NCBI GenBank assembly: GCA_023898805.1
Contig: CP060260.1
Location: 1,425,656 to 1,489,655, forward strand
Length of the DNA stretch: 64,000 bases
Origin: Rhodospirillales bacterium
GTDB lineage: Bacteria; Pseudomonadota; Alphaproteobacteria; Micavibrionales; UBA1664
Direction: 5' to 3'
The notes under the pieces are model-generated. The model was not told the DNA's origin. It did not search any database and worked only from the letters and a program-made list of their open reading frames with translations. How positions within the stretch are numbered: position 1 is the stretch's first letter; every line of letters starts with the position of its first letter. A program made the position numbers and the translations under genes. This document shows, one piece after another, positions 1 to 64,000 of the stretch.

Positions 1-1081
1 GGTTGTGAATATAGACGCGCTGATACCGCGCGCCAAGCCGTGTCAGCATTTCGTATCCGTTGGTCCCGGCACTTGCGGCCAGCGCGTCGATCGGCTGGTG
101 CGGGCCGATAATCTCCACCATGTCGCCGGGTTTGGGCGCATCGGCCAGATGCCCGACCGAAACGGTCGTAAGGTCCATCGAAACGCGCCCGACGATCGGG
201 CATGCCATGCCGCGCCAGTACACATGTCCGCGGCTGGATTGCGAACGCAGATACCCATCGGCATACCCAAGCGCCAGAACTGCGACCCGGTCATCCCGCT
301 CCGCCCTGTAGGTTGCGTTGTACCCGATGCTCTCACCCGCGCGCACCGGCTTGACCTGCAAGACCCGTGCATGCAGTTGCACCGCCGGACGCATGGGGTT
401 GTCCCGGTGGGGCAGGGGGTTGCCCCCGTACAGCCCGTACCCGGCGCGCGCCAGATCGTAAAGCGCGTCCGGAAAGCGCAGAATGGCGGATGTATTGCAC
501 AGCGACCAGCGCGGCAGGTTCAGACGCGACGTGATCGCGCGGAACCGTTCGATCTGGATTGCGTTCAACGCGTCATCCGGGTCCTCGGACGATGCGAAAT
601 GGCTCATGCCCAGCGTTACGGCGACCCCGTCCAGCAGCGTGGGATCTTCGATCACGCGCGCGGTTTCTCCGGCGTCGAGGCCCAGCCGGTTCATGCCGGT
701 ATCGAAATGCAGCGCGCATGGCCCGGCGCCTTTTTCGCGCCATATCTCGACATCTCCCAGATGATTGAGAACGGGGACAAGGTCGAACGCACGAAACCCG
801 CTGAAGTCGCCGCTACGCGGCCCGCCGATGACGTAGATCGCGGCTTCCGACCCCAGTACCGCACGCAAATCCGCACCTTCCGCGACATTGGCGACGAAGA
901 ATTTGCGCGCGCCCGCGTCGAACAATGTTCGTCCGATTTCCGCGATGCCAAGCCCGTATCCATTGGCCTTGACCACGCCCGCGACCGGCACGCCGCGCGC
1001 GGCCTGCGTCAGGATGGTGTAATTCGCGGCGATCGCATCCAGATCGATGCGCAGAATCGCTTGTGCGTTGCCGCCGCTCAT
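1..1081 (-). CDS. alr: Alanine racemase; the 3' end runs off the window, so it is absent from the ORF track
   Basis: Own translation from ATG at 1081 on the minus strand gives MSGGNAQAILRIDLDAIAANY...AGVVKANGYGLG (PLP-lysine motif)...GRVSMDLTT...NGYEMLTRLG. Its start overlaps the terC stop as ATGA (1078-1081). Confidence 0.9.
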   Translation of the reverse strand, partial: MSGGNAQAILRIDLDAIAANYTILTQAARGVPVAGVVKANGYGLGIAEIGRTLFDAGARKFFVANVAEGADLRAVLGSEAAIYVIGGPRSGDFSGFRAFDLVPVLNHLGDVEIWREKGAGPCALHFDTGMNRLGLDAGETARVIEDPTLLDGVAVTLGMSHFASSEDPDDALNAIQIERFRAITSRLNLPRWSLCNTSAILRFPDALYDLARAGYGLYGGNPLPHRDNPMRPAVQLHARVLQVKPVRAGESIGYNATYRAERDDRVAVLALGYADGYLRSQSSRGHVYWRGMACPIVGRVSMDLTTVSVGHLADAPKPGDMVEIIGPHQPIDALAASAGTNGYEMLTRLGARYQRVYIHN

Positions 1082-2043
1082 GCCTGCCTCCCGCGCGTTT
1101 TCCAAAGCGAGTACCCGACACCCGCCGCCAGCAGCGCGAACGTCACGCCCAGCGAGACAGAGGGCGGAAACCCGGAATCACCCAGAACGAAGTCGGTAAT
1201 GAAGATTTTCGATCCGATGAAGACCAAAACCGCCGAAAGCGCGTATTTCAGATACGCAAACCGCTCCATCGCCGCTGCCAGCGCGAAATACAGGGTCCGT
1301 AGCCCCAGAATGGCGAAGATGTTGGAAGTGTACACGATGTAGGGATCGGTGGTCAGCGCGAAGATCGCAGGCACGGAATCGACCGCGAACACCACGTCCG
1401 CCAGTTCGATCATCACCAGCGCGACCATCAGCGGCGTCATGTATGTGGCGGTCATCTTGTTGTTTGGGTCGCGCAGTCGAACAAAGAAATGATGCCCGTG
1501 CAGTGTATCCTCCACCCGCATGTGGCGGCGCATGAAACCCAGCACGGGGTTCGCGCCGATATCTGTTTCATGGTCGCCCATCGCGACCATTTTGATCCCC
1601 GAAAAGATCAGGAACGCCGAAAACAGATACAGAACCCAGTGGAAATGCGCGACCAGCGCCGCACCCGTCCCGATCATGACGCCGCGCAGGACGACGACGC
1701 CCAGAATCCCCCAGAACAGCACGCGGTGCTGATACGCGCGCGGGATTTTGAAAAACCCGAAAATCAGCGCCATCACGAACAGATTGTCCATCGACAAGGA
1801 CTGTTCGATCACATAGCCGGTGTAATACTGGATCGCCTTTTCCTGCCCCAGCCCCGCCCATATCCATGCGCCGAACCCAAGGGCGCACAATATATAAAAG
1901 CCGTAGGTCAAAAGCGCATCGCGCGCGCTGATCACCTTGTCCGATTTATGCAGGATGCCGAGGTCGAGGATGAGCAGCGCAAGCACCGCGCCCATGAATA
2001 CCGCCCACATCCAGACGGGTTTGCCCAGCCATAAAAGGTCCAT
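1078..2043 (-). CDS. terC: TerC/Alx family integral membrane protein
   Basis: 321-aa multi-pass membrane protein with TerC-family motifs (YVIEQSLSMDNLFV, ELADVVFAVDSVPAI, SNIFAILGLR). Confidence 0.85.
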   Translation of the reverse strand: MDLLWLGKPVWMWAVFMGAVLALLILDLGILHKSDKVISARDALLTYGFYILCALGFGAWIWAGLGQEKAIQYYTGYVIEQSLSMDNLFVMALIFGFFKIPRAYQHRVLFWGILGVVVLRGVMIGTGAALVAHFHWVLYLFSAFLIFSGIKMVAMGDHETDIGANPVLGFMRRHMRVEDTLHGHHFFVRLRDPNNKMTATYMTPLMVALVMIELADVVFAVDSVPAIFALTTDPYIVYTSNIFAILGLRTLYFALAAAMERFAYLKYALSAVLVFIGSKIFITDFVLGDSGFPPSVSLGVTFALLAAGVGYSLWKTRGRQA

Positions 2044-2059
2044 CGTCAGGTTCCGGGTG

Positions 2060-3226
2060 TCAGGCCGCCGCCTGTGCCGGATTTTTCAGCGCCTCGCGCA
2101 CCGACGTACAGATGAAATCGATCTGCGCGTCGCTCAGATACGGGTGCATCGGCAGGCTGATGACCCGGCCCGCCAGATCCTCGCATACGGGAATTCCGTT
2201 GCCCGCGACCGGGTATTTTGAATAGGCGGTCTGGCGATGCAACGGCTTTGGGTAATAGACGGCGCTGGGGATGCCCTTGTCCTTCAGCGCAGCGGCGAGC
2301 GCGGCACGGTCTGTTCCGGGCGCGAGCGTAAGGGTGTATTGCGCCCAAACCGAGCGAAGCTGCGCCGGGACGCGCGGCGTTTGCACGACATCCGACAATT
2401 GGCGCGTATAGGCGTCGGCCACCAGATTGCGGCGGTCGATCTCGTCCTTATAGATCGCCAGTTTTTCGATCAGGATCGCGGCCTGAAGCGTGTCGAGTCG
2501 CGCGTTCATGCCGATGCGCACATTGTCGTATTTGTCCGCGCCCTTGCCGTGGAAGCGCAGCGATTGCAGCGTCGCGGCGATTTCGTCGTCGTCGGTGAAT
2601 ATCGCCCCGCCATCCCCGTAACAGCCCAGCGGCTTGGCCGGGAAAAAGCTGGTGGTCGTGATTTTGCCGATGCTGCCCGTGGTGCGACCTTTATACGTGC
2701 CGCCGAAACCTTGCGCGGAATCGCAAATCAACCACATGCCGTTGGCATCGCAGATTTTTTCGATTCGATCGTAATCGGCGGGTAGGCCGAACAGGTCGAC
2801 CGCGATGACGCCCACGGGCCGCAAACCGGAATCCTTGGCGGTTTTTGTCGCGGCCTCGATGCTGGCCGGGTCGATGTTGAACGTATCAGGCAGCGAGTCT
2901 GCGAAAATCGGCGTCGCACCCATCCACGCCACGACCTCGGCCGTCGCAGCGAAAGTGAAGGCGGGCACGATGACTACATCGCCCGGCCGGACCTTGAGCG
3001 CCATCAAAGAAAGCCCGATCGCATCCGTCCCGTTGGAACAGGCGACTGCGTGCTTGGCGCCGCAAAAACTTTTCAGTCCGTCCTCGAACTGCCGGACCTC
3101 GGGCCCGAGAATAAACTGGCCGTGCGTCAGGACGCGCTGGATCGCGGAATCGATTTGCGCCCCGATGCGGGCACGTTGCTTTTTCAGGTCGACGAATTCA
3201 ATGGGCAGGATGCTGGAATCGGCCAT
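2060..3226 (-). CDS. wbpE: DegT/DnrJ/EryC1/StrS-family sugar aminotransferase, WbpE-like (UDP-3-oxo-GlcNAcA aminotransferase type)
   Basis: 388 aa with a typical PLP sugar-aminotransferase layout (FILGPEV, SNGTDA, TSFFPAKPLGCYGDGGA). It lies in an operon with WbpA/B/D-like genes. Confidence 0.8.
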   Translation of the reverse strand: MADSSILPIEFVDLKKQRARIGAQIDSAIQRVLTHGQFILGPEVRQFEDGLKSFCGAKHAVACSNGTDAIGLSLMALKVRPGDVVIVPAFTFAATAEVVAWMGATPIFADSLPDTFNIDPASIEAATKTAKDSGLRPVGVIAVDLFGLPADYDRIEKICDANGMWLICDSAQGFGGTYKGRTTGSIGKITTTSFFPAKPLGCYGDGGAIFTDDDEIAATLQSLRFHGKGADKYDNVRIGMNARLDTLQAAILIEKLAIYKDEIDRRNLVADAYTRQLSDVVQTPRVPAQLRSVWAQYTLTLAPGTDRAALAAALKDKGIPSAVYYPKPLHRQTAYSKYPVAGNGIPVCEDLAGRVISLPMHPYLSDAQIDFICTSVREALKNPAQAAA

Positions 3227-3244
3227 GGTAGGTATCTCTTTCTT

Positions 3245-3808
3245 TCAGGACGCTTCTTTCAGGACTCCGTTCTCCTCAACATAGCGTCTTCCCTCGCGTG
3301 GGCAAACCAAATCCGGACCCAAAATCTCGCCCGCATGCGAAACCCAGCCCCGCCGCCGCGCCGGAACCCCGACCATCAGCGCGTGGTCGGGCACATCGCA
3401 CGTCACCACCGCGCCCGCGCCGATCATGCAGTATGCGCCAAGCGTATGGCCGCACACGATGGTCGCGTTGGCGCCGATCGTGGCGCCGCGCCTGACCAGC
3501 GTGGGCCTGAATTCATCCTTGCGCTGGACGTTCGCGCGGGGGTTGAGGACGTTGGTGAACACGCAGGACGGGCCGCAGAACACGTCCTCCTCCAGCGTCA
3601 CGCCCTTATATAGGCTGACATTGTTCTGGATCTTGCACCCGTCGCCGACGCGCACGTCCGGCCCCACCATCGCGTTTTGCCCGACGACACAGCCCGCACC
3701 GATCACGGTATCGGGCAGGATATGCGCGAAATGCCAGATCTTGCTGCCCGCGCCGATCGTGGCCCCGTCGTCGACATAGGCGCTTTCATGGACAAATACG
3801 TTGCTCAT
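3245..3808 (-). CDS. wbpD: Left-handed beta-helix N-acetyltransferase, WbpD-like
   Basis: Hexapeptide repeats throughout (IGAGSKIWHFAHI, IGAGCVVGQNAMVG, VGDGCKIQNNVS). Start trimmed to MSNVFVHE at 3808, which gives an ATGA overlap with the upstream gene's stop. The 224-aa track ORF carries an Arg/Gly-rich extension. Confidence 0.8.
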   Translation of the reverse strand: MSNVFVHESAYVDDGATIGAGSKIWHFAHILPDTVIGAGCVVGQNAMVGPDVRVGDGCKIQNNVSLYKGVTLEEDVFCGPSCVFTNVLNPRANVQRKDEFRPTLVRRGATIGANATIVCGHTLGAYCMIGAGAVVTCDVPDHALMVGVPARRRGWVSHAGEILGPDLVCPREGRRYVEENGVLKEAS

Positions 3809-4800
3809 GCCGCCGCCGCCATCTTTTGGCCCGCCGCGTGATCGCACGCGCGCATGGCCTTGAGAACGCGCAAGCCTTCCCGCCCGTCCGTGCGCGGCGC
3901 GGCGCCGCTGGCGATGCAATCGGCGAAATGTGCGACCTCGTCCTTGAGTGGCTGGCTTTCGGCCAGCGCGACGAATTCGGCCTCGCCCTTGTTCAGGACC
4001 GGCTGCCCGTTCGCATCGAAGGACACGCTATTGGGATAGACCGTGAGCTTTTCGTTCCAGCCTCGCGTGTCGTCGAACACCGCCATGGCCTTGTCGCCGA
4101 TCACGCTCAGCTTCTGTTCCTTGAAGGGATTAAGCCACGACACATGGATATGGCCGTCCAGCCCGTCGCCGAAATCCATGTGCACGATGGCTGTGCTGGC
4201 AAGCGCGCTATCCGCGATGTTGCTGGAATACACGGCCTGAATATGGGTCGGTTCGCGCCCGGCCAGCGCCAGCACCATCGAAAAATCATGCGGCGCGAAG
4301 GACCACAGCACGTTTTCTTCCGTGCGCACCTTCCCGAAATTCAGGCGATTGGAATAAATCCGCCTGACCCGGCCCAGCCGACCCGCCGCGATCATCTCCG
4401 TCAGCGCGATGAATGCCGGATGGTATTGCAGCACGTGCCCGACCATCAGGATGCGTCCGGCCTTGTCGGCCGCCGCGACCATCGCTTCCGCGTCCGTGAC
4501 GCTCATCGCGATGGGTTTTTCGACGAAGCAATGCTTGCCGGATTGGATCGCCCGCAGCGCCATTTCGGCATGCATAGGCGCGGGTGTCGCCAACATCACC
4601 CCCGCGATCGACGGGTCGGCCAGTACGGCGTCGTAAGACAGGGCGGGAACGGCATATTGTGCGCCGAATTTTTCTGCCCGCGCGGCGTCGGAATCCGACA
4701 CTGCCGCCAGAACGCCAAGTTCGGCCGCGCTGCGGACCAGGTTCTGGCCCCAATACCCACACCCAATGACCGCGATGTTTTTTGCTCGTGTTGTGCTCAT
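3805..4800 (-). CDS. wbpB: Gfo/Idh/MocA-family NAD-dependent oxidoreductase, WbpB-like
   Basis: N-terminal Rossmann motif IAVIGCGYWG and the EKP motif (CFVEKPIA). Sits between WbpA- and WbpD-like genes. Confidence 0.8.
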   Translation of the reverse strand: MSTTRAKNIAVIGCGYWGQNLVRSAAELGVLAAVSDSDAARAEKFGAQYAVPALSYDAVLADPSIAGVMLATPAPMHAEMALRAIQSGKHCFVEKPIAMSVTDAEAMVAAADKAGRILMVGHVLQYHPAFIALTEMIAAGRLGRVRRIYSNRLNFGKVRTEENVLWSFAPHDFSMVLALAGREPTHIQAVYSSNIADSALASTAIVHMDFGDGLDGHIHVSWLNPFKEQKLSVIGDKAMAVFDDTRGWNEKLTVYPNSVSFDANGQPVLNKGEAEFVALAESQPLKDEVAHFADCIASGAAPRTDGREGLRVLKAMRACDHAAGQKMAAAA

Positions 4801-4804
4801 AGCC

Positions 4805-6184
4805 TTAAGCCTTGATAACGTTGTCGCGCGGCTGTTTTGCCATCGCGTTGCGTGTGTCGACGACCAGTTTCGCGTGTTTCGATACCATGCCGTAATCGAC
4901 GGCGTCGTGTTCGGTTACGATCACCACCGCATCCGCAGCCTTGAGCGTTTCCGGGCTCAAAGGCACCGACGCCCGCCCGGTATATTCCGGATGCTCGCGC
5001 GTATGCGGAATGACCGGGATCCAGTCGTCGTGATAGCTGACCTGTGCGCCTGCGGCTTCCAGCAGGTCGATGATTTTAAGCGCGGGCGTTTCGCGCATGT
5101 CGTCGACGTTTTTCTTGTACGCCATACCCAAAAGCAAAATCTTCGCACCTGAAAGGGATTTCTGGAATCGCGTGCTCAATCCGGACGCCAGTTTTGAAAC
5201 GACATATTTTGGCATCCCTGCGATGATCTCGCCCGCGAGTTCGATGAACTTGGTGTTCAGTTCGTATTCCCGCGCCTTCCACGTCAGATAGAAGGGATCG
5301 ATGGGAATGCAGTGCCCGCCAAGGCCGGGGCCCGGGTAGAACGGCATGAAGCCGAACGGCTTGGTCGCGGCGCCGCCGATGACCTCCCACACGTCGATGC
5401 CCATCGCGTCGTAGACGACTTTGAGCTCGTTGACCAAAGCGATGTTGATCGACCGGAAGATGTTTTCGGTCAGCTTCACGGCCTCGGCGGTGTCCGGGCT
5501 GGAGACGACGACGGTTTTGTGGATGAACCCGCGATACAGCGCGTCGGCCAGTTGTGTCGCGTCCTCGCCATCACCGCCCACGACCTTGGGAATGGTATGG
5601 GTGTTGAAATTGGGGTTGCCCGGATCTTCGCGTTCGGGGCTGAAGGCCGCAAAGAAATCCTGCCGTGACATCAGGCCCGACCCCTTTTCGAGGAGCGGAA
5701 TCATTACCTCGCGCGTCGTGCCCGGCCATGTGGTGGACTCCAGAATGATCAGCTGTCCGCGCTTAAGGTGTGGTGCGATGACTTCGGACGTATGCACGAT
5801 GTAGGAAAGATCTGGGTCCCGGTGCTTGGTCAGCGGCGTCGGCAGGCAGATGATGACTGCATCGGCGTCCGCGACGTGGGAAAGGTCGGATTCGGTTCTG
5901 AATTTGCCTTTTGCCATCGCGGCGGCGACGGAATCGGACGTGATGTGCTTGATGTAGGATTCGCCCGCGCGCAGTTTCTTGATTTTTTCTGCATCGACGT
6001 CGAGGCCCAGCACCGGGAACCCGGCATCCGCGAACCCGAGGATCAGCGGCAAGCCGACATAACCCAGTCCGATGACCGCGACGGTGGCGGTGCGGTCGGC
6101 GATTTTGCGGGCCAACGCCTCGCTCAAGGCATGGTCTGTCGCGGGGGGCATGGCTTTTTGTTGTGCGGCGGCGGGTCTGGACAT
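4805..6184 (-). CDS. wbpA: UDP-N-acetyl-D-hexosamine 6-dehydrogenase (nucleotide-sugar dehydrogenase), WbpA-like
   Basis: VAVIGLGYVGLPL NAD-binding motif, catalytic-Cys region GLGGHCIPIDP and the UDPG/MGDP dehydrogenase architecture. The start could instead be the internal Met (MPPATDH). Confidence 0.85.
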   Translation of the reverse strand: MSRPAAAQQKAMPPATDHALSEALARKIADRTATVAVIGLGYVGLPLILGFADAGFPVLGLDVDAEKIKKLRAGESYIKHITSDSVAAAMAKGKFRTESDLSHVADADAVIICLPTPLTKHRDPDLSYIVHTSEVIAPHLKRGQLIILESTTWPGTTREVMIPLLEKGSGLMSRQDFFAAFSPEREDPGNPNFNTHTIPKVVGGDGEDATQLADALYRGFIHKTVVVSSPDTAEAVKLTENIFRSINIALVNELKVVYDAMGIDVWEVIGGAATKPFGFMPFYPGPGLGGHCIPIDPFYLTWKAREYELNTKFIELAGEIIAGMPKYVVSKLASGLSTRFQKSLSGAKILLLGMAYKKNVDDMRETPALKIIDLLEAAGAQVSYHDDWIPVIPHTREHPEYTGRASVPLSPETLKAADAVVIVTEHDAVDYGMVSKHAKLVVDTRNAMAKQPRDNVIKA

Positions 6185-6405
6185 GGGCTTCCTTGCTGGA
6201 TTTCCTTGGCTTTTCGCCGTTTAGTTAAGCCCTTTGCGGGCCAATTTCCAGCCTTTTTTAAGGTCTATTCGCCAGTCCGTTCGCCGGGGTCGAAAAAAGC
6301 CCAATTCCAGCCTTAACGTGGGCACATTTCCGGGTCATCCTATCTAACGTACCGACCGCGCTTTCAATGTGAACGCGGCGAAACATTTAAGAAAGTGAGA
6401 TTGGC

Positions 6406-6786
6406 ATGACGATCCGCAAAATTCTTCTTTCCACGCTGGCGCTTTCAATGCTGGCTGTCCCCGCTTTGGCGCAGGACGCGCAGACGCCGCCGCCGGGTTA
6501 CATGGGTGGACCTCATGGCGGTCCTGGTGGCCCGCAGGGCGGTCCGCATGGGGGCATGGAAAAAATGCTCAATGCCGACACCAATGGCGATGGCATGCTC
6601 TCCAAGGCTGAATTCATGGCCGTTCAGGAAAAACGTTTCGACGAAATGGACGCCAACAAGGACGGGCAGGTCAGCAAGGATGAGATGAAGGCCTACCGCG
6701 AAACCATGCGCAGCAAGTTCGAGGAAAAGCGTAAGGAATGGGAAGCCAAAAAAGGCGCGGGCGCCAAAAGTGGTGACGCGGAATAA
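6406..6786 (+). CDS. Secreted EF-hand calcium-binding protein
   Basis: Signal peptide (LSTLALSMLAVPALA/QD), a Gly-Pro-His repeat (GGPHGGPGGPQGGPHGG) and two canonical EF-hand loops (DTNGDGMLSKAE, DANKDGQVSKDE). Confidence 0.8.
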   Translation: MTIRKILLSTLALSMLAVPALAQDAQTPPPGYMGGPHGGPGGPQGGPHGGMEKMLNADTNGDGMLSKAEFMAVQEKRFDEMDANKDGQVSKDEMKAYRETMRSKFEEKRKEWEAKKGAGAKSGDAE

Positions 6787-6806
6787 GCCCTGAAATTCCT
6801 TTTTAC

Positions 6807-6839
6807 AAAAAAGGCGGCGTGTTCAAGCGCCGCCTTTTT
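6807..6839. terminator. Bidirectional rho-independent terminator between convergent genes
   Basis: Sequence aaaaaa-GGCGGCG-tgttcaag-CGCCGCC-ttttt. The stem is 6813-6819 paired with 6828-6834, with an A-run on the left and a T-run on the right. It overlaps the trhO stop codon. Confidence 0.75.
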
Positions 6840-7569
6840 CCTTTGCCGGCTGTTCCGCAAGGCCGTGTCCAAGACTTACGCGGCCATCGAATACAAAGCA
6901 CCCGCCGCGCCACAGGCTTTCCGCTTCTGGCACGGTTTCCAGATATTTCAGGATTCCGCCTTTAAGGTGATAGACGTTTTCGAACCCGTGATCGAGAAGA
7001 TAGCTCGTCGCCTTCTCGCAGCGGATCCCGCCGGTGCAGAACATCGCGATTTTTTTATCCCGAGCGGGATTCAGGCGCGTATCGACGAAATCCGGAAATT
7101 CGTGAAAGCTGACCGTGCCGGGGTCGATCGCACGGGCGAACGTGCCTGCCGCGAATTCAAAGCTGTTGCGCGTATCGATGACCAGGACCTCAGGATCGTC
7201 GATCAGGGCGTTCCAGTCCTTCGCCGCGACATAGGTGCCGACGCGCCGGGTCGGGTCCACGCCCGCGCGGCGCATTGTGACGATCTCCGGCTTGACCTTG
7301 ATTTTCATGCGCGCGAAGGGTTTTTCATGTGCGCGCGAATATTTCAGCTCCGGCGCATCGAATTGCGCGGTGATCGCCGCCATGGCGGCGTCCATCTGGT
7401 ATTGCTCGGCCGCGGCGATGGTGCCGTTGATGCCTTCCCCGGCTATGATCAGCGTGCCGCAGATCGCGTTTTGCGTACAGATTTCACGCAGATGCGCGGC
7501 CATCGCGGGAGCATCCTCCACGCGCTTGAATTGGTACAGGGCGGCCACGATCCACGGCATGATATGCAT
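6823..7569 (-). CDS. trhO: Rhodanese-domain tRNA U34 hydroxylase (UPF0176/YceA family)
   Basis: AALYQF N-terminus, a rhodanese domain and the active-site loop CTGGIRCEKA characteristic of YceA/TrhO. Confidence 0.8.
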   Translation of the reverse strand: MHIMPWIVAALYQFKRVEDAPAMAAHLREICTQNAICGTLIIAGEGINGTIAAAEQYQMDAAMAAITAQFDAPELKYSRAHEKPFARMKIKVKPEIVTMRRAGVDPTRRVGTYVAAKDWNALIDDPEVLVIDTRNSFEFAAGTFARAIDPGTVSFHEFPDFVDTRLNPARDKKIAMFCTGGIRCEKATSYLLDHGFENVYHLKGGILKYLETVPEAESLWRGGCFVFDGRVSLGHGLAEQPAKEKGGA

Positions 7570-7614
7570 TCTTTAAGGGGTGGCGTTTCGCACGGTCAAG
7601 GTTAGACTGCGGTC

Positions 7615-7911
7615 ATGCGAATCGGACGAATGACTTTTTCGATGTTTGCGCTGGCCCTGCTTTCGGCCTGTGCCGCCCAATCCCCGGACACTGGCGGCTA
7701 TGGATCTGGCCGCTACGACATGAGCGCGGCCGAGGCCGCCTGTGTCAAAAAAGGCTATCGTCCCGGAAATTACGAATATGACAGCTGCTTTCAAAATCAG
7801 CCGCAGGTTCAGGCCTGGGAACGCGACGGCCGCATGAACGGGCTGAACATTCTCAAGGCCAACCGTTCGTCGGCGGGCACGCGCGGCGGGCGCAGCTATC
7901 CCGTCGAATAA
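7615..7911 (+). CDS. Small putative lipoprotein, unknown function
   Basis: Lipobox ALLSAC near the N-terminus and a 98-aa product. The start could be the internal Met at 7630. Confidence 0.55.
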   Translation: MRIGRMTFSMFALALLSACAAQSPDTGGYGSGRYDMSAAEAACVKKGYRPGNYEYDSCFQNQPQVQAWERDGRMNGLNILKANRSSAGTRGGRSYPVE

Positions 7912-7919
7912 ACAGCTAT

Positions 7920-9218
7920 TTACTGAAACGTGTTCGGCGCCGGCTCGACGACGCGTACTGTGCCGTTGTTGATTTGCAAAACGGCCATGCCGCGATCGGC
8001 CAGCCCGTTGGGTCCGAAGCGGAAAATCCCGTCAACGCCCGAAAACCCGTTCGGATTGGTCAGTGCCGCCTGGTCGTAGCTTACGCGTTGCCCGCTTTGC
8101 GCGGCGTTACGCGCCAGCACGACGGCCAGCGCCGCAGCGTCATACCCGATGCTGGCCAGACGCGGCGGAGTTTGGCCGTAGATATGCTGGTAGTTACGCT
8201 CGAATGTCGCGCGCAATTGGGGCGAGGGCGCGGCATAAATCGCGCCGTTCATTGTCGGATCCCGCGTGACCGCCGGGTCGTCCCACAGCCCGGTGCCCAG
8301 ATAGCGAACCGCGTTTGCCCCCAGCCCGTATTGCCGCAACGCGGAAGCCAGCGTCAAGACGACGGGCGCGCCCACCGGCATGAAGATCGCGTCGTATGGC
8401 AGACGCCCGGAGATCATTGCCTGTCCGCCGGTCAGTTGCTGCACGCCCTGCGGCGCATCGCTGCCGTCGGCGGCGATGCGTACCGTCTTGACAACGGTGA
8501 TGCCCGCGCGCGCGGCCTCGGTCTGGAACACGCTCAGCACGGCATCGCCGTACATGTCGCGTGGCGCGATGACGCCCACGCGCTTTAGCCCCTGTTGCGC
8601 GGCGTACCGGGCGATGCGCTGCGCCTGTTCAAAGGGCAGCACGCCCATCGAATAAACGTTTCCGCCCGCCGTGCGCCAATCGGTCGAAAACCCGATGACC
8701 GTCAGGCCGTATGCGCGCGCCGCGTCCTTGGCGGCGGTGACTTCTTGCGAAAACAGTGGGCCCAGAATCAGCCGCGCGCCGTCGCGCGCCGCTTGGTCGA
8801 CCGCCATGCGCGCGCCTTCGGGCGTGCCCATCGTGTCTTTCGGGATCAGTTGGAAATTCGGCTCGTTCAGATCGAACACCGCAAGCTGCGCCGCCTGTAA
8901 AAGCGCTTGACCCATCGCGGCGTTCGAGCCGCTTTGCGGCACCAGAATCGCGACCCGCACAGGCTCGGCAAAATTGCCCGCGACCACCGCGCCGCCCTGT
9001 TGCACCAGCGGCGGCTGCGCGCCGCCCATGACGGTATTGGCGCCGTTGATCATCGATTCGGAAGACGGAAAGGGGCTGCTAGTTTGCGCCTGCTCGCTTT
9101 GCGGGCGTCCATCGGCGGTGCCGATGACCGGCGCACGGTGGTCCATCCCGGTTTCGCACCCCGCCAGCACGACCAGCGCCAGAAGCGCAAAAAAGAGAGT
9201 CCGCATTGCGATCAACAC
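7920..9218 (-). CDS. Penicillin-binding protein activator LpoA-like lipoprotein (periplasmic-binding-protein fold)
   Basis: Lipobox LVVLAGC and a type-I periplasmic binding fold (VAILVPQSG...). Its position divergent from rsmI and upstream of yraN matches the E. coli yraL/yraM(lpoA)/yraN arrangement. Confidence 0.7.
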   Translation of the reverse strand: MLIAMRTLFFALLALVVLAGCETGMDHRAPVIGTADGRPQSEQAQTSSPFPSSESMINGANTVMGGAQPPLVQQGGAVVAGNFAEPVRVAILVPQSGSNAAMGQALLQAAQLAVFDLNEPNFQLIPKDTMGTPEGARMAVDQAARDGARLILGPLFSQEVTAAKDAARAYGLTVIGFSTDWRTAGGNVYSMGVLPFEQAQRIARYAAQQGLKRVGVIAPRDMYGDAVLSVFQTEAARAGITVVKTVRIAADGSDAPQGVQQLTGGQAMISGRLPYDAIFMPVGAPVVLTLASALRQYGLGANAVRYLGTGLWDDPAVTRDPTMNGAIYAAPSPQLRATFERNYQHIYGQTPPRLASIGYDAAALAVVLARNAAQSGQRVSYDQAALTNPNGFSGVDGIFRFGPNGLADRGMAVLQINNGTVRVVEPAPNTFQ

Positions 9219-9234
9219 CTTCTATAGTAATTCG

Positions 9235-10110
9235 ATGAAGCGTCATATTGATTCCACGGATGGGCCGCCCGCGCAAGCGTCGGGCTTGTATCTGGTTTCG
9301 ACCCCGATCGGCAATCTGCGCGACATCACCTTGCGCGCGTGCGACGTGCTGGCTGGCTGCACCGCGGTGGTGTGCGAGGATTCGCGCGTCACCGGCCGCC
9401 TGCTGCAATCGCTGGGCATTACGGCGAAACTGGTTGTTTACAACGATCACAGCACGGAATCCGAGCGCGATGCCCTCCTGAAATGGATTGAGGAGGACGG
9501 TGCGTCCCTCGCATTGGTCTCCGACGCGGGTACGCCGCTGCTTTCCGACCCCGGTTATAAACTGGTGCATCTGGCGCTGGCGCGCGGGCTTTCCGTGGTG
9601 CCAGTGCCGGGGGCGAACGCGCTTTTGCCCGCCCTGCAGCTTGCGGGACTGCCTTGCGACCGGTTTTTGTTCGCCGGGTTTCTGCCGCATAAATCGGCCG
9701 CGCGGCGGACGGTTTTTGCCGAACTCGCATCCGTTCCGGCAACGCTGGTATTCTACGAATCGCCCCAGCGCCTGCACGATTGCGTGTGCGACGCGCACGC
9801 GGTTCTGGGCGACCGTCCCGCCGCGACCGCCCGCGAATTGACCAAGATGTACGAGGAATCGCGCCGCTTCACGCTGGCTGCCGGTGCGGCCGACGAATGC
9901 CTTTTGGGGACAATGAAGGGCGAAATCGTGTTGCTGGTCGGCCCGCCGGTCGAATCGCGCGCGGGGCTGGAGGATATCGACACGGCCCTGCGCCGCGCCA
10001 TGGAAACGCTCTCGATTCGCGATGCGGCGGCGCATGTCGCGACCGCGACAGGCGCTCCGAAAAAACAGGTCTACGACCGTGCCCTCAGGTTGAAGAATGG
10101 GGACGATTGA
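9235..10110 (+). CDS. rsmI: 16S rRNA (cytidine1402-2'-O)-methyltransferase
   Basis: GLYLVSTPIGNLRDITLRA..., CEDSRVTGRLL and SDAGTPLLSDPG motifs. Start trimmed to ATG 9235, because the track ORF from 8974 overlaps the divergent lpoA-like gene. Confidence 0.9.
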   Translation: MKRHIDSTDGPPAQASGLYLVSTPIGNLRDITLRACDVLAGCTAVVCEDSRVTGRLLQSLGITAKLVVYNDHSTESERDALLKWIEEDGASLALVSDAGTPLLSDPGYKLVHLALARGLSVVPVPGANALLPALQLAGLPCDRFLFAGFLPHKSAARRTVFAELASVPATLVFYESPQRLHDCVCDAHAVLGDRPAATARELTKMYEESRRFTLAAGAADECLLGTMKGEIVLLVGPPVESRAGLEDIDTALRRAMETLSIRDAAAHVATATGAPKKQVYDRALRLKNGDD

Positions 10111-10447
10111 AACCCATCGCGCGGGCCTGTTCGCAGAAACGCTTGCGGCGCTGGCCTTGCGCCTGTGCGGTTGGCGCATTCTGGCGCGCCGTTTCAGGAC
10201 CCCGGTGGGTGAAATCGATATTATCGCCCGGCGCCGGGGTGTGATCGCCTTTGTCGAGGTCAAGCGCCGCCCCGAGCTGGCCGACGCGCTGGCGGCGGTC
10301 ACGCCCGCCAACGCCGCGCGGGTGCGTCGCGCCGCGGCGTGGTGGCTGAACGCCCATGCCGTGCTTGCGGATAATTGTGCGTGCCGCTTTGACGTGATGG
10401 CGATCGCGCCTTACGCTCTGATTCGGCATATTCCCAACGCGTTCTGA
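10097..10447 (+). CDS. yraN: YraN family (UPF0102) endonuclease-like protein
   Basis: 116 aa with GEIDIIARRRGVIAFVEVKRR, the core of the YraN/UPF0102 PD-(D/E)xK fold. Confidence 0.85.
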   Translation: MGTIETHRAGLFAETLAALALRLCGWRILARRFRTPVGEIDIIARRRGVIAFVEVKRRPELADALAAVTPANAARVRRAAAWWLNAHAVLADNCACRFDVMAIAPYALIRHIPNAF

Positions 10448-10460
10448 TAAAGGGTGCTGC

Positions 10461-11339
10461 ATGTATCGTGCATGGTTTTCTCCGTTTCTGGTCTTTTTTG
10501 CCCTGGTGGCCTTGTCCGGCTGTACGCCGCTTTCGGCGGGTGTCGCCGTTGGGTCCGCCGCAGGCGTGTCCGCCGCGCACGAGGGCGGGATTAAGGCTTC
10601 TCTCGATGATACGCGCATCTCCGCGACCATTCACAACCTGTGGTTTCAGTACAATTTCAACATGTTCACCAAAGTCGGGCTGACTGTCGATCAGGGCCGC
10701 GTGCTGCTGACCGGCGTGGTCCAGAAACCGGAATACAGGGTCGATGCGGTCCGCCTGGCATGGCAGGCCCCGGGGGTACGTCAGGTCATCAACGAAATCA
10801 AGGTGGCGAACTCCGACGGCATATCCGGTTGGGCGCGTGACGCCTGGATCACCAGCCGCCTGCGTACCACGGTCCTGTTCGACAAGAATGTTCAGGGCAT
10901 CAATTATTCTTTCGATACGGTGCAAGGTGTGGTCTACATCATGGGGGTCGCACAAAATCAGGCGGAACTGGATCGGGTTCTGGGCTATGCGCGCTCTCTC
11001 CCCTATGTCAGGCAAGTGGTGTCTTACGTCAAACTGGCGGGCCAGCCCATGAATCAGGTCATCGCCAATGGCGGTCCCAACGCGGTCGGTATGTTGCCCG
11101 CCCAATCCGCCCCCATTCAATCGGCTCCCGTCACTGCTGCGCCGCTTGCCGCCGCGCCCGTCGCCAATGGCGGTATGGTGTACTCTACGAACACGACCAG
11201 CTATGGCACGGCTGGTCCCGTGCCGCTTGACAGCGCTTATCCGAATGCCAACGTCCCGATGACCAGTGTACCCAACCCGCCGCGCGCGGGGGTGGCTGCG
11301 CCGGGACGTCCGGCGCCGATCGTGGATAGCGGGTTCTAG
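10461..11339 (+). CDS. BON-domain lipoprotein (DolP/OsmY-like) with a Pro/Ala-rich C-terminal tail
   Basis: Lipobox ALSGC and two BON-like segments (VGLTVDQGRVLLTGVV...; FDTVQGVVYIMGVA...). It follows yraN, as dolP/yraP does in E. coli. Confidence 0.7.
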   Translation: MYRAWFSPFLVFFALVALSGCTPLSAGVAVGSAAGVSAAHEGGIKASLDDTRISATIHNLWFQYNFNMFTKVGLTVDQGRVLLTGVVQKPEYRVDAVRLAWQAPGVRQVINEIKVANSDGISGWARDAWITSRLRTTVLFDKNVQGINYSFDTVQGVVYIMGVAQNQAELDRVLGYARSLPYVRQVVSYVKLAGQPMNQVIANGGPNAVGMLPAQSAPIQSAPVTAAPLAAAPVANGGMVYSTNTTSYGTAGPVPLDSAYPNANVPMTSVPNPPRAGVAAPGRPAPIVDSGF

Positions 11340-11342
11340 GCC

Positions 11343-12200
11343 ATGAAGCGGGGGTTCAATACCGCCGAAGAAGCCATTGAATATCTGGATTTTGTGGGCA
11401 CGCAGGATGATTCCGCGATAGACCTTTTTGAAGCCGCCCTAGCCTTATCCTCGCACAACCACCCCGGTTTAAGTGTCGATAAATACCGCAATCATCGCAA
11501 ACGTTTGGCGGACGATACGCAAGCATTGCATCAGGAATTTCTGGTCCGTCACGACGACGATATCGACGCCCGTATCTGGGCGTTGGGTGAATGCATGACC
11601 CGTCGCCATGGGTATATCGGCGACGATTATCGCTATAACGATTTGCAAAACGCCGATTTGATTCGCGTTGTCGATCGGCGTCTTGGGTTGCCGGTCGCGC
11701 TCTCTTTGTTGTGCATTACCGTCGGCGACGATCTGGGATGGGCGATTGAGGGGCTGAGCTTTCCTGCGCACTATGTCATAAGACTGGAAAAAGATGGTCG
11801 CCGCGCGATTCTTGACCCGTTTCAGGGCTGCATCGTCTTGGGCGCGCATGAACTGCGTGAGATTCTTAAAAGCGCGCTGGGGCCGCAGGCCGAGCTTTCC
11901 GCAAGTTATTACGAACCGGCCTCGCGCCGCGACACCTTGATCCGGCTTGAGAACAACATCAAATTGCGCCAGATAGAGGCCGAGGATTACCAGTCCGCGC
12001 TGGCCACGGTCGAACTGATGAAGCGAATCGCACCCGATGAATACCGCCTCGATCTTGACGCGGGCGTGCTGCTTTCGCGTCTTGAGCGTCCGGCCGGGGC
12101 CATCGCCGCGCTTGAACGCTATATCGACCGGGTGCCAAACCCTGCCGACCGGCGCGACGCGGCCCTGCTGCTTCAGCAACTGCGCGGCATCGTTCATTGA
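11343..12200 (+). CDS. SirB1/YchA-like transglutaminase-fold + TPR protein
   Basis: YNDLQNADLIRVVDRRLGLPVALSLL...GLSFPAHYVIRL...ILDPFQG, followed by a TPR-like C-terminus, as in the UPF0162/SirB1 family. Confidence 0.6.
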   Translation: MKRGFNTAEEAIEYLDFVGTQDDSAIDLFEAALALSSHNHPGLSVDKYRNHRKRLADDTQALHQEFLVRHDDDIDARIWALGECMTRRHGYIGDDYRYNDLQNADLIRVVDRRLGLPVALSLLCITVGDDLGWAIEGLSFPAHYVIRLEKDGRRAILDPFQGCIVLGAHELREILKSALGPQAELSASYYEPASRRDTLIRLENNIKLRQIEAEDYQSALATVELMKRIAPDEYRLDLDAGVLLSRLERPAGAIAALERYIDRVPNPADRRDAALLLQQLRGIVH

Positions 12201-12348
12201 CCCGCGAATCCGGCCATAATCCAGACATAATCCATCCCCAATATTCATCCGTATAAATGATGAAACCCCCTTGATTGCCGGTGGTCACTGGTTCATCTTG
12301 GTGCCGAACCGAACAACAACCGTCTTGAACTTATTGGAGATTGCGCCG

Positions 12349-12903
12349 ATGCGTACCCCGACCCGTTACAAACTGCTTACCCTGCTGGCCTTATCCACGC
12401 TGGCGCTGGCTGCGTGCGCAAAAGGCAAACAGGAACAGCCTTATGCCGACTCGGTCGTGGAAGGACAAGGCCAGGTGCAGGGCCAGGGCGAAGGCATGCT
12501 TGGCGATCAAGGCGCGGGCATGGCCGGCGTTCAGGGCAACACCCTTCCGGGGTCCCAGGAGGACCTGACGGTCAATGTCGGCGACCGCGTTTATTTCGGC
12601 TACGACCGTTACGACCTGACGCCCGAGGCGCTGCAACAGCTTCAACTCCAGTCCCAGTGGCTTAACCAGTATCCGAACGTAACCGTCATGATCGAAGGCA
12701 ATACCGACGAACGCGGTACGCGTGAATACAACCTTGCCCTTGGCGACCGCCGCGCCAACGCGGTGCGTGACTACCTCGTGTCGCTGGGTGTCAGCCCCTC
12801 GCGCATCAAGACGATCTCCTACGGCAAGGAGCGCCCGGAAGTGACCGGTTCCGATCCCCAGTCCTGGGCTCAGAACCGCCGCGCTGTGACCCGCGTCGAG
12901 TGA
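12349..12903 (+). CDS. pal: Peptidoglycan-associated lipoprotein
   Basis: Lipobox LALAACA, a Gly/Gln-rich linker and an OmpA C-terminal domain (VYFGYDRYDL...IEGNTDERGTREYNLALGDRRA). RBS ggaga lies upstream of ATG 12349. Confidence 0.9.
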   Translation: MRTPTRYKLLTLLALSTLALAACAKGKQEQPYADSVVEGQGQVQGQGEGMLGDQGAGMAGVQGNTLPGSQEDLTVNVGDRVYFGYDRYDLTPEALQQLQLQSQWLNQYPNVTVMIEGNTDERGTREYNLALGDRRANAVRDYLVSLGVSPSRIKTISYGKERPEVTGSDPQSWAQNRRAVTRVE

Positions 12904-12910
12904 TTGGCTG

Positions 12911-13966
12911 ATGCGCGTATTCGCTTCCCTTATTCTGTGTGCAACCCTGCCCTTCGCGGCAGGGTTTGCTCTCTCAAGCCCGGCCAGCGCGCAGGGTATG
13001 CAATATGACGGTCCCGGCGCCATGTCTGGCGGAAGCGCCATGCCCAATCCCTTGCCGGTTCAGGCCGCACCATTGCAACCCATGGCATCGCAGGTTGCGC
13101 CGCAGGTAACCGCGCAAGGCGCAACGCCGGCCCTGATGTCAGGCGCGGCAATGGACATGACGCGCATGGATGCGCTCGAACAACAGGTGCGCGACCTGAC
13201 CAACCAGATCGAACAGCGCGACTTCCAATTCCGTCAGTTGCGCGCAGAATACGATAAATACGTCGCGGCGACTGACCAACGTTTGCAGGCGCTGGAACGC
13301 GCGGCTGTCTCCGCCGGCAATCCTCCCGCCGCTCCTGCCTCTGGCGCTGCATCGGATCTGCCGCCGCAACCCGCGCCGACCGCGCCGCAAGCGACGCCCC
13401 AATCTGCTCCCCAGCCGGGTACGTCCGGTTCGCTGGTCGATCCGAACGGGGCCTACCGGCCCGCGTCCACGCCGCAACTCGGCCAGATCCGCGAACAACA
13501 GGCGGGCGGCAACGGTGGCGCGACCACTTCCGGCACACCACAGGGCACGCCCGCTTCACCGGCTAAGGCCTACGATCAGGCCTTTTCCTACCTTCAGCAA
13601 AGCGATTATCAGGACGCGCAACGTGCGTTTTCCGATTTCCTGAAAACCTATCCGACCCATCCGCTGGCCGCGAACGCGCAATACTGGCTGGGTGAATCCT
13701 ATTTCGCGCAGACCCAGTATTCGCAGGCCGCGAAAACCTTTGCCAAAGCGTTTCAAGAACATCCGCAAGGGCAAAAGGCGCCCGATGCCCTGCTTAAACT
13801 GTCGATCACACTGGATAAGATGAACAAGCGCAGCGATGCCTGCCTGACCTTGGGCGAACTTTCCAAACGCTTTCCCGGCGGCCCGGCCTCGGTTCTGCGC
13901 CGCGGGCAGGAGGAAAGCACCCGCATGAACTGCACGGCCGCCCCCGCCGCCGCCCCTGCGGGTTGA
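12911..13966 (+). CDS. cpoB: Tol-Pal system protein CpoB/YbgF
   Basis: Signal peptide, a coiled-coil segment (LEQQVRDLTNQIEQRDFQFRQLRAEYDKY) and a C-terminal TPR (YPTHPLAANAQYWLGESYF). It lies immediately downstream of pal. Confidence 0.85.
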   Translation: MRVFASLILCATLPFAAGFALSSPASAQGMQYDGPGAMSGGSAMPNPLPVQAAPLQPMASQVAPQVTAQGATPALMSGAAMDMTRMDALEQQVRDLTNQIEQRDFQFRQLRAEYDKYVAATDQRLQALERAAVSAGNPPAAPASGAASDLPPQPAPTAPQATPQSAPQPGTSGSLVDPNGAYRPASTPQLGQIREQQAGGNGGATTSGTPQGTPASPAKAYDQAFSYLQQSDYQDAQRAFSDFLKTYPTHPLAANAQYWLGESYFAQTQYSQAAKTFAKAFQEHPQGQKAPDALLKLSITLDKMNKRSDACLTLGELSKRFPGGPASVLRRGQEESTRMNCTAAPAAAPAG

Positions 13967-13969
13967 GGC

Positions 13970-15004
13970 TTGCGCCCTGGCGGCCGCCTGTCGTTTACTA
14001 GGCTTGTGAAGCTCGATATTCCATCCGATATTGCCGCAGCGCCATTGGCGGTTGCGCTCTCCGGCGGGGCCGATTCCCTGGCGCTGGCGCATATGCTTGC
14101 GCGCACGCACGGCAATCTGCACCTGCTGACCGTCGATCACGCCCTGCGCCCCGAAAGCGGGGACGAGGCGCGGCAGGTCGCTGACCTTGTCGCAAACTGG
14201 GTCGCGAACTGGCCGGGCGTCGCCCATGCGACCCTGCGCTGGGAGGGGGCGAAACCATCTACGCGGCGCATGGAATCCGCGCGCGCGGCGCGCTATGCGC
14301 TGATGGCGGAATATGCGCGCGCCCACGGCATCCGCACGCTGGCGCTGGCGCATCACCGCGACGACCAGACGGAAACCTTCTTGCTGCGCCTCGCGCGCGG
14401 CAGCGGCATCGACGGTCTGGCCGCGATGCGCGAACGCACACAGCGCGATGAAATGACGCTTTGGCGCCCGTTGCTGGCCAGCCATACCCATGCCGATCTG
14501 GTGGCCTATTGCCGCGAACACGGCCTTGCATGGATCGAGGACCCGACCAATGCGAACGACAAATACGCCCGCAACCGTCTGCGCATGGCGCTACGGGGCG
14601 AGGGGTTGAACGATACGCGCCTTGACGCCACCCTGCGTCGTATCGAACGCGCCGCCGATACACTGCGCCTGCTTTCCGACCGGCTGGCCACGCGCGCGAG
14701 CGTGGCGCACGATGACGCGGCATGGGTCTTCGACCTGAACGCGCTGCGGACGGAACCGTTTGAACTCGCGCTGCGCGTGCTGCGCCGCGCGGTTGATGAA
14801 CAGGCGGGCGCGGCAGGTTATGGTGCGCGCCTCGACCGGCTGGAGGATCTGGCGCGCGAATTGCTCGAATCGCCTGCCGCCACCGCGCGCACGTTGGGCG
14901 GATGCGTGCTGCGCGTCGATCCGCATGCGGGTACGCTTTCCGTGGCCGCTGAAATACCGGCACAGGCCGCGAAAACCTTGCCTTTGGCGGCAAACGGTTT
15001 ATGA
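13970..15004 (+). CDS. tilS: tRNA(Ile)-lysidine synthetase
   Basis: PP-loop LSGGADSLAL. The position between cpoB and ftsH is conserved alphaproteobacterial synteny. The TTG start at 13970 is uncertain. Confidence 0.85.
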   Translation: MRPGGRLSFTRLVKLDIPSDIAAAPLAVALSGGADSLALAHMLARTHGNLHLLTVDHALRPESGDEARQVADLVANWVANWPGVAHATLRWEGAKPSTRRMESARAARYALMAEYARAHGIRTLALAHHRDDQTETFLLRLARGSGIDGLAAMRERTQRDEMTLWRPLLASHTHADLVAYCREHGLAWIEDPTNANDKYARNRLRMALRGEGLNDTRLDATLRRIERAADTLRLLSDRLATRASVAHDDAAWVFDLNALRTEPFELALRVLRRAVDEQAGAAGYGARLDRLEDLARELLESPAATARTLGGCVLRVDPHAGTLSVAAEIPAQAAKTLPLAANGL

Positions 15005-15043
15005 TCAGCATATACCCACCCAAACCCTGAAGGGGTCGTTCCC

Positions 15044-16981
<1,938 letters not shown>

Positions 16982-17118
16982 AACGTGTGATCGCGCCTTA
17001 TTCGGAAAACGGCTAGGACGTTTCTTTTTTGATCGACGCGATTTTCGCGCGTCATGTCCCGGCTTGTTCGGGGCATCCATTGTGCCGGATGACCGATATC
17101 CGTCATTCTTTGCCATGG

Positions 17119-17150
17119 ATTACCCGCATACGCGGGTAATGACGGTTTTT
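17119..17150 (+). terminator. Rho-independent terminator downstream of ftsH
   Basis: 9-bp stem ATTACCCGC/GCGGGTAAT (17119-17127 paired with 17132-17140), nested inside an outer CCGTCAT/ATGACGG pairing and followed by TTTTT (17146-17150). Confidence 0.65.
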
Positions 17151-17209
17151 GTAATGATACCGATTCTCATTCATTCGTTATCGCATGATGACAAAACGGT
17201 ATGAGGCTT

Positions 17210-18466
17210 CTACCTGACGGCAGAATGCTCCAGCGCAAGGCGCCGCATGCCGGCATAGGCGGCCACGCCGGCAAAGCACAGCGTGGATACAAACCATGTC
17301 TGCCAGATGCCCCAGATCGACAGCGTGTATAAAAACGCGACCGCCCAGATGAACGTGCCAAAGCGCGCGCCCGTGGTATCGCGCCATGCGCACAGCCGCC
17401 GCGCGAACAGCGCAAACAGGAACACCAGCATCGCCGCGCCTGCCGCCCCCGTTTCGAACCAGATTTGCAGCGGCCCGTTATGCGGATGCAGGTGATGGAT
17501 ATATCTGGCATAAGGCCGTGTCGCGGCAAGGTATGACAATTCCCCGCGATTGGGCATCGCCCGCGCGGAATCAAGGCCCCACCCCAAAAACGTCTTTTCG
17601 CGCGTCCGGCGCGCCGCCTGATCCCAGATTTCGATGCGCGATTTAATCGAATCGTTCAAAACGCTTGAATTCCGCCACTCGACGCGCGCATCGATTTCAA
17701 GCGCGATCATCGGCATCGTCGCCACAATCAGGCCGGATACCGCAAGCGTCAGTAACGCGCCGGTTCGCGCCGGAAACAACAGCAAAGCCGGGGTTAGTGC
17801 GATCACGGCCAAAAGCACAACCTGTGCGGAGGCGCTATGCGTAAAAATCGTGATTCCGATGACGCAGGCGGCGGCCAGTACGAAAATAACGCGTTTGCGC
17901 CAGCCCGCGCGCAGAAAAAAGAAAGCGAACGCCAGATAAAGCCACAGCGCGCTTAATACCACGGCTTTGTTCTGCTTGCTGTCTATGGGGTCGTGGTCGC
18001 TGCCGCCGCGCAAAAGATCGTAAAATTTGAACCCATCCGCCACTTCGCTCAAATACATCGCAAGGCCAAGTCCAAGACCGATCATCAAAAATACGCCGAT
18101 GCGTTTAAAATCCGCCGTCCCCATCCGCCCGATGACCGGCACCAATAACGCGCTTGCGCCGAAATTGAGTATAAGCTGGATGGTCTTGGGCAGGACGTGT
18201 TCGGGATTGATGCTCCAGACGATGCTGGCGATTCCGAATGCGAGAAACGCGCCGAACAGCGTTGCCAGTCCCCGGTCGATGTCTGGCCGTGCGCGGCGTT
18301 GCCAGGAATCGATTGAAACCGCGACCAGCGCGCAACCGATGAACAAAGGCGCCATCACGCCGGGTATGCCGCAGCTCAAAAGCGGCCCCAGCATCAAAAG
18401 TGGCGCAAGCGCCCAGACCGCGGCGGCGGACCTGCCGTTGTCCACCGATATGTCGGACAGGCTCAT
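17210..18466 (-). CDS. O-antigen ligase family (Wzy_C domain) membrane protein; a WaaL-type ligase or a PglL-type O-oligosaccharyltransferase
   Basis: Polytopic membrane protein with the family motif HPHNGPLQIWFETGAAG in a large periplasmic loop. Confidence 0.8.
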   Translation of the reverse strand: MSLSDISVDNGRSAAAVWALAPLLMLGPLLSCGIPGVMAPLFIGCALVAVSIDSWQRRARPDIDRGLATLFGAFLAFGIASIVWSINPEHVLPKTIQLILNFGASALLVPVIGRMGTADFKRIGVFLMIGLGLGLAMYLSEVADGFKFYDLLRGGSDHDPIDSKQNKAVVLSALWLYLAFAFFFLRAGWRKRVIFVLAAACVIGITIFTHSASAQVVLLAVIALTPALLLFPARTGALLTLAVSGLIVATMPMIALEIDARVEWRNSSVLNDSIKSRIEIWDQAARRTREKTFLGWGLDSARAMPNRGELSYLAATRPYARYIHHLHPHNGPLQIWFETGAAGAAMLVFLFALFARRLCAWRDTTGARFGTFIWAVAFLYTLSIWGIWQTWFVSTLCFAGVAAYAGMRRLALEHSAVR

Positions 18467-19623
18467 GCGCGGCCGTAGAAGGCGCGGATCGCGGCGATGA
18501 CATGCCGCACGTCATCGTCGCTCAACGTCATGTTCATCGGCAGCATCATGCAGCGCGCGAAGAAATGATCGACCTTGGGCAATGACGGGGTCTGTGGGTA
18601 CAGATCCTTGAACTGGTGCACCGGCGTGCCCGCCCATTGAATGATCGTGCCGATGCCTTTGTCTTTAAGAAATTCACGCAAGGCGTCGCGGTTTTCGGCG
18701 GCCAGCTCGTAATTCTGGAACACATCGTAATGGTCTGGCTGGCTGTCCGGCCCGGCGGGCAGGCGCAGCTCGGCGACGTCCGAAAGCCCTTGCGTGTACA
18801 TCGCCGCGATGGCGCGCCGGCGCGCCATGATTTCGGGATAGGATTTGAAATTGTAATGCAGGAACGCGGCCTGAAGATTGTCCAGCCGCGAATTCGTACC
18901 CCACAACACCACCTTGCCGGTTTCGTCGCGCCCATGGTCGCGCAATGCGCGCAACGCGGCACCCAGCGTATCGTCGTTGGTGATCACCGCGCCGCCGTCG
19001 CCGAAACAGCCCAGAATCTTGGCGGGGTAAAAGCTGAACGTCCCGAAACGGCCGAACGTGCCGGCGGCCCGACCCTTATAGGTCGATCCCAGCGCCTGTG
19101 CCGCATCCTCCGCCACCATCAGCCCGTGTTTTTCGGCCAGGGCCATGATCGGGTCCATCGCGCAGGTCCGTCCGTTGACATGGGTCGGCAGGATCACGCG
19201 GGTCCGCTCGGTGATCAGGCGCTCGACCGATGCCGGGTCCATCAGGTTGTCCGGCCCGATATCGCACGGCACGGCGCGTGCGCCCAGCATCTGCGCCGCC
19301 GACGCGGTCGCGATATAGGTGTGCGAGGATACGATGACCTCGTCCCCCGGCTTCAGGCCGATGGCCATCAGCCCGATCATGATCGCGTTGGTGCCGTCCG
19401 CCGTGCCGATGACGTGCTTGACCTTCAGGAACTTGGCGATCGCGGCCTCGAACTCGCTCAGGTCCTTTTGCAGGATATACGCGCCGCGCCCGCACACGTC
19501 GCGGAAGATGCGCACGTAATCTTCCTCGTGATCCTTGAACAGGGCGGGATAGTTGAAAAACGGAATCTTGCGGTTATACGCATCAAGGCTTTCGTGAACC
19601 TTGGGGGCGGCGGCGTGCGACAT
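18463..19623 (-). CDS. DegT/DnrJ/EryC1/StrS-family sugar aminotransferase
   Basis: TADGTNA and FSFYPAKILGCFGDGGA motifs. ATGA-type overlap with the ligase gene. Confidence 0.85.
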   Translation of the reverse strand: MSHAAAPKVHESLDAYNRKIPFFNYPALFKDHEEDYVRIFRDVCGRGAYILQKDLSEFEAAIAKFLKVKHVIGTADGTNAIMIGLMAIGLKPGDEVIVSSHTYIATASAAQMLGARAVPCDIGPDNLMDPASVERLITERTRVILPTHVNGRTCAMDPIMALAEKHGLMVAEDAAQALGSTYKGRAAGTFGRFGTFSFYPAKILGCFGDGGAVITNDDTLGAALRALRDHGRDETGKVVLWGTNSRLDNLQAAFLHYNFKSYPEIMARRRAIAAMYTQGLSDVAELRLPAGPDSQPDHYDVFQNYELAAENRDALREFLKDKGIGTIIQWAGTPVHQFKDLYPQTPSLPKVDHFFARCMMLPMNMTLSDDDVRHVIAAIRAFYGRA

Positions 19624-19659
19624 GGGAAACCCTTTTAGGAGTTCGGTTGAACCTTATGT

Positions 19660-20589
19660 TTATGCATTCAAAAGCGTTTTCGCCTTGCGCGCAAGGCTTT
19701 CGGCGTTCAACCCATACAGGTCCTTCAGGTACCCTTGGTCGCCGACCACGGCGGTGTAGGTATCCGAAATCCCGGCTCGCGCGAAACGGGGCAGGGCCAT
19801 GCCGAATTCCAGCACGGTTTCGGCGACCGCGCCGCCCAGCCCGCCCAGGATCGTATTTTCTTCGACCGTGATGACGGCGCGGCTTGTCCCCATGATGGAG
19901 CGCAACCCCTCGGCGTCCAGCGGCTTGATCGTATGCGCGCTGACCACCCCGGCCTTGATGCCGTCGCCTGCCAGCGCCTGTGCCGCGCCGATGGCCGCGC
20001 CAAGGACTCCGCCGCAGGCGATGAAGGTCACGTCCGTTCCTCCCGGCAGAATGGTGCGCAGCCTGCCGATTTCGACCGCCGCGTCGTCATGCCCTTCCGG
20101 AATCGGGGCGGATGCCCGCTCCAGCCGCAGATAGAACACCCCCGGCGTGCGCAGCATGTGCTGCGTGCACGCCACGACCTCGGCGTCCGTCGCGGGCGCC
20201 AGCACGGTGATGTTGGGCAGGGCGCGCAGGATCGAAAGATCCTCGGTCGCGTGGTGCGACATGCCCAGCGCGCCGTATGAAAACCCGCCGCCCACGCACA
20301 CCACCTTGACGTTGGCGTTGTGATAGGCGGCATCGTTGCGGATCTGCTCCAGCGGGCGCAGCGTCGGAAAATTCCCGATCGAATAGCAAACGGTCTTGAA
20401 CCCTTCCTGCGCAAGGCCGGTGGCGACGCCGATCAGGTTTTGTTCGGCCACGCCGACATTCAGGAAGCGGTCCGGAAATTCCGCGACAAACGGCTCGATG
20501 ACGCTGAAGCCCAGATCGCCGGTCAGGAACATCACCGCCTCGTCCTGTGCGGCTTCGTCTTTCAATGTCTTCAGGAACAGATCGCGCAT
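19660..20589 (-). CDS. Transketolase, C-terminal (pyrimidine-binding) subunit
   Basis: FLNVGVAEQNLIGVATGLA and the transketolase C-terminal domain. Start trimmed to MRDLFLKT at 20589, one nt after the stop of the N-terminal subunit. Confidence 0.85.
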   Translation of the reverse strand: MRDLFLKTLKDEAAQDEAVMFLTGDLGFSVIEPFVAEFPDRFLNVGVAEQNLIGVATGLAQEGFKTVCYSIGNFPTLRPLEQIRNDAAYHNANVKVVCVGGGFSYGALGMSHHATEDLSILRALPNITVLAPATDAEVVACTQHMLRTPGVFYLRLERASAPIPEGHDDAAVEIGRLRTILPGGTDVTFIACGGVLGAAIGAAQALAGDGIKAGVVSAHTIKPLDAEGLRSIMGTSRAVITVEENTILGGLGGAVAETVLEFGMALPRFARAGISDTYTAVVGDQGYLKDLYGLNAESLARKAKTLLNA

Positions 20590-20590
20590 C

Positions 20591-21403
20591 TTACGCTCCC
20601 GCCATGATCTCGGCGCGCGCGCGCTCGAATTCCTCACCCCGCGCGGTCCGGTAATGCCACAAAACCGCGTGCTCCATGAACGATACGCCCTTGCCCTTGA
20701 TGGTGTGCGCGATCACCGCGCGCGGGGCTGTGGCTCGCGCCGGATCGACGTCCAGCGCCGCCGCCAGCGCATCGTGGTCGTGTCCGTCGACCTCGACGAC
20801 ATCCCAGCGAAAGGCGCGCAATTTGTCCGCGAACGGCTCCAGCCCCAAAGTTTCCTCGGTCGATTGCAGGCTCTGGATCTTGTTGTGGTCGATGACCGCG
20901 ACCAGATTGCGCAGCTTGTGGTGGCCGGCGAACAAAAACGCCTCCCAGTTCGAGCCCTCGTCGCATTCCCCGTCGCTCAAAACGCAGTACATGCGCGCGT
21001 TCGACTTGCGCTGGCGCAGGGCATAGGCCCGCCCCGCGCTGACCGGCAACCCGTGGCCCAGCGATCCCGTCGAAAGTTCGACCCCCGGCACGTTCTTGTG
21101 CGACACGTGCCCCGACATGATCGACCCGTTGGTGTAATAGGCGTCCAGTGTATCCTTGGGGAAAAAGCCGCGCTCCGAAAGCGCGACATAGATCGCCGCG
21201 CCCGCATGGCCCTTGGACAGGATGAAACGGTCGCGCCCCATCCATTGCGGATTGGCGGGATCGAGTCGCATCACCTTGCCGTATAAAACCGCGATGATGT
21301 CGGCCATCGAGAAGATCGAGCCGATATGCGATCCGCCCCCGCGGCTGGTCATTTCCAGCGTTTTAAGGCGTATGGTCTTGGCCAGCGCGCGCGAATCCAT
21401 CAA
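20591..21403 (-). CDS. Transketolase, N-terminal (ThDP-binding) subunit
   Basis: GGGSHIGSIFSMADI, SKGHAGAAIY and SDGECDEGSNWEA (ThDP/Mg motif). The likely ATG at 21400 overlaps the upstream methyltransferase stop. Confidence 0.85.
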   Translation of the reverse strand: MMDSRALAKTIRLKTLEMTSRGGGSHIGSIFSMADIIAVLYGKVMRLDPANPQWMGRDRFILSKGHAGAAIYVALSERGFFPKDTLDAYYTNGSIMSGHVSHKNVPGVELSTGSLGHGLPVSAGRAYALRQRKSNARMYCVLSDGECDEGSNWEAFLFAGHHKLRNLVAVIDHNKIQSLQSTEETLGLEPFADKLRAFRWDVVEVDGHDHDALAAALDVDPARATAPRAVIAHTIKGKGVSFMEHAVLWHYRTARGEEFERARAEIMAGA

Positions 21404-22221
21404 TTCGTTCCGTCCTTTTTACGCATGGCGCAGAACAGCACCTTGTATTCGCGGTTCGGCCCTTCGCCGGAAATCGGCTGCGGCTTTTCGTAAGGGCAGG
21501 TCGAGGCGCCGATTTCGTCCGGCAGACGGACCATCTGCCCGAATACCAGCCGCTTCATCCATTTCTTGCCCGCCGTGGTCTTGGGCATCAGCCCAAGATG
21601 GACGACGATGCGCTTGACCGGACGCAGCACGCGCTGGCGCAGCGACACGCGTTTAAGCGGCGTGCCCCCCGCAAGCTCGGCCACCGTGAACCCCGCGCTT
21701 TCAGCCAGTGCCGCGAAATCGGCGGCACCGTAATACGCATGGCTGAACGGGCTGGGGTTAAAATCGTACAGATCCTTGTTGGCAGAGGCGATCAGCACCA
21801 TGCCCTCCGGGCGCAGGACGCGTCGCGCCTCGCGCAAAAACGCGGCGGCGTCGGGCAGGTAATAGATGGCCTCGAACATCAGGACGACATCCGCCGAATG
21901 GTCGCCGTAGGGCAGTTTCACGGCGTCCGCGGTGTCGATGCGGATGCGGCTGCCGTAATGCGCGCGCGGCGCGCCCAGCACTTCCTCGGCCACGTCGCAA
22001 GCCTGCACGCTGCGTGCGACCGCCTGTAAATACCCAAGTCCCGCGCCGGTGCCGCACGCGACCTCGACGACATCCTTTTCGCGCGCATATTCGCCCGCCC
22101 AGTAATAACGGTTGCACAGGCGTTGCAACTGCTCGGCCGAAATTTCATCGCCGCTCATTTCGGTGACGTCCTTATAGGTCATGTCCTTGCTGTCGGCTGT
22201 TGCGGTGGCGGTTGCGGTCAT
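21400..22221 (-). CDS. Class I SAM-dependent methyltransferase
   Basis: Motif I VVEVACGTGAG. Start trimmed to MTATATATAD at 22221, giving an ATGA overlap with the upstream stop. The 424-aa track ORF has an Arg-rich spurious extension. Confidence 0.75.
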   Translation of the reverse strand: MTATATATADSKDMTYKDVTEMSGDEISAEQLQRLCNRYYWAGEYAREKDVVEVACGTGAGLGYLQAVARSVQACDVAEEVLGAPRAHYGSRIRIDTADAVKLPYGDHSADVVLMFEAIYYLPDAAAFLREARRVLRPEGMVLIASANKDLYDFNPSPFSHAYYGAADFAALAESAGFTVAELAGGTPLKRVSLRQRVLRPVKRIVVHLGLMPKTTAGKKWMKRLVFGQMVRLPDEIGASTCPYEKPQPISGEGPNREYKVLFCAMRKKDGTN

Positions 22222-22961
22222 GCGGCTACCTTGTCTCTGGTGGTGACGATTTCGCTGGCGCCGGGCGGCGGCGCGGGTTGCAATGGCTCGTGCCGCGCGG
22301 CGATACGACGCAGGTCTTCGGGCGCGCCCAGCGCGGCCAGAATTTGCTGCACGCCCTGCAGCGCCTTTGGCTTGTCCAGAATCGCGACGACGGTCAAAAG
22401 AATCAAGCGGATGTCGAGCCACAAGGAAGCATTTTCGACGTACAGGATTCCAAGGCGACTTTTGCCGGGGCGGATCAACTGGTTGTAGGCGATATCCGGG
22501 TCGGGCTGGTCCTTGAGGATGTCGCCCTCGTCCGAAAACACGATCGATGCGATGTCGGTGATGCCGGGCCGCACGCTCAGAAGCTTGCGTTCCTCGGTCG
22601 TATACAGATCGGTTTCGCGTTTGACGTTGGGACGTGGGCCGACCAGCGACATGTCGCCCCGAAGTACGTTCCAAAGCTGCGTGATTTCGTCCAGCTTGTA
22701 ACGCCGGATCATGTGGCCCACGCGCGTGATGCGCATGTCGTTGGCGCCGGTCGAATCGACACCGGATTTATCGGCGTTCTTGACCATGGAACGCAGCTTG
22801 GCCATGCGAAACGGCGTGCCGTTCAATCCTACGCGCGGCCCCATGTAAAACGGCGAATGTCCATCCTGCCGCCAGACCAGAAACATGAACACGGCGATGA
22901 CGGGGCTGAAGATCAGCAGGCCGCAGGCAGCCGCGATGATATCGAAAGTGCGTTTGATCAT
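22218..22961 (-). CDS. Small monotopic undecaprenyl-phosphate sugar-phosphotransferase (PglC/WbaP-C-terminal type initiating transferase)
   Basis: MIKRTFDIIAAACGLLIFSPV re-entrant helix, then PFRMAKLRSM, DEITQLWNVLRGDMSLVGPRP. Start trimmed to 22961. Confidence 0.85.
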   Translation of the reverse strand: MIKRTFDIIAAACGLLIFSPVIAVFMFLVWRQDGHSPFYMGPRVGLNGTPFRMAKLRSMVKNADKSGVDSTGANDMRITRVGHMIRRYKLDEITQLWNVLRGDMSLVGPRPNVKRETDLYTTEERKLLSVRPGITDIASIVFSDEGDILKDQPDPDIAYNQLIRPGKSRLGILYVENASLWLDIRLILLTVVAILDKPKALQGVQQILAALGAPEDLRRIAARHEPLQPAPPPGASEIVTTRDKVAA

Positions 22962-22971
22962 GCAGCGGACA

Positions 22972-24408
22972 TTAAACCGCTTTTTCGGGATTGCCAATAA
23001 AACCCGCCGAACGTCCCACATGCCGCACGGCATAGAGCAGACCGGCCAGGCACGCCGCGCCCGTGACGCCGATATCGACCATGAACAGCGCCAGCGTATT
23101 GTGGATAAATCGCCCGGCCAGCCAGTCGATGCTGTAAGGCGTAAGCCCGGCGGCCAGCACGCACAGCAACAAAAACGCATAGCGCCGCGCGCGCAAGTGC
23201 AGCGCCCAGAATACAAAGCCGATATAGGACAGGTGGTACAGGCATTGGATGACGACGAACACCGCCACCGCCTCCAGCGCCGCCATGCCCGTGCGCAGGC
23301 CCAGAACGACCGCGACCACCGCCGCGCCGTCGAAAGCGATTTGCAGCATCAGGGGAATATCCTGCCGCCCGCGTACCTCGAACACGCGTTCCGGCCACGA
23401 CGTCATCATGAACAGCACTGCGACCGGTGCGAACAGGCTGGCATACACGCCCGCCTCGGCCCAGCGCGCGCCGAACACGAACCCGAATGTTTCCGTGTCC
23501 CAAAGCGTAAAGGCACCCAGCACCGGCGCGGTCAGGCACGCGGTTGCCAGCATCAGCGCATAGGCGAAATCGGCAAATCGCGGATCGTCGATCGAGCGCG
23601 CCGCCTCGCGGTAGAACACCTGCCCAAGCGATGACGAAACAAGGCTGACCGGCGCCAGCATGGCGGTCCGCGCCATGCCGTAAAGACCGGCGGCGGCGGG
23701 CTGGTGGAACGCGGTCAGGGCCAGAATCAGGAATTCGCGCGTGAACGTGCCGATCAGGCTGTAAGGCATATTGAACAGCGGGAATTTGCGGTATTTTGTG
23801 ACGATCGCCCGAACGTCGACCGGTGCCAGCAGACCGCGGAAATGCGCGCGCAGACGCATAACGCCCAGAATCTGGCCTGCCACCCGCGCGGCGACAAGCC
23901 CCACCGCGCCCAGACCCGTTGCACCCAGACCGATCGCCGCCGCCCCGTTGATCAGCTGGATATGGACATTCGACGCCGCGATAGCGCCGTAATCGCGGTG
24001 CCGTGTCGCGGAATACCCGCCGATCTGGGCGCAGGTCATCAGGAATGCCAGCACCGGCGCGGCGCAGATCCAGTACCCGATATCCGGAAACCCGAATCGC
24101 GCCACCAGTACGGGCTGGAAAACGCCGAAGATCAAAAGCATCGCCACCATGACCCAGAACGCAAGCCGCAAAGCCGCGCGTGCGATCGAAAGCCCTTCGG
24201 TCTCGTCGGCCGGCAGGACGATGGCGACCTCAAGCCGCAAGGCGCCCATCGCGGCCAGCACGCTGGCAAGCGCCAGAATTCCTGAAAAAACGCCATAAGC
24301 CCCCGGCCCGTAAAGCCGCGATATCACGGGCAGCATCACGATCGGGATCAACTGCCCCAGGGCCGCGCCCCGAAACATGGTGAAGGAATGTTTGATGAAC
24401 TGTGACAT
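22972..24408 (-). CDS. wzx: Wzx-type oligosaccharide flippase (MOP superfamily)
   Basis: About 478 aa and 12-14 predicted TM helices, with an N-terminus typical of polysaccharide flippases (FRGAALGQLIPIVMLPVISRLYGPGAYG). Start trimmed to MSQFIKHS at 24408. Confidence 0.75.
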   Translation of the reverse strand: MSQFIKHSFTMFRGAALGQLIPIVMLPVISRLYGPGAYGVFSGILALASVLAAMGALRLEVAIVLPADETEGLSIARAALRLAFWVMVAMLLIFGVFQPVLVARFGFPDIGYWICAAPVLAFLMTCAQIGGYSATRHRDYGAIAASNVHIQLINGAAAIGLGATGLGAVGLVAARVAGQILGVMRLRAHFRGLLAPVDVRAIVTKYRKFPLFNMPYSLIGTFTREFLILALTAFHQPAAAGLYGMARTAMLAPVSLVSSSLGQVFYREAARSIDDPRFADFAYALMLATACLTAPVLGAFTLWDTETFGFVFGARWAEAGVYASLFAPVAVLFMMTSWPERVFEVRGRQDIPLMLQIAFDGAAVVAVVLGLRTGMAALEAVAVFVVIQCLYHLSYIGFVFWALHLRARRYAFLLLCVLAAGLTPYSIDWLAGRFIHNTLALFMVDIGVTGAACLAGLLYAVRHVGRSAGFIGNPEKAV

Positions 24409-24480
24409 TGCTTGCCGTTGACTTTTTCGCTTTAACCTCCGAGAACATGTCCAAAACCTGCGGGATTTGCAATCATCCTC

Positions 24481-25104
24481 ATGTCCTACGTGGCTGTCAT
24501 TGATTATGGTGCGGGCAATATCGGCTCGGTGCTTAATATGTTCAAAAAGATCGGCGTTGCCGCGAAGGCCGCCGCGACGCCCGAATCCGTCGCCGATGCC
24601 GCGCGCATTCTTCTGCCGGGCGTGGGTGCCTTCGACCATTGTATGCAGGCGCTCAACGCCTCCGGCCTGCGCGACGCGCTTGAACGCGCGGCCCTGTCCG
24701 ACAAAAAACCGTTTCTCGGCATCTGCGTGGGGCAACAGATGATGCTCGAAGGCTCGGACGAGGGGAAATTGCCCGGTCTTGGCTGGATCCCGGGGCGCAA
24801 TGTACGCTTTGCCGACATCCCCGGCCGTCGTGTCCCGCATATGGGCTGGACCGAAGTCGCACCCACCTGCGCGCACCCGTTATTCGACGGTTATGCCGAA
24901 CCGCCGTGTTTTTATTTCGTGCATTCATACCATCCTGCCTGCGCGCACGCCGAAAACGTGCTGGCCACCGCCGATTATGGCGGTGCGTTCTGCTGCGCCG
25001 TGCATGCGGATAACGTCGTCGGCGTCCAGTTCCACCCGGAAAAGAGCCATAAATACGGTATGAAATTCCTGATCAACTTTGCCGGCTGGCGGGCCAAGTC
25101 ATGA
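24481..25104 (+). CDS. HisH-like glutamine amidotransferase subunit (WbuY type)
   Basis: Class-I GATase with GICVGQQ (nucleophile Cys) and VQFHPEKS. It lies in a glycan cluster beside HisF-like and WbpG-like genes. Confidence 0.85.
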   Translation: MSYVAVIDYGAGNIGSVLNMFKKIGVAAKAAATPESVADAARILLPGVGAFDHCMQALNASGLRDALERAALSDKKPFLGICVGQQMMLEGSDEGKLPGLGWIPGRNVRFADIPGRRVPHMGWTEVAPTCAHPLFDGYAEPPCFYFVHSYHPACAHAENVLATADYGGAFCCAVHADNVVGVQFHPEKSHKYGMKFLINFAGWRAKS

Positions 25105-25868
25105 TCCGCCCGCGCGTCATACCCACGCTGCTGCTTAAAGGGCGCGGCCTTTATAAAACGGTCAAATTCGCCGATCCCAAATATGTCGGCGATCCGATCA
25201 ACACCATGCGCATTTTCAACGACAAGGAAGTCGATGAAATCGCGGTGCTGGACATTACCGCCAGCCGCGAGGCGCGCGGCCCTGACATGGACCAGATTAT
25301 GGAGATAGTCTCCGAATGCTTCATGCCGCTGGCCTATGGCGGCGGCATCACGACGCGCGATCAGGCGATGCGCCTGTTTCAGTGCGGGGTTGAAAAGGTG
25401 ATCCTGAATACGGCCGCGGTGGAACGCCCGGAACTGATCACCGAAATCGCCGAGGCTGCCGGGGCGCAGGCCGTGGTCGTGGCGATCGACGTGAAAAAGC
25501 CTCTGATCGGCGGGCCGAAAGTCTATACCCACGGCGGTACGCGCAAGACCGCGCTAGACCCGGTTGCATGGGCGAAGGAGGCGCAGGCGCGCGGCGCGGG
25601 CGAGATTCTGCTCACCGCCATCGATCGAGAAGGCACGATGGCGGGATACGACGTGGCCCTGACTCGCGCGGTGGCCGATGCGGTAAACGTGCCTGTCATC
25701 GCTTGCGGCGGCGCGGGCGGGCTGTTAGATTTCCGCGCGGTCCTTGACCAAGGCCATGCATCCGCCGTCGCGGCGGGCAGCCTGTTCGTCTTTCAGGGGC
25801 CGCACCGCGCGGTCCTGATCTCCTATCCGACAAGGGCCGAATTGTTATCGCTGACCCTGGAAAGTTGA
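25101..25868 (+). CDS. HisF-like cyclase/synthase subunit (WbuZ type)
   Basis: RVIPTLLLKGRGLYKTVKF..., YGGGI and GAGEILLTAIDREGT, consistent with a HisF TIM barrel. ATGA overlap with the hisH-like gene. Confidence 0.85.
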   Translation: MIRPRVIPTLLLKGRGLYKTVKFADPKYVGDPINTMRIFNDKEVDEIAVLDITASREARGPDMDQIMEIVSECFMPLAYGGGITTRDQAMRLFQCGVEKVILNTAAVERPELITEIAEAAGAQAVVVAIDVKKPLIGGPKVYTHGGTRKTALDPVAWAKEAQARGAGEILLTAIDREGTMAGYDVALTRAVADAVNVPVIACGGAGGLLDFRAVLDQGHASAVAAGSLFVFQGPHRAVLISYPTRAELLSLTLES

Positions 25869-27007
25869 ATATGACGGCATATCAGGTCTGTACACGCTGC
25901 GTGATGGATACCAGCGACCCGGAAATCACGTTCGACGATGCGGGCGTCTGTTCCCACTGTCACGCATTCGACCGCACCATGCGTGCGGAGCTTGAATCCG
26001 CGCAGGCGGGCCGCCTTGAACCCGCGCTCGATGCGCTGATCGAGACGATGAAGGCCGAAGGCCGCGGCAAGCCGTATGACGCGATCATGGGTCTTTCGGG
26101 CGGCGTGGATTCCAGCTACATCGCCTGGCTGGTCGGGCAAAAGGGTTTGCGTGTTCTGGCGGTCCACTGCGATTCCGGCTGGAACTCGGAACTGGCGGTC
26201 GCCAACATTGAAAACATCGTCAAGAAAATCGGCTTCGACCTATACACGGAAGTAATCGATTGGGAGGAAATGCGCGATCTCCAGCTGGCGTTTTTCAGGG
26301 CTGGTCTTGCCAATTGCGACATCCCGCAGGACCACGCCTTCATGGCGGTGCTCTACAAGGTCGCCAAAAAACACGGCATCCGGCATATCCTCTCCGGCTC
26401 CAATCTTTCCACGGAATCGATCTTACCCTTGTCATGGGGGTATAACGCGCTTGATCTGCGTCATTTACGCGCCGTGCATAAACGCTTCGGGCGGGTGAAA
26501 CTGAAAACTTTCCCCGTCCTGCCGATGTGGAAACGCTATATCCTGTATCCGTTCTTCCACGGGATGCGCTTCGTGCGGGTGCTCAATTACGTGCCGTATT
26601 ACAAGGACCGCGCGAAAAAACTGATCGCGGACGAACTGGGCTGGCGCGATTACGGCGGCAAGCATTACGAATCGATCTTCACCAAATTCTTCCAGTCCTA
26701 TTACCTGCCGGTGAAATTCGGCTTTGACAAACGCCGCGCGCATTACGCGTCCCTGATCGTCTCGAACCAGATGACGCGGGATCAGGCGCTGGCCCAGTTA
26801 CAGCAGCTTTCTTACGACCCCGCGACGATCGAGGGCGACAAGGAATTCGTGGCCAAGAAAATGGGCGTATCCGCCGCGGAGTTCGACGCGATCATGGAAT
26901 CGCCGCCGCATTCATATCGCGATTATCCGTCGAATGAAGGGCTGTTTGAGTTCAAGGATTGGGTCATGAAATCCCTTGTACGAAAACGCGTGCGGAGAGG
27001 CGTATGA
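25865..27007 (+). CDS. wbpG: N-acetyl-sugar amidotransferase (WbpG/WbuX family, PP-loop ATPase)
   Basis: N-terminal Cys cluster CTRCVMDTSDPEITFDDAGVCSHC and PP-loop GLSGGVDSSY. Overlaps the neighbouring genes on both sides. Confidence 0.85.
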   Translation: MNMTAYQVCTRCVMDTSDPEITFDDAGVCSHCHAFDRTMRAELESAQAGRLEPALDALIETMKAEGRGKPYDAIMGLSGGVDSSYIAWLVGQKGLRVLAVHCDSGWNSELAVANIENIVKKIGFDLYTEVIDWEEMRDLQLAFFRAGLANCDIPQDHAFMAVLYKVAKKHGIRHILSGSNLSTESILPLSWGYNALDLRHLRAVHKRFGRVKLKTFPVLPMWKRYILYPFFHGMRFVRVLNYVPYYKDRAKKLIADELGWRDYGGKHYESIFTKFFQSYYLPVKFGFDKRRAHYASLIVSNQMTRDQALAQLQQLSYDPATIEGDKEFVAKKMGVSAAEFDAIMESPPHSYRDYPSNEGLFEFKDWVMKSLVRKRVRRGV

Positions 27008-28626
27008 TCAAAAATGCCGCCATTTTCGCGGGTGTTTTGTCTGCCTATGGCTTGATGAACCTGCTTGCGGCGGTCATGACCAGCGTGGCGCTTTTGCATA
27101 TTTATATTTATAACCGCCATTGGTTTATGCGTCCCAGCCTGATGGTCGCGGGCTTGATGAATTTATTTTTTCAATGGCCGCTCGCGGTTTATGCGGGCTA
27201 TTACGCCGAATGGTTACCCCATCCTTTCGATCTTGCGCTCGTGGTCCATTTGCCGGTGCTGGCCGCGCTGCTGGCGGCGGCGCTTTTTCCGGACCGCGCC
27301 TTGCGCGATACGTGGGCGCGCCTGAACCCGGGTACGGGTGATGGTGGCCTACCCGTACGCGTGTGGGCCGTTATCCTTGGCGGTCTTGGTGTTCTGGTCG
27401 TGTTGTTCGCGGGCGTGTATTTCGCTTATGTGCCGTGGCGTTGCACAGGCCTGCACGCGATGCTTTACGAATTCACGAATGTCGCCATCTATCGCGAAAT
27501 TTCATTGAAAATGCTTAGTCACGCTTTGCCGCGATATGCCTACAGCCTGCTCTCCAGTGCATTGCTGCCGGTATTCTATATGTTTTCTGCATTGCTGGTT
27601 GCGGGGGCGATCAAAAACGGTCAAAAATCCATCGCCGCTCTGGCAGTTTTTTTGTGCATGCTGTGCCTGCCTTTGTTGATGCTCGTCGGTGCGAAGGGCA
27701 TCGCCGTGATGGTGTTATTGCAGACATCTTTGCTTTTTTTCTGGCGTGCGCAGCTGCATGCGACACCCGCGCGTCTGGCGGCAATTATCGTTCTTCCCAT
27801 GCTGCCCGCATTCCTTTTTATGGCTTCGCTGGCGCTGGTATCGCAAAAACAGGGTGTCCCGCTCACGCTGGATCAGGCATACCGGGCCTGTAACGTCGCG
27901 CTGGATTCTCAAATCATCAAGACGCCGCAATTGATTGAAAACGAAAGGATCGCGAAAGAGGTTTCTTTGCCGAAAAAACCGGCGACGGCAAAAATCGACG
28001 ACGATTCTTCTGATATTTCTTCGGTGTCTTCAAAACCTTATGAAGACGCAAACGCCAGACATCCGATCAAACCGCAGGCCGTACAGGATGTTGATACGGG
28101 ACACCTTTCGGACGCAAAGGTAATCTACCTCAATGTAATGGCGGTGATGTTTCGCGTATTCGCCACACCGCTTATGGCAGGAAGCTGGCACATACATTAC
28201 ACACAGTTTCAGGGGGTTACCGGTCTACTTGGATTGAACGCTTACGCGCATCTGGTCGCCGTTCCTTATATCGATATCCCCAATCGCGTGGGATTGATAT
28301 ACGGGCCGGTTTATTACGGACACGAAGTCATCAATACGATCAGCGTAAGCACCGGTTTTGTTTTTACGAATTACGATTATCTGGGGATTTCAAGCGTTAT
28401 CCTTAGCGTCATCATGCTGCTGCTGCAGGATCTTGTAATTCTTGTGTACCGCTTCGTTTCCCGTGACATACTGGCGGCCTTTCTGGCTGTCGTCAGCATG
28501 GCCAGCCTGCGCATGCTGCAGACGGATGTTACGGTGGTTTGGGTATCCCACGGATATCTGATCTCGATGCTGTTGATCGGCGCGGCCCAGACGATTATTT
28601 GTTTTCTGAACCGGAGAGGCGGATGA
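27004..28626 (+). CDS. Polytopic membrane protein, putative O-unit polymerase (Wzy-like), with a central hydrophilic insertion
   Basis: About 540 aa and many TM helices. The codon composition is visibly AT-richer than the neighbours, and there is no recognisable conserved motif. The call rests on context (wzx, ligase and a GT are present; no other polymerase candidate). Start at 27004 (MIKNAAIF), ATGA overlap. Confidence 0.5.
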   Translation: MIKNAAIFAGVLSAYGLMNLLAAVMTSVALLHIYIYNRHWFMRPSLMVAGLMNLFFQWPLAVYAGYYAEWLPHPFDLALVVHLPVLAALLAAALFPDRALRDTWARLNPGTGDGGLPVRVWAVILGGLGVLVVLFAGVYFAYVPWRCTGLHAMLYEFTNVAIYREISLKMLSHALPRYAYSLLSSALLPVFYMFSALLVAGAIKNGQKSIAALAVFLCMLCLPLLMLVGAKGIAVMVLLQTSLLFFWRAQLHATPARLAAIIVLPMLPAFLFMASLALVSQKQGVPLTLDQAYRACNVALDSQIIKTPQLIENERIAKEVSLPKKPATAKIDDDSSDISSVSSKPYEDANARHPIKPQAVQDVDTGHLSDAKVIYLNVMAVMFRVFATPLMAGSWHIHYTQFQGVTGLLGLNAYAHLVAVPYIDIPNRVGLIYGPVYYGHEVINTISVSTGFVFTNYDYLGISSVILSVIMLLLQDLVILVYRFVSRDILAAFLAVVSMASLRMLQTDVTVVWVSHGYLISMLLIGAAQTIICFLNRRGG

Positions 28627-29738
28627 ACAGGCGTGTCGTGCATCTTTCAAGCGCCCATCCGGCCGAGGATACGCGCATTTTCGTCAAGGAATGCCGCACG
28701 CTTGCGGCTGCGGGATACGACACGCATATCGTCATCTCGACGGCTCACGGCTACGAGAAGGATGGCGTCAAATTTCACGCGCTGGCGCAACGTCCGGGGC
28801 GCTTTTACCGCATGTGCGTAAAGCCGCTGCACGCGTATCGGGCTGTGCGTGCGCTTGCGCCGGATGTTTTGCATGTGCATGAGCCTGATCTGTTGCCGTT
28901 GGCATGGTTGTTCGCCCGTCGTGGCGTGCATGTAATCTACGACTCGCATGAAGACCTGCCTCGTCAGATACCTTACAAGGACTGGATACCGGCCCCCCTG
29001 CGCGGGCCGATAGCGCGTATCGTTGAGTGGTTCGAGGACGGAATCTGCCGCAGCCTCGCGGGCGTGGTCGCGGCTACACCGCATATCGCCGATCGGTTTT
29101 ACAAGGCGGGCGTGAACGCCGTGTGCGTTGCCAATTTCCCGAACCTTTCTGAGCTTGCCATGCCTGCGGGGGAAAGCTGGGATGCACGCGAAAAATCCGT
29201 TGCCTATATTGGTACGATCTCCGTGGAACGGGGTGTGAACGAGTTGCTGCAAGCGGCGAAAATAGCGGATGTGAAAATCCATATCGCGGGCTTTCCGCAT
29301 CCAGCCGCGCTTGGCGAAACCTTGAAATCCGCGCACGAACGCGGCGAGATCGTCTATCACGGCGCGATCAGCCGCGATGCGGTACTAGACTTGATGCGCA
29401 CGCTGCGCGGCGGCATCGTATGCTTCCATCCGCTGCCCAATCACGTCGACGCCCAGCCGAACAAACTGTTCGAGTATATGAGCGCGGGCCTGCCGGTCAT
29501 CGCGTCCCATTTTCCGCTATGGCGCGAGATTATCGAAAAATCTGGCTGTGGCATATGCGTCGACCCGAATAAGCCGCGCGCGATCGCCGAAGCCATCCGC
29601 TATATCCTCGATCATGACTGGGATGCCAAGGCCATGGGCGAACGCGGCCAGAATGCGGTGCGCGAACGGTACAATTGGGAAGTGCAGGCCGATATCCTGC
29701 TCGCCTTCTATCGCGATATCCTAAAAGAAGCCGTGTGA
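28623..29738 (+). CDS. GT4-family glycosyltransferase
   Basis: GT-B fold with the C-terminal EX7E-type region (NKLFEYMSAGLPVIAS). Start at 28623 (MNRRVVHLSSAHP), ATGA overlap. Confidence 0.85.
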   Translation: MNRRVVHLSSAHPAEDTRIFVKECRTLAAAGYDTHIVISTAHGYEKDGVKFHALAQRPGRFYRMCVKPLHAYRAVRALAPDVLHVHEPDLLPLAWLFARRGVHVIYDSHEDLPRQIPYKDWIPAPLRGPIARIVEWFEDGICRSLAGVVAATPHIADRFYKAGVNAVCVANFPNLSELAMPAGESWDAREKSVAYIGTISVERGVNELLQAAKIADVKIHIAGFPHPAALGETLKSAHERGEIVYHGAISRDAVLDLMRTLRGGIVCFHPLPNHVDAQPNKLFEYMSAGLPVIASHFPLWREIIEKSGCGICVDPNKPRAIAEAIRYILDHDWDAKAMGERGQNAVRERYNWEVQADILLAFYRDILKEAV

Positions 29739-30815
29739 TTCCAGCGCGTCGACGATCTTGCGCGCGGCTTGGCCGTCGCCGAAATACGGTTTGAACGGCA
29801 CCTGCGGCTCGTGCGCCTGCATCGTGTTCCAAAGATCGGGGCGCAAGGGCTTGTCGAACGCGCCGATGCAGGTCACCCATCCGTCGGCAGTCAGTTGCGG
29901 CCAAGGACTAATGTCCTGCGCAAGGAAACTTTTACGCCCGGCCCAGTAGGATTCTTTTTGCAGCCCGCCGGAATCGGTCACCGTGAACGTGCATTGCAAC
30001 AACGCGGCCATCGTGTCGAAATAGGCCAGCGGCGGTGTCATCGCCAGATGCGGCAGCTTTTCAAACTGTTCCTTCAGGCCGAATTTTTCCATCGCCGCGG
30101 CCGTGCGCGGATGCACCGCGAACAGAATCGGCAGCGGGCTTTGCGCGATCAGATCGTATAAACGGCCCATCGCATCCGCTGTGTCCGTGTTGGCCGGGCG
30201 GTGGATGGTCATGAAGACAAAAGGCTTGCCCGCGAATTTCTTTGTGTGCAGCGCAAGCGTATCCGAAACGGCCGCCGTCGGACGAAATTTGACGAAGGCG
30301 TCGTACATCAGATCGCCGGTCAAAAAGACGCCCGCCTCGATCCCCTCGCGCTTCAGGTTTTCGACTGATACCGCATCGGTGCAAAACCGCAGCCGTGAAA
30401 GATGGTCGGCGGGAATGCGGTTGACTTCCTCCGGCATGGTCATGTCGCCGGTGCGCGGTCCCGCCTCGACATGCGCCAGCGGAATGTTCAGCTTTGCCGC
30501 CGCCAGCACGGCAGCCAGCGTGCTGTTGGTGTCGCCATACACCAGCACGCCGCGCGGCGATTGTTCCAGCATCAAGTCCTCAAGCTGGACCATCATTTCC
30601 GCCGTCATGCGGGCATGGCTGCGCCCGTCGATGGTCAAAAACCGGGACGGAGCGGGAATGCCCAACTGCTCGAAAAACACGCCCGACATGGCATGATCGT
30701 AATGCTGGTTGGTGTGGACAATGTATTCGGTCAGCCCGCGCGCGGCGATTTCCGTGGAAACCGGCGCCATTTTGATCATTTGCGGCCTGTTGCCGATGAC
30801 GGTGAGTAAACTCAC
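29721..30815 (-). CDS. Non-hydrolysing UDP-N-acetylglucosamine(-uronate) 2-epimerase, WecB/WbpI-like
   Basis: IGNRPQMIKMAPV, GDTNSTLA, HVEAGPRT and VTDSGGLQKE motifs of the epimerase_2 family. Confidence 0.85.
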   Translation of the reverse strand: MSLLTVIGNRPQMIKMAPVSTEIAARGLTEYIVHTNQHYDHAMSGVFFEQLGIPAPSRFLTIDGRSHARMTAEMMVQLEDLMLEQSPRGVLVYGDTNSTLAAVLAAAKLNIPLAHVEAGPRTGDMTMPEEVNRIPADHLSRLRFCTDAVSVENLKREGIEAGVFLTGDLMYDAFVKFRPTAAVSDTLALHTKKFAGKPFVFMTIHRPANTDTADAMGRLYDLIAQSPLPILFAVHPRTAAAMEKFGLKEQFEKLPHLAMTPPLAYFDTMAALLQCTFTVTDSGGLQKESYWAGRKSFLAQDISPWPQLTADGWVTCIGAFDKPLRPDLWNTMQAHEPQVPFKPYFGDGQAARKIVDALESHGFF

Positions 30816-31738
30816 GAGGCTTTCGGCTTGGTCAGTTCAAACGTGAATATCCACGCCATCATCTGCATCAGCGGCGTTTTTTCCAGCAACTTGTCCAAAC
30901 TGTGCGCCAGCGCCGCCAAAGGACGCGGCAGATGGGGCGTGGCAATGCCCAGGATATGCCAGTATTTGACCTGGCCGACTTCAAAAAAGCGGCGGGCGAA
31001 GCGCAGGTCTTTATGGCTCAGGATATGCGCCTTTTCCCATTCTGTGCGCATCTGTGGCGTCATCATGCGGTAAAGCTTGATCATGGGATTGTAGTCAAGC
31101 GCTTCAACGGCCAATAGCTTCGCGCCCGGTTTCATGATTCGACGCAACTCCGGAAAGGCATAGGAAAGATCCAGATGATGCAGCATGCCGGAGCAAATCA
31201 CCACGTCCACGGAATTGTCCGGTAAAAGCGTGTTTTCGCAATCTGCCTGAACGAAGCGGGTTGTGGCGCTGACCCCGCTGGCCTGTGCGTCCTTGCGGGC
31301 GTTCTCGACGGAGATGGGGGATATGTCGATACCCACGGCCATCTTGGCGCCGGCCTTTGCCGCAGAAATGGCGTTCATCCCATCGCCACAGGCGTAATCA
31401 AGGAATACGGCGCCCGGCGCGTTCTGCTTGATCCAGTTTTCAACGTACTGACGCGAGCGATCGGTGGCCGTGTAATATTTCTTGTTGCCGTAGAATTTTT
31501 CGTACGTGTCGCCTTCTGCGGCGGCAGGCGCGTTGGCGGCGCGGTCGCGGTGCGAATCGTGGAACTCCAGCTCTTTTTTCTTACGCTCGGAAAGCGTGGC
31601 CTGCCATTGCTGGTCGGTGACCTGCGCGATCTTTTCAATCGCGGCTTCAAGGCGGCTTAAATCAGAGTTAACGGAAACGGAGGCCATGGGCCTGATTGCT
31701 GCGGTTTGTGACAAATCTTGCTCCTGTTTATCAGGCAT
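30812..31738 (-). CDS. Class I SAM-dependent methyltransferase
   Basis: Motif I FLDYACGDGMN and VVICSGMLHHL. Start trimmed to MPDKQEQ at 31738 because the track ORF extension overlaps tRNA-Val. Confidence 0.75.
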   Translation of the reverse strand: MPDKQEQDLSQTAAIRPMASVSVNSDLSRLEAAIEKIAQVTDQQWQATLSERKKKELEFHDSHRDRAANAPAAAEGDTYEKFYGNKKYYTATDRSRQYVENWIKQNAPGAVFLDYACGDGMNAISAAKAGAKMAVGIDISPISVENARKDAQASGVSATTRFVQADCENTLLPDNSVDVVICSGMLHHLDLSYAFPELRRIMKPGAKLLAVEALDYNPMIKLYRMMTPQMRTEWEKAHILSHKDLRFARRFFEVGQVKYWHILGIATPHLPRPLAALAHSLDKLLEKTPLMQMMAWIFTFELTKPKAS

Positions 31739-31755
31739 CGGGATACCGACGCGAA

Positions 31756-31830
31756 TGGTGGGCACTGCAGGGATTGAACCTGCGACCCCCACCATGTCAA
31801 GGTGATGCTCTCCCGCTGAGCTAAGTGCCC
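31756..31830 (-). tRNA. tRNA-Val (anticodon GAC), CCA encoded
   Basis: Hand-folded cloverleaf: acceptor GGGCACT/AGTGCCC, D stem GCTC/GAGC, anticodon stem TCACC/GGTGG with loop TTGACAT, T stem GCAGG/CCTGC with loop TTCAATC, discriminator A, then CCA; 75 nt. Confidence 0.95.
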
Positions 31831-31888
31831 GTACCCGTCCGCAAGTGGCGTATTAGATAGCGGCTAAACCGGCCCGATGCAAGCCTAA

Positions 31889-32257
31889 TTAAGCGGCCAA
31901 AAGCTGGTTTACCTGATCCACCAGATCGCGCAGGTGAAAAGGCTTGGAAAGTACCCGCGCCTGCGTGCGCTGGGGATTGCGGGCACCCATCGCGACGGCG
32001 GCGAAGCCGGTGATGAACATGACCTTGATCGACGGATGCAATTCCGCCGCCTTTTGCGCCAGCTCGATCCCGTCCATGCCGGGCATCACGATATCGGCCA
32101 GAAGCAGGTTGAAATCGCCATCGGTATGCGATTCCAGCGCGCGTAGCGCGTCCAGTCCGTCGATCGTCGCGGTGACTTCGTGCCCGGCCTTTTCCAGGGC
32201 CGCGGCAAGGAATCCGCGCATCGAACCGTCATCTTCGGCAAGCAGTATTTTAGCCAT
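31889..32257 (-). CDS. cpdR: Single-domain response regulator, CpdR-like (ClpXP adaptor type)
   Basis: MAKILLAEDDGSMRGFL...LLLADIVMPGMDGIELA...KVMFITGFAAVA...VLSKPFHLRDLV closely parallels Caulobacter CpdR. Start trimmed to 32257. Confidence 0.85.
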   Translation of the reverse strand: MAKILLAEDDGSMRGFLAAALEKAGHEVTATIDGLDALRALESHTDGDFNLLLADIVMPGMDGIELAQKAAELHPSIKVMFITGFAAVAMGARNPQRTQARVLSKPFHLRDLVDQVNQLLAA

Positions 32258-32351
32258 GGGCCGATCATATAGGGCAAAACCGCGGCATGTGTGAAGGGCG
32301 GAATGAAAAAACCGCTTTGTCCACAATCCGCCGGATGGTTAGGGTGGGGGC

Positions 32352-33308
32352 ATGACCACCGTTCTTATCGCCGATATTGGCGGCACGAATGCGCGTTTCG
32401 CGCTGGCCGACGACACAGGAATCCATGATCCGCGCACCCTTAAGGTCGCCGATTTTCCCGGCCCTGCCGAGGCCGCGCGCGCCTATCTGGACGCTTGCGG
32501 CGCGAAACCGGCGCGCGGCGTGTTCGCGGTGGCGGCGCCGGTGACGGGCGATGACGTCTTTACCCTGACCAATTTTCCGTGGACCTTTTCCCTGCGTGCC
32601 TGCGCCGCTGCGCTGGGTCTGGAATCCCTGCACCTGATCAATGATTTTCACGCGCAGGCGCTGGGCGCGGCGGATGTCGGTGCGTCCTGCCTGTACAAGT
32701 TTGACGATGCTATGCCCCGTTCCGGCGGCAATATCGGCATTATCGGCCCTGGCACCGGCCTTGGCGTCGCGGCGTTGGTCCATGATTCAAAAAGCAACCG
32801 TATGATCGCCGTGCCGGGCGAGGGCGGGCATGTCACCGCTCCGCTGGTCACGCCGCGCGAATTCGCGCTTGCGCGCTGGCTGCTCGAACACCGCTATTCC
32901 CACATCTCCGCCGAGCGTGTCTGCTCCGGAAAGGGGTTGGTCAATCTGTACGACGCGGTGCGCGGCGTCGATGCCCTCGACCTGCCCGACCGCACGCCGG
33001 AGGAGATCAGCGATGCCGCGCTTGCGGGCGCCTGTCCCGCCTGTGCCGAGGTACTGACATTGATGCTGGCTTTTCTGGGCCGCGTCGCGGGCAATCTGGC
33101 GCTGACCGTGACGGCGGATGCCGGAGTCTATCTGACTGGCGGCATCCTGCCGCGCCTGCCGCGCGAATACCTTTTGGCCTCTCCCTTGCGCGCGAACTTC
33201 GTCGCCAAAGGGCGTCAGACCGATTACATCAGCCGCATGCCGCTGTTTCTGGTCGACGATCCGGTTCTTGCCCTGCGCGGGCTGCGCCACGCCGCGCTTA
33301 AAGCATGA
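32352..33308 (+). CDS. glk: Glucokinase
   Basis: LIADIGGTNARFAL, INDFHAQA, GPGTGLG and GEGGH motifs of the bacterial Glk family. Confidence 0.92.
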   Translation: MTTVLIADIGGTNARFALADDTGIHDPRTLKVADFPGPAEAARAYLDACGAKPARGVFAVAAPVTGDDVFTLTNFPWTFSLRACAAALGLESLHLINDFHAQALGAADVGASCLYKFDDAMPRSGGNIGIIGPGTGLGVAALVHDSKSNRMIAVPGEGGHVTAPLVTPREFALARWLLEHRYSHISAERVCSGKGLVNLYDAVRGVDALDLPDRTPEEISDAALAGACPACAEVLTLMLAFLGRVAGNLALTVTADAGVYLTGGILPRLPREYLLASPLRANFVAKGRQTDYISRMPLFLVDDPVLALRGLRHAALKA

Positions 33309-34279
33309 ACGAATTTGTCCTGCCGCAGGAACTTGATGGCGCGCGGCTGGACCGCGCGCTGGCGACCTTGGTCCCCGATCTTTCGCGCTCGCGGCTCAAG
33401 GCGTTGATAGTGGCGGGGGAAGTGCGCGTCGACGGCAAAATCGTGGACAGCGCGTCGCATAAGCTGCGCGCGGGCTCGTTCCTCGCACTGAGCATCCCGC
33501 CGCCCGTCCCGGCCGAACCGGAGGCGCAGGACATCCCGCTGAACATCGTTTTCGAGGATTCATCGCTGTTGGTGCTCGACAAGCCCGCGGGTCTGGTGGT
33601 TCACCCCGCCGCCGGCCATGCCGCGGGCACGCTGGTCAACGCGCTTTTGCATCATTGCGCGGGCACGCTTTCCGGCATCGGCGGGGTGGCGCGGCCCGGC
33701 ATCGTGCACCGTCTGGACAAGGATACGTCCGGCCTGATGCTGGTGGCCAAGACCGACCGCGCCCATGCGGCGCTGGCCAGACAGCTTGCCGAGCGCGCCA
33801 TGTCGCGCACCTACCGGGCCTGTATCTGGGGCGTGCCGGTGCCGTCAAAGGGCCGGATCGACGCCGCGATCGCCCGTCACCCGCGCGACCGCCTGCGCAT
33901 GGCGGTGCATCCGGGCGGGCGCGCCGCCGCCACCAATTACGCGGTATGCGAACGCTTTGGCGCGCTGGCCGCGCTGGTCGAATGCAGGCTTGAATCCGGG
34001 CGCACGCACCAGATCCGGGTGCATATGCGGCATCTGGGATACCCGCTGGTCGGCGACCCGCTTTACGGCCTTCAGCCGACCGCCGCCAAAAGCCGCCTGA
34101 AAAAATCGGGTCTGGAAGGCGATTGCGCCATGGCGATTCTTGAATTTCCGCGTCAGGCGCTGCACGCCGTGGCGCTGGAATTCGTCCATCCGGAAACAGG
34201 GCGCGACATGCGCTTTGAAAGCGCCTTGCCCGCCGACCTTGAAACCCTGTGCGCTTCCCTGCGCCAGGCAAAGTCTTGA
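33305..34279 (+). CDS. rluD: RluA-family 23S rRNA pseudouridine synthase (RluD type, N-terminal S4 domain)
   Basis: S4-like N-terminus, LVLDKPAGLVVHP, the catalytic HRLDKDTSGL and GRTHQIRVH. Confidence 0.85.
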   Translation: MNEFVLPQELDGARLDRALATLVPDLSRSRLKALIVAGEVRVDGKIVDSASHKLRAGSFLALSIPPPVPAEPEAQDIPLNIVFEDSSLLVLDKPAGLVVHPAAGHAAGTLVNALLHHCAGTLSGIGGVARPGIVHRLDKDTSGLMLVAKTDRAHAALARQLAERAMSRTYRACIWGVPVPSKGRIDAAIARHPRDRLRMAVHPGGRAAATNYAVCERFGALAALVECRLESGRTHQIRVHMRHLGYPLVGDPLYGLQPTAAKSRLKKSGLEGDCAMAILEFPRQALHAVALEFVHPETGRDMRFESALPADLETLCASLRQAKS

Positions 34280-34305
34280 GGTAAGAAGAAAATCAAAAAT
34301 AAAGC

Positions 34306-34334
34306 TTGCATCCCGCTAAAATTTTATGTAAATT
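34306..34334 (+). promoter_or_regulatory. Candidate sigma70-type promoter for the sRNA candidate
   Basis: TTGCAT (34306-34311), a 17-nt spacer, then TAAATT (34329-34334), in the only strongly AT-rich patch of this intergenic region. Confidence 0.35.
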
Positions 34335-34340
34335 AAAAGA

Positions 34341-34452
34341 ATAGGGGCTGCGCTTGCCGATCAGTAACGGACCGCCCCTTGCAGATTTACTTTTATGACT
34401 TCGTGTGACCCACTTTTCAAACTTTCGGCCGCCTTCGGGCGGCCGCTTTTTT
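34341..34452 (+). ncRNA. Candidate small RNA (about 110 nt), or a structured rluD 3' UTR
   Basis: 5' stem AGGGGC (34343-34348) paired with GCCCCT (34374-34379), an A/U-rich single-stranded linker, then a strong terminator. No downstream gene on this strand. Confidence 0.4.
34426..34452 (+). terminator. Rho-independent terminator
   Basis: CGGCCGCC-ttcg-GGCGGCCG (GNRA-like/UUCG loop) followed by C and TTTTTT (34447-34452). The U-tract is present only on the plus strand. Confidence 0.85.
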
Positions 34453-34459
34453 ATTGCCG

Positions 34460-35686
34460 TTAATCAAGCATCTGCGGCCAGTGCCGTGCCACCTCGCGCG
34501 CCGAAAATCCCTCGGTCATCCGGTCGAGTGGCAGCGGCCGGTCGAGCGTCTGTCCGCCATCGCGCCCGACCTGCCGGAACGTGGCCTCCACCGCGCGATG
34601 TCTGGAACCGCCCAAAGGCCACACGAAACGCACCGAAGGGTCCAGCCGCGTGTCGCGGAAGAATCCCTGATTTTCCTGATACCCGCTCCATGCGATCCGT
34701 GCCTCCAGCCGCGCGCCGTTGTCAAAGCCCTGCGACATGGTCAAGGCCGCCCCGTAATCTCCGGCCAGAAACCGGCCGGCGGCCAGCGTGGCGCCGAACC
34801 GCGATTCCGGCATGTCGTACCCGATCCGCGCCTGCCCGGTGAAACGTGCCGAGCCCGTAAAGGGCAGGTTGCCGATGCGCGCCGGGTCGCGCCGCCACAC
34901 CGCCCACCCATCCGCGCCCGCCCAGAAGGACGACCCGAAAGGGCGCCAGACGACTTCCGCGCCCGTCCCGCCGTACATTTCCTCAAGCCAGCCAGCGCTG
35001 ACCGCCAGATGCAGGTCGGTGACCGGTGTCCGCCGCCATGACGCGAACAGGCGCTCGACTTCCGGATGCGCAGAATAGAGTGCGATGTCGCGCCGCACGG
35101 GCGGGCGCGTGTCACCGGATAAAAGCAGCGCCGAGGTATTGTCGTTCAGTGTGCCCGCGACCGCGCCGCCGAAAATGAACCCATATGGACGCGTGAACAA
35201 CGCCTCCGCCACCGTGCGCGTACGCTCAAGAATTTTCGGCTCAAATCGGCTGAATCCCGTCAACATGTCGGCATAAACCCGCCAGTAAAATGCCCGCCCC
35301 AGCGATTTGAGCGAGGTCACCGGCGGCGGTGCGCATCCACCCACGCGCTCCATGTTCCACCGCGCCTTTTGCCACAATTCCTGCGGCGATGTCTGGTGCA
35401 AGCCGACCGCCAACCGCACGTCGCGCGAAAGCAATGTCACGCTCGGTCCCATCAGTCCGGCCATGCGCGGCTGTATGGTGACCATGCCGGAATCCTCGAA
35501 TTCCGCACCTTGCCACCGCGCCTTTTTCAATCCATACCCCACCCCGTGCGCCAGATCCTCGTCCAGCCGCAGCGCCACACACCGCCGCGAATCGGCGGAC
35601 CACGCCGGCGTCACGCAGACCATGGACAACAGCCCCAAAAGCGGCACAATCATCAGGCAAAACCGCCTGCGCGCGGGGATGTCCAT
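34460..35686 (-). CDS. YjbH-domain-like outer-membrane/exopolysaccharide-associated protein (short form)
   Basis: Sec signal (LLGLLSMVCVTPAWSA). The C-terminal half resembles the YjbH family core (AGRFLAGDYGAALTMSQGFDNGARLEA...). Start ambiguous among 35722, 35695 and 35686. Confidence 0.5.
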   Translation of the reverse strand: MDIPARRRFCLMIVPLLGLLSMVCVTPAWSADSRRCVALRLDEDLAHGVGYGLKKARWQGAEFEDSGMVTIQPRMAGLMGPSVTLLSRDVRLAVGLHQTSPQELWQKARWNMERVGGCAPPPVTSLKSLGRAFYWRVYADMLTGFSRFEPKILERTRTVAEALFTRPYGFIFGGAVAGTLNDNTSALLLSGDTRPPVRRDIALYSAHPEVERLFASWRRTPVTDLHLAVSAGWLEEMYGGTGAEVVWRPFGSSFWAGADGWAVWRRDPARIGNLPFTGSARFTGQARIGYDMPESRFGATLAAGRFLAGDYGAALTMSQGFDNGARLEARIAWSGYQENQGFFRDTRLDPSVRFVWPLGGSRHRAVEATFRQVGRDGGQTLDRPLPLDRMTEGFSAREVARHWPQMLD

Positions 35687-35706
35687 GTAAAACATACGGG
35701 TCCACT

Positions 35707-37244
35707 GTGAATTCGCATACAACCGCCGTCAAAGGGGCGCCACCCTTTGTCCACGAAAATCGCTTCGACCTTGCCATCATCGGTGGCGGGGTGAACGGCA
35801 CCGCCATCGCGCGCGACGCGGCCGGGCGCGGCTATCGCGTGGCGTTGTTTGAAAGCGGCGATCTGGCCTGCGCGACCTCCTGCGCATCGACCAAACTGAT
35901 CCATGGCGGGCTGCGCTATCTCGAATACGGCGAACTGCGTCTGGTCAAAAAGGCGCTGGCGGAACGCGAGGTGTTTTTGAAAACCGCCCCGCATATCGTA
36001 AGCCCGATGCGTTTTGTCCTGCCGCTGACCGACGGCGCGCGCCCGGCCTGGATGATCCGCCTTGGCCTTGCCCTGTACGATCATCTTGCGCGGCGCGACG
36101 TGCTGCCGGATTCGCGTCGGCTTGACCTGCGCGCCGACGCGGCGGGTGCGCCGCTGTTTGCCAATATGCGCACGGGCTTTGTCTATGCCGACGCCCGCGT
36201 CGACGACGCGCGGCTGGTCGTGCTTCAGGCGGTGGACGCCGCGCGCAATGGCGCGCAGATTTTCACGCGCACCCCTGTGCGCGACCTGACGCCGGACGGG
36301 GCGGGGGGCTGGGACGTCGAAACCGAAACCGACCGCCGCTTTCATGCGCGCATGGTGGTCAACGCGGCCGGGCCCTGGGTACGTCGCGTGCTGGAACGCA
36401 ACGGACTGGTGGAGGGGGACACCCCGAAAATCCGTCTTGTGCGCGGATCGCACATCGTTGTCCCGGCGATTTACGATGGCGATCAGGCCTATCTGCTGCA
36501 ACAACCCGACGGCCGCGTCGTGTTTGCAATCCCGTACGAAGGCCGCTTCACCCTGATCGGCACCACCGATGTCGAACACACCGAAGGACCGGACGTGCCC
36601 CCTGCCTGCACCCGCGACGAGGCCGAGTATCTGTGCGATGCCGTCAACCGTTTCTTTACCCGCCAGACCCTGCCGCAGATGATCGTCTGGTCCTATTCCG
36701 GCGTTCGCCCCTTGTTTGACGACGGCAGCGGACGTGCGGCCGCAGTCACGCGCGACTATCACCTTTATCGCCAGTCGGTAAAAAACGCGCCGCTGCTTTC
36801 GGTTTATGGCGGAAAGATCACCACCGCGCGGATGCTGGCCGAAACCGTGACCGACGACGTCGCGCGCACGCTGGACGCCGCGATCGGCCCGCGTCCGCCG
36901 GCATGGACCGCAGGCGTGCCACTGCCCGGCGGCGAATTGCCCGAAGGCAGCCTGTATGAATTCACGGGCGATCTTTGCGCCATGTATCCGTGGCTTGAGG
37001 CCGCGACCATCGAACGTCTGGCGCGCGCCTACGGCACGCGCGCGCTGCGTATTCTGGGCGGCGCGCATCATCCGTCCGATCTTGGTCGCGATTTCGGCGC
37101 GGGTCTGTACGAGGCCGAAATCGCATATCTGTGCGAGGCCGAATGGGCGCGCACGGCCGAGGATATTCTCTGGCGCCGCACCAAGCTGGGCCTGCACGCC
37201 GGGCACGATACGCGCACGTTGCTCGAACGCCATTTGGGGGAAGC

Positions 37245-37248
<4 letters not shown>
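35707..37248 (+). CDS. glpD: FAD-dependent glycerol-3-phosphate dehydrogenase
   Basis: DLAIIGGGVNGTAIARDAAGRG, STKLIHGGLRYLE. The GTG start at 35707 is the only in-frame start upstream of the FAD motif. Confidence 0.92.
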
Positions 37249-38693
<1,445 letters not shown>

Positions 38694-38778
38694 TATTTAC
38701 AAAATTTGCGAATTTCTAAACCCGCGTGTTAGCGTTGTTTTTGACATACGGTTCTTTTCTTTGGGGGAAACAAAGACA

Positions 38779-39546
38779 ATGAAAACCAGCACCGCGCTTT
38801 CGCGCCCGATCACTCACGAACGAATGCAGGCCATGGGGGCCCAGCCGCAGGATATTGCGCGCAAAATCGCGCTGGCGTGGATGGACACGCAAAGCGTCGA
38901 CGCGGCGCTGATGAATGCGGGGCGCGGCATCGCGCTCTGGCATGTCGCGCCTGCGGTACAAAACGCCGCCGCCGCCGCCATCGCCGACCTGATCGACGCG
39001 GACACGCGCGTCATCACCGCCGGTATCCAGCCCTGGGGCTGGATGGTCGCCTCAGGACTTTCGATGGCCGATATCGGTTGCGTCTATCTGGGCAAGCAGC
39101 TGCCGCGCCGCGTCATGCACGTATCGGCCGAGGATGTGACGCAGCATTTTGAAAAGGATGCAATCACGATCGTCGCCATGCATATCGAATCCTCCAGCGG
39201 CTGGAATGACGTGCGTACGATTTCTGCTGCCGCCGTGCGTGCGCAGACACCGATGCTGATGGTGGTGTCGACCGCCGTGCCGGCACCCGAGGGCGTGACC
39301 ATCGAACTTGCCAGCGACTGGAACGTATTGACCGCCAACTTGCGCGACGGGATGCGCGCGGTGCGCGATATGGGGACGATCCGCGTCGTCGCGATTCAAG
39401 ACATGCCGCTCGGCGGCATCGAACGCACGATGATGGAATCCGCCGCGATGTCGCCTGAATCATGGGTGGCGGCGATGCAAAAAAACAACGACGGGGCTGA
39501 ATCAGCGATGAACACCGCCTATCAGGCACCCGTCGAGTCTTTCTAA
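38779..39546 (+). CDS. Hypothetical protein (about 255 aa), no recognisable domain
   Basis: Long ORF preceded by an AT-rich region and GGGGGA about 10 nt upstream of ATG 38779. The track start at 38761 is TTG. I do not recognise any motif. Confidence 0.55.
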   Translation: MKTSTALSRPITHERMQAMGAQPQDIARKIALAWMDTQSVDAALMNAGRGIALWHVAPAVQNAAAAAIADLIDADTRVITAGIQPWGWMVASGLSMADIGCVYLGKQLPRRVMHVSAEDVTQHFEKDAITIVAMHIESSSGWNDVRTISAAAVRAQTPMLMVVSTAVPAPEGVTIELASDWNVLTANLRDGMRAVRDMGTIRVVAIQDMPLGGIERTMMESAAMSPESWVAAMQKNNDGAESAMNTAYQAPVESF

Positions 39547-39561
39547 CCTTTCAGCAGTTCT

Positions 39562-40119
39562 TCAGGCCGCTTTCGGTACGTGTCCGGATCTTGGGGCATC
39601 GGTCATCCGATCACGCAGAATAAGGAAGGCCCATAACCACAGGGCACCATTATTCCGGCGGCGTTCGGCGCGGGGTTGCGTGCGGACATCACGCTTCCTC
39701 TCTTCTTTCGCCCAAAGCTTGTGTGTCGCAAGGTCTTTGCGTGTCGATTCCTCGCGCTTGCGTTTAAGCATCGCCAGCCTTTCGGCATAGGCGCGCTCCA
39801 ACGCGCTGATCTGTGTTTCCAAAGCCTCGGCCATCGCGTCGGCGCGGCCGAACAGGGCGATCATGCGCGCAAGGTTTGCGCGCGCGGCCAGAATGCTGCG
39901 GTCAAGCATCGTCAAAACCGGATCGGTGCGCATGAACGCATCGCTGACGGTATTGCCGTCTTCGGCCAAAGGCATCCGCTCGACGATCTGGCTTACCAGC
40001 GCGAGCGAGTCTTCCAGCGACTGGCGCGCCTGACCTCGTGCCGCCTGTTCATCGGCAGGGCGCGTGGTCTTGCGCGTGGTCTTGTCGGTGGTGCGAATGG
40101 CTTTCATATCTGATTGCAT
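39562..40119 (-). CDS. Hypothetical coiled-coil protein with a C-terminal hydrophobic anchor
   Basis: 185 aa: basic N-terminus, heptad-like helical middle (EALETQISALERAYAERLAMLKRKREE) and a C-terminal hydrophobic stretch GALWLWAFLIL. No convincing RBS. Confidence 0.45.
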   Translation of the reverse strand: MQSDMKAIRTTDKTTRKTTRPADEQAARGQARQSLEDSLALVSQIVERMPLAEDGNTVSDAFMRTDPVLTMLDRSILAARANLARMIALFGRADAMAEALETQISALERAYAERLAMLKRKREESTRKDLATHKLWAKEERKRDVRTQPRAERRRNNGALWLWAFLILRDRMTDAPRSGHVPKAA

Positions 40120-40311
40120 GATAAGGCCAAGAAATGAAGGAAGGCTTAATACATCTGCATTGGTCCGAGCCCTAACGTCGGCCTTCTAACGAAGCCCCCC
40201 GGCCAGCGTTGCGTTTTTGTACCGCAGATCTTCTAACGCGAAGACCCCCGGCACGGGGGAATGTGCCGGGGGCCAAAGGGGGTTACCCTTATTCCGTTGT
40301 AAATGCGCGCC

Positions 40312-40716
40312 TTATGCGGCGTCGCGACGGCGTCTTGGCGCCGGCTTTTCTCGTGTGGCATTCGGCTGGGGCAGGGGGTGGGTGATCGCGCCCGGTGCGC
40401 GCATTTCGGCCAGATAGGCTTCAAGCGCCTCGTGATAATCGTGGTTGACCATCACATACAGGCGCAGCGCATCGCGCAGATGGTCGCGCGCGAATATGGC
40501 TTCGTAACCCAAATAAAGCTTTTCCGTCGCATCGCTTTCGGCGGCGATCTTCTCGCTCAGGGTGCGGTAATCGCGGATCGCCGCGCGCAGCTTTTCGCGG
40601 TGGCGGGTCAGGATTTCGGCCATTTGCTTGACTTCGACATATTGCCACGCCTTGACGCGCGTTTCGCGCAGGCGCGCGGTCAGTTCCGCAAAGCTGCTGT
40701 TCGATGTTTTTTTCAT
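40312..40716 (-). CDS. Hypothetical small helical protein (about 134 aa)
   Basis: ORF trimmed to MKKTSNSS at 40716. Predicted all-helical with an Arg-rich tail. Lies divergent from the XRE gene across an AT-rich region. Confidence 0.45.
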   Translation of the reverse strand: MKKTSNSSFAELTARLRETRVKAWQYVEVKQMAEILTRHREKLRAAIRDYRTLSEKIAAESDATEKLYLGYEAIFARDHLRDALRLYVMVNHDYHEALEAYLAEMRAPGAITHPLPQPNATREKPAPRRRRDAA

Positions 40717-40885
40717 ACCCGTAGTCGCCGTTTGTCCGCTAATATCGACTTTATAAAAACAAAAGTTTCTCTTTTTAAATTTCCATATCGTATAACCGCT
40801 CGACAGGACGGGAGTCAAGTTCTAAATTGAAGCAAGTTAAAAAAACATTTTTTCTTTCTTGCGTTTTTGCGAATTCATCATTATG

Positions 40886-40891
40886 TATAAT
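40886..40891 (+). promoter_or_regulatory. Consensus -10 box (TATAAT) in the AT-rich divergent promoter region 40717..40944
   Basis: TATAAT lies 54 nt upstream of the XRE gene start. No well-spaced -35 hexamer: TTGCGA gives a 13-nt spacer and TTGCGT gives 21 nt. Confidence 0.35.
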
Positions 40892-40944
40892 CCCCAACGA
40901 AAAACTTTGACCGGGGCAAACTCAGGGGTATAGAACGCTTCAAG

Positions 40945-41643
40945 ATGACCATTTCAACAGCACAAATTCGCGGCGCGCGCGGCCTTCTCGATTGGTCGCA
41001 GGCGGAGCTGTCCCGTCGCACCGGCATCTCCACCACCTCGATCGGTAATATCGAAAGCGGGCACACCCAGGCGCGTGAAAGCACGCTGGCTGTCATTCGC
41101 GCGGCGTTTGAACGCGGCGGCATCGACTTCATTGGCAAGGAAGGCGTGCGCATGCAGACCGAGTTTCTGCGCACCTATACCGGCACCGAAGGGTTCAAGG
41201 ACTTCATGAACCACCTGTACGAAACCGCCAAGGCCTATGGCGGGGAAATCGTGCTGTTCAACGCACACCCGGAAGAATGGCAGAAATGGCTGGGTCAGGA
41301 ATGGTTCGCCATGCACTCCAAACGCATGGCCGATCTGGGTGACAAAATCAGCTTCCGCATCACCGCCAACTCGGGGGAGCAGAATTTCATCTCGCGCGAA
41401 TTTGCCGAATATCGCTGGTTCCCCGAGGAATTCATGTCGCGCCGGGCAATGTACGCCTATGCCGATTACATCGCCTTCGTCAATTTCGAGGAAAGCAACG
41501 TTTCGGTCATCGCGCTCAAACAGACGGATTTTGCCAACGCGTTCCGCGTCCTGTTCAATATCGCGTGGGACAAGGTCGCGTTGAAGCTCGACGAAAACGC
41601 GCCTGAAATCACGACGAAAACCAAGGCCAAAGCCGCGTCATGA
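40945..41643 (+). CDS. XRE/Cro-family HTH protein with an uncharacterised ~165-aa C-terminal domain
   Basis: N-terminal HTH IRGARGLLDWSQAELSRRTGISTTSIGNIESGHTQARESTL. I do not recognise the C-terminal domain. Confidence 0.8.
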   Translation: MTISTAQIRGARGLLDWSQAELSRRTGISTTSIGNIESGHTQARESTLAVIRAAFERGGIDFIGKEGVRMQTEFLRTYTGTEGFKDFMNHLYETAKAYGGEIVLFNAHPEEWQKWLGQEWFAMHSKRMADLGDKISFRITANSGEQNFISREFAEYRWFPEEFMSRRAMYAYADYIAFVNFEESNVSVIALKQTDFANAFRVLFNIAWDKVALKLDENAPEITTKTKAKAAS

Positions 41644-42890
41644 CTATGATGTTTAAACCCGGTCGCGAACGATACGTTCCCCTGTTCGTCGGGGGCGACA
41701 TCGTCGCGCAGTCGATTTTAAACGAATTCGTGCCGTTCCTGATTGAGAACGGTTTTACACCTGTCATTTATTTGCCGGCGTACAATCCGGTGAAAGGGGC
41801 GGTTTCGGCTTCGGTTTCGCCCGCGCGACACACATTCAAAAAGGCCAGTAAGGCCAGCAAGTCGATGGTTCTGCCGGACAATCCGGAGATCGCGCGTTTC
41901 CTGAAGCTGGAACGTAAAATCCTCGACGAGGCCGTATTCCCCTTCCTCAAACAAGAATCCTGCCCCGATGCGAAAATGATGACGCCGCATCAGCTGGCGC
42001 AAAAATACGGTCTGACGATCAAAGACGTTACTAACGTCAACGCGCCTGAATTCCTTGACGAGATTCGCAGCCTCAAGGCTAAAGGGCTGGCTGGTGCGCT
42101 TTCCATCCGTTGTTTCCAGATTTTCAAAAAGCCGATTATCGACTTGATCAAGGCCAGCAACGATCCTGCCCATCTGGATCCGGAAACGCTGGGTCCGGGC
42201 GAGCCCTTCTTCATGAACCTGCATCCCGGTCGTTTGCCGCAATATCGCGGCGTGTTTTCAACGCTCCGGGCTATGGCCGACTTTGCGCGCGCGGCGAGCT
42301 TGTATTACTTTGGTGCGACGTTGCACGATGTGAACACGGGAATCGATACAGGCCTGACTTATAAAATGAAGGGTCTGCCAATCAAATCGGACGAGTCGCT
42401 CTATGCGCATAACCTGCGTCTGGTGCTGGTGGCGACCAAGCTTCTGCACGAATTCGTTTCCGAATGGCAGGGCTTGAGCGCATCCACCAATGAGATGAAG
42501 GAAGGCATACCGCTGCACCAGCAGATAAGCCATGCTGGCGACAAGGCGGAATATTTCACCAACCCAACCAACGGCGAAATGGACGAAATGAAAGCCATGG
42601 GAATTCGTCTTGCCTCGGTCGATGAAGTAAAAACCGCGCTGATCGAACGGTACAGCGTCCCCGGCAGCGACCACGCAAAGCGTCTGGAAAAAGTCATGGA
42701 CCGATGGATTGCCGATCAGGGCATCGATCCGGGTCAGGATTATGCCGGCCCGGCGCGCACGGTGGCTGCTTTCGATCGCGGGCCGTCCGTTCGCTCTGCG
42801 CGTCGCGTCGTGTGCGGCCGCCCGCCCGTCAACGATCCGGGGAAGCCGCCTACTGGTACTACGGGTGGGCGCATCGCCTTGAGAGTGTGA
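41640..42890 (+). CDS. Divergent formyltransferase-fold protein (formyl_trans_N-like core; no Fmt C-terminal domain)
   Basis: FFMNLHPGRLPQYRG (Asn/His) and GATLHDVNTGIDTG (Asp) match the Fmt/PurN/ArnA catalytic signature. ATGA overlap with the XRE gene's stop. Confidence 0.7.
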   Translation: MTMMFKPGRERYVPLFVGGDIVAQSILNEFVPFLIENGFTPVIYLPAYNPVKGAVSASVSPARHTFKKASKASKSMVLPDNPEIARFLKLERKILDEAVFPFLKQESCPDAKMMTPHQLAQKYGLTIKDVTNVNAPEFLDEIRSLKAKGLAGALSIRCFQIFKKPIIDLIKASNDPAHLDPETLGPGEPFFMNLHPGRLPQYRGVFSTLRAMADFARAASLYYFGATLHDVNTGIDTGLTYKMKGLPIKSDESLYAHNLRLVLVATKLLHEFVSEWQGLSASTNEMKEGIPLHQQISHAGDKAEYFTNPTNGEMDEMKAMGIRLASVDEVKTALIERYSVPGSDHAKRLEKVMDRWIADQGIDPGQDYAGPARTVAAFDRGPSVRSARRVVCGRPPVNDPGKPPTGTTGGRIALRV

Positions 42891-42894
42891 TTTT

Positions 42895-42929
42895 AAACAA
42901 GCGCCCCGGTTTCGGGGCGCTTGTTTTTT
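42895..42929 (+). terminator. Rho-independent terminator
   Basis: AAACAAGCGCCCCG-gttt-CGGGGCGCTTGTTT, then a T-run to 42929. Confidence 0.9.
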
Positions 42930-42954
42930 GCGGGGTGTCGCTTATTCTTTGTGT

Positions 42955-44949
42955 ATGACGACCGTGATCTCCGCCCCCGATTTTTCCACCTATACGAATT
43001 TTGACTGGATTGCCGCGATCCGCGAACGCATTGCGCTGGCGCGCGGTCGCGTTGCAGAAATAAAAGCGTCGGGCAAGACCGATTTTTCACTGATCGCGGG
43101 GCTTGAAACCTGTGACGAGGAACTGGGGCAGGTGCTGGAGGTTTTCTACAGCCTGCTGGGCACCGACACGACCGACGCCATGCAGGCGCTGGCACAGGAA
43201 ATCGGTCCGATATCCGCTGAATTTTCGTCCGAAATCAGTCAGGACGTCGAATTGTTCCGGCTTGTCGACGCGCTCTGGGCAAAGCGCGATGGCATCAAGG
43301 ATCCCGCGCAATATGCCTGCCTTGAAAAACACTGGAAGGGTTTTGTGCGCAACGGTGCGCTGCTTGATGATGCGGGCAAGGCCCAGTTAAAGGCCATTGA
43401 CGCCGAAATGTCCAAGCTCGGCCCCAGATTTTCCGACAACATGCGCAAAAGCGCCAAGGCCTATCAACTGGTCATTACCGCGCCTGCCGATCTTGCGGGC
43501 TTGCCGGAAAGCGCCGTCGCCGCCGCGCGGGAGGAAGCGGAGGCCAAAGGCCACAAGGATGCCTGGCTGTTCACGCTCGACCATCCGTCCTACGTGCCGT
43601 TCATGACCTATGCCGACAACCGCGAATTGCGCGAACAGATGTGGCGCGCCTTTGCCGCGCGCGCCTACGGCGACGATTTCGACAATCGGGCATTGGCCAA
43701 GGAGATCGTGGGTCTGCGCCACGCGCGCGCCCGGCTTTTGGGCTATGCCGGTCACGCCGATTTCGTGCTGGAACGACGCATGGCCGAAACGCCGGAACGA
43801 GTTTTCGCGTTTCTTGATCGTCTGAAATCCGTGGCGCTGCCCGCCGCGCGGCGGGAGCTTGAGGAATTGCGCGCCTTCGCCGGCACGGACTTGAAACCGT
43901 GGGATGTCGGGTATTACAGCGAAAAACTCAAACAGAAAAAATATGCTTTCGATTCCGAAAGGCTGCGCCCGTATTTCCCTGTCGACGCGGTCCTCAAGGG
44001 CTGCTTTGCGCATTGCGAAAAACTGTTCGGTTTAAGCTTCCGCGAAAGCGGCGCCTATTCCGTCTATCACCCGGATGTCAAACCCTTCGATGTGGTGGAC
44101 AGCGCAACCGGCACGCCGCTTGGCCTTTTATATGCCGATTTCTTCCCGCGCGATGGCAAGAATTCCGGCGCGTGGCAAGGCACGTTCCGCGAACGGCGGA
44201 TCATGCGCGACGGCAATACCGGCCTGCCGCTTTCGGTGATCGTGTGCAATTTCACCAAGCCGACGAAGGACAAGCCATCGCTGCTCTCGTTCGACGAGGT
44301 CGAAACGTTGTTCCACGAAATGGGCCACGCCCTGCACACCTTGCTGACGACCATCGACTACCCGTCGATTTCCGGGACGTCCGTATATTGGGACTTCGTC
44401 GAACTGCCCAGCCAGATCATGGAAAACTGGCTGACCGAAAAAGAAACGCTGGATATTTTCGCGCGGCATTACGAAACCGGTGAAACGATCCCGCAACAGC
44501 TTATCGATGCGCTGAAAAAATCCCAGAATTTCATGGCCGGATGGTTCGTGATGCGGCAACTGCAATTCTGCCTGCTGGACATGACATGGCATACGGCCGA
44601 CCCGGCGTCGATCGGCGACGTTCTGACGTTTGAACGCGGCGTGCTCGACCCGCTTGCCTTGCTGCCTTACGAGGCGGGATGCGTAAGCACGTCCTTCAGC
44701 CACATTTTCGCAGGCGGGTATTCGGCCGGATATTACAGTTATCAATGGGCGGAGGTGCTGGACGCCGACGCGTTTTCGCTGTTCAAGGAAAAGGGCCTGT
44801 ACGACCCCGCCACGGGCCGCGCCTTCCGCGACCGCGTTCTGGCCTTGGGCGGTTCGCGCCCGCCGCTTGATCTGTTTCGTGACTTCCGTGGGCGCGAACC
44901 GGACCCGGATGCGTCCTTGCGCCGACGTGGGCTTTTGGACGCGGCTTAA
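42955..44949 (+). CDS. M3-family zinc metallopeptidase (peptidyl-dipeptidase Dcp / oligopeptidase A type)
   Basis: HEMGHALH zinc motif with a downstream Glu, about 664 aa. Start trimmed to ATG 42955. Confidence 0.88.
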   Translation: MTTVISAPDFSTYTNFDWIAAIRERIALARGRVAEIKASGKTDFSLIAGLETCDEELGQVLEVFYSLLGTDTTDAMQALAQEIGPISAEFSSEISQDVELFRLVDALWAKRDGIKDPAQYACLEKHWKGFVRNGALLDDAGKAQLKAIDAEMSKLGPRFSDNMRKSAKAYQLVITAPADLAGLPESAVAAAREEAEAKGHKDAWLFTLDHPSYVPFMTYADNRELREQMWRAFAARAYGDDFDNRALAKEIVGLRHARARLLGYAGHADFVLERRMAETPERVFAFLDRLKSVALPAARRELEELRAFAGTDLKPWDVGYYSEKLKQKKYAFDSERLRPYFPVDAVLKGCFAHCEKLFGLSFRESGAYSVYHPDVKPFDVVDSATGTPLGLLYADFFPRDGKNSGAWQGTFRERRIMRDGNTGLPLSVIVCNFTKPTKDKPSLLSFDEVETLFHEMGHALHTLLTTIDYPSISGTSVYWDFVELPSQIMENWLTEKETLDIFARHYETGETIPQQLIDALKKSQNFMAGWFVMRQLQFCLLDMTWHTADPASIGDVLTFERGVLDPLALLPYEAGCVSTSFSHIFAGGYSAGYYSYQWAEVLDADAFSLFKEKGLYDPATGRAFRDRVLALGGSRPPLDLFRDFRGREPDPDASLRRRGLLDAA

Positions 44950-45839
44950 AACAGCTCCTGCACCATGCAGCGGGCGGAACCACCGCCATAGGTTTCGATG
45001 GTCGGAATCTCGCCGGTGACGATGGTGGCGTAATACCGCGACAGGCGTGCGCGCTGGTCGGAATTAAGCGCGCCGTACGCGCGTTCCGACATGATAAGCA
45101 GCAACTGGTTTTCAGTGCCTTGCGCCTCAATCGCGTTGCCGCAAAAGGCGCGCAGCTGGCTGTTGTCGAATTCCACCACCTCGCGGTGCGCGCTTAGGGA
45201 TTTCAACACGCGTTCGCGATCCTTCTCGATGATCGCGCCCGAGCATACGCCAGCCACCTCGCTGCCCACCCACATGACGACGTCAGTGTGATAGACGGGC
45301 TTGCCGGTATGATCGACCGTGTCGAAGAACAGCGGTTCATAGCCCATTTTATTGCACCATTCGCGCGCCAATCCTTCATCCGTACGGGCGGACCGGCCGC
45401 AATAAGCAACGCGGTGCACGCGGTCAAGCACCAGCGATCCGGTGCTTTCAAGGGCTTTACCCTCCTCCTCGTGGAATGCCATGTCCATCTTGAGGCCGTA
45501 ATAGCGTTTAAGCAGGTTGATCAATCCCGGCATCCGTTCGGCGCGACGGTTGGGCGTCAGCATGGGATAGATGACCAGCCCCTGTTCCTCGTGGGTCGAA
45601 AACCAGTTGGGGAAGGCCACGTCCGGGCATTTCTTTGGTCCTTGCACCGTGGTCACAAACACGCCGGATGCCACCAGCCTGTCGCGGAAATCGCGGAATT
45701 CGCGCAAGTAACGCGCGGCCACCTCGGTGGCGTTTTCGCGCACGTCGATCTGGTAATCGTTGGTTGCGGCGGTTTCCGGATTGAATCCGGGCTGCGAGGG
45801 CTCGATCATCAGCAGATGGCGCGTGGACTGGCGGGACAT
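44946..45839 (-). CDS. Guanidino-group-modifying enzyme superfamily protein (arginine deiminase-related / CtlX-like hydrolase)
   Basis: About 297 aa with HTDVVM and the C-terminal catalytic-Cys motif GGGSARCM. Confidence 0.65.
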   Translation of the reverse strand: MSRQSTRHLLMIEPSQPGFNPETAATNDYQIDVRENATEVAARYLREFRDFRDRLVASGVFVTTVQGPKKCPDVAFPNWFSTHEEQGLVIYPMLTPNRRAERMPGLINLLKRYYGLKMDMAFHEEEGKALESTGSLVLDRVHRVAYCGRSARTDEGLAREWCNKMGYEPLFFDTVDHTGKPVYHTDVVMWVGSEVAGVCSGAIIEKDRERVLKSLSAHREVVEFDNSQLRAFCGNAIEAQGTENQLLLIMSERAYGALNSDQRARLSRYYATIVTGEIPTIETYGGGSARCMVQELF

Positions 45840-45852
45840 GCTGGGAACCTTT

Positions 45853-47256
45853 CTATTTCTTGCGTTTGCGGGTCTTGACCGATTCAGGATAACCGATTTG
45901 CGCGTCTTCCGGCAGCGGAAGATTGTGCCGTGGCAGTATTTCGGCTTGACGCGCGGCCAGCGCGGCCGTGTCGAACCCTTCGATCATTTCGTTGAACAGT
46001 TTGTGCCAGTTGATGCGCGCCTGCAAATGTATGAAGACCGACCCCAACCCCAGCGCCGCGCGGTCCATGAACACGAATTCGCGCGGTACGATTACGCCAC
46101 CCGCCGCGCGCAGGCGGCGATGCACCTCGATCGCGGTTTCGTGCCCGTACATCCCGCCGCCTTCCGACCTTTTGGTCGCCTGACCGATGACGCGCTCCCG
46201 GTCCTCCAGCAACGGGCCGTATAAAAACCGCGCCCATGTGTTGAGAATGTCGATCAAATCGTTTGAAAGGTTTTCAAACCCCCAGCTCTCATAGGCATGG
46301 ACCGCGCGGGCGCGGTCGTTGTCCTGTAATGCGTGGTAAAGGTCGATGACCCCGCCGACGAAGGCGGGACGAAATACCCGTACGCAGCCGAAATCCAGCA
46401 GGTTCAGGCCGTGATCCGGACGCACGGAGTAATTGCCCAGATGCGGGTCGCCGTGAATGACACCATAAAAATACAAGGGCACGTACCACGCGCGGAACAG
46501 ATTCAGCGCGATTTCGTTGCGCACGGCCTCGGGCGCGTCCACGAAATCCAGAATGCGCTGTCCCTCCAGCCACGTCGAGGTCAGCAGCCGCGCGGTGGAA
46601 AGTTCCGGCACCACGGCGGGTACCGCGACCCGCGACTCGTCTTTCAGGATGTCGGCATACAGGCCGCAATAGCGCGCTTCGAGGTTGTAATCCAGCTCCT
46701 CGCGCAGCCGTGCGGCCAGTTCGGCATGGATATGGCGGGTGTCGATCGCGCTGTCGGCGCGTTCGTAAAGGGAAAACACCAGCTTGAGCTGGTTGAGATC
46801 CGCCTCGATCGCGGCACTCATATCGGGGTATTGCAGCTTGCACGCAACCATGCGCCCGTCATGCAGACTCGCCTTGTGTACCTGTCCGAGCGAGGCCGCG
46901 GCCGCCGCTGATTGCCCGAAGGACGCGAATTTCTTTTCCCACCCATCACCCAGCTCTGCCTTCATCCGGCGGCGGACGAAGGGCCACCCCATCGGCGGCG
47001 CGTTGGATTGCAGTTCTTGAAACGCGCGGGCGTATTCGGGGGGCAGTGCTTCCGGGATCGTGGCGAGGATCTGGCCGATTTTCATGATCGGCCCCTTAAG
47101 CGCGCCCAGCGATTCCAGCAACTGGCGGGCATGGACGTCGCGGTCGATGTTCAAGCCTAGGAATTTTTCGCCCGCCAGCCGTGCGGCCAATCCGGCCATA
47201 GCCGTGGACACTTTGGTGTAACGGCCGATGCGGCTGGTCAGGCGGTTTTTGTCCAT
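45853..47256 (-). CDS. ABC1/UbiB-family atypical kinase, soluble COQ8/ADCK3-like
   Basis: KxGQ motif (IMKIGQILA), AAASLGQVHKASL...VACKLQYPD, HGDPHLGNY and LLDFG. No C-terminal TM helices. Start trimmed to MDKNRLTS at 47256. Confidence 0.85.
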   Translation of the reverse strand: MDKNRLTSRIGRYTKVSTAMAGLAARLAGEKFLGLNIDRDVHARQLLESLGALKGPIMKIGQILATIPEALPPEYARAFQELQSNAPPMGWPFVRRRMKAELGDGWEKKFASFGQSAAAAASLGQVHKASLHDGRMVACKLQYPDMSAAIEADLNQLKLVFSLYERADSAIDTRHIHAELAARLREELDYNLEARYCGLYADILKDESRVAVPAVVPELSTARLLTSTWLEGQRILDFVDAPEAVRNEIALNLFRAWYVPLYFYGVIHGDPHLGNYSVRPDHGLNLLDFGCVRVFRPAFVGGVIDLYHALQDNDRARAVHAYESWGFENLSNDLIDILNTWARFLYGPLLEDRERVIGQATKRSEGGGMYGHETAIEVHRRLRAAGGVIVPREFVFMDRAALGLGSVFIHLQARINWHKLFNEMIEGFDTAALAARQAEILPRHNLPLPEDAQIGYPESVKTRKRKK

Positions 47257-47316
47257 GCCACTTAAATGGCCCGATTTGGCCTTTTTTTCCAGCCCTTTTG
47301 TACCTAAAATACAGGC

Positions 47317-47895
47317 ATGACACAGAATGCCGCAGCCCTGAAAGACCGCGTTGTCCTGCGCGCGCTTTCGGACGCGCCGGAAAAGGGCTGGACCCGCGCC
47401 GCGCTTGAATCGGCCGCACATGCCTGCGGGGCGCGCCCCGGTGTTTTTTCGGGGCCTGACGCGGCGCTGGCGTATGCCAGCGACCTGTTCGACCGGCAGA
47501 TGACGGCGCAACTGGCGGTGGTCGATCCCACACATCTGCGTGTGCGCGAACGCGTGGCCAGGGCTGTGATGACGCGGCTTGATCTGATGGCGCCTTACCG
47601 CGCGGGGTTGCGCGTCGCGCTTCCGCGCCGCGCTCTGCCGCTGCGCGCTTTGCGCGGTGCCGCGCCGCTCTGGCGCAGCGCCGATAAAATCTGGAACTGG
47701 GCGGGGGACACCGCCACTGATTACAACCGTTATACCAAGCGTGCGCTGCTTTCCGGCGTGATGGCGTCGACTGTCCTGTTCTGGCTGTCTGACGATTCAC
47801 CAGGCATGGCAGCCACGCATGGCTTTCTGGAACGGCGTATTGCGAACGTGCTGTGCATCGGGCAGACCATAGGCAAATTCAAACGGGCGGCATGA
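47317..47895 (+). CDS. COQ9-family protein (RpsU-divergently-transcribed protein family)
   Basis: 192 aa with a TetR-like helical N-terminus (LSDAPEKGWTRAAL) and a C-terminal COQ9 core (WNWAGDTATDYNRYTKRALLSGV). Confidence 0.7.
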   Translation: MTQNAAALKDRVVLRALSDAPEKGWTRAALESAAHACGARPGVFSGPDAALAYASDLFDRQMTAQLAVVDPTHLRVRERVARAVMTRLDLMAPYRAGLRVALPRRALPLRALRGAAPLWRSADKIWNWAGDTATDYNRYTKRALLSGVMASTVLFWLSDDSPGMAATHGFLERRIANVLCIGQTIGKFKRAA

Positions 47896-47899
47896 GGCC

Positions 47900-48577
47900 A
47901 TGAAACGATTTCTGATTTTGGCCATGCTGGCCTCCCTGTTTCCCGCTGTGCTGTCCGCTAGATCCGCACTTGCGATGACGGCGCAGGAACTGGGCGCGCT
48001 GTACAGTCCTTATACCGGCGATTCCACCATGGCGCTGGACCAGCCGCATCGCACGGTCACCGAGATCGGGTCGTGGGTATCCGAGATCGTGGGCACGGTA
48101 TTGAAATTCGCGTCCGGAAACACGGGCCGCCATCTGACCGTTATTCGCCCGTATTTCACCGATCAGGGCTACGCCGGTTTCGCGGGATTTTTGAACGCAC
48201 AGGGTTTTGGCGATGCGATCGCCAAACAAACTCTGGGTATGGACGCCACGCCGGATGCGGCGCCGACCCTGCTGGGGCAGGGGGCGTCGAACGGCGCCTA
48301 TGCCTGGGCGTTTGAGGTGCCATTAACTCTGGTCGTTTCAAGCGTACCGGGCAAACCCCCGGTCAACCGCGACGTGACCATCCGCATACAGGTCACCCGT
48401 TCGCCCAAAGGGGCGGACCCGCACGGTGTGCTGATCGACAGCTGGGCCGCGTTCGACGGCGTGGATACGTTCAGGAAGACGGGTTCCGGTTTGGGGCAAG
48501 CCCCGTTGCAAGCCCCGTTGCAAGCCCCGGCGCAAGCCCCGGCGCAAGATAGTGGACAACCGGCACGAACGCCTTGA
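47900..48577 (+). CDS. IcmL/DotI-like domain protein with signal peptide and a repetitive QAP tail
   Basis: Signal peptide MKRFLILAMLASLFPAVLSA. The core pattern (W..E.....F.......YFT..G...F...L, G.YAW.FEVPL, V.V.R.P) resembles the DotI/IcmL family. Confidence 0.55.
   Translation: MKRFLILAMLASLFPAVLSARSALAMTAQELGALYSPYTGDSTMALDQPHRTVTEIGSWVSEIVGTVLKFASGNTGRHLTVIRPYFTDQGYAGFAGFLNAQGFGDAIAKQTLGMDATPDAAPTLLGQGASNGAYAWAFEVPLTLVVSSVPGKPPVNRDVTIRIQVTRSPKGADPHGVLIDSWAAFDGVDTFRKTGSGLGQAPLQAPLQAPAQAPAQDSGQPARTP
48497..48548 (+). repeat. 12-bp tandem repeat x4.3 inside the IcmL-like gene
   Basis: caagccccgttg x2, caagccccggcg x2, then caag, encoding QAPLQAPLQAPAQAPAQ. Confidence 0.95.
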
Positions 48578-48642
48578 TTCTCATCCACACCGCCGCTTAG
48601 TGTGAGCCGTTCCAGCCCATAGCGTGAGGAGTATCCGAACAC

Positions 48643-48930
48643 ATGCCCAAATCCAACGTTACGCCCTTCGACCCGTCGAAACCCGAAACGGCCAATACCG
48701 GCGGCGTTGCCGGTGCGCGGTTGAAATCGCTGGTCGAACGCATCGAAAAGCTGGAGGAAGAAAAATCCGCCATCGCCTCCGACGTCAAGGACGTGTATGC
48801 CGAGGCCAAGGGCACCGGCTTCGACACAAAAACGATCCGCAAACTGATCCGTCTGCGCAAAATGGATGCGCAAAAGCGCCAGGAAGAAGACGAATTACTC
48901 GACCTCTACCGCGCCGCGATCGGCCTTTGA
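48643..48930 (+). CDS. gapR: GapR-type nucleoid-associated protein (DUF2312/UPF0335)
   Basis: LKSLVERIEKLEEEKSAIASDVKDVYAEAKGTGFDTKTIRKLIRLRKMDAQKRQEEDELLDLYRAAIG parallels Caulobacter GapR along its full length. Confidence 0.9.
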   Translation: MPKSNVTPFDPSKPETANTGGVAGARLKSLVERIEKLEEEKSAIASDVKDVYAEAKGTGFDTKTIRKLIRLRKMDAQKRQEEDELLDLYRAAIGL

Positions 48931-48946
48931 TTAAAAGGTAAGGCTC

Positions 48947-49441
48947 TCAGGCGCGGCGCGCCTGCCAGAACGCGAAGGCCGCCAGCACGGCCGATGTTGG
49001 TACGTTGTACCCGGCCATCGAAATACCGAACATTTCCCATGCGATCTTGTCGCACGGCACGCGCGCGCTGTTCAAAATCTGCGCGCGCAAAACATCGATA
49101 TTGCTGGCGTCCAGCTTGACGCTGCACGTCGGCAAACCCGCCCACCAATGCTGTTCGACCCCGACATGGAAGGCGGCGATGCCCATGCCGGCAAGGAAAA
49201 ACACGCCCATCGCGGCCAGCGCGCCGCGCGCCCATCCGGGCCGTGCAAAAACCATGACCGCCAGCACGGCGCCCAGTGCGTAGGGCACCCGTTGCATCAG
49301 GCACAATTCGCACGGCTCAAGCCCGAACCCGTATTGCGCGATATAGGCCATGGCCAGCGCCCCGGCGGAAACGGCGCCAAGGCCCAGCGCGGAAAAACGC
49401 GGCGTCAGGCGTGAGAAAAGATGGAAGCGAGGAAAAATCAC
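48947..49441 (-). CDS. dsbB: Disulfide bond formation protein B family
   Basis: Four TM helices, a CxxC in the first periplasmic loop (PCELC) and a second Cys pair (TCSV...PCDK). Confidence 0.85.
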   Translation of the reverse strand: MIFPRFHLFSRLTPRFSALGLGAVSAGALAMAYIAQYGFGLEPCELCLMQRVPYALGAVLAVMVFARPGWARGALAAMGVFFLAGMGIAAFHVGVEQHWWAGLPTCSVKLDASNIDVLRAQILNSARVPCDKIAWEMFGISMAGYNVPTSAVLAAFAFWQARRA

Positions 49442-49480
49442 GGGACATAACTAGCATGGATACGCTAGGCATGAAAGGGC

Positions 49481-50047
49481 ATGGTAAAAATCGCCTTCAT
49501 CGACTGCGAGGGAACGGTGCGGCCGACGCCCCTGTTCTATAATCCGTTGACGGCCTTCTACATAGCGGCGGCGCGCCGCCATGAGGGCGAAGTGCATCGC
49601 TGCCTTGCGCGTCTGCATCAGGCTGGAGTTGTTTTCGTATGGAACACGCGCGCGCCCGAAATGACACCCGAAACGCCAGCCGGTCGCCTGCATTCTATGA
49701 ATGGCCGCACCATCCGTGATGCCCGCGCCGAACATCTTGCCATGCTGAAGGAAGTGGGGATCGACGAATCCTGGCTTCTGCCCGGTCGCCCCGAGGTCGT
49801 GCATCGAACAAGTATGACAAAAGGCCAGGCGGTCATGGCGTTTCTGGCCGAAGCTGGCATTGACGTTTGTGATACGGTCGCCTTCGACGATAGTCTTGAG
49901 GAAATGGAGGGGTATCCGCATGAACGTTTCGTGCTGGTACAGGCAGAGCGCGGAATTACCAGGGCGAATGTTCTTCACGCCGCGCGGATATTGCGACTGC
50001 CCGGGTTTGGGGTTAAAGCCAGCGCAGGATCGTGTGCGCCCCGATAG
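49481..50047 (+). CDS. Hypothetical protein with degenerate HAD-like motifs
   Basis: IAFIDCEGT (motif I-like, but D-x-E) and VAFDDSLEE (motif IV-like). Its 3' end overlaps the convergent exoD by 35 nt. Confidence 0.4.
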   Translation: MVKIAFIDCEGTVRPTPLFYNPLTAFYIAAARRHEGEVHRCLARLHQAGVVFVWNTRAPEMTPETPAGRLHSMNGRTIRDARAEHLAMLKEVGIDESWLLPGRPEVVHRTSMTKGQAVMAFLAEAGIDVCDTVAFDDSLEEMEGYPHERFVLVQAERGITRANVLHAARILRLPGFGVKASAGSCAPR

Positions 50048-50645
50048 CCACGATCGCGATCAGCCCCGCGACCCACAGCGTCCCGAATATCCCGCCCGCC
50101 AAAGCGGCCAGCCGGTCGCGTGAGAGAATCCCCATCGCCATCACGGCCATACATAGGCTGGGCACCAGATTGCTCATCGGAAACGGCACCATGACCGAGG
50201 TTGTAAGCCCGATCCCAAGCACGCCGCATACACGGTTGACCGATTTATCGGACAGGCCGGTCAGCCTTGGGTGGAACATTCGTTCGAACCGTTCCAGTAA
50301 TCCGCGCGCGCGGGTGAATGCGCGCAAAAGGAAATCCGTGCTGATCTCGCGTTTCAGGATTTTGCGCGGCAGGGCCGGGCGCGCGCGGCCCATGACCATC
50401 TGTCCACACAGGTAATACAGCGGCACGCCGAATATGAAATCAAGCGGCGGCGGTTTTGGAATCGGAACGCATAAAGGAAGCGAAAACAGCAAAAGCAGAA
50501 CGCCGAACCCGCTTCCCTCCAGCGAATCGACCAATTTTCCCAGACTGACGCGTTGGCCGCCATGCTGGTGCAAAACCGCATGGAACAGGGCGCTGATCCG
50601 TGGGTCATCCTGCAAAACGTGGGGGGCGTCGGCGGTTTTGGGCAT
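50013..50645 (-). CDS. exoD: ExoD-family exopolysaccharide synthesis membrane protein
   Basis: VSLGKLVDSLEGSGFGVLLLLFSLPLCVPIP...LPRKIL, typical of the ExoD family, with 4 TM helices. Confidence 0.8.
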   Translation of the reverse strand: MPKTADAPHVLQDDPRISALFHAVLHQHGGQRVSLGKLVDSLEGSGFGVLLLLFSLPLCVPIPKPPPLDFIFGVPLYYLCGQMVMGRARPALPRKILKREISTDFLLRAFTRARGLLERFERMFHPRLTGLSDKSVNRVCGVLGIGLTTSVMVPFPMSNLVPSLCMAVMAMGILSRDRLAALAGGIFGTLWVAGLIAIVAIGAHTILRWL

Positions 50646-50768
50646 GAAGGGCGGTTTTGCCGGGGTTGTGCGCCCCCGTCAAGGCCCGATGCCTGTGCCC
50701 CTTTTCACGCAAGCTATTTATGCTATGACATTCGCGGCTTATATTAAGGCATCCAAAGGAATCGGAAC

Positions 50769-53720
50769 ATGACCCCTTCAGCCAACACCAGATCCCTGCT
50801 TACCGGCGTTAACGCCGAATACATCGCCCATCTTTACGCGCAATATCTTCGCGATCCGGCCTCGGTGCAGGCGGGCTGGGCATCGTTCTTCCGCGATCTT
50901 TCGGATGACGAGGTCACGCTGCTGCGCGAACTGCACGGGCCAAGCTGGGCGATGCCCGAAAATCGAAGCGAAAACCGCGGCTTCACATCGACCACGCAGG
51001 GCAACGTCACTTATATTCAGTCCGCGCCTGCGCAACAGCCTGCCCGTTTCGACCCCATGCCAGCCGCCGCACCCGTGGTCGGTTTGGACCCGGCTTCAGG
51101 GCAAATGATCGCCGCCGCCCGCGACACGTTGCGCGCGATGATGCTGATCCGCGCCTACCGCATTCGTGGCCACTTCAAGGCCGATCTCGACCCGCTGGGC
51201 CTGCGCGAGGTGCCCTCGCATCCGGAACTGGAGCCCGCCTACTGGGGGTTTACCCCGGCCGACATGGAGCGCGTGATTTTTGTCGACGGAAATCTAGGGT
51301 TCCAGCAGGCGACCTTGCGTGAGATTCTTGCCAGATTGCACGAAATTTACTGCGGCACCGTCGGCGTTGAATACATGTATGTGGCCGATCCAGAGCAGCG
51401 TTTCTGGATTCAGGATCGCCTTGAAAAACCGGAAAACAAAATCGAGTTCGACGGCAGCGCGAAAAAGAAAATTCTGGGCGATCTGACCCTGGCCGAAGGG
51501 CTTGAAAAATTCCTGCAGACCAAATTCGTCGGCACCAAGCGTTTTGGGCTTGAAGGCGGCGAAAGCATGATCGCGGCGGTCGAAGAAATTCTAGACCGTG
51601 GCTCCACGCTTGGGTTGAGCGAGGTTGTGTTCGGCATGGCGCATCGCGGCCGCCTCAATATGCTGACCAACGTCCTGGGCAAGCCATTCGTGGCGCTTCT
51701 TTCAGAATTTCAGGGCACTCCGCCCACGCCCGGCGATTTTCAGGGTTCGGGCGACGTAAAATACCATCTGGGTGCGTCCAGCGACCGGCGCTTTTCGGGC
51801 GGCACGGTGCACGTGACGCTGACCCCCAATCCCTCGCACCTCGAAGCGGTCAATCCGGTTGTGGCGGGCCGTGTGCGCGCCAAGCAGGAAATGCACAACG
51901 ACGCCGAACGTCACCGCGTGATGCCCCTGCTCATCCATGGCGATGCCGCTTTTGCCGGGCAAGGCATCGTGGCCGAAACGCTGATGATGTCGGAACTGCA
52001 CGGATACAAGGTCGGCGGCACGGTGCATGTGGTGATCAATAACCAGATCGGCTTTACCACCATGCCGTCCTATTCACGCTCCGGCCCTTACTGCACTGAT
52101 GTCGCGAAAATGCTTGCCGCGCCGATTTTTCACGTCAACGGCGACGATCCGGAGGCCGTGGTGCGTATGGCGCGCACGGCCATCGAATTCCGTCAACAGT
52201 TCAAGAAGGACGTGGTGCTGGACATTACCTGCTATCGCCGCCACGGCCATAATGAAAGCGACGAACCTGCCTTCACCCAGCCGCATATGTACAAGGTCAT
52301 CGCCGAGCTTGATACCACGCGCACCAAATACGCGAAAAGACTTGCTGCCGAAAACGCGGTGACCGAGGCGGAATCGCAGGCCATGGTGGACGAATTCCGC
52401 GCCCGCCTGGAAAAGGATTTCGAATCCGCGAAAACCTACATGCCGAACCGCGCTGATACGCTTGAGGGCATCTGGACCGGCATCGAGCAGTCGCTGGATA
52501 CGGCCGGAAGTGCGCGCCGGGCCAAGACCGCGATTTCCGCAGATGTGATGGAAATCCTGAAAAACGGGTTGACCACCGTGCCTTCGGATTTCGACATCCA
52601 TCCGAAAATCGCCCGCCAGTTGGAAGCCAAGCGCAAAATGTTTGAAACCGGCGAAGGTTTCGACTGGGGTACGGCCGAGGCCTGCGCCTTTGGCTCGCTG
52701 CTGATTGAAGGGCACAGGGTCCGCATTTCCGGGCAGGATGTGGGGCGCGGTACGTTTTCGCACCGCCACTGCATTCTTTACGATCAGACGAGCGAGAAGA
52801 AATATCACCCGCTGCGCAACCTGTCTGCGGATCAGGGAAATTTCGAGGCGTTCGACAGTCCGCTTTCCGAAAACGCGGTGCTTGGTTTCGATTACGGTTA
52901 TTCCCTTGCGGCGCCCGGCGCACTGGTGTGCTGGGAAGGGCAGTTTGGCGATTTCGTCAACGGTGCACAGGTAATGATCGACCAGTTCATCTCCTCAGCC
53001 GAAACCAAATGGCTGCGCATGTCCGGTCTTGTCATGCTGCTGCCGCACGGCATGGAAGGGCAGGGGCCGGAGCACTCATCAGCCCGCCCGGAACGCTTCC
53101 TGCAGCAAAGTGCCGAGGACAACTGGTCTGTGGTCAACATCACGACGCCGGCAAATTATTTTCATGCGCTGCGCCGCCAGTTGAATCGCAATTTCAGGAA
53201 GCCGCTGATCGTCATGTCGCCAAAATCGCTGCTGCGCCACAAGCGTGCGGTCAGCCGCATTGGCGATTTCCTTGGTGAAAGCATGTTCCACCGCGTCCTG
53301 TGGGACGAGGCCGAGGCGCAGGATCAGATCAACAAACCCCGGGACATTCGCCGCATCGTTCTGTGCAGCGGAAAGCTGTATTACGACCTGTACGAAGCGC
53401 GTGAGGCCAAGGGCATCAAGGATGTCGTGATTTTGCGTGTGGAACAACTTTACCCGTGGCCTGCTGATGCGCTGGCCGAGGAATTGAAGCGTTATCCCAA
53501 CGCGGATGTCGTCTGGTGCCAGGAAGAGCCGGGCAATCAGGGCTACTGGTCCTTCGTCGATCGCCGCATTGAAAACGTGCTTACCACTATCAAGCACAAG
53601 GCTGGTCGACCGAAATACGTCGGCAGGCCGGATGCCGCGGCCCCGGCCACCGGTTCGGCCAAGCGCCACGCGAGCGAGCAGGCTGCTTTGATCGATGCGG
53701 CGCTCTCCACCGGCGCGTGA
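50769..53720 (+). CDS. sucA: 2-oxoglutarate dehydrogenase E1 component
   Basis: 983 aa. N-terminus LLTGVNAEYIAHLYAQYLRDPASVQAGWASFF, a ThDP-binding region (HGDAAFAGQGIV) and transketolase-like domains. Confidence 0.97.
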   Translation: MTPSANTRSLLTGVNAEYIAHLYAQYLRDPASVQAGWASFFRDLSDDEVTLLRELHGPSWAMPENRSENRGFTSTTQGNVTYIQSAPAQQPARFDPMPAAAPVVGLDPASGQMIAAARDTLRAMMLIRAYRIRGHFKADLDPLGLREVPSHPELEPAYWGFTPADMERVIFVDGNLGFQQATLREILARLHEIYCGTVGVEYMYVADPEQRFWIQDRLEKPENKIEFDGSAKKKILGDLTLAEGLEKFLQTKFVGTKRFGLEGGESMIAAVEEILDRGSTLGLSEVVFGMAHRGRLNMLTNVLGKPFVALLSEFQGTPPTPGDFQGSGDVKYHLGASSDRRFSGGTVHVTLTPNPSHLEAVNPVVAGRVRAKQEMHNDAERHRVMPLLIHGDAAFAGQGIVAETLMMSELHGYKVGGTVHVVINNQIGFTTMPSYSRSGPYCTDVAKMLAAPIFHVNGDDPEAVVRMARTAIEFRQQFKKDVVLDITCYRRHGHNESDEPAFTQPHMYKVIAELDTTRTKYAKRLAAENAVTEAESQAMVDEFRARLEKDFESAKTYMPNRADTLEGIWTGIEQSLDTAGSARRAKTAISADVMEILKNGLTTVPSDFDIHPKIARQLEAKRKMFETGEGFDWGTAEACAFGSLLIEGHRVRISGQDVGRGTFSHRHCILYDQTSEKKYHPLRNLSADQGNFEAFDSPLSENAVLGFDYGYSLAAPGALVCWEGQFGDFVNGAQVMIDQFISSAETKWLRMSGLVMLLPHGMEGQGPEHSSARPERFLQQSAEDNWSVVNITTPANYFHALRRQLNRNFRKPLIVMSPKSLLRHKRAVSRIGDFLGESMFHRVLWDEAEAQDQINKPRDIRRIVLCSGKLYYDLYEAREAKGIKDVVILRVEQLYPWPADALAEELKRYPNADVVWCQEEPGNQGYWSFVDRRIENVLTTIKHKAGRPKYVGRPDAAAPATGSAKRHASEQAALIDAALSTGA

Positions 53721-53756
53721 TAACCATGATGTGATGCACGATCTGCATCGGTAATG

Positions 53757-53795
53757 AAAAACGGCGATTGGATTTTCCTTTCGCCGTTTTGCTTT
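53757..53795 (+). terminator. Rho-independent terminator after sucA
   Basis: AAAAACGGCGA, a 13-nt loop, then TCGCCGTTTT followed by gcttt. Confidence 0.7.
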
Positions 53796-53803
53796 AATCG
53801 GTC

Positions 53804-54706
53804 ATGGCTTTTTCATGCACCGGCATCATTACGGCTTTGATCACCCCGTTTTGCGATGGAGTCATCGACGATGCGGCTTTACGCCGGTTGATCGAACGCC
53901 AGATCGCGGCGGGTGTGCACGGCCTGTGCGTCGGCGGCACGACGGGTGAGGCCGCGGCACTGGACGATACGCAGATGGATCGCATCTATCGTATCGCGCT
54001 TGAAACGGCCGCGGGCCGTGTCCCGGTCATTGCCGGCTGCGGGTCGAACGACACCGCGCACGCCGTGCGTCTGGCGCATCTGGCGCAGGTGGCGGGCGCC
54101 GATGCCGCGCTGGTGGTGACGCCCTATTACAACCGCCCGACGCAGGAAGGCGTTTTTCGTCATTACGCCGCCATCCACGATTCCTGCGCGCTGCCGTTGA
54201 TTCTTTATAACGTTCCCGGCCGCACCGCGCTGAACATGGATATGGATACGCAAACACGGCTTGTGGCCCTGCCGCGCGTCGTGGGTATCAAGGACGCGGG
54301 CGGCGACATCGCGCGCATTGCGCGCACGCGCCTGTCCTGCGGCCCCTGTTTTCTTCAATACACGGGCGAGGACGCGTTCATGCTCCCTGCGTTGATTCAG
54401 GGTGCGCACGGCGTCATATCTGTGGTGTCCAACATTGCGCCGGAATTATGCGTGCGCCTGTTCGATGCCGTGCAAGCGAACGAAAATGCTACGGCGCGCC
54501 GCCTGTCCGAAGACCTGTTACCCTTGATCGACGCGCTGTTTTGCGAAACCTCGCCGGGACCGGCGAAATACGCGGGCGCCCGCATCAAAATTTGTCGCAA
54601 TGAACTGCGCCTGCCGCTGGTGCCGGTTGCGTGGGAATCCGAACGCCGTATCGACGGCGCGCTGGCGGCGCTGGGGCTGGTTGAACCGGCGCGGGCCTGC
54701 GCATGA
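53804..54706 (+). CDS. dapA: 4-hydroxy-tetrahydrodipicolinate synthase
   Basis: ALITPF, GGTTGE, LYNVPGRT and the Schiff-base Lys context VVGIKDAGGD. Confidence 0.88.
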   Translation: MAFSCTGIITALITPFCDGVIDDAALRRLIERQIAAGVHGLCVGGTTGEAAALDDTQMDRIYRIALETAAGRVPVIAGCGSNDTAHAVRLAHLAQVAGADAALVVTPYYNRPTQEGVFRHYAAIHDSCALPLILYNVPGRTALNMDMDTQTRLVALPRVVGIKDAGGDIARIARTRLSCGPCFLQYTGEDAFMLPALIQGAHGVISVVSNIAPELCVRLFDAVQANENATARRLSEDLLPLIDALFCETSPGPAKYAGARIKICRNELRLPLVPVAWESERRIDGALAALGLVEPARACA

Positions 54707-55326
54707 ATACGGCAATCCACGTACTGGGGCATCAAGGCCGCATGGGAAGTCTGACCTGCGCCGAAATCGCCGCGCGAACGGATTGCGTGTATTCAGGCGA
54801 CATGGAATCCGCCGACGTCGTGATTGATTTCACCCGCGCCGACGCGACGCCGGACCTGTTGGCGCGCGCGGTGCGTCTACATAAACCCTATGTCTGCTGC
54901 GTCACCGGGCTGGACCCGGCGCCGCTGCGCGCGACATCCGAAATCGTACCGGTGCTGCACGCGGTGAATACCAGCGTTTCGCTTGCCGTCTTCAAACGTG
55001 CCGTGGCGGACATCGCAGCCAGCCTGCGCCCCCATGGCTACACGGTCGCGATCCACGACGTGCATCACGCGGCCAAGCGCGACGCGCCATCTGGCACCGC
55101 GCTGGCGCTGGGGGCTGCCATTGGCGGGCCGGTGTCCTATACGTCCGAACGCATGGGCAAAGTGGTGGGCGAACATACCGTGACGTTCACGGGCGCGCAC
55201 GAAACCATCGCCCTGCGCCATGCTGTCACCGACCGCCGCGTTTTCGCGCGTGGCGCGCTGGAAGCCGCAATCTGGCTGGCCAAACAGCCCGCCGGGTTTT
55301 ACGGCATGGATGATGTTTTGTTCTGA
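54703..55326 (+). CDS. dapB: 4-hydroxy-tetrahydrodipicolinate reductase, unusually short (207 aa)
   Basis: GHQGRMG (dinucleotide loop), VIDFT, NTSV, the catalytic HHAAKRDAPSGTA, GEHTVTF and a C-terminal MDDVL. ATGA overlap with dapA. Confidence 0.75.
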   Translation: MNTAIHVLGHQGRMGSLTCAEIAARTDCVYSGDMESADVVIDFTRADATPDLLARAVRLHKPYVCCVTGLDPAPLRATSEIVPVLHAVNTSVSLAVFKRAVADIAASLRPHGYTVAIHDVHHAAKRDAPSGTALALGAAIGGPVSYTSERMGKVVGEHTVTFTGAHETIALRHAVTDRRVFARGALEAAIWLAKQPAGFYGMDDVLF

Positions 55327-55328
55327 TC

Positions 55329-55781
55329 TTAATCACCCCAGTGCAGGACGTGCAGTTGGTAATCGACCAGGGCGAAACCCGCCTTGGCAAATGCCCGTGT
55401 GCTAAGCGCGTTTTTCGCATGGATGTGGCAATAGATTTGCACGCCGCCGTGTTCCGCCGCCCACGCGCGCAGCGCCGCGACGATATGTGACAGATATCCG
55501 CGCCCACGATGATCCGGCGTGAAATACAACCCACCCAGATAAAAACGCTTTTCCGCCCGCCAGTAATTAAACACGCTTTGCATGTGGCAGCATCCGAAAT
55601 GCGTACCGGCCTCGTCCGTGAACAGGAACCAGTGCACGCCTTCGTCGAACGATGCCGTAATCGCCGCCATATTCACGGGCAGGGCGTCGCCCGTCGCGGC
55701 CTCGGTTTCCGCCGTCATCGCGCGCAGATAGGATTCAAGAACGGGCAAATCCGCCCGCCCGGCTTCTTGCAAGGCAACCAT
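55329..55781 (-). CDS. GNAT-family N-acetyltransferase
   Basis: Acetyl-CoA-binding region HRGRGYLSHIVAAL and an overall GNAT layout. Start trimmed to MVALQEAG at 55781. Confidence 0.75.
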   Translation of the reverse strand: MVALQEAGRADLPVLESYLRAMTAETEAATGDALPVNMAAITASFDEGVHWFLFTDEAGTHFGCCHMQSVFNYWRAEKRFYLGGLYFTPDHRGRGYLSHIVAALRAWAAEHGGVQIYCHIHAKNALSTRAFAKAGFALVDYQLHVLHWGD

Positions 55782-55843
55782 GCGGCATACTCGCATTAAA
55801 AAGCGGCGCATTGAAACGAAATCCGTGTATAGATACGCGTGCC

Positions 55844-57676
<1,833 letters not shown>

Positions 57677-57738
57677 AATTGGACTTTTTCGGAAAACCCG
57701 CATTATAACGGGCCCGAATAACAAAAAAGGAAAAAATC

Positions 57739-58044
57739 ATGGTGATGCAACGCCCTTGGCCGCAGGCACACAAGGACAGACTGGCCGAACTGGCGGACGG
57801 CACGCGCGGGAGCGTGGAAATCGCGGACGTTCTGAATCGCGCGTTCAAAACCGCGTACACGCCGAAAGCGGTTATTGGCCGGGTGCATCGCGAGAATGAA
57901 GGGCGAAAAAAGCGGGAAAAGAGCTTCTTAAATTGCCAGCCCGGGGTACCAGAACGTCTTCTGATCGCACACTGGAAAAAGACCGCGCCTCCCTCCCTAA
58001 AGGTAGGGGTGGTCGCCACAATCAGCCCGGGGCTTTCGGCTTAA
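57739..58044 (+). CDS. GcrA-like protein, N-terminal DNA-binding-domain frame (101-aa zero-frame product)
   Basis: W-x8-L..L......S..EIA..L......TPKAVIGRVHR matches the N-terminal motif of the GcrA cell-cycle regulator family. RBS aaggaaaaaa upstream of ATG 57739. Confidence 0.6.
   Translation: MVMQRPWPQAHKDRLAELADGTRGSVEIADVLNRAFKTAYTPKAVIGRVHRENEGRKKREKSFLNCQPGVPERLLIAHWKKTAPPSLKVGVVATISPGLSA
57906..57912 (+). other. In-phase A_AAA_AAG heptamer (a potential -1 ribosomal slippery site, or the site of a 1-nt indel)
   Basis: Zero-frame codons are CGA AAA AAG (R56 K57 K58). The -1 frame is open from 57900 to 58415. Confidence 0.6.
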
Positions 58045-58415
58045 GGCCCGTCAGGCAGGCACCGTACCGCGCGCCGGAAAAGCCAGAACCTGCGCCCGAG
58101 CCGGCACTTTCGGAATATGATGCGCTTGAAAAACTCGACGCCATGTTCAACTTCAACCTTTCTGCCAACGCTGTGGAAGAAGAGGATCTTTCTCACGCCG
58201 TGGCCAGCATGGGGCCGAAGCCGCCGCGTTGTCAGGAAATTCTGGGTCGCAATAATAAATGTGATATTGCAACCAAACCGGGCGTGACGCGCTGTGCCTT
58301 TCATGCCGCCGTACATCTGTTTGCGGCGCTTGGATACGGCCATGACGACATCTATGACAGCACCCCGGTCGAGGCCGAAATACGCGCCCGGTTTGCCGCC
58401 CTGAAAGCGCCCTGA
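57933..58415 (+). CDS. GcrA-like protein, C-terminal frame (-1 relative to 57739..58044)
   Basis: Pro/Ala-rich linker, then a Cys-x9-Cys-x10-Cys-x2-His cluster (RCQEILGRNNKCDIATKPGVTRCAFH) reminiscent of the GcrA C-terminal C...C...C..H region. No independent RBS/ATG (TTG start in the track). Confidence 0.45.
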   Translation: MPARGTRTSSDRTLEKDRASLPKGRGGRHNQPGAFGLRPVRQAPYRAPEKPEPAPEPALSEYDALEKLDAMFNFNLSANAVEEEDLSHAVASMGPKPPRCQEILGRNNKCDIATKPGVTRCAFHAAVHLFAALGYGHDDIYDSTPVEAEIRARFAALKAP

Positions 58416-58507
58416 ATCAGGGGAAAATTCCCTGCCGCCGCCACTTGACCGGGCGGGGATGACGTGCCAAATTCCTGCTGTCTAATCCGCAGCTTACAGG
58501 CCTTTCC

Positions 58508-59728
58508 ATGACCAGCATCATCGTCCCGTCTTTGGGTGAATCCGTTTCCGAAGCCACGATCGCCAAATGGCTGAAGAAGGAAGGTGATCCCGTCAAGCAG
58601 GACGAGCCGCTGGTCGAACTTGAAACCGACAAGGTGACGGTGGAGGTCAACAGTCCCGCTTCCGGCACGCTGGCCGTGATCGGTGCCAAGGCGGGCGAAA
58701 GCGTGAAACCGGGCGCAGTGATCGGCGATGTTGCCGCCGGTGCCGCTGCGCCAAAGGCGCAAGAAAGCAAACCTGCGCCTGAATCCCCGCAACAATCAAC
58801 CGAACGCCCCGAAGCGACACCCAAGGAACCGACACCTGGTCCTGCCGCGCGTAAAATGATGGCCGATAACAACGTGGCCGCGTCTGAAGTCGCGGGCACG
58901 GGCAGGGACGGACGTGTCACCAAGGGCGACGTGATCGCGCATCTTGAACAACCGGCTGCAAAACCGACACCGTCTGCACCGCCCGCTACGACAGCAGCAA
59001 AGTCAAATCCGCCCCGCGACCTTGGCGCGCGCGAGGAACGCGTGAAAATGACAAGGCTAAGGCAGACCATCGCCCGCCGCCTGAAGGAAGCGCAGAACAC
59101 CGCCGCGATGCTCACCACCTTCAACGAAATCGACATGACCGCGATTTTGGCGATGCGCGAGGCGTACAAGGACAAATTTGAAAAACGCTACGGCGTGAAA
59201 CTCGGCTTCATGGGGCTGTTCGTGCGCGCGGCTATCGCGGGCCTGCGCGAATTTCCGGCGGTGAATGCCGAAATCGACGGCGACGACATTATTTATAAAA
59301 ACCACTATGACATCGGCGTCGCGGTTTCGACGCCGCAGGGTCTGGTCGTGCCGGTGGTGCGTGATGCCGACGCCAAGTCGCTGGCCGATATTGAAAAGGA
59401 TATCGGCGCCTATGCCAAAAAGGCGCGCGACGGGCAACTCGCTCCCGCCGACATGATGGGCGGCACCTTTACCATCACCAATGGCGGCGTGTTCGGAAGC
59501 TTGATGTCCACGCCTATCCTCAACGCGCCGCAGGTCGGTATCCTGGGGATGCACAAAACCATGCAGCGCCCGGTGGTAATGCCCGACGGATCGATCGAGG
59601 CGCGCCCGATGATGTATGTCGCGCTGTCTTACGACCACCGCATCATCGACGGGCGCGAGGCGGTCAGTTTCCTCGTCCGCGTCAAGGAATGCCTCGAGGA
59701 CCCGCAGCGTCTGGTGCTTGAAATCTGA
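58508..59728 (+). CDS. sucB: Dihydrolipoyllysine-residue succinyltransferase (2-oxoglutarate dehydrogenase E2)
   Basis: Lipoyl domain ([12 protein letters not shown]), an Ala/Pro linker, the E3-binding segment and the catalytic DHRIIDG. Confidence 0.97.
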
Positions 59729-59733
59729 TACCG

Positions 59734-60867
59734 GACTCTAAACAAAACGATATGTCGATCGCTGCGTTAGTTCTGCATTCAGACCGGGTAACTGCGCGCG
59801 TTTGACGCGCTTCATGCGCGAATCGAAAGCGCCGTATGTATAATTGCGCAGCAGAAATGAATGGCGCAGCTCCAGATACGTGTTGATGCTCCTGCGCTGG
59901 TATGCCGATACCGGGCATGCGGTATCGACGATGTCCAGCACCCGGTCCACGATGTCGTCCGGCATGGCATCCAGCCGCCGCAACCCGTCCTCGAAAGCGC
60001 TGCGTAAAACGGGAATGCCCTCGCCAATTTCTACCGTCATCGAAGCATCTGCAACCTTTGCGTTGTAACGCATCCGGGCCATGTGCAGCATGCTTTCGGA
60101 TATTCCCTCGGGCGGATGGTTGGGGTCGATGCTGGCGGCCCTGAACGCGTCGGCAAGGCTTGTACTATCAAAATCGAATTCACAAAAACGGGTTTTTGCC
60201 GCCGCATTGAGGCATAAATTGCGCGGATCGCGGTCGGTATCCTGTCCCAACCATAACAAAAAGGGCAAGGCGGATGATGTGTGGCGCAGATAGGCGTAAG
60301 AATCCGCATAATCAAGATTGCTGGAATAGACGATGCGCTCGAACGGGACGATGCTGACCATATGAGGCAATTCCCCGGCTTCAGGCACCCGGGCCACAAA
60401 TGTTGGTGCGACAGGAACTCCGGCATATAGCGCGAGGCGCGAAACAAATAACTCCGCCTGCGCAGATGCGGGGCTTCGTAAATTTTCAATGCCCCACGCA
60501 CCCGTTGTGGATTTGTGTAGGTCGAGATCGTGCGTGACCCCATAAACATGCTGCGCGCGATGCCATTCCCCCGGCAGGAATGCGGTTTTCAACGAGTCCA
60601 TTGCCAGCGCATGCGCGGCGCGTGAAAAACTTGTCGAAATCGGGACGCTCATATCCATGCCATGGTGTTAGCATAGAGCGTAAATGTTTGTCATATTTCA
60701 ATTTCAGGCGCGATCCGTGCGGTCACGAAAACTTCCCCGTCGTCCAGCTCGAAGACGAGATGAAGAAATCCTACCTCGATTACGCGATGAGCGTGATCGT
60801 ATCCCGCGCGCTGCCCGATGCGCGGCGACGGGTTGAAGCCGGTCCATCGCCGCATCCTGTACGTGAT
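59734..60867. repeat. Segmental duplication, copy 1 (paralogue gene + shortened upstream region + gyrA 5' fragment)
   Basis: Begins with gactctaaacaaaacgatatgtcgatcgctgc (also at 60912). Ends within gyrA-homologous sequence ...catcctgtacg (also at 62298-62308). Confidence 0.9.
59738..60658 (-). CDS. Hypothetical protein, paralogue 1 of a tandem pair (306 aa)
   Basis: Long ORF in visibly AT-richer DNA. Near-identical N-terminal ~110 aa and a shared internal block ([49 protein letters not shown]) with 60916..61908. Confidence 0.65.
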
Positions 60868-60870
60868 CAA
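60726..60870 (+). pseudogene. gyrA: gyrA 5' fragment (codons ~15-60), frameshifted, with no start codon
   Basis: About 97% identical to 62172..62315. Encodes [33 protein letters not shown], then an extra C at 60826 shifts the frame. Confidence 0.9.
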
Positions 60871-60911
60871 TACAAGATATATGACACCCGTTGATGGTCG
60901 CCCTAAGGTAA

Positions 60912-62312
60912 GACTCTAAACAAAACGATATGTCGATCGCTGCCTTGGTTTTGCGTCCCGACTGGTTGACCGCGCGCTTCCGATCATCTGCGGATTGGAA
61001 CCACCCAATTTATAATGGATCGCCAATTCTGCGTTCAGACCGGGTGACCGTGCGCTTTCGATCATCTGCGGCTCGAAAACTCCAAGTTCATAATGGAGCG
61101 CCAGAAGTGAGCGGCGCTCCTCCAGATACGTGTTGATGCTCCTGCGCTGGTATGCCGATACCGGGCACGCGGTATCGACGATGTCCAGCACCCGGTCGAC
61201 GATATCGTCCGGCATGGCATCCAGCCGCCGCAACCCGTCCTCGAAAGCGCTGCGTAAAACGGGAATGCCATTTAAAATGGTCACATACACCGCAGCCCTT
61301 TTGACGTTTCTAAAGTAATGATTCTGGACTGCATCCAGCGTGCTTTGGGATATCCCCTCGGGTGGGTGGCTAGGGTCTATGCTGGAGGCCAAGAATGCGT
61401 CGGCAAGGCTTGTCTCGCCGAAATTGAATTCACAAAAACGGGTTTTTGCCGCCGCATTGAGGTATAAATTGTGCGGATCGCGTTTATTATACTGTCCCAA
61501 CCATAACAAAAAGGGCAAAGCAAATGATTCGTGGCGCAGATAGGCGCGATTATAGTCATAATCAAGATCACCGGAATAGACGATGCGCTCGAACGGGACG
61601 ATGCTGACCATATGAGGCAATTCCCCGGCTTCAGGCACCCGGGCCACAAATGTTGGTGCGACAGGAACCCCGGCATATAGAGCGAGGCGTGAAACAAATA
61701 ACTCCGCCTGCGCAGATGCGGGGCTTCGTAAATTTTCAATGCCCCACGCACCCGTTGTGGATTTGTGTAGGTCGAGATCGTGCGTGACCCCATAAACATG
61801 CTGCGTGCGATGCCATTCCCCCGGCAGGAATGCGGTTTTCAACGAGTCCATTGCCAGCGCATGCGCGGCGTGTGAAAAGCTTGTCGAAAGCGGGGTATCC
61901 ATATCCATGCCACGGTATTAGCACAAGATATAGGCATTTGCCATATTTAAATTGCGCATGCTGTCCGGCCGGTCGTGAAAACAGGCCCGCACGCTACACG
62001 AAGCAGAAAAACAGAAAACACATTAAAATCAGCATGTTAAAAACGAAAATTCAGTATAAAAATTCTTGGTTTTCCGCAGCGTTTGGGCTAGGTTTGACGC
62101 GATGATTTCAGCCATAAAACGGACCCTGCCATGAGCGCAAAAAACACCCCGGCGCAAACCCCGCCTTCGGGCGAAAACTTCCCCGTCGTCCAGCTCGAAG
62201 ACGAGATGAAGAAATCCTATCTCGATTACGCGATGAGCGTGATTGTATCCCGCGCGCTGCCCGATGCGCGGGACGGGTTGAAGCCGGTCCATCGCCGCAT
62301 CCTGTACGCGAT
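60912..62312. repeat. Segmental duplication, copy 2 (paralogue gene + full gyrA upstream region + gyrA 5' end)
   Basis: Collinear with 59734..60867, except for about 196 nt (61983..62178) absent from copy 1 and an extra 78-bp internal repeat unit. Confidence 0.9.
60916..61908 (-). CDS. Hypothetical protein, paralogue 2 of a tandem pair (330 aa)
   Basis: See paralogue 1. The C-terminus contains an imperfect 26-aa internal repeat (HYELGVFEPQMIESARS... / HYKLGGSNPQMIGSARS...), encoded at 60968-61019 and 61046-61097. Confidence 0.65.
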   Translation of the reverse strand: MDMDTPLSTSFSHAAHALAMDSLKTAFLPGEWHRTQHVYGVTHDLDLHKSTTGAWGIENLRSPASAQAELFVSRLALYAGVPVAPTFVARVPEAGELPHMVSIVPFERIVYSGDLDYDYNRAYLRHESFALPFLLWLGQYNKRDPHNLYLNAAAKTRFCEFNFGETSLADAFLASSIDPSHPPEGISQSTLDAVQNHYFRNVKRAAVYVTILNGIPVLRSAFEDGLRRLDAMPDDIVDRVLDIVDTACPVSAYQRRSINTYLEERRSLLALHYELGVFEPQMIESARSPGLNAELAIHYKLGGSNPQMIGSARSTSRDAKPRQRSTYRFV

Positions 62313-64000
62313 GAAGGACGGTGGTTACGATTCCACCAAATCCTACAAAAAATCCGCTCGCATCGTCGGGGACGTGATGGGGAAATACCACCCGCACGGC
62401 GATTCCGCGATTTACGACGCCATGGTGCGCATGGCGCAGGATTTTTCGATGCGCCTGCCGGTCATCGACGGTCAGGGCAACTTCGGCTCGATGGACGGCG
62501 ACCCCGCCGCCGCCATGCGTTACACCGAGGCGCGACTGGCCAAGGCTGGCGAGGCGATCCTCGAAGACTACGACAAGGACACGGTCGATTTCCGTCCCAA
62601 CTATGACGAATCGATTCAGGAACCCTCGGTCCTGCCTTCGCGCATCCCCAATTTGCTGGTCAACGGCGCGGGCGGCATCGCGGTCGGCATGGCCACCAAC
62701 ATTCCGCCGCACAATTTGGTCGAGGTCGTGGACGGCTGCATCGCCTATGTCGATAACAACGACATCACGATCGAGGAATTGATGGCCGTTATTCCGGGGC
62801 CGGATTTCCCGACCGGCGGCCAGATTCTGGGCCGCGCCGGTATCCGTTCTGCCTATACCACCGGCAACGGCAGTGTGCTGATGCGCGCCAAAACGACGAT
62901 CGAGGAAATCCGCAAGGATCGCGAGGCGATCATCGTCCACGAAGTCCCGTATCAGGTGAACAAATCCAAACTGCTTGAACGCATCGGCGAACTGGTGCGC
63001 GACAAGCAGGTGGAAGGGATCGCCGATCTGCGCGATGAATCCGACCGCGACGGCGTGCGTGTGGTGATCGAACTCAAACGCGACGCGCAGGGCGACGTGG
63101 TTTTGAACCAGCTGTTCAAATTCACGCCGCTGCAAACCAGCTTTCCGTGCAACATGCTGGCGCTCAACCACGGGCGGCCCCAGACCTTCAACCTCAAACA
63201 GTTTATCGAGGCCTTCGTCAAATTCCGCGAGGAAGTGATCACCCGCCGCACCATCTTTGAACTGGGCAAGGCGCGCGAACGCGCGCACATCTTGGCGGGT
63301 CTTGCGGTTGCTGTCGCCAATATCGACGACGTGATCGCGTTGATCCGCAACGCGCCCGACCCGCAACAGGCGCGCGAACAGTTGATGGCCCGCGATTGGC
63401 CCGCGCGCGACGTCGCGCCGCTGATCGCGTTGATCGACGATCCCGAATATCCGGTCAGCGAAAACGGCACCTACAAAATGTCGGAAACACAGGCCCGCGC
63501 CATTCTCGACCTGCGCCTGCACCGCCTGACGGGGCTTGAGCGCGACAAGATCGGCGACGAACTCAAGGACGTCACCGATGCGATCCGCGAATATCTGGAA
63601 ATCCTCGCCAGCCGTGAAAAACTGCTCACCCTGCTTAAGAACGAGCTGGTCGCGGTCAAAACCCAGTTCGGCACTCCGCGCCGGACCGAGCTTGTCGAAA
63701 ACTACGACGAGGCCGATATCGAGGACCTGATCGCGCGCGAGGACATGGTGGTGACCGTTTCCAACGCGGGTTACGCCAAACGCGTGCCGCTCAACACCTA
63801 CCGCGCGCAAAAACGCGGCGGCAAGGGGCGTATCGGCGCGACCACGAAAGAGGACGATTTCGTCACCGACCTGTTCGTCGCATCGACCCACACGCCGATT
63901 CTGTTCTTCACCTCGCGTGGGATCGTCCACAAGATGAAGGTCTGGCAGTTGCCGCTGGGCAACGCGCAATCGCGCGGCAAGGCGCTGGTCAACATGATGC
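62131..64000 (+). CDS. gyrA: DNA gyrase subunit A; the 3' end runs off the window, so it is absent from the ORF track
   Basis: Own translation from ATG 62131 gives [61 protein letters not shown]...[23 protein letters not shown]...[10 protein letters not shown] (active-site Tyr region). The track's 646-aa minus-strand ORF is its antisense shadow. Confidence 0.97.

Follow-up and report, generated by a model that had tools for sequence, protein, structure and literature searches.

The GcrA proteins (PF07750; PDB 5yiu, 5z7i, 7ye1), with which the gene described here was initially compared, carry an N-terminal helix-turn-helix DNA-binding domain followed by a basic linker and a Cys/His-containing C-domain. 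Two described systems use the A_AAA_AAG heptamer for −1 frameshifting in ways that resemble the arrangement at this locus. In Escherichia coli dnaX the heptamer has an AGGGAG element 10 nt to its 5′ side and is followed after about 6 nt by a stem-loop, and in insertion sequences of the IS3/IS911 family a −1 slip at A_AAA_AAG distinguishes a frame-0 product with the helix-turn-helix only (OrfA) from a fusion (OrfAB). This heptamer belongs to the most slippery ones in E. coli (PMC4066793, PMC5009743), its high shiftiness there depending on a single tRNA-Lys (PMC5009743); bare heptamers in E. coli reach at most about ten times a background of 0.055 %, and Shine–Dalgarno-like elements stimulate −1 shifting from 6–17 nt upstream (PMC4066793). 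A third group comprises split genes with 'savior' indels, in which a one-base homopolymer indel leaves behind a slippery sequence that could permit a trace of full-length product (PMC5009743).

A fixed frame break in a two-domain gene

The window (the whole 64,000-nt stretch of DNA analysed here) contains a gene that encodes a helix-turn-helix domain of GcrA type, then a disordered, basic linker and lastly a Cys3-His domain, and within this gene there is a real frame break that is fixed in the strain. The features to which we refer are the following.

57739..58044, + strand: frame-0 ORF of 101 aa with an ATG start; public gene call MCB9986219.1 / USO07225.1
57757..57909, + strand: predicted GcrA-type helix-turn-helix DNA-binding domain, aa 7–57, with typical codon usage
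57897..57899, + strand: TGA that closes the −1 frame directly 5′ of the A-run
57906..57912, + strand: in-phase A_AAA_AAG, an A6 run (57906–57911) followed by G; candidate junction or slip site 1
57912..58041, + strand: overlap with both frames open; codon usage atypical in both, Markov model preferring frame 0
57933..57935, + strand: TTG start codon in the −1 frame, the sole −1-frame start 5′ of the conserved C-domain
57981..58014, + strand: compact RNA hairpin, −19.8 kcal/mol; 5′ arm CCUCCCUCCCU, 3′ arm AGGGGUGGUC
58004..58014, + strand: strong Shine–Dalgarno-like element with its 3′ end 11 nt upstream of C_CCG_GGG; score against GAUCACCUCCUUA, −15.4 kcal/mol
58026..58032, + strand: in-phase C_CCG_GGG (a C3G4 run) at the maximum-likelihood change point; candidate junction or slip site 2
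58047..58406, + strand: C-terminal domain, −1 frame, homologous to stand-alone proteins of 115–148 aa
58143..58415, + strand: public gene call MCB9986218.1 of 90 aa, starting at ATG 58143 inside the conserved first helix

Frame 0 begins at ATG 57739–57741, 3′ of an AAGGA Shine–Dalgarno-like element (−5.6 kcal/mol), and runs for 101 codons, which include TPKAVIGRVHRENEGRKKREKS, to the TAA at 58042–58044. Its codon 56 is the CGA at 57904, and within CGA AAA AAG (57904–57912) the A_AAA_AAG falls in X_XXY_YYZ phase. From 57900 the −1 frame stays open as far as the TGA at 58413–58415 (172 codons) and encodes a basic, Pro/Ala-rich linker followed by C-x9-C-x10-C-x2-H. In all of this, the coordinates, the phase of the heptamer, the frame-0 stop and the extent of the −1 frame, the sequence agrees with the initial annotation, as it does in the length of the full product, given there as about 225 residues: either a −1 slip at A_AAA_AAG or an A7 tract yields a protein of 225 aa by translation, with the junction NEGRKKAGKELLK. 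The junction peptide of a fusion at site 1 is GRKKAGKELLK, and that of a fusion at site 2 is ATISPGAFGLRPV. Because both frames are open there, the frame change may fall anywhere in 57900–58041.

The −1 frame had been described as having neither an ATG nor a ribosome-binding site of its own, yet two start codons, one of them an ATG, are present. The TTG at 57933, which encodes the last Leu of an LLKL motif shared with a fused homologue (P0012, below), has a weak Shine–Dalgarno-like GAG 9 nt upstream, with a score (−4.3 kcal/mol) that 22 % of random starts also reach. The ATG at 58143 is probably not the real start of the C-domain, since it has no Shine–Dalgarno-like element (+0.4 kcal/mol) and its use would drop the nearly invariant residues A129 and L133; that the public 90-aa call begins inside a conserved helix is of value for the annotation.

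The 677-nt region that holds the break, including the A6 run, is identical in an NCBI Rhodospirillales MAG (GCA_020638235.1, contig JACKIY010000001.1), the ENA MEGAHIT assembly ERZ27309208 and the Logan assembly SRR23493592. Since the same A6 occurs in all three, a random homopolymer sequencing error, one of the explanations first offered, is unlikely. Over up to 9.2 kb, six assemblies match the window at 100 % identity, and a 1.94-Mb contig carries annotations of both split proteins as well; as all of the assemblies are identical and represent one strain, neither the age of the break nor any polymorphism can be told from them.

Relatives of the two domains

Judged by its sequence, the N-terminal half is a GcrA-type helix-turn-helix DNA-binding domain, as was first proposed. 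It keeps every residue that is invariant in the family (W7, L18, F36, Y40, I46, G47 and R51), and its best matches, proteins P0013–P0015 (36–56 % identity), pass the Pfam GcrA threshold. A profile built from these N-domains matches the GcrA DNA-binding-domain chains 5yiu and 5z7i (E-value, 1.7e-5), a test that is partly circular because the profile includes genuine GcrA proteins. The window protein itself scores 13.8–14.3 bits against Pfam GcrA PF07750 (E-value, 0.05–0.08), in its N-terminal part only and below the cut-off of 26.9. No closer relative of the N-terminal ORF was found in any collection searched.

The C-terminal half had been likened to the C-terminal region of GcrA, a likeness that did not hold up. 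Pfam left this half uncovered in all 11 family members examined, hhalign of the C-domain against a genuine GcrA protein gave a probability of 0.4 % over only 8 columns, and a Foldseek search of the PDB with the C-domain returned no significant match. This half is not detectably GcrA and belongs to an unannotated, unnamed Cys3-His family, whose stand-alone members are P0003–P0011 and P0016 (115–148 aa). The C-domain matches P0003–P0011 with E-values from 3.6e-15 to 7.4e-6, is modelled by AlphaFold with pLDDT above 90, and has the hallmarks of the family: the pattern C-x(5-11)-C-x(10-13)-C-x2-H, a conserved N-terminal helix and a C-terminal ...ALK helix. The invariant residues are encoded at 58230–58232, 58260–58262 and 58293–58295 (C165, C175 and C186) and at 58302–58304 (H189). 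None of the invariant or nearly invariant positions of the family has been lost, nor is there any further stop codon; the absence of decay implies either that the break is recent or that the domain is still expressed.

The family also has a characteristic genomic position, adjoining sucB in a group of alphaproteobacteria. The order of genes in the contexts examined is dapB, an MsbA-like ABC transporter gene, X and sucB, where X is the Cys3-His gene. The position between the ABC transporter gene and sucB is shared by the window, the P0006 contig and the loci L007/L008, L009, L010 and L011–13, and for L009, L010 and L011–13 the gene upstream of X was identified by tblastn as the ABC transporter gene. 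All five relatives examined encode the C-domain at this locus, and loss of its expression might accordingly be costly. In four contexts the stand-alone X starts no more than about 35 nt from the end of the upstream gene, which leaves no room there for an N-domain. The C-domain of the window protein is intact, is encoded at this locus in five relatives and lacks a start codon at the ancestral site, and it is therefore likely to be expressed by one route or another.

HMMER, run exhaustively against 1.84 billion representative proteins, produced only 15 matches, and P0012 was the only other two-domain homologue among them. This protein of 233 aa comes from an Alphaproteobacteria MAG and was also met in a root metagenome; its two domains form a single ORF at the same ABC transporter–sucB locus, where it is preceded by a separate C-domain paralogue of 131 aa. 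It supports the view that the gene in the window is a two-domain gene. At the position equivalent to the A-run it reads AAT AAA AAA TTG, with Lys-Lys in frame. The initial annotation had looked to orthologues for conservation of the split or of the heptamer, and neither was seen: the sole other fused homologue is a single ORF and so provides no evidence of either. A split in another organism was not found by HMMER, word-index, genome, metagenome or viral searches. With alignments A2 and A3 as queries, the scans of genomes, metagenomes and viruses recovered nothing beyond the contig of P0012 itself, and the word-index protein search with the fused protein returned nothing, its sensitivity being limited to the extent that it missed even the window's own two products.

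Position of the frame change and its possible causes

The placing of the junction at the A-run in the initial annotation finds mild support in protein comparisons, while the coding statistics favour a frame change near 58012–58041, not at 57911. In the former category, the ELLKLP encoded in the −1 frame just past the A-run resembles LLKL in P0012 at an equal, ungapped distance from the helix-turn-helix, and is modelled confidently within the N-domain (residues 61–70, pLDDT 85). Shuffling tests give no significant similarity between the P0012 linker and the overlap in either frame (p 0.41 and 0.77), so that the LLKL match cannot by itself settle the junction.

The coding statistics come from a 3-periodic second-order Markov model trained on 34 genes of the window, which assigned 278 of 284 held-out windows of 43 codons to the right frame. 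Within the overlap (57912–58041) it favours frame 0 over the −1 frame by 8.9 nats, with 58034 as the likeliest point of change (3-nat support, 58012–58099) and a change at 57911 being 11 nats worse; about 7 of the 11 nats for frame 0 derive from the hairpin arm itself, and the preference may be confounded for this reason. Simulations that fixed each peptide and sampled codons according to genome usage attained the observed score for the frame-0 peptide, but in none of 20,000 trials for the −1 peptide. Synonymous codon usage in the overlap is atypical in both frames (z −3.3 in frame 0 and −4.7 in the −1 frame, against −0.2 for the N-domain), and GC3 and simple codon log-odds are uninformative there. 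For the frame-0 tail there is no homologue, and AlphaFold models it as disordered (pLDDT 44–51). The AlphaFold comparison of the two possible fusions is confounded by their differing alignments, and confidence fell even at residues that they share.

We consider the most probable explanation, at about an even chance, to be a lineage-specific deletion of one base from a homopolymer in a once in-frame gene, leaving a product with the DNA-binding domain only and at most a trace of full-length protein. The base would have been lost either from an A7 tract, giving the A6 at 57906–57911, or from a G5 or C4 run, giving the C3G4 at 58026–58032. Ordinary translation from ATG 57739 would then make the 101-aa protein, and the C-domain would be made by rare −1 slippage at either in-phase heptamer or by initiation at TTG 57933, the only two routes available to it because there is no start codon where the stand-alone orthologues start. 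We infer the in-frame ancestor, the deletion as cause and the amount of C-domain protein that remains. Among the observations that suggest a deletion are the existence of an in-frame homologue, the presence of both the A6 and the C3G4 runs in the overlap, the restoration of the 225-aa ORF by A7, the appearance of the split in no other organism searched, and the sameness of A6 in three assemblies. Against it stand the undecayed C-domain with its 172 open codons, the encoding of this domain by all five relatives, and the strong Shine–Dalgarno-like element at a dnaX-like spacing from C_CCG_GGG, which a plain deletion would leave as a coincidence; the atypical codon usage in both overlap frames fits dual coding at least equally well. 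If there has been no more than a deletion, this is an ordinary split gene that matters chiefly for annotation: the two public calls correspond to one ancestral gene, and its C-terminal half defines the Cys3-His family.

A second explanation, which we regard as improbable though worth serious consideration, dispenses with frameshifting and supposes two separately translated overlapping genes, one for the 101-aa helix-turn-helix protein and one for a C-domain protein of 160 aa starting at TTG 57933. This would accord with the stand-alone state of the C-domain in nearly all relatives, with the closeness of its gene to the upstream gene in four contexts, and with the atypical synonymous usage in both frames, which is what dual coding predicts; the GAG upstream of the TTG is weak, but genes in this neighbourhood often lack a strong Shine–Dalgarno element. 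An out-of-frame overlap of 112 nt would be unusual in bacteria, however, the Shine–Dalgarno score of the TTG is no better than that of many random starts, the TTG is an internal, conserved Leu codon in the fused homologue P0012, and the resulting N-terminal extension would exceed that of any stand-alone relative.

Programmed frameshifting, there at A_AAA_AAG, was the first possibility raised in the initial annotation, with a deletion as the second. The evidence leans to the latter, P0012 being in frame, downstream structure being absent and GAAGGG being weak, and programming at either site, A_AAA_AAG or C_CCG_GGG, is in our view unlikely. Neither heptamer is followed at 5–9 nt by a stem-loop or pseudoknot (folding z +1.1 to +2.1 relative to shuffled sequences). 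For the A-run in particular the missing hairpin was correctly reported at the outset, and the RNA 3′ of it folds worse than shuffled sequences (z +2.1 for 57880–58000 and +2.0 for 57913–57990). The hairpin at 57981–58014 was considered as a downstream stimulator of the A-run and rejected, since it starts 68 nt away; with respect to C_CCG_GGG it lies upstream.

At A_AAA_AAG, programming would provide mostly the 101-aa DNA-binding-domain protein and a set fraction of the 225-aa two-domain protein, a proposal that we find doubtful. In its favour, the heptamer is a perfect in-phase match, the −1 frame becomes open 7 nt upstream of it, ELLKLP is placed and modelled as described above, and the −1 linker is basic and hydrophilic, as in P0012 and in GcrA linkers. 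The heptamer as such is not a rarity: elsewhere in the window there are one other in-phase A_AAA_AAG and three A_AAA_AAC among 13,171 ordinary codons, and A6/T6 or longer runs number 48 in the 64 kb; the phase of the heptamer is not independent evidence for programming, because loss of one base from CGA AAA AAA GCG creates it. The purine-rich GAAGGG that was pointed out upstream is indeed there (57898–57903), but it is a weak element (−4.6 kcal/mol, equalled by 24 % of windows) that ends 2 nt before the heptamer, too close for the 6–17 nt range, so that no usable Shine–Dalgarno-like element is present. Further points against programming here are the in-frame arrangement of the sole fused homologue, the lack of significance of the P0012 linker similarity alone, and the 11 nats by which coding statistics disfavour a change at 57911 relative to one near 58034. 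The shiftiness of the heptamer in E. coli is moreover linked to the single tRNA-Lys of that host (PMC5009743). Lys is encoded here more often by AAG (305 codons) than by AAA (236). Most alphaproteobacteria also carry tRNA-Lys(CUU). The single tRNA gene in the window is for Val.

We have similar doubts about programming at C_CCG_GGG, where the stimulator would be the upstream GGGGUGGUC (58004–58014) pairing with the 3′ end of 16S rRNA and the product, again of 225 aa, would have the frame-0 peptide as its linker (KVGVVATISPG from frame 0 joined to AFGLRPV). This site coincides with the maximum-likelihood change point, the simulations fit frame 0 and not the −1 frame up to it, and the heptamer lies three codons before the frame-0 stop, at the place where the stand-alone orthologues start, the orthologue start MANFRIP aligning with PGAFGLRP. 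The Shine–Dalgarno-like element, which contains AGGKG and GGNGG motifs, is one of only 21 sites at −13 kcal/mol or better on this strand of the 64 kb and falls inside the stimulatory range (PMC4066793). It also forms the 3′ arm of the 57981–58014 hairpin, which is in the top 0.46 % of 36-nt windows but is not extraordinary for a region of 132 nt, and of which there is no other copy in the window; the element may at one time have served as the ribosome-binding site of a C-domain gene that was then separate. On the other side, C_CC.G_GG.C and C_CC.G_GG.U are described as shifting poorly in E. coli and the efficient motifs do not include C_CC.G_GG.G (PMC4066793), downstream structure is absent here too, the frame-0 tail that would serve as linker is disordered, has no homologue and is atypical in codon usage, and the change-point statistic may be confounded by the hairpin arm. 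In addition, the site was picked post hoc and conservation lends it no evidence.

The remaining alternative, that the break is artefactual (a sequencing or assembly error in a homopolymer) or the tract unstable (phase variation through A-tract length), is very improbable. Although the break lies in or near homopolymer runs, the A6 is a short tract for phase variation, the 677-nt region is the same in the three assemblies named above, six assemblies are identical over longer stretches, and the two split proteins recur on the annotated 1.94-Mb contig.

Comparison with known systems

The one-base deletion that we prefer would make this locus similar to the split genes with 'savior' indels, with the differences that the present case is known from sequence alone and that its downstream domain could start independently, at TTG 57933. 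A selected −1 frameshift at A_AAA_AAG or C_CCG_GGG that sets the ratio of DNA-binding-domain-only to full-length protein, in the manner of IS3 OrfA/OrfAB, is a good deal less probable. Were it true, a rare non-mobile bacterial gene would join the short list of those that use −1 frameshifting, and a GcrA-related regulator would have isoforms with and without an effector domain; if the shift were at C_CCG_GGG, the signal would have evolved from translational coupling of adjacent genes, with the old ribosome-binding site re-used as a stimulator.

With dnaX the locus shares an identical in-phase A_AAA_AAG and two possible products with a common N-terminus. It differs in that the A-run has neither a Shine–Dalgarno-like stimulator nor a stem-loop, in that the shifted product is the shorter one in dnaX and the longer one here, and in that dnaX frameshifting is conserved among relatives whereas the sole fused homologue of the present gene is in frame. 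The IS3/IS911 elements offer a parallel in the form of the products, but here there is no transposase domain or sign of a mobile element, and the gene occupies a conserved chromosomal position between the ABC transporter gene and sucB. Finally, GcrA itself has a homologous N-terminal helix-turn-helix (W...L...IGRVHR) and a similar architecture, in which a basic linker joins the DNA-binding domain to a C-domain with Cys and His; the window protein departs from it in scoring below the Pfam threshold and in having a C-domain that is without detectable similarity to the GcrA C-terminus and belongs to a family of its own, the members of which usually stand alone.

Gene order around sucA and sucB

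Within region 50769-59728, the sucA and sucB genes stand approximately 4.8 kb apart. Between them come dapA, dapB, an oppositely oriented gene for a GNAT acetyltransferase, a gene for an MsbA-like ABC transporter, and the split gene. The partial order dapB, ABC transporter, C-domain gene, sucB is also found in relatives (locus L011, with a stand-alone C-domain gene). Directly 3′ of sucB lie two tandem paralogues that are about 87 % identical at the DNA level and have no Pfam match; after each copy comes a segment of 142 nt, and the two segments are 97 % identical.

50769-53720, sucA
58508-59728, sucB
59738-60658, − strand, paralogue of 306 aa
60726-60867, 142-nt segment
60916-61908, − strand, paralogue of 330 aa
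62172-62312, 142-nt segment

Promoter-like motifs

In relatives, a −35 box of the TTGAC(A/C) type follows the ABC transporter stop codon (L010 and L011, with stand-alone genes, at ~330-366 and ~2470-2500; L008, with a fused homologue, at ~25-65). This box lies ~30 nt 5′ of the ATG of the C-domain gene and suggests that transcription starts from a promoter specific to that gene, with a very short leader. The window carries a weaker match, TTGGAC-17-ATTATA (57679-57707), at the equivalent position upstream of the N-terminal ORF, and a separate promoter-like match, TTGTCA-16-AATAAT, lies within the C-domain (58229-58256). A conserved CTTGACC, possibly the sucB promoter, occurs in the spacer that separates the C-domain gene from sucB (window 58444-58450, L008 ~1195-1201 and stand-alone locus L009 ~605-611).

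Hairpin and antisense ORF at the split gene

57981-58014, compact hairpin within the two-frame overlap, −19.8 kcal/mol
57345-58019, − strand, antisense ORF of 224 codons spanning the N-terminal half of the split-gene locus

The fold energy of the hairpin is matched by none of 200 shuffles and ranks in the top 0.46 % among the 36-nt windows of the stretch, and no further copies were found elsewhere in the window. Its arms are CCUCCCUCCCU, which is anti-SD-like, and AGGGGUGGUC, which is SD-like. Since the homology sits on the + strand, the antisense ORF was set aside as a shadow ORF in GC-rich DNA.

C-domain genes in relatives and possible origin of the family

Just one further genome has a fused gene, and it carries two C-domain genes in tandem; in L008 these encode a stand-alone protein of 131 aa (66-461) and a fused protein of 233 aa (458-1159) and overlap by 4 nt, and the same arrangement is present in L007. 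Close to their N-termini the stand-alone C-domain proteins (L008 66-161; homologues P0003, P0004 and P0007) contain RVHG or TREVVGRVHK, similar to how the GcrA recognition helix ends (in the window, AVIGRVHR); the tblastn E-value is only 0.11. These residues may be left over from a helix-turn-helix that was lost, and, if so, the C-domain family would have descended from a two-domain ancestor resembling GcrA.

Follow-up and report, generated by a model that had tools for sequence, protein, structure and literature searches.

Organisation of the locus

Two open reading frames lie in tandem on the minus strand between sucB and gyrA in the window (the entire 64,000-nt stretch of DNA that was analysed), as had been proposed by an earlier, sequence-only reading. 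The sucB-proximal copy, P1 (59738..60658, 306 aa), is identical from M3 onward to the NCBI MAG protein H6865_01065. The gyrA-proximal copy, P2 (60916..61908, 330 aa), was modelled with AlphaFold (model m182914257a37). Both were placed by family alignment in a single family with a predicted kinase-like fold. The convergent neighbour sucB (2-oxoglutarate dehydrogenase E2; 58508..59728, plus strand) was identified by Pfam matches to 2-oxoacid_dh, Biotin_lipoyl and E3_binding. On the other side, gyrA (62131..64000, plus strand; Pfam DNA_topoisoIV, E = 1e-161) is present with its 5' 623 codons and continues past the window. P2 and gyrA are separated by an AT-rich divergent intergenic region of 222 nt (61909..62130); in homologous loci, the spacer between the family gene and gyrA measures 147–254 nt where both genes are directly adjacent.

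A 145-nt pseudogene fragment of gyrA (gyrA'; 60726..60870, plus strand) is located between P1 and P2. It is a copy of gyrA nt 42–185 (62172–62315) with 4 mismatches and a frame-shifting 1-bp insertion, and has no start codon. The presence of this fragment between the copies indicates that the duplicated unit reached into gyrA. Duplicated units A and B were delimited by global alignment and repeat families. Unit A (59734..60870) comprises P1 with the 67 nt upstream of it and gyrA', and unit B (60912..62315) runs from P2 across the whole divergent intergenic region into the first 185 nt of intact gyrA. Compared to unit B, unit A has one 78-bp repeat unit less and is missing 196 nt equivalent to 61976–62171, which hold the gyrA promoter, 5' UTR and start. 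Units A and B are joined by 41 nt of filler (60871..60911) that is unique within the window. The gyrA' fragment had not been mentioned in the sequence-only reading.

The imperfect 78-bp tandem repeat in P2 (60949..61103, minus strand; 2 units, 79% identity) had also been noticed earlier, and was recovered by TRF at 60952–61103 (period 78, 1.9 copies, 79% matches). Its units encode HYELGVFEPQMIESARSPGLNAELAI and HYKLGGSNPQMIGSARSTSRDAKPRQ. The extra unit extends a low-confidence linker in front of the conserved C-terminal TYRF strand, and residues 292–319 of P2 have a pLDDT below 50 in the AlphaFold model. A sigma-70 consensus scan of 59.6–62.3 kb revealed no promoter, and an Rfam scan of 55–64 kb no structured RNA.

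Family size, distribution and synteny

Scans of P1, P2 and all 15 homologues against Pfam, NCBIfam, PADLOC and PHROGs gave nothing significant; a T6SS_Tle1 match (E = 0.043, residues 4–38) was treated as noise. A word-indexed protein search returned nothing beyond the genes themselves. An exhaustive HMMER search of 1.84 billion representative proteins yielded 17 clusters, a number that includes P1 and P2. The 10 clusters that were looked up have 1–2 members each and carry no informative name. One locus was found by a scan of GTDB representatives, and none by a scan of JGI metagenomes with an alignment of close relatives.

All readable relatives have one copy of the family gene, which is divergent from gyrA and usually convergent with sucB (synteny loci L001, L004/5, L007, L008, L009-11, L013/14, L015 and L016/17). 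Neighbours across the family loci were gyrA, sucB, DUF1194, catalase, and GNAT or uncharacterised genes. No family match was obtained by tblastn against plasmids and phages; on these grounds and on that of the conserved synteny, an origin from a mobile element was rejected. Since the gene is single-copy at the same locus in all readable relatives, it is a clade-restricted syntenic gene and not mobile, and its interpretation as an accessory gene, made before distribution, copy number and neighbourhood in relatives were checked, is not supported. The family is limited to a narrow group of Rhodospirillales-like Alphaproteobacteria, where it is fixed beside gyrA. Across these genomes GyrA is 87–93% identical, compared to 27–45% for the family protein. 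Mean pairwise identity within the family is 39% in the best conserved block (residues 113–165), 21% in block 215–263 and 15% in segment 191–214. Block 215–263 is thus poorly conserved family-wide, yet fully identical between the two paralogues.

Both genes are AT-richer than their flanks, as noted previously. Their GC content is 55.5% (P1) and 53.7% (P2) against 60.6% for the window, and GC3 is 0.62 (P1) and 0.59 (P2) against 0.72 for sucB and 0.80 for gyrA. In most other genomes, the GC content of the family gene resembles that of its own locus; horizontal transfer as the source of the low GC is therefore unsupported, and it is more likely that evolution in this lineage has been relaxed or AT-biased.

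Predicted fold and catalytic motifs

An AF2 model built from the 17-sequence alignment reached a pLDDT of 86.4 and a pTM of 0.85, with a kinase-like order of elements. It superseded a model from the two paralogues alone (pLDDT 30). The predicted structure is bilobal like the kinase fold: the N-lobe has a beta-sheet and a helix in the place of alpha-C, and the C-lobe is helical. The best matches in a Foldseek search of the PDB were to CtkA (3akj/3akk; E = 5e-4, probability 1.0, TM 0.47–0.55), followed by HipA (3dnt/3hzi; probability 0.98–0.99) and then by protein kinases only. Matches in BFVD include PI3/4-kinase and protein-kinase domains. The tentative HipA/PI3-4-kinase-like pattern of the sequence-only reading was thereby upheld at the level of the fold.

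At the sequence level, residues 81–155 of one member, P0015, gave a weak match to HipA_C (E = 0.019, 15 bits; cut-off 30.5), and the same profile did not match the other 16 members. Profile searches of PDB sequences, conducted with the full-length family and with its catalytic core only, gave no kinase match. Alignment of the family to E. coli HipA with hhalign gave nothing (probability 0.1%), and Pfam PI3_PI4_kinase (PF00454) had no match in any member at E up to 1–10. The link to kinases is thus a prediction from modelled structure, with a TM score of about 0.5 and 11–13% sequence identity. That the genes might belong to a well-known family of mundane function had been named in advance as grounds against the sequence-only reading. 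This turned out to be only half true, as it applies to the superfamily, which is known, but not to the family or its role.

The motif WLGQ(D/Y)(T/N)(D/K)RDP(R/H)NL...FCEF(D/N)F, which had been singled out from the two proteins, is present and falls where the model has the expected kinase catalytic loop and DFG-equivalent. As in kinases, it comes after a long helix (121–137) and flanks two short strands. The catalytic loop of the family reads D-x4-N: D142 occurs in 16/17 members, and R143 and N147 are invariant. The putative metal-binding motif is (E/D)-(F/Y)-D-F, in which 15/17 members have D at position 162 and one has E, N being confined to P2. Spacing is 5 from D to N, and 15 from N to D. 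Candidates for the N-lobe lysine function are R61 (R or K in 16/17) and the invariant R74, and there is a conserved acidic residue at position 69. The family has no canonical glycine-rich GxGxxG loop, only GAWG. Since it also has no invariant lysine, ATP binding is a prediction only.

Comparison with known kinases

CtkA (JHP0940; 3AKJ/3AKK), a cell-translocating Ser/Thr kinase of H. pylori, is the best structural match, with approximately 300 aligned columns. It belongs to an atypical branch, and is reported to be the structural analogue nearest to PI4KIIalpha (PMC3974213). Like CtkA, the family consists of a stand-alone kinase-like domain of ~300 aa; at the low identity given above, however, the similarity is detectable only through structure. 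CtkA is carried by the tfs3 integrative conjugative element, and its disordered, positively charged C-terminal tail (KRRR) is implicated in type IV secretion (PMC5536186). The family, in contrast, is chromosomal, syntenic between gyrA and sucB and absent from plasmids and phages, and its C-terminus is a conserved T-Y-R-F-V, Y-x-F strand. Of the attributes of a CtkA-like ICE/T4SS effector, neither sequence homology, nor a conjugative element, nor a secretion tail was found.

HipA is the strongest fold match after CtkA, and the weak HipA_C match in one member covers the helix and the following strands. A catalytic D-x4-N and a downstream Asp are shared with HipA. Core Hip kinases without N-subdomain-1, such as HipT, are ~290–350 aa long, which is the size class of the family, and an adjacent putative antitoxin gene, usually DNA-binding HipB or HipS, was used as a selection criterion for Hip kinases (PMC8262856). 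Neither an antitoxin gene nor a co-oriented small HTH gene was found beside the family gene in any locus, so a toxin-antitoxin module was rejected. The family differs from Hip kinases also in that its HipA_C match is below the Pfam threshold and hhalign failed to align it to E. coli HipA. Its inheritance is vertical, at one fixed locus, in contrast to the patchy distribution of Hip kinases.

The PI3/PI4 kinase loop G-x-G-D-R-H-x-x-N ... D-F-G compares with G-x-D-x-D-R-x-x-x-N ... (E/D)-(F/Y)-D-F in the family. Both begin with Asp-Arg and have an Asp-to-Asn spacing of 5; the Asp-Phe is found 15 residues downstream in the family and 13 residues downstream in PI3Kgamma (N951/D964). Unlike PI-kinases, the family has a single domain of 300 aa without accessory domains, and the likeness is at motif level only and does not imply lipid-kinase activity.

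Mosaic identity of the two copies

Identity between P1 and P2 was determined by segment, using nucleotide alignment and codon analysis. Nucleotide identity is 71% in codons 1–7 and 98.1% in codons 8–112 (6 differences in 315 nt, dS 0.05, 2 residue differences). It drops to 74.8% in codons 113–214 (dS 0.37, dN 0.29, omega 0.79), with a minimum of 50% in codons 191–214, where omega is 1.6. Codons 215–263 (IPVLRS...NTYLE block) are again 98% identical, with 3 synonymous differences, 100% amino acid identity and a dS of 0.09, and are followed by codons 264–298 with ~70% identity and a dS of 0.37. The last 8 codons and 12 nt of 3' flank are 100% identical. Within the diverged blocks (113–214 and 264–298), nucleotide identity spans 50–82%. 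The near-identical gene start, the identical internal block and the diverged centre and C-terminus that had been read from the sequence were all recovered, and the proposed analysis of dN/dS by segment confirmed that the pair is heterogeneous along the gene (dS 0.05, 0.37, 0.09 and 0.37).

Third-position differences follow the same alternation (4%, 26%, 6% and 26%). Upon random shuffling of the differences, a stretch of 100 or more identical nt was obtained in 1 of 20,000 shuffles; the mosaic, and with it the conserved-variable-conserved pattern of the tandem pair, is therefore not due to chance. Blocks of low dS alternate with blocks of high dS, as in a gene-conversion mosaic, and dS is 4–10 times lower in the conserved than in the variable blocks. 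This fits gene conversion or recent common ancestry, rather than purifying selection alone. All high-identity patches, including the non-coding gyrA', are at a similar divergence of 2–3%.

A diversity-generating retroelement was considered and rejected: substitutions in the variable block involve all bases, with A at 18 (P1) and 26 (P2) of 77 sites. No reverse-transcriptase domain was found in the neighbouring genes scanned (50.7–64 kb).

Asymmetric divergence of P1 and P2

Every family-conserved residue is kept in P1, including the catalytic loop (60218–60247, minus strand; DRDPRN) and the DFG-equivalent Asp in the EFDF motif (60170–60181, minus strand). In P2, the catalytic loop (GQYNKRDPHN; 61468–61497, minus strand) carries D140Y and D142K, so that D-x4-N is lost (KRDPHN), and the EFNF motif (61420–61431, minus strand) carries D162N in place of the DFG-equivalent Asp. 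D142K and D162N are losses of two near-invariant acidic residues that are found in P2 only; S129F, D140Y and C149Y are further changes of P2 at conserved positions. At 38 differing residues in the central block, the outgroup matches P1 in 20 and P2 in 6 cases. Identity to the five closest outgroups in block 113–165 is 49–54% for P1 and 38–43% for P2. Variable central sites are G or C at 47 positions in P1 and at 29 in P2.

Judging by the retained consensus, P1 is presumptively the active enzyme. P2 is predicted to be catalytically dead or decaying, and is most likely an inactive, pseudokinase-like copy. It retains an intact reading frame and an N-lobe near-identical to that of P1. The pair resembles other kinase/pseudokinase duplicates in that the catalytic Asp is kept in one copy and replaced in the other while fold-determining regions are kept. 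It differs from such pairs in general in being very young, confined to one MAG lineage, and probably in part homogenised by gene conversion.

Proposed explanation and alternatives

We estimate a probability of about 60% that a small, unannotated, fast-evolving kinase-like family is represented here by two tandem paralogues, P1 and P2, which were duplicated and patchily converted, and that P2 is probably inactive. The chemistry of the family would be Mg-ATP-dependent phosphotransfer, with Asp142 as the putative catalytic base and Asn147 and Asp162 as putative metal ligands; the site would be completed by conserved Glu69 on the helix in the place of alpha-C. In this genome only, ~1.4 kb was tandemly duplicated, from the gene through the promoter region into gyrA as far as its nt 185. 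Patchy gene conversion between the copies probably then produced ~98% identical patches of low dS beside patches of high dS. P2 has lost both key aspartates, drifted to A/T and gained a 26-aa linker repeat, and may have been kept as a regulator or partner or may be decaying.

The latter fate is the core of the alternative that is to be taken most seriously, although we consider it the less probable one: P2 would be an incipient pseudogene without retained function, and the mosaic would reflect incidental conversion from P1. Loss of the two near-invariant acidic and several other conserved residues, the GC-to-AT drift in the centre of P2 and an omega of ~0.8–1.6 in its diverged blocks all agree with decay. 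In neutral simulations the frame of P2 stayed free of stop codons with a probability of 0.07–0.25, i.e. an intact frame arises by chance in 7–25% of cases. Chance could thus account for the open frame, and with omega in this range, simple decay and retention as a pseudokinase fit P2 equally well. However, ~385 diverged coding nt contain no frameshifting indel in either copy, and the indels that occurred (6 nt and 78 nt) are in frame, whereas the adjacent non-coding or dead sequence has a deletion of 196 nt and, within 145 nt, an indel of 1 bp. Furthermore, the N-lobe, block 215–263 and the C-terminal strand of P2 are still near-identical to those of P1, and P2 occupies the ancestral position beside the complete divergent promoter region.

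More doubtful is a recent duplication (~2–3% divergence) whose diverged patches were imported by homologous recombination from an allele of a related strain or species. The divergence of the conserved coding patches (~2%) and of functionless gyrA' (~2.8%) is similarly low, and one recent event is simpler than several conversions. The very fast divergence of the gene among relatives, compared to that of GyrA, also makes divergent donor alleles plausible. Against this, no donor-like sequence was present in 15 billion proteins, the centre of P2 is no closer to any known homologue than to P1, and at least 3 separate patches would have to be imported. In addition, the changes unique to P2 affect residues conserved in all other members, which looks like relaxation in situ and not like the arrival of a functional allele.

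With regard to the chemistry of the family, kinase-fold enzymes of atypical type with other chemistries are known, and the fold could serve a purpose other than phosphotransfer, such as AMPylation or a non-enzymatic scaffold. The lack of an invariant Lys, GAWG in place of GxGxxG and the lack of significant sequence matches to kinase profiles speak for this possibility. It is nevertheless rather unlikely, as the Asp/Asn/Asp triad (with E at 162 in one member), its kinase-like spacing and placement and acidic residue 69 are present in 15/15 outgroups and in P1, and all fold matches are to kinases.

In the sequence-only reading, the variable centre had been interpreted as a specificity-determining region; both copies would then be active and the centre under diversifying selection. 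The conserved-variable-conserved pattern and the omega of 1.6 in codons 191–214, a segment that is hypervariable family-wide (15% identity), are in line with such a function. This interpretation is nonetheless unlikely and was not sustained, since the centre includes the catalytic loop and metal-binding motif, which form the most conserved segment of the family and from which only P2 departs by loss of D142 and D162. The diverged centre thus appears to be the catalytic core of an inactive copy. Omega for the whole centre is below 1 (0.79), and dS is raised in the variable blocks as well, so the pattern does not result from amino acid selection alone.

It is highly improbable, albeit conceivable, that the family is a chromosomally fixed toxin-type kinase of the HipA/CtkA kind, whose pairing with gyrA reflects a link to DNA topology (supercoiling-coupled expression or gyrase as substrate). 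Dead P2 would then be a recruited pseudokinase partner or inhibitor of P1, in a toxin/antidote-like or allosteric pair that was born by tandem duplication and kept partly identical via gene conversion. Least credible of all is an assembly artefact, e.g. two strain haplotypes chained in a MAG: the window does come from a metagenome-assembled genome and near-identical repeats can confuse assemblers, but a second assembly (GCA_020442405.1, locus L003) contains the same 3.57 kb including both copies with 100% identity while being different elsewhere, the contig is 920 kb long, and the unique 41-nt junction, the truncated and frameshifted gyrA fragment and the 196-nt deletion mark a genuine rearrangement and not chained haplotypes.

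Both the kind of fold and the evolutionary processes at work in the pair are already well known. New are the duplication reaching into gyrA, the tiny unannotated family with its fixed synteny, the match to a kinase-like fold and the loss of catalytic residues in P2. If the preferred reading of a duplicated and patchily converted kinase-like gene is true, the pair represents an unannotated family in an atypical (CtkA/HipA/PI4KII-like) branch of the protein-kinase-like superfamily, which evolves several times as fast as the housekeeping genes beside it and is missed by Pfam, NCBIfam, PADLOC and PHROGs. In compact and natural form, the pair would also bring together duplication, patchy homogenisation and the loss of catalytic residues in a single young duplicate, and could serve to ask whether bacterial pseudokinases arise in this way.

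Structure of the tandem pair

Two minus-strand genes of unassigned function lie in tandem between sucB and gyrA: P1 (59738-60658, 306 aa) on the sucB side and P2 (60916-61908, 330 aa) on the gyrA side, both AT-richer than their surroundings. They were compared by global alignment of both regions and by codon-wise statistics. Nucleotide identity is about 65-70% over codons 1-7 and the 67 nt upstream, 98.1% over codons 8-112 (dS 0.05), 74.8% over codons 113-214 (dS 0.37, dN 0.29, omega 0.79; just 50% in codons 191-214) and 98% over codons 215-263, where three synonymous differences leave the protein identical. Codons 264-298 are about 70% identical (omega about 1), and the final 8 codons, together with 12 nt of the 3' flank, are 100% identical. 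Third-position differences run 4%, 26%, 6% and 26% along the gene. Shuffling the P1/P2 differences 20,000 times gave a stretch of 100 nt or more without any difference once. P2 carries an additional imperfect 78-bp repeat unit, which codes for a second copy of a 26-aa segment. The mosaic pair described in the sequence-only reading was thus confirmed in every particular (ORFs, block identities, repeat and AT-richness), and identity is not uniform along the genes, changing in sharp blocks.

A 145-nt copy of the gyrA 5' end (gyrA', 60726-60870, matching 62172-62315), which that reading had not mentioned, lies between the paralogues. It differs from gyrA at 4 mismatched positions and by a 1-bp insertion, which puts it out of frame. 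Its presence means that the duplicated unit took in not only the gene but also the divergent promoter region and the opening ~185 nt of gyrA, as found in the gyrA-side arm (unit B, 60912-62315). The other arm (unit A, 59734-60870) differs in three ways: 196 nt with the gyrA promoter, leader and start are missing, there is one 78-bp repeat unit fewer, and a unique 41-nt filler joins it to unit B. The tandem duplication therefore reached into the essential gene gyrA and left a dead stub. The 3.57 kb of the pair are 100% identical in GCA_020638235.1 (a 'Rhodospirillales bacterium' MAG, 920-kb contig) and in a second assembly, GCA_020442405.1, which makes an assembly artefact very unlikely as the source of the pair.

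Homologues and synteny

No profile in Pfam, NCBIfam, PADLOC or PHROGs matched P1 or P2, and a word-indexed search of 5.8 billion clusters returned nothing beyond the two genes themselves. By exhaustive HMMER search (1.84 billion cluster representatives), 15 further clusters were recovered, all of about 300 aa and 23-46% identical to P1/P2. The ten looked up had 1-2 members each, none with an informative name.

For synteny analysis, the homologous loci L001, L004/5, L007, L008, L009-11, L013/14, L015 and L016/17 from relatives' genomes were covered. Wherever flanking DNA was available, the gene is single-copy and divergent to an adjoining gyrA; it is usually convergent with sucB. The wider shared order is recG ... 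SpoU methylase - gyrA - kinase-like gene - sucB - ABC transporter - sucA - exoD, with occasional insertions beside the kinase-like gene (a DUF1194 gene, an 850-aa unknown gene, catalase plus LysR, or a GNAT gene). Between these genomes GyrA is 87-93% identical, SucB 69-78% and the kinase-like protein 27-45%; judged from these sequences, its evolutionary rate is unusually high for a syntenic chromosomal gene. Tblastn of plasmid and phage collections gave no match to the family. Fixed synteny, single copy number and the lack of plasmid or phage matches together identify a clade-restricted, vertically inherited and unusually fast-evolving resident of one locus, and not a mobile accessory gene. 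The tandem duplication is specific to the lineage of the window. Conserved gene order within a narrow clade can account for the adjacency to gyrA, and the interval between the two genes tolerates insertions.

The DUF1194 gene occurs on either side of the kinase-like gene in several relatives, directly adjoining it in L001 (10897-11871), L004 (2656-3570), L009 (8860-9726) and L011 (370-1236), and is missing from the locus in the window; the two genes may be functionally associated, though not consistently. The 850-aa ORF is the insertion that separates gyrA from the kinase-like gene in L001 (7312-9864; MAG WB4_1_1452); it has no Pfam domain, only a weak Imm15 match (E 0.0024). The gap between the kinase-like gene and sucB is an insertion hotspot in relatives, holding catalase and a LysR regulator in L009/L010 (10913-13344) and a 198-aa ORF with a weak phage L5 gp82-like match in L016 (8955-9551).

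Predicted fold and active site

The AlphaFold model of P2, built on the 17-sequence family alignment (P1, P2 and the 15 homologues), was confident (pLDDT 86.4, pTM 0.85), falling below pLDDT 50 only at residues 1-6 and in the repeat-encoded linker (292-319). The model runs from N-terminal strands and a long helix (63-79) through more strands to a second long helix (121-137); a loop and two short strands (148-151, 158-160) then lead to a helical C-lobe. This succession of elements is the one expected of a protein-kinase-like domain. In Foldseek searches of the PDB, the top match was Helicobacter pylori CtkA (3akj/3akk; E 5e-4, probability 1.0, TM 0.47-0.55), followed by HipA (3dnt/3hzi, probability 0.98-0.99); all others were protein kinases. 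Among structural analogues of PI4KIIalpha, CtkA is reported to be the closest (PMC3974213). In the viral library (BFVD), fold matches were likewise to kinase-like domains, among them one annotated as a PI3/4-kinase and several protein kinases. One family member showed a weak, sub-threshold HipA_C profile match in the helix-and-strand region (E 0.019). The earlier suggestion of a HipA/PI3-4-kinase-like fold is thereby supported at the level of the predicted fold.

The best BFVD matches were domains within phage proteins of >1000 aa that carry an ADP-ribosyltransferase or portal-protein annotation; these may be head proteins that bear toxins and include a related kinase-like module.

Across the aligned family, helix 121-137 is followed by a loop of the pattern G-x-D-x-D-R-x-x-x-N, with R143 and N147 invariant and D142 present in 16/17 members. 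After the second short strand follows (E/D)-(F/Y)-D-F, in which position 162 is Asp in 15/17 and Glu in one. The Asp-to-Asn spacing is 5, and the second Asp lies 15 residues later. From motif position and predicted secondary structure, we infer that these three residues correspond to the kinase catalytic base, the metal-binding Asn and the DFG Asp; the 'DR...N' form resembles that of PI3/4-kinases. A conserved acidic residue, E69, is located on the predicted helix at the alpha-C position. There is no invariant Lys in the alignment, and R61 or R74 may take its place.

The family also shares a C-terminal Y-x-F (F invariant, Y or F at -2; residues 325-330 of P2, 60916-60936). It is modelled as a beta-strand set off from the domain by a variable linker and, in the model, is reminiscent of a docking motif.

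Divergence of P1 and P2

The diverged centre is no peripheral variable region. Nowhere is the family better conserved than in the first half of that centre, residues 113-165 (39% mean pairwise identity between homologues other than P1/P2), whereas the 215-263 block, 100% identical between P1 and P2, is only 21% identical in the family. Identity between the paralogues therefore tracks recombination history and not functional constraint. Divergence is also asymmetric. Where the two proteins differ in the central block (38 residues), the outgroup homologues agree with P1 at 20 positions and with P2 at 6, and identity to the five closest outgroups over residues 113-165 is 49-54% for P1 and 38-43% for P2. 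S129F, D140Y, T141N, D142K, C149Y and D162N are found in P2 only, so that both predicted catalytic/metal-binding aspartates are lost, and P1 retains the ten-residue catalytic-loop sequence and EFDF. A specificity-determining region, as the conserved-variable-conserved pattern had suggested, is not borne out by this distribution.

The most economical reading of the sequences is that P1 is a functional enzyme and P2 a catalytically inactive copy. The central block of P2 is shifted toward A/T (G/C at 47 variable sites in P1 and 29 in P2). Its frame is open, with no frameshifting indel; since the frame stayed open in 7-25% of neutral simulations, this is only weak evidence of retention. P2 may have been kept as a pseudokinase-like partner, or it may be at an early stage of decay.

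Origin of the mosaic

On the standard explanation, an older duplication would have been followed by patchy homogenisation of the copies by gene conversion, and this part of the sequence-only reading holds, given the heterogeneous dS between blocks, with one caveat. The near-identical patches and the functionless gyrA' all show a similar 2-3% divergence, so the duplication could instead be recent, with the diverged patches imported from a related strain. No close relative able to separate conversion from import was found in the databases searched. Heterogeneous dS excludes selection on protein sequence alone as the cause, and the substitution spectrum excludes a DGR-like mechanism. Of the earlier interpretation, the kinase-like fold and duplication with conversion remain; the accessory gene and the specificity region do not.

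Comparison with known kinase families

By its sequence motifs and predicted model, the family would work like an atypical CtkA/HipA/PI4KII-like branch of the kinase superfamily, but it failed membership tests for each named family. It differs from Hip kinases in lacking a significant HipA_C match, any hhalign signal against HipA and an adjacent antitoxin gene, the last being a selection criterion for Hip kinases (PMC8262856). Unlike CtkA, its genes are not on a conjugative element and its proteins are without the charged secretion tail (PMC5536186). Unlike PI3/PI4 kinases, it does not match the PI3_PI4_kinase profile. What sets the family apart is its fixed locus beside gyrA, very rapid sequence evolution, the lack of an invariant Lys and the C-terminal Y-x-F. 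This is a previously unannotated kinase-like family, of a fold class and with process classes already known; the window's genome adds a young tandem pair predicted to consist of an active and an inactive member.

Other features near the locus

In the window, sucA (50769-53720) and sucB (58508-59728) are not adjacent; dapA, dapB, a GNAT acetyltransferase, an ABC transporter and small unknown ORFs lie between them. The small ORFs are situated between the ABC transporter gene and sucB (57739-58044, 101 aa; 57933/58143-58415, 160/90 aa), and a Pfam scan of the 160-aa ORF (57933-58415) gave no match. The related loci L001, L009 and L016 also have an ABC transporter gene between sucA and sucB.

Follow-up and report, generated by a model that had tools for sequence, protein, structure and literature searches.

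The window analysed here, a stretch of 64,000 nucleotides, carries sucB (58508-59728, forward strand; 2-oxoglutarate dehydrogenase E2, Pfam 2-oxoacid_dh, Biotin_lipoyl and E3_binding) and an intact gyrA (62131-64000, forward strand; Pfam DNA_topoisoIV, E 1e-161), which begins with an ATG at 62131 and continues past the end of the window (918 aa in the source contig according to the gene list). Two paralogous genes of the ORF list lie between them on the reverse strand, P1 (59738-60658, 306 aa) and P2 (60916-61908, 330 aa), together with a forward-strand fragment of gyrA, here called gyrA' (60726-60870).

Anatomy of the duplication

Global alignment showed that 59734-60870 and 60912-62315 are collinear, in the same orientation and adjacent, i.e. 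a direct repeat to which sucB, the left neighbour, does not belong. Copy 1, proximal to sucB, consists of P1, the 68 nt upstream of it and gyrA', and copy 2, the distal one, of P2, the entire intergenic region and the 5' part of gyrA. When the region was compared with the window by BLASTN, 59771-60732 matched 61027-61982 with 84.8 % identity over 964 positions, and the left ends (59734-59799 and 60912-60977) were also 84.8 % identical; the E values for the collinear repeat were 0 and 2e-63. Both units start with the same left edge, GACTCTAAAC..., at 59734 in copy 1, which is the sixth base past the sucB stop codon (ending at 59728), and at 60912 in copy 2. The overall divergence between the copies is ~15 %, with several in-frame indels. 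The alignment thus supports the reading of 59734-62315 as a tandem duplication. A preliminary description of this DNA had proposed a segmental duplication reaching from just past sucB into gyrA, with only the distal gyrA intact, and is upheld by the collinearity, by four assemblies and by single-copy relatives. Its coordinates were right to within 1-3 bases, and the pairwise alignment of the units that it had suggested placed the similarity to gyrA collinearly and in direct orientation.

The gyrA' fragment corresponds to codons 15 to 61/62 of the resident gyrA and is without the promoter, the start codon and codons 1-14. It matched gyrA 62172-62315 with 96.55 % identity, with 4 mismatches and a single gap in 145 aligned columns (BLASTN E 2e-63), and contains an extra C at 60826 (GCGCGG-C-GACGGG), which shifts the reading frame; the earlier figures, about 97 % identity and an added C at this position, agree with the 96.6 % and the C found here. 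Bases specific to this genome and absent from the relatives are common to gyrA' and the resident gyrA, and each of the two also has private substitutions. GenBank records list a 68-aa "hypothetical protein" at 60688-60894 on the forward strand, which is a reading of gyrA', had no Pfam match and is probably not a gene.

Compared with copy 2, copy 1 is missing a 196-nt segment (61983-62178, forward strand), which in copy 2 is flanked by GAAAAC at 61977-61982 and 62173-62178. A lone GAAAAC stands at the junction in copy 1 (60727-60732, forward strand) both in the sequence and in the alignment, in accordance with the earlier view that a microhomology deletion removed ~196 nt exactly between the hexamers. 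The two copies are joined by a filler of ~41 nt (60871-60911), a novel junction that leads from gyrA codon ~61 to the left edge of the unit, 6 nt past the sucB stop. The filler had no significant match in the window (sucB, gyrA and the intergenic region included) or in the collected loci; only 10 nt of it agree with 61923-61932 (uncorrected p about 0.02), which may be taken as a weak lead to its source. The junction had been described as AT-rich and matching neither end, of which the absence of a match stands, whereas the AT-richness applies to the first half only (58 % A+T overall).

The divergent intergenic region between P2 and gyrA (61909-62130) is presumed, from its sequence and from the relatives, to hold the promoters of both genes. 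It had been suggested that gyrA sequence replaces the original promoter region of P1. Although copy 1 lacks 196 nt, this is not supported as written, as 68 nt of native upstream sequence (60659-60726, reverse strand), homologous to 61909-61976 (77 % identity, 4 indels), are retained with a AATATGACAA-type motif that also occurs in relatives. P1 is downstream of P2 on the same strand, and the spacer between them had no terminator-like site and an unremarkable RNA fold (z = -1.56). A sigma-70 consensus scan of 59600-62400 gave no promoter match. Because the 68 nt are kept and the co-oriented P2 lies upstream with no terminator-like site between, expression of P1 would not need to depend on the lost segment.

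The P protein family

Pfam, NCBIfam and PADLOC contained no family for P1 or P2. Neither HipA_C, Pkinase nor any other Pfam kinase model reached the threshold, one family member matching HipA_C at E 0.019. A word-indexed protein search, even with a profile, returned proteins of the same organism only, a sequence-profile search of the PDB with the P family gave noise, and nothing was found in the JGI metagenomes by protein patterns or with a 36-nt exact DNA word. The wider family came from a full HMMER scan, while the profile scan of genome contigs used six sequences. The AF2 model of P2, for which a 17-sequence alignment was needed (with P1 and P2 as sole input, pLDDT was 30), has a bilobal kinase fold with pLDDT 86 and pTM 0.85. 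Its top Foldseek match was CtkA (3akj/3akk; probability 1.0, TM 0.47-0.56), and numerous protein kinases ranked below it. CtkA (JHP0940) of Helicobacter pylori is a HipA-like atypical Ser/Thr kinase (PDB 3akj/3akk; PMC5536186). According to the model, P1 and P2 belong to an unannotated family of ~300 aa with a protein-kinase-like fold, nearest to CtkA, which we present as new.

A D-x4-N loop and a later Asp (D142, N147, D162) are present in P1 and in 15 other family members but not in P2; their assignment to a catalytic loop follows the secondary-structure order of the model and general kinase knowledge rather than superposition. D142 is found in 15/15 of the other members and D/E162 likewise in 15/15. 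Both are altered in P2 (K142, N162), which also has Y140 and Y149 at family-conserved positions. Most members have Arg in place of the usual Lys at the beta3 position. The 3' part of P2 contains an in-frame internal tandem duplication of 78 nt (60949-61104, reverse strand; TRF, 1.9 copies, 79 % identity), which encodes the low-confidence residues 292-319 of the model. An HMM of the 15 other members scored P1 at 302 bits and P2 at 256 bits, P1 was nearer to the family at 31 of the 44 informative differing columns, and P2 evolves about twice as fast as P1. The P2 reading frame is nonetheless uninterrupted and all its indels are in frame, although in simulated neutral evolution a frame free of stops had a probability of 0.05-0.2. 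K142, N162 and the 78-nt duplication make P2 a likely pseudokinase; as the ORF is still open, a pseudokinase or a regulatory paralogue is the most likely identity. No HipB-like antitoxin gene, as expected of a HipBA-type toxin-antitoxin module, was conserved beside P (the neighbours vary among genomes), and PADLOC gave no match.

Uneven divergence of the copies

Identity between the copies alternates along the unit. It is 96-100 % in gyrA', P codons 1-112, codons 214-263 and the last 32 nt, and 77-82 % in the 68 nt upstream of P1, codons 113-213 and codons 264 to the end. Correspondingly, the two conserved P blocks (codons 1-112 and 214-263) have a dS of 0.055-0.085, as against 0.28-0.37 for the two divergent ones (codons 113-213 and 264 to the end), and silent divergence is significantly heterogeneous between the P blocks (dS 0.06 vs 0.37, Fisher p 2e-4). 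Whereas gyrA' is 2.8 % diverged, 23 % of the positions in the 68 nt upstream are mismatched and there are indels in addition (Fisher p 8e-6). The duplication had previously been called recent, which is not supported as written: divergence is so strongly heterogeneous between blocks that the age of the duplication is ambiguous. The alternating blocks suggest either gene conversion or a replacement in patches. Gene conversion may also account for the close match of gyrA' to its parent; there it would be tolerated only with gyrA as donor and gyrA' as recipient, since a transfer the other way would put an essential gene out of frame. In one further assembly (L003) the four differences from the window are four consecutive sites that discriminate P1 from P2, each with the P1 base in P2, which may be a conversion tract polymorphic among strains or an artefact of bubble-popping by the assembler.

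Patchwise replacement would mean that the duplication is young (~3-6 % neutral divergence) and that the 77-82 % blocks were later overwritten in one copy by homologous recombination with divergent alleles of other strains, or driven apart by strong diversifying pressure. One young event would explain simply why gyrA', codons 1-112 and codons 214-263 share a low dS (0.055-0.085), and P does evolve very fast, being 30-45 % identical between species while gyrA is 87-93 % identical, with dN/dS of 0.8-1.06 in the divergent blocks. However, synonymous and non-coding sites in these blocks are also ~25-35 % diverged, which is beyond selection alone, and no donor allele was present in any sequence collection searched. 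In addition, family-invariant residues are missing from the divergent block of P2, which is therefore unlike a functional foreign allele. We regard this explanation as possible but rather unlikely. To assume several conversion tracts that are all equally young (dS 0.055-0.085) is less economical than to assume a single young duplication, and a recent duplication with imported divergent patches would yield the same mosaic as gene conversion.

Other assemblies and related genomes

The two-copy structure was read from metagenome assemblies, which may not be independent of each other; two of the locus-tag prefixes, H6865 and H6866, are consecutive and probably derive from one study. Short-read mis-assembly of mixed strains could in principle have created the duplication or gyrA'; moreover, L003 is chimeric to the left of window position 58667, the P1-type patch in its P2 may be a consensus artefact, and another assembly (L002) has runs of N inside gyrA. 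Such an origin is nevertheless highly improbable. Four assemblies have the same structure, two of the contigs being 920 kb and 1.94 Mb long, and the junctions, the filler, the extra C and the 196-nt deletion recur in all four. GCA_020442405.1 carries it with 100 % identity and ERZ28655704 with 99.9 %, and the 1.94-Mb contig encodes identical P1, P2 and gyrA'-ORF proteins. Furthermore, the ~15 % difference between the copies, the in-frame indels and the private changes in gyrA and gyrA' are not made by collapse or expansion of an assembly.

Comparison with single-copy relatives, as the preliminary description had advised, showed that five related genomes (L004, L007, L009, L010 and L011, L009 being the same contig as L008) have a single P gene adjoining gyrA and no gyrA fragment, with one P match and one gyrA match each. 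The only constant neighbour of P is gyrA, and the divergent P-gyrA pair occurs in 6/6 genomes with enough context. The interval between gyrA and sucB varies among the relatives, as genes for a DUF1194 protein, an acetyltransferase, a catalase and LysR, and ORFs of 850 and 324 aa come and go. Nothing relevant to the accession numbers was found in the literature.

That a P-carrying mobile element entered the 5' end of gyrA by site-specific integration and brought in or duplicated a gyrA-like attachment sequence, leaving gyrA' as an att-type repeat, is scarcely credible despite the variable gyrA-sucB interval and the GC3 of the P genes (0.59-0.62), which is below that of sucB (0.72) and gyrA (0.80), as no integrase, transposase, tRNA or terminal inverted repeat was found in or near the units (gene lists; repeat, tRNA and Rfam scans), P has the same position in all relatives and is therefore resident rather than newly inserted, the homology extends through all of P to the left end GACTCTAAAC..., as a tandem duplication predicts, and gyrA' has bases in common with the resident gyrA that are specific to it.

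Discussion

The account that we favour, of a tandem duplication followed by a deletion and by uneven divergence with short-tract gene conversion, in which P2 became a pseudokinase, is as a whole probable. From the demonstrated anatomy of the locus, its recurrence in several assemblies and the single-copy relatives we infer an order of events and a mechanism for each junction. The ancestor of this Rhodospirillales bacterium would have had a single kinase-fold P gene divergent from gyrA, with sucB converging on P. An illegitimate (non-homologous) event would have duplicated ~1.4 kb in tandem, beginning at the sixth base past the sucB stop and ending near gyrA codon 61, the two copies being joined via the ~41 nt of filler. 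The proximal copy would then have lost 196 nt between the GAAAAC repeats, i.e. the distal intergenic part, the gyrA start and codons 1-14, although this loss may also have occurred in one step with the duplication itself. The untranslatable gyrA remnant would later have gained the C that causes the +1 frameshift.

The kinase-like fold, the residue changes and the heterogeneity of divergence are likewise demonstrated, and from them we infer the gene conversion and the pseudokinase status. P1 would have kept the predicted catalytic-loop D142 and N147 and the DFG-like D162, and P2 would have exchanged both Asp residues and gained the 78-nt duplication in an ORF that stayed open. Repeated short-tract gene conversion, tolerated only outside the functionally diverged blocks, would best explain the observed mosaic.

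A functional tie between P and DNA gyrase can also be imagined, in which the 97 % identity of gyrA' would be maintained by selection instead of arising as a by-product of gene conversion, for instance because gyrA' has a regulatory role, serves as a decoy or yields antisense RNA in a P2-P1 transcript, and P1 and P2 would work together as kinase and pseudokinase on gyrase or in response to supercoiling. It is raised by the position of P, divergent beside gyrA in 6/6 genomes though evolving far faster than its neighbours, and we consider it very unlikely.

The duplication is of an ordinary, well-documented kind, and the general understanding of such rearrangements is unchanged. What the locus offers is that every scar can still be read, including both ends of the unit, the filler, the truncated fragment of an essential gene and the later short-repeat deletion, with single-copy relatives as controls. 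It also shows an early fate of duplicates, as one copy keeps the predicted catalytic residues and the other loses them yet stays open, with probable patchy homogenisation between the two. For annotation, the 68-aa "hypothetical protein" of GenBank becomes a gyrA pseudogene fragment, and two further "hypothetical proteins", P1 and P2, become members of an unannotated kinase-fold family linked to gyrA.

Roth, Reams and Andersson, among others, have reportedly described spontaneous tandem duplications in the chromosomes of Salmonella and E. coli, in which the join points are new and flanking genes are present in an additional truncated copy. The present locus resembles them in its head-to-tail repeat of ~1.4 kb, single novel junction, truncated gene at the right end and single-copy relatives. 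It differs in its join, which contains ~41 nt of filler and is not a clean one mediated by short homology or by IS or rrn sequences, and in being fixed and ~15 % diverged overall, whereas those duplications are transient and unstable. The 196-nt loss, flanked by a direct repeat of 6 nt (possibly 7 nt) of which one copy is kept, is like the deletions between short direct repeats (slipped-strand, RecA-independent) at the classic lacI hotspots, which Albertini et al. are said to have described in 1982, except that here the event was deduced by comparing paralogous copies and not observed as a mutation. Concerted evolution by gene conversion was reportedly found for tufA and tufB of Salmonella by Abdulkarim and Hughes in 1996. 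Here, too, nearly identical paralogue blocks have a synonymous divergence far below that of neighbouring blocks, but the putative homogenisation comes in patches and would include a pseudogene fragment together with the essential gene from which it derives.

CtkA is the best structural match to P and shares with it a length of ~300 aa and, in the predicted catalytic loop, the D-x4-N spacing, with an acidic DFG-like residue further on. P differs from CtkA in its sequence, which is only 11-13 % identical, in not belonging to Pfam HipA_C, in having Arg at the place of the beta3 Lys in most members, and in its surroundings, which contain neither an ICE or type IV secretion system nor a partner like HipB. 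Kinase/pseudokinase paralogue pairs are a recognised general concept. Unlike the usual pairs, P1 and P2 are a bacterial tandem pair of a tiny, lineage-restricted family, known from sequence and model; like them, one member (P1) keeps the predicted catalytic Asp residues, and the other (P2) has lost both while its ORF and predicted fold remain intact.

Results and discussion

Two paralogous minus-strand genes of the same orientation, P1 (59738-60658, ORF of 306 aa) and P2 (60916-61908, ORF of 330 aa), lie between sucB (58508-59728, plus strand) on the left and the gyrA start codon (ATG at 62131, plus strand) on the right. They belong to two units: copy 1 (59734-60870), with P1 and a truncated gyrA fragment, gyrA' (60726-60870), and copy 2 (60912-62315), with P2 and the 5' end of gyrA. 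BLASTN matched 59771-60732 to 61027-61982 (84.8 % over 964 columns), 59734-59799 to 60912-60977 (84.8 %) and 60726-60870 to 62172-62315 (96.55 %, 145 columns, 4 mismatches, 1 gap, E 2e-63), and the global alignment of 59729-60915 with 60900-62330 was collinear along its whole length, the gyrA part included. Both units begin with GACTCTAAAC, at 59734, the sixth base past the sucB stop codon, and at 60912. The preliminary description had the duplicated unit run from just past the sucB stop into gyrA, and all elements of that observation hold to within 1-3 bases. The fragment gyrA' corresponds to gyrA codons 15 to 61/62; promoter, start codon and codons 1-14 of gyrA are absent from it, and an additional C stands at 60826. 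The 196 nt between the two GAAAAC hexamers of copy 2 (61977-61982 and 62173-62178) are missing from copy 1, which has a single GAAAAC at 60727-60732, and the filler between the units (about 41 nt, 60871-60911) has no match in either unit end or in the other sequences compared. The region is a genuine and well-preserved scar of a tandem duplication followed by a short-repeat deletion. The initial part of the filler contains ACAAGATATA, which recurs at 61923-61932, shortly before the P2 start codon. This similarity, with 16 of 21 bases in agreement between 60861-60881 and 61912-61932, is a weak hint (p about 0.02) at template switching during junction formation.

Only 17 family members emerged when 1.84 billion cluster representatives were scanned in full with HMMER. 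The comparison with single-copy relatives proposed in the preliminary description supports an in situ tandem duplication: relatives with readable context (loci L004, L007, L009, L010 and L011) have one homologue, P, each, divergent beside gyrA, and no gyrA fragment. Judged from these sequences, the two-copy state is specific to the window's organism. In L009 (same contig as L008) and L010 gyrA directly adjoins P. The order is gyrA, DUF1194, P, acetyltransferase, sucB and ABC transporter in L004; gyrA, an 850-aa ORF, P, a 324-aa ORF, sucB and ABC transporter in L007; and gyrA, DUF1194, P, catalase, LysR, sucB and ABC transporter in L011. The other genes of the interval come and go among these three loci and P is constant. 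Compared with the window, gyrA of the relatives is 87-93 % identical (over 623 residues compared) and sucB 74-76 %, P only 30-45 %, and P stands divergent beside gyrA in each of the six genomes whose context could be read, the window's organism included; this makes P a long-standing, fast-evolving resident of the interval between sucB and gyrA. An origin from a mobile element or att site was rejected, because no integrase, IS element, tRNA or terminal inverted repeats were found near the units.

The window lies on the 920-kb contig JACKIY010000001.1 of GCA_020638235.1, a Rhodospirillales MAG; the same 3.6 kb occurs at 100 % identity in GCA_020442405.1, and ENA assembly ERZ28655704 has the same structure at 99.9 % identity without gaps. 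On a 1.94-Mb contig (locus tags H6866_) P1, P2 and the 68-aa reading of gyrA' are all identical in protein. The fragment and the resident gyrA have common bases absent from relatives, e.g. GTCGTCCAGCTC; the extra C and a GTG codon are private to gyrA', and the intact gyrA has ATT where gyrA' and all relatives have ATC. This pattern would reflect evolutionary divergence, not assembly duplication. The 68-aa hypothetical protein annotated in GenBank at 60688-60894 on the plus strand (MCB9986215.1, USO08654.1) is nothing more than a reading, from a TTG codon, of the frameshifted gyrA', and a pseudogene-remnant flag is called for.

Identity between the copies alternates between high and low along the unit: 100 % in the last 32 nt, 77 % in codons 264-end (where P2 also has a 78-nt in-frame tandem duplication detected by TRF), 98 % in codons 214-263, 82 % in codons 113-213, 96.4 % in codons 1-112, 77 % with four indels in the 68 nt upstream of P1 and P2, and 97 % between gyrA' and gyrA. 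By the Nei-Gojobori method, dS and dN/dS were 0.06 and 0.45 for codons 1-112, 0.37 and 0.78 for codons 113-213, 0.085 and 0 (dN = 0) for codons 214-263, and 0.28 and 1.06 for codons 264-end. The blocks are heterogeneous at synonymous sites (Fisher p = 2e-4), and gyrA' differs in divergence from the upstream spacer (Fisher p = 8e-6); "recent", the term used in the preliminary description, therefore does not hold uniformly along the unit. The duplication could be older, with short gene-conversion tracts keeping some blocks alike; at gyrA', conversion would be viable only from the essential gyrA to the fragment. Gene conversion is the reading of the mosaic that we favour, at about an even chance. 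A young duplication, into which divergent patches were brought later, remains as the rival account. Scaffold_363 of ERZ28655704, which carries the two-copy structure, differs from the window at four positions only (61669, 61681, 61690 and 61806); these are consecutive P1/P2-discriminating sites, each with the P1 base in P2. This patch looks like a conversion tract of 138 nt or more, but could also have arisen as a consensus artefact of the assembler. To the left of window position 58667 this scaffold is chimeric and runs on into unrelated high-GC sequence.

The claim that gyrA-derived sequence replaced the promoter region of P1 did not stand, as P1 has kept 68 nt of homologous upstream sequence. 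This stretch contains a AATATGACAA-type motif, which L009 and L010 also have upstream of P. P2 and P1 follow each other on one strand, P1 being the downstream gene, and the 257-nt spacer has no terminator-like site or notable structure; read-through into P1 from a putative P2 promoter is possible, in which case the transcript would run antisense through gyrA'. A scan for sigma-70 consensus promoters gave no match in any part of the region. On the other side, P1 converges with sucB, their stop codons being just 9 nt apart (59728-59740); no terminator-like hairpin was detected in this gap, and the transcripts from opposite strands may overlap. Further upstream, between the ABC transporter and sucB (57739-58415), there are two overlapping ORFs in different frames, one of 101 aa (57739-58044) with a GcrA N-terminal match below threshold (E 0.054) and one of 160 aa (57933-58415) with a Cys-rich C-terminal part and no Pfam match. 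Either one GcrA-like gene disrupted by a frameshift or two separate small genes may be present here.

The duplicated gene had no match in Pfam, NCBIfam or PADLOC, apart from a below-threshold HipA_C match in one family member (E 0.019). An AlphaFold2 model from a 17-sequence alignment (pLDDT 86, pTM 0.85) gave the Helicobacter pylori kinase CtkA as top Foldseek match in the PDB (3akj/3akk, probability 1.0, TM 0.47-0.56), ahead of dozens of protein kinases, and a structural search of a viral library matched protein-kinase and PI3/4-kinase-like domains. Invariant in the family alignment are H37, R74, P85, F87, S102, H126, P132, R143, N147 and F329, and the family motif is LGxDxDRxxxNxCxNA...EFDF. 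Protein kinases have the order alphaE helix, catalytic loop (D-x4-N), beta7-beta8 and DFG. The model, with a helix at 121-137, a loop with D142 and N147, strands at 148-151 and 158-160, and D162, fits this order as a predicted assignment. The approximately 300-aa proteins would form a small, previously unrecognised kinase-fold family, consistently linked to gyrA. That the conserved neighbourhood means a functional tie to gyrase, with gyrA' under selection, is very improbable.

D142 and D/E162 are present in P1 and all 15 other members, and P2 has K142 and N162 in their place; at positions 140 and 149 it has Y instead of the family's D and C. Against an HMM built from the 15 other members, P1 scored 302 bits and P2 256 bits, and P1 is nearer the family than P2 at 31 of 44 informative differing columns. 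The P2 frame is free of stop codons and keeps its phase through both indels; in neutral simulations a frame stays free of stops with a chance of 0.05-0.2, and a further factor of about 1/9 applies for two in-frame indels. Retention as a pseudokinase-like paralogue is thus somewhat likelier for P2 than gene decay.

The present analysis adds the single-copy relatives as controls for the duplication, corrects the "recent" and "promoter replaced" statements, and provides the annotation of a small predicted kinase-fold family linked to gyrA, with a predicted kinase/pseudokinase-like split between P1 and P2. Tandem duplication with a short-repeat deletion is itself a known kind of event, and its mechanism is unsurprising.
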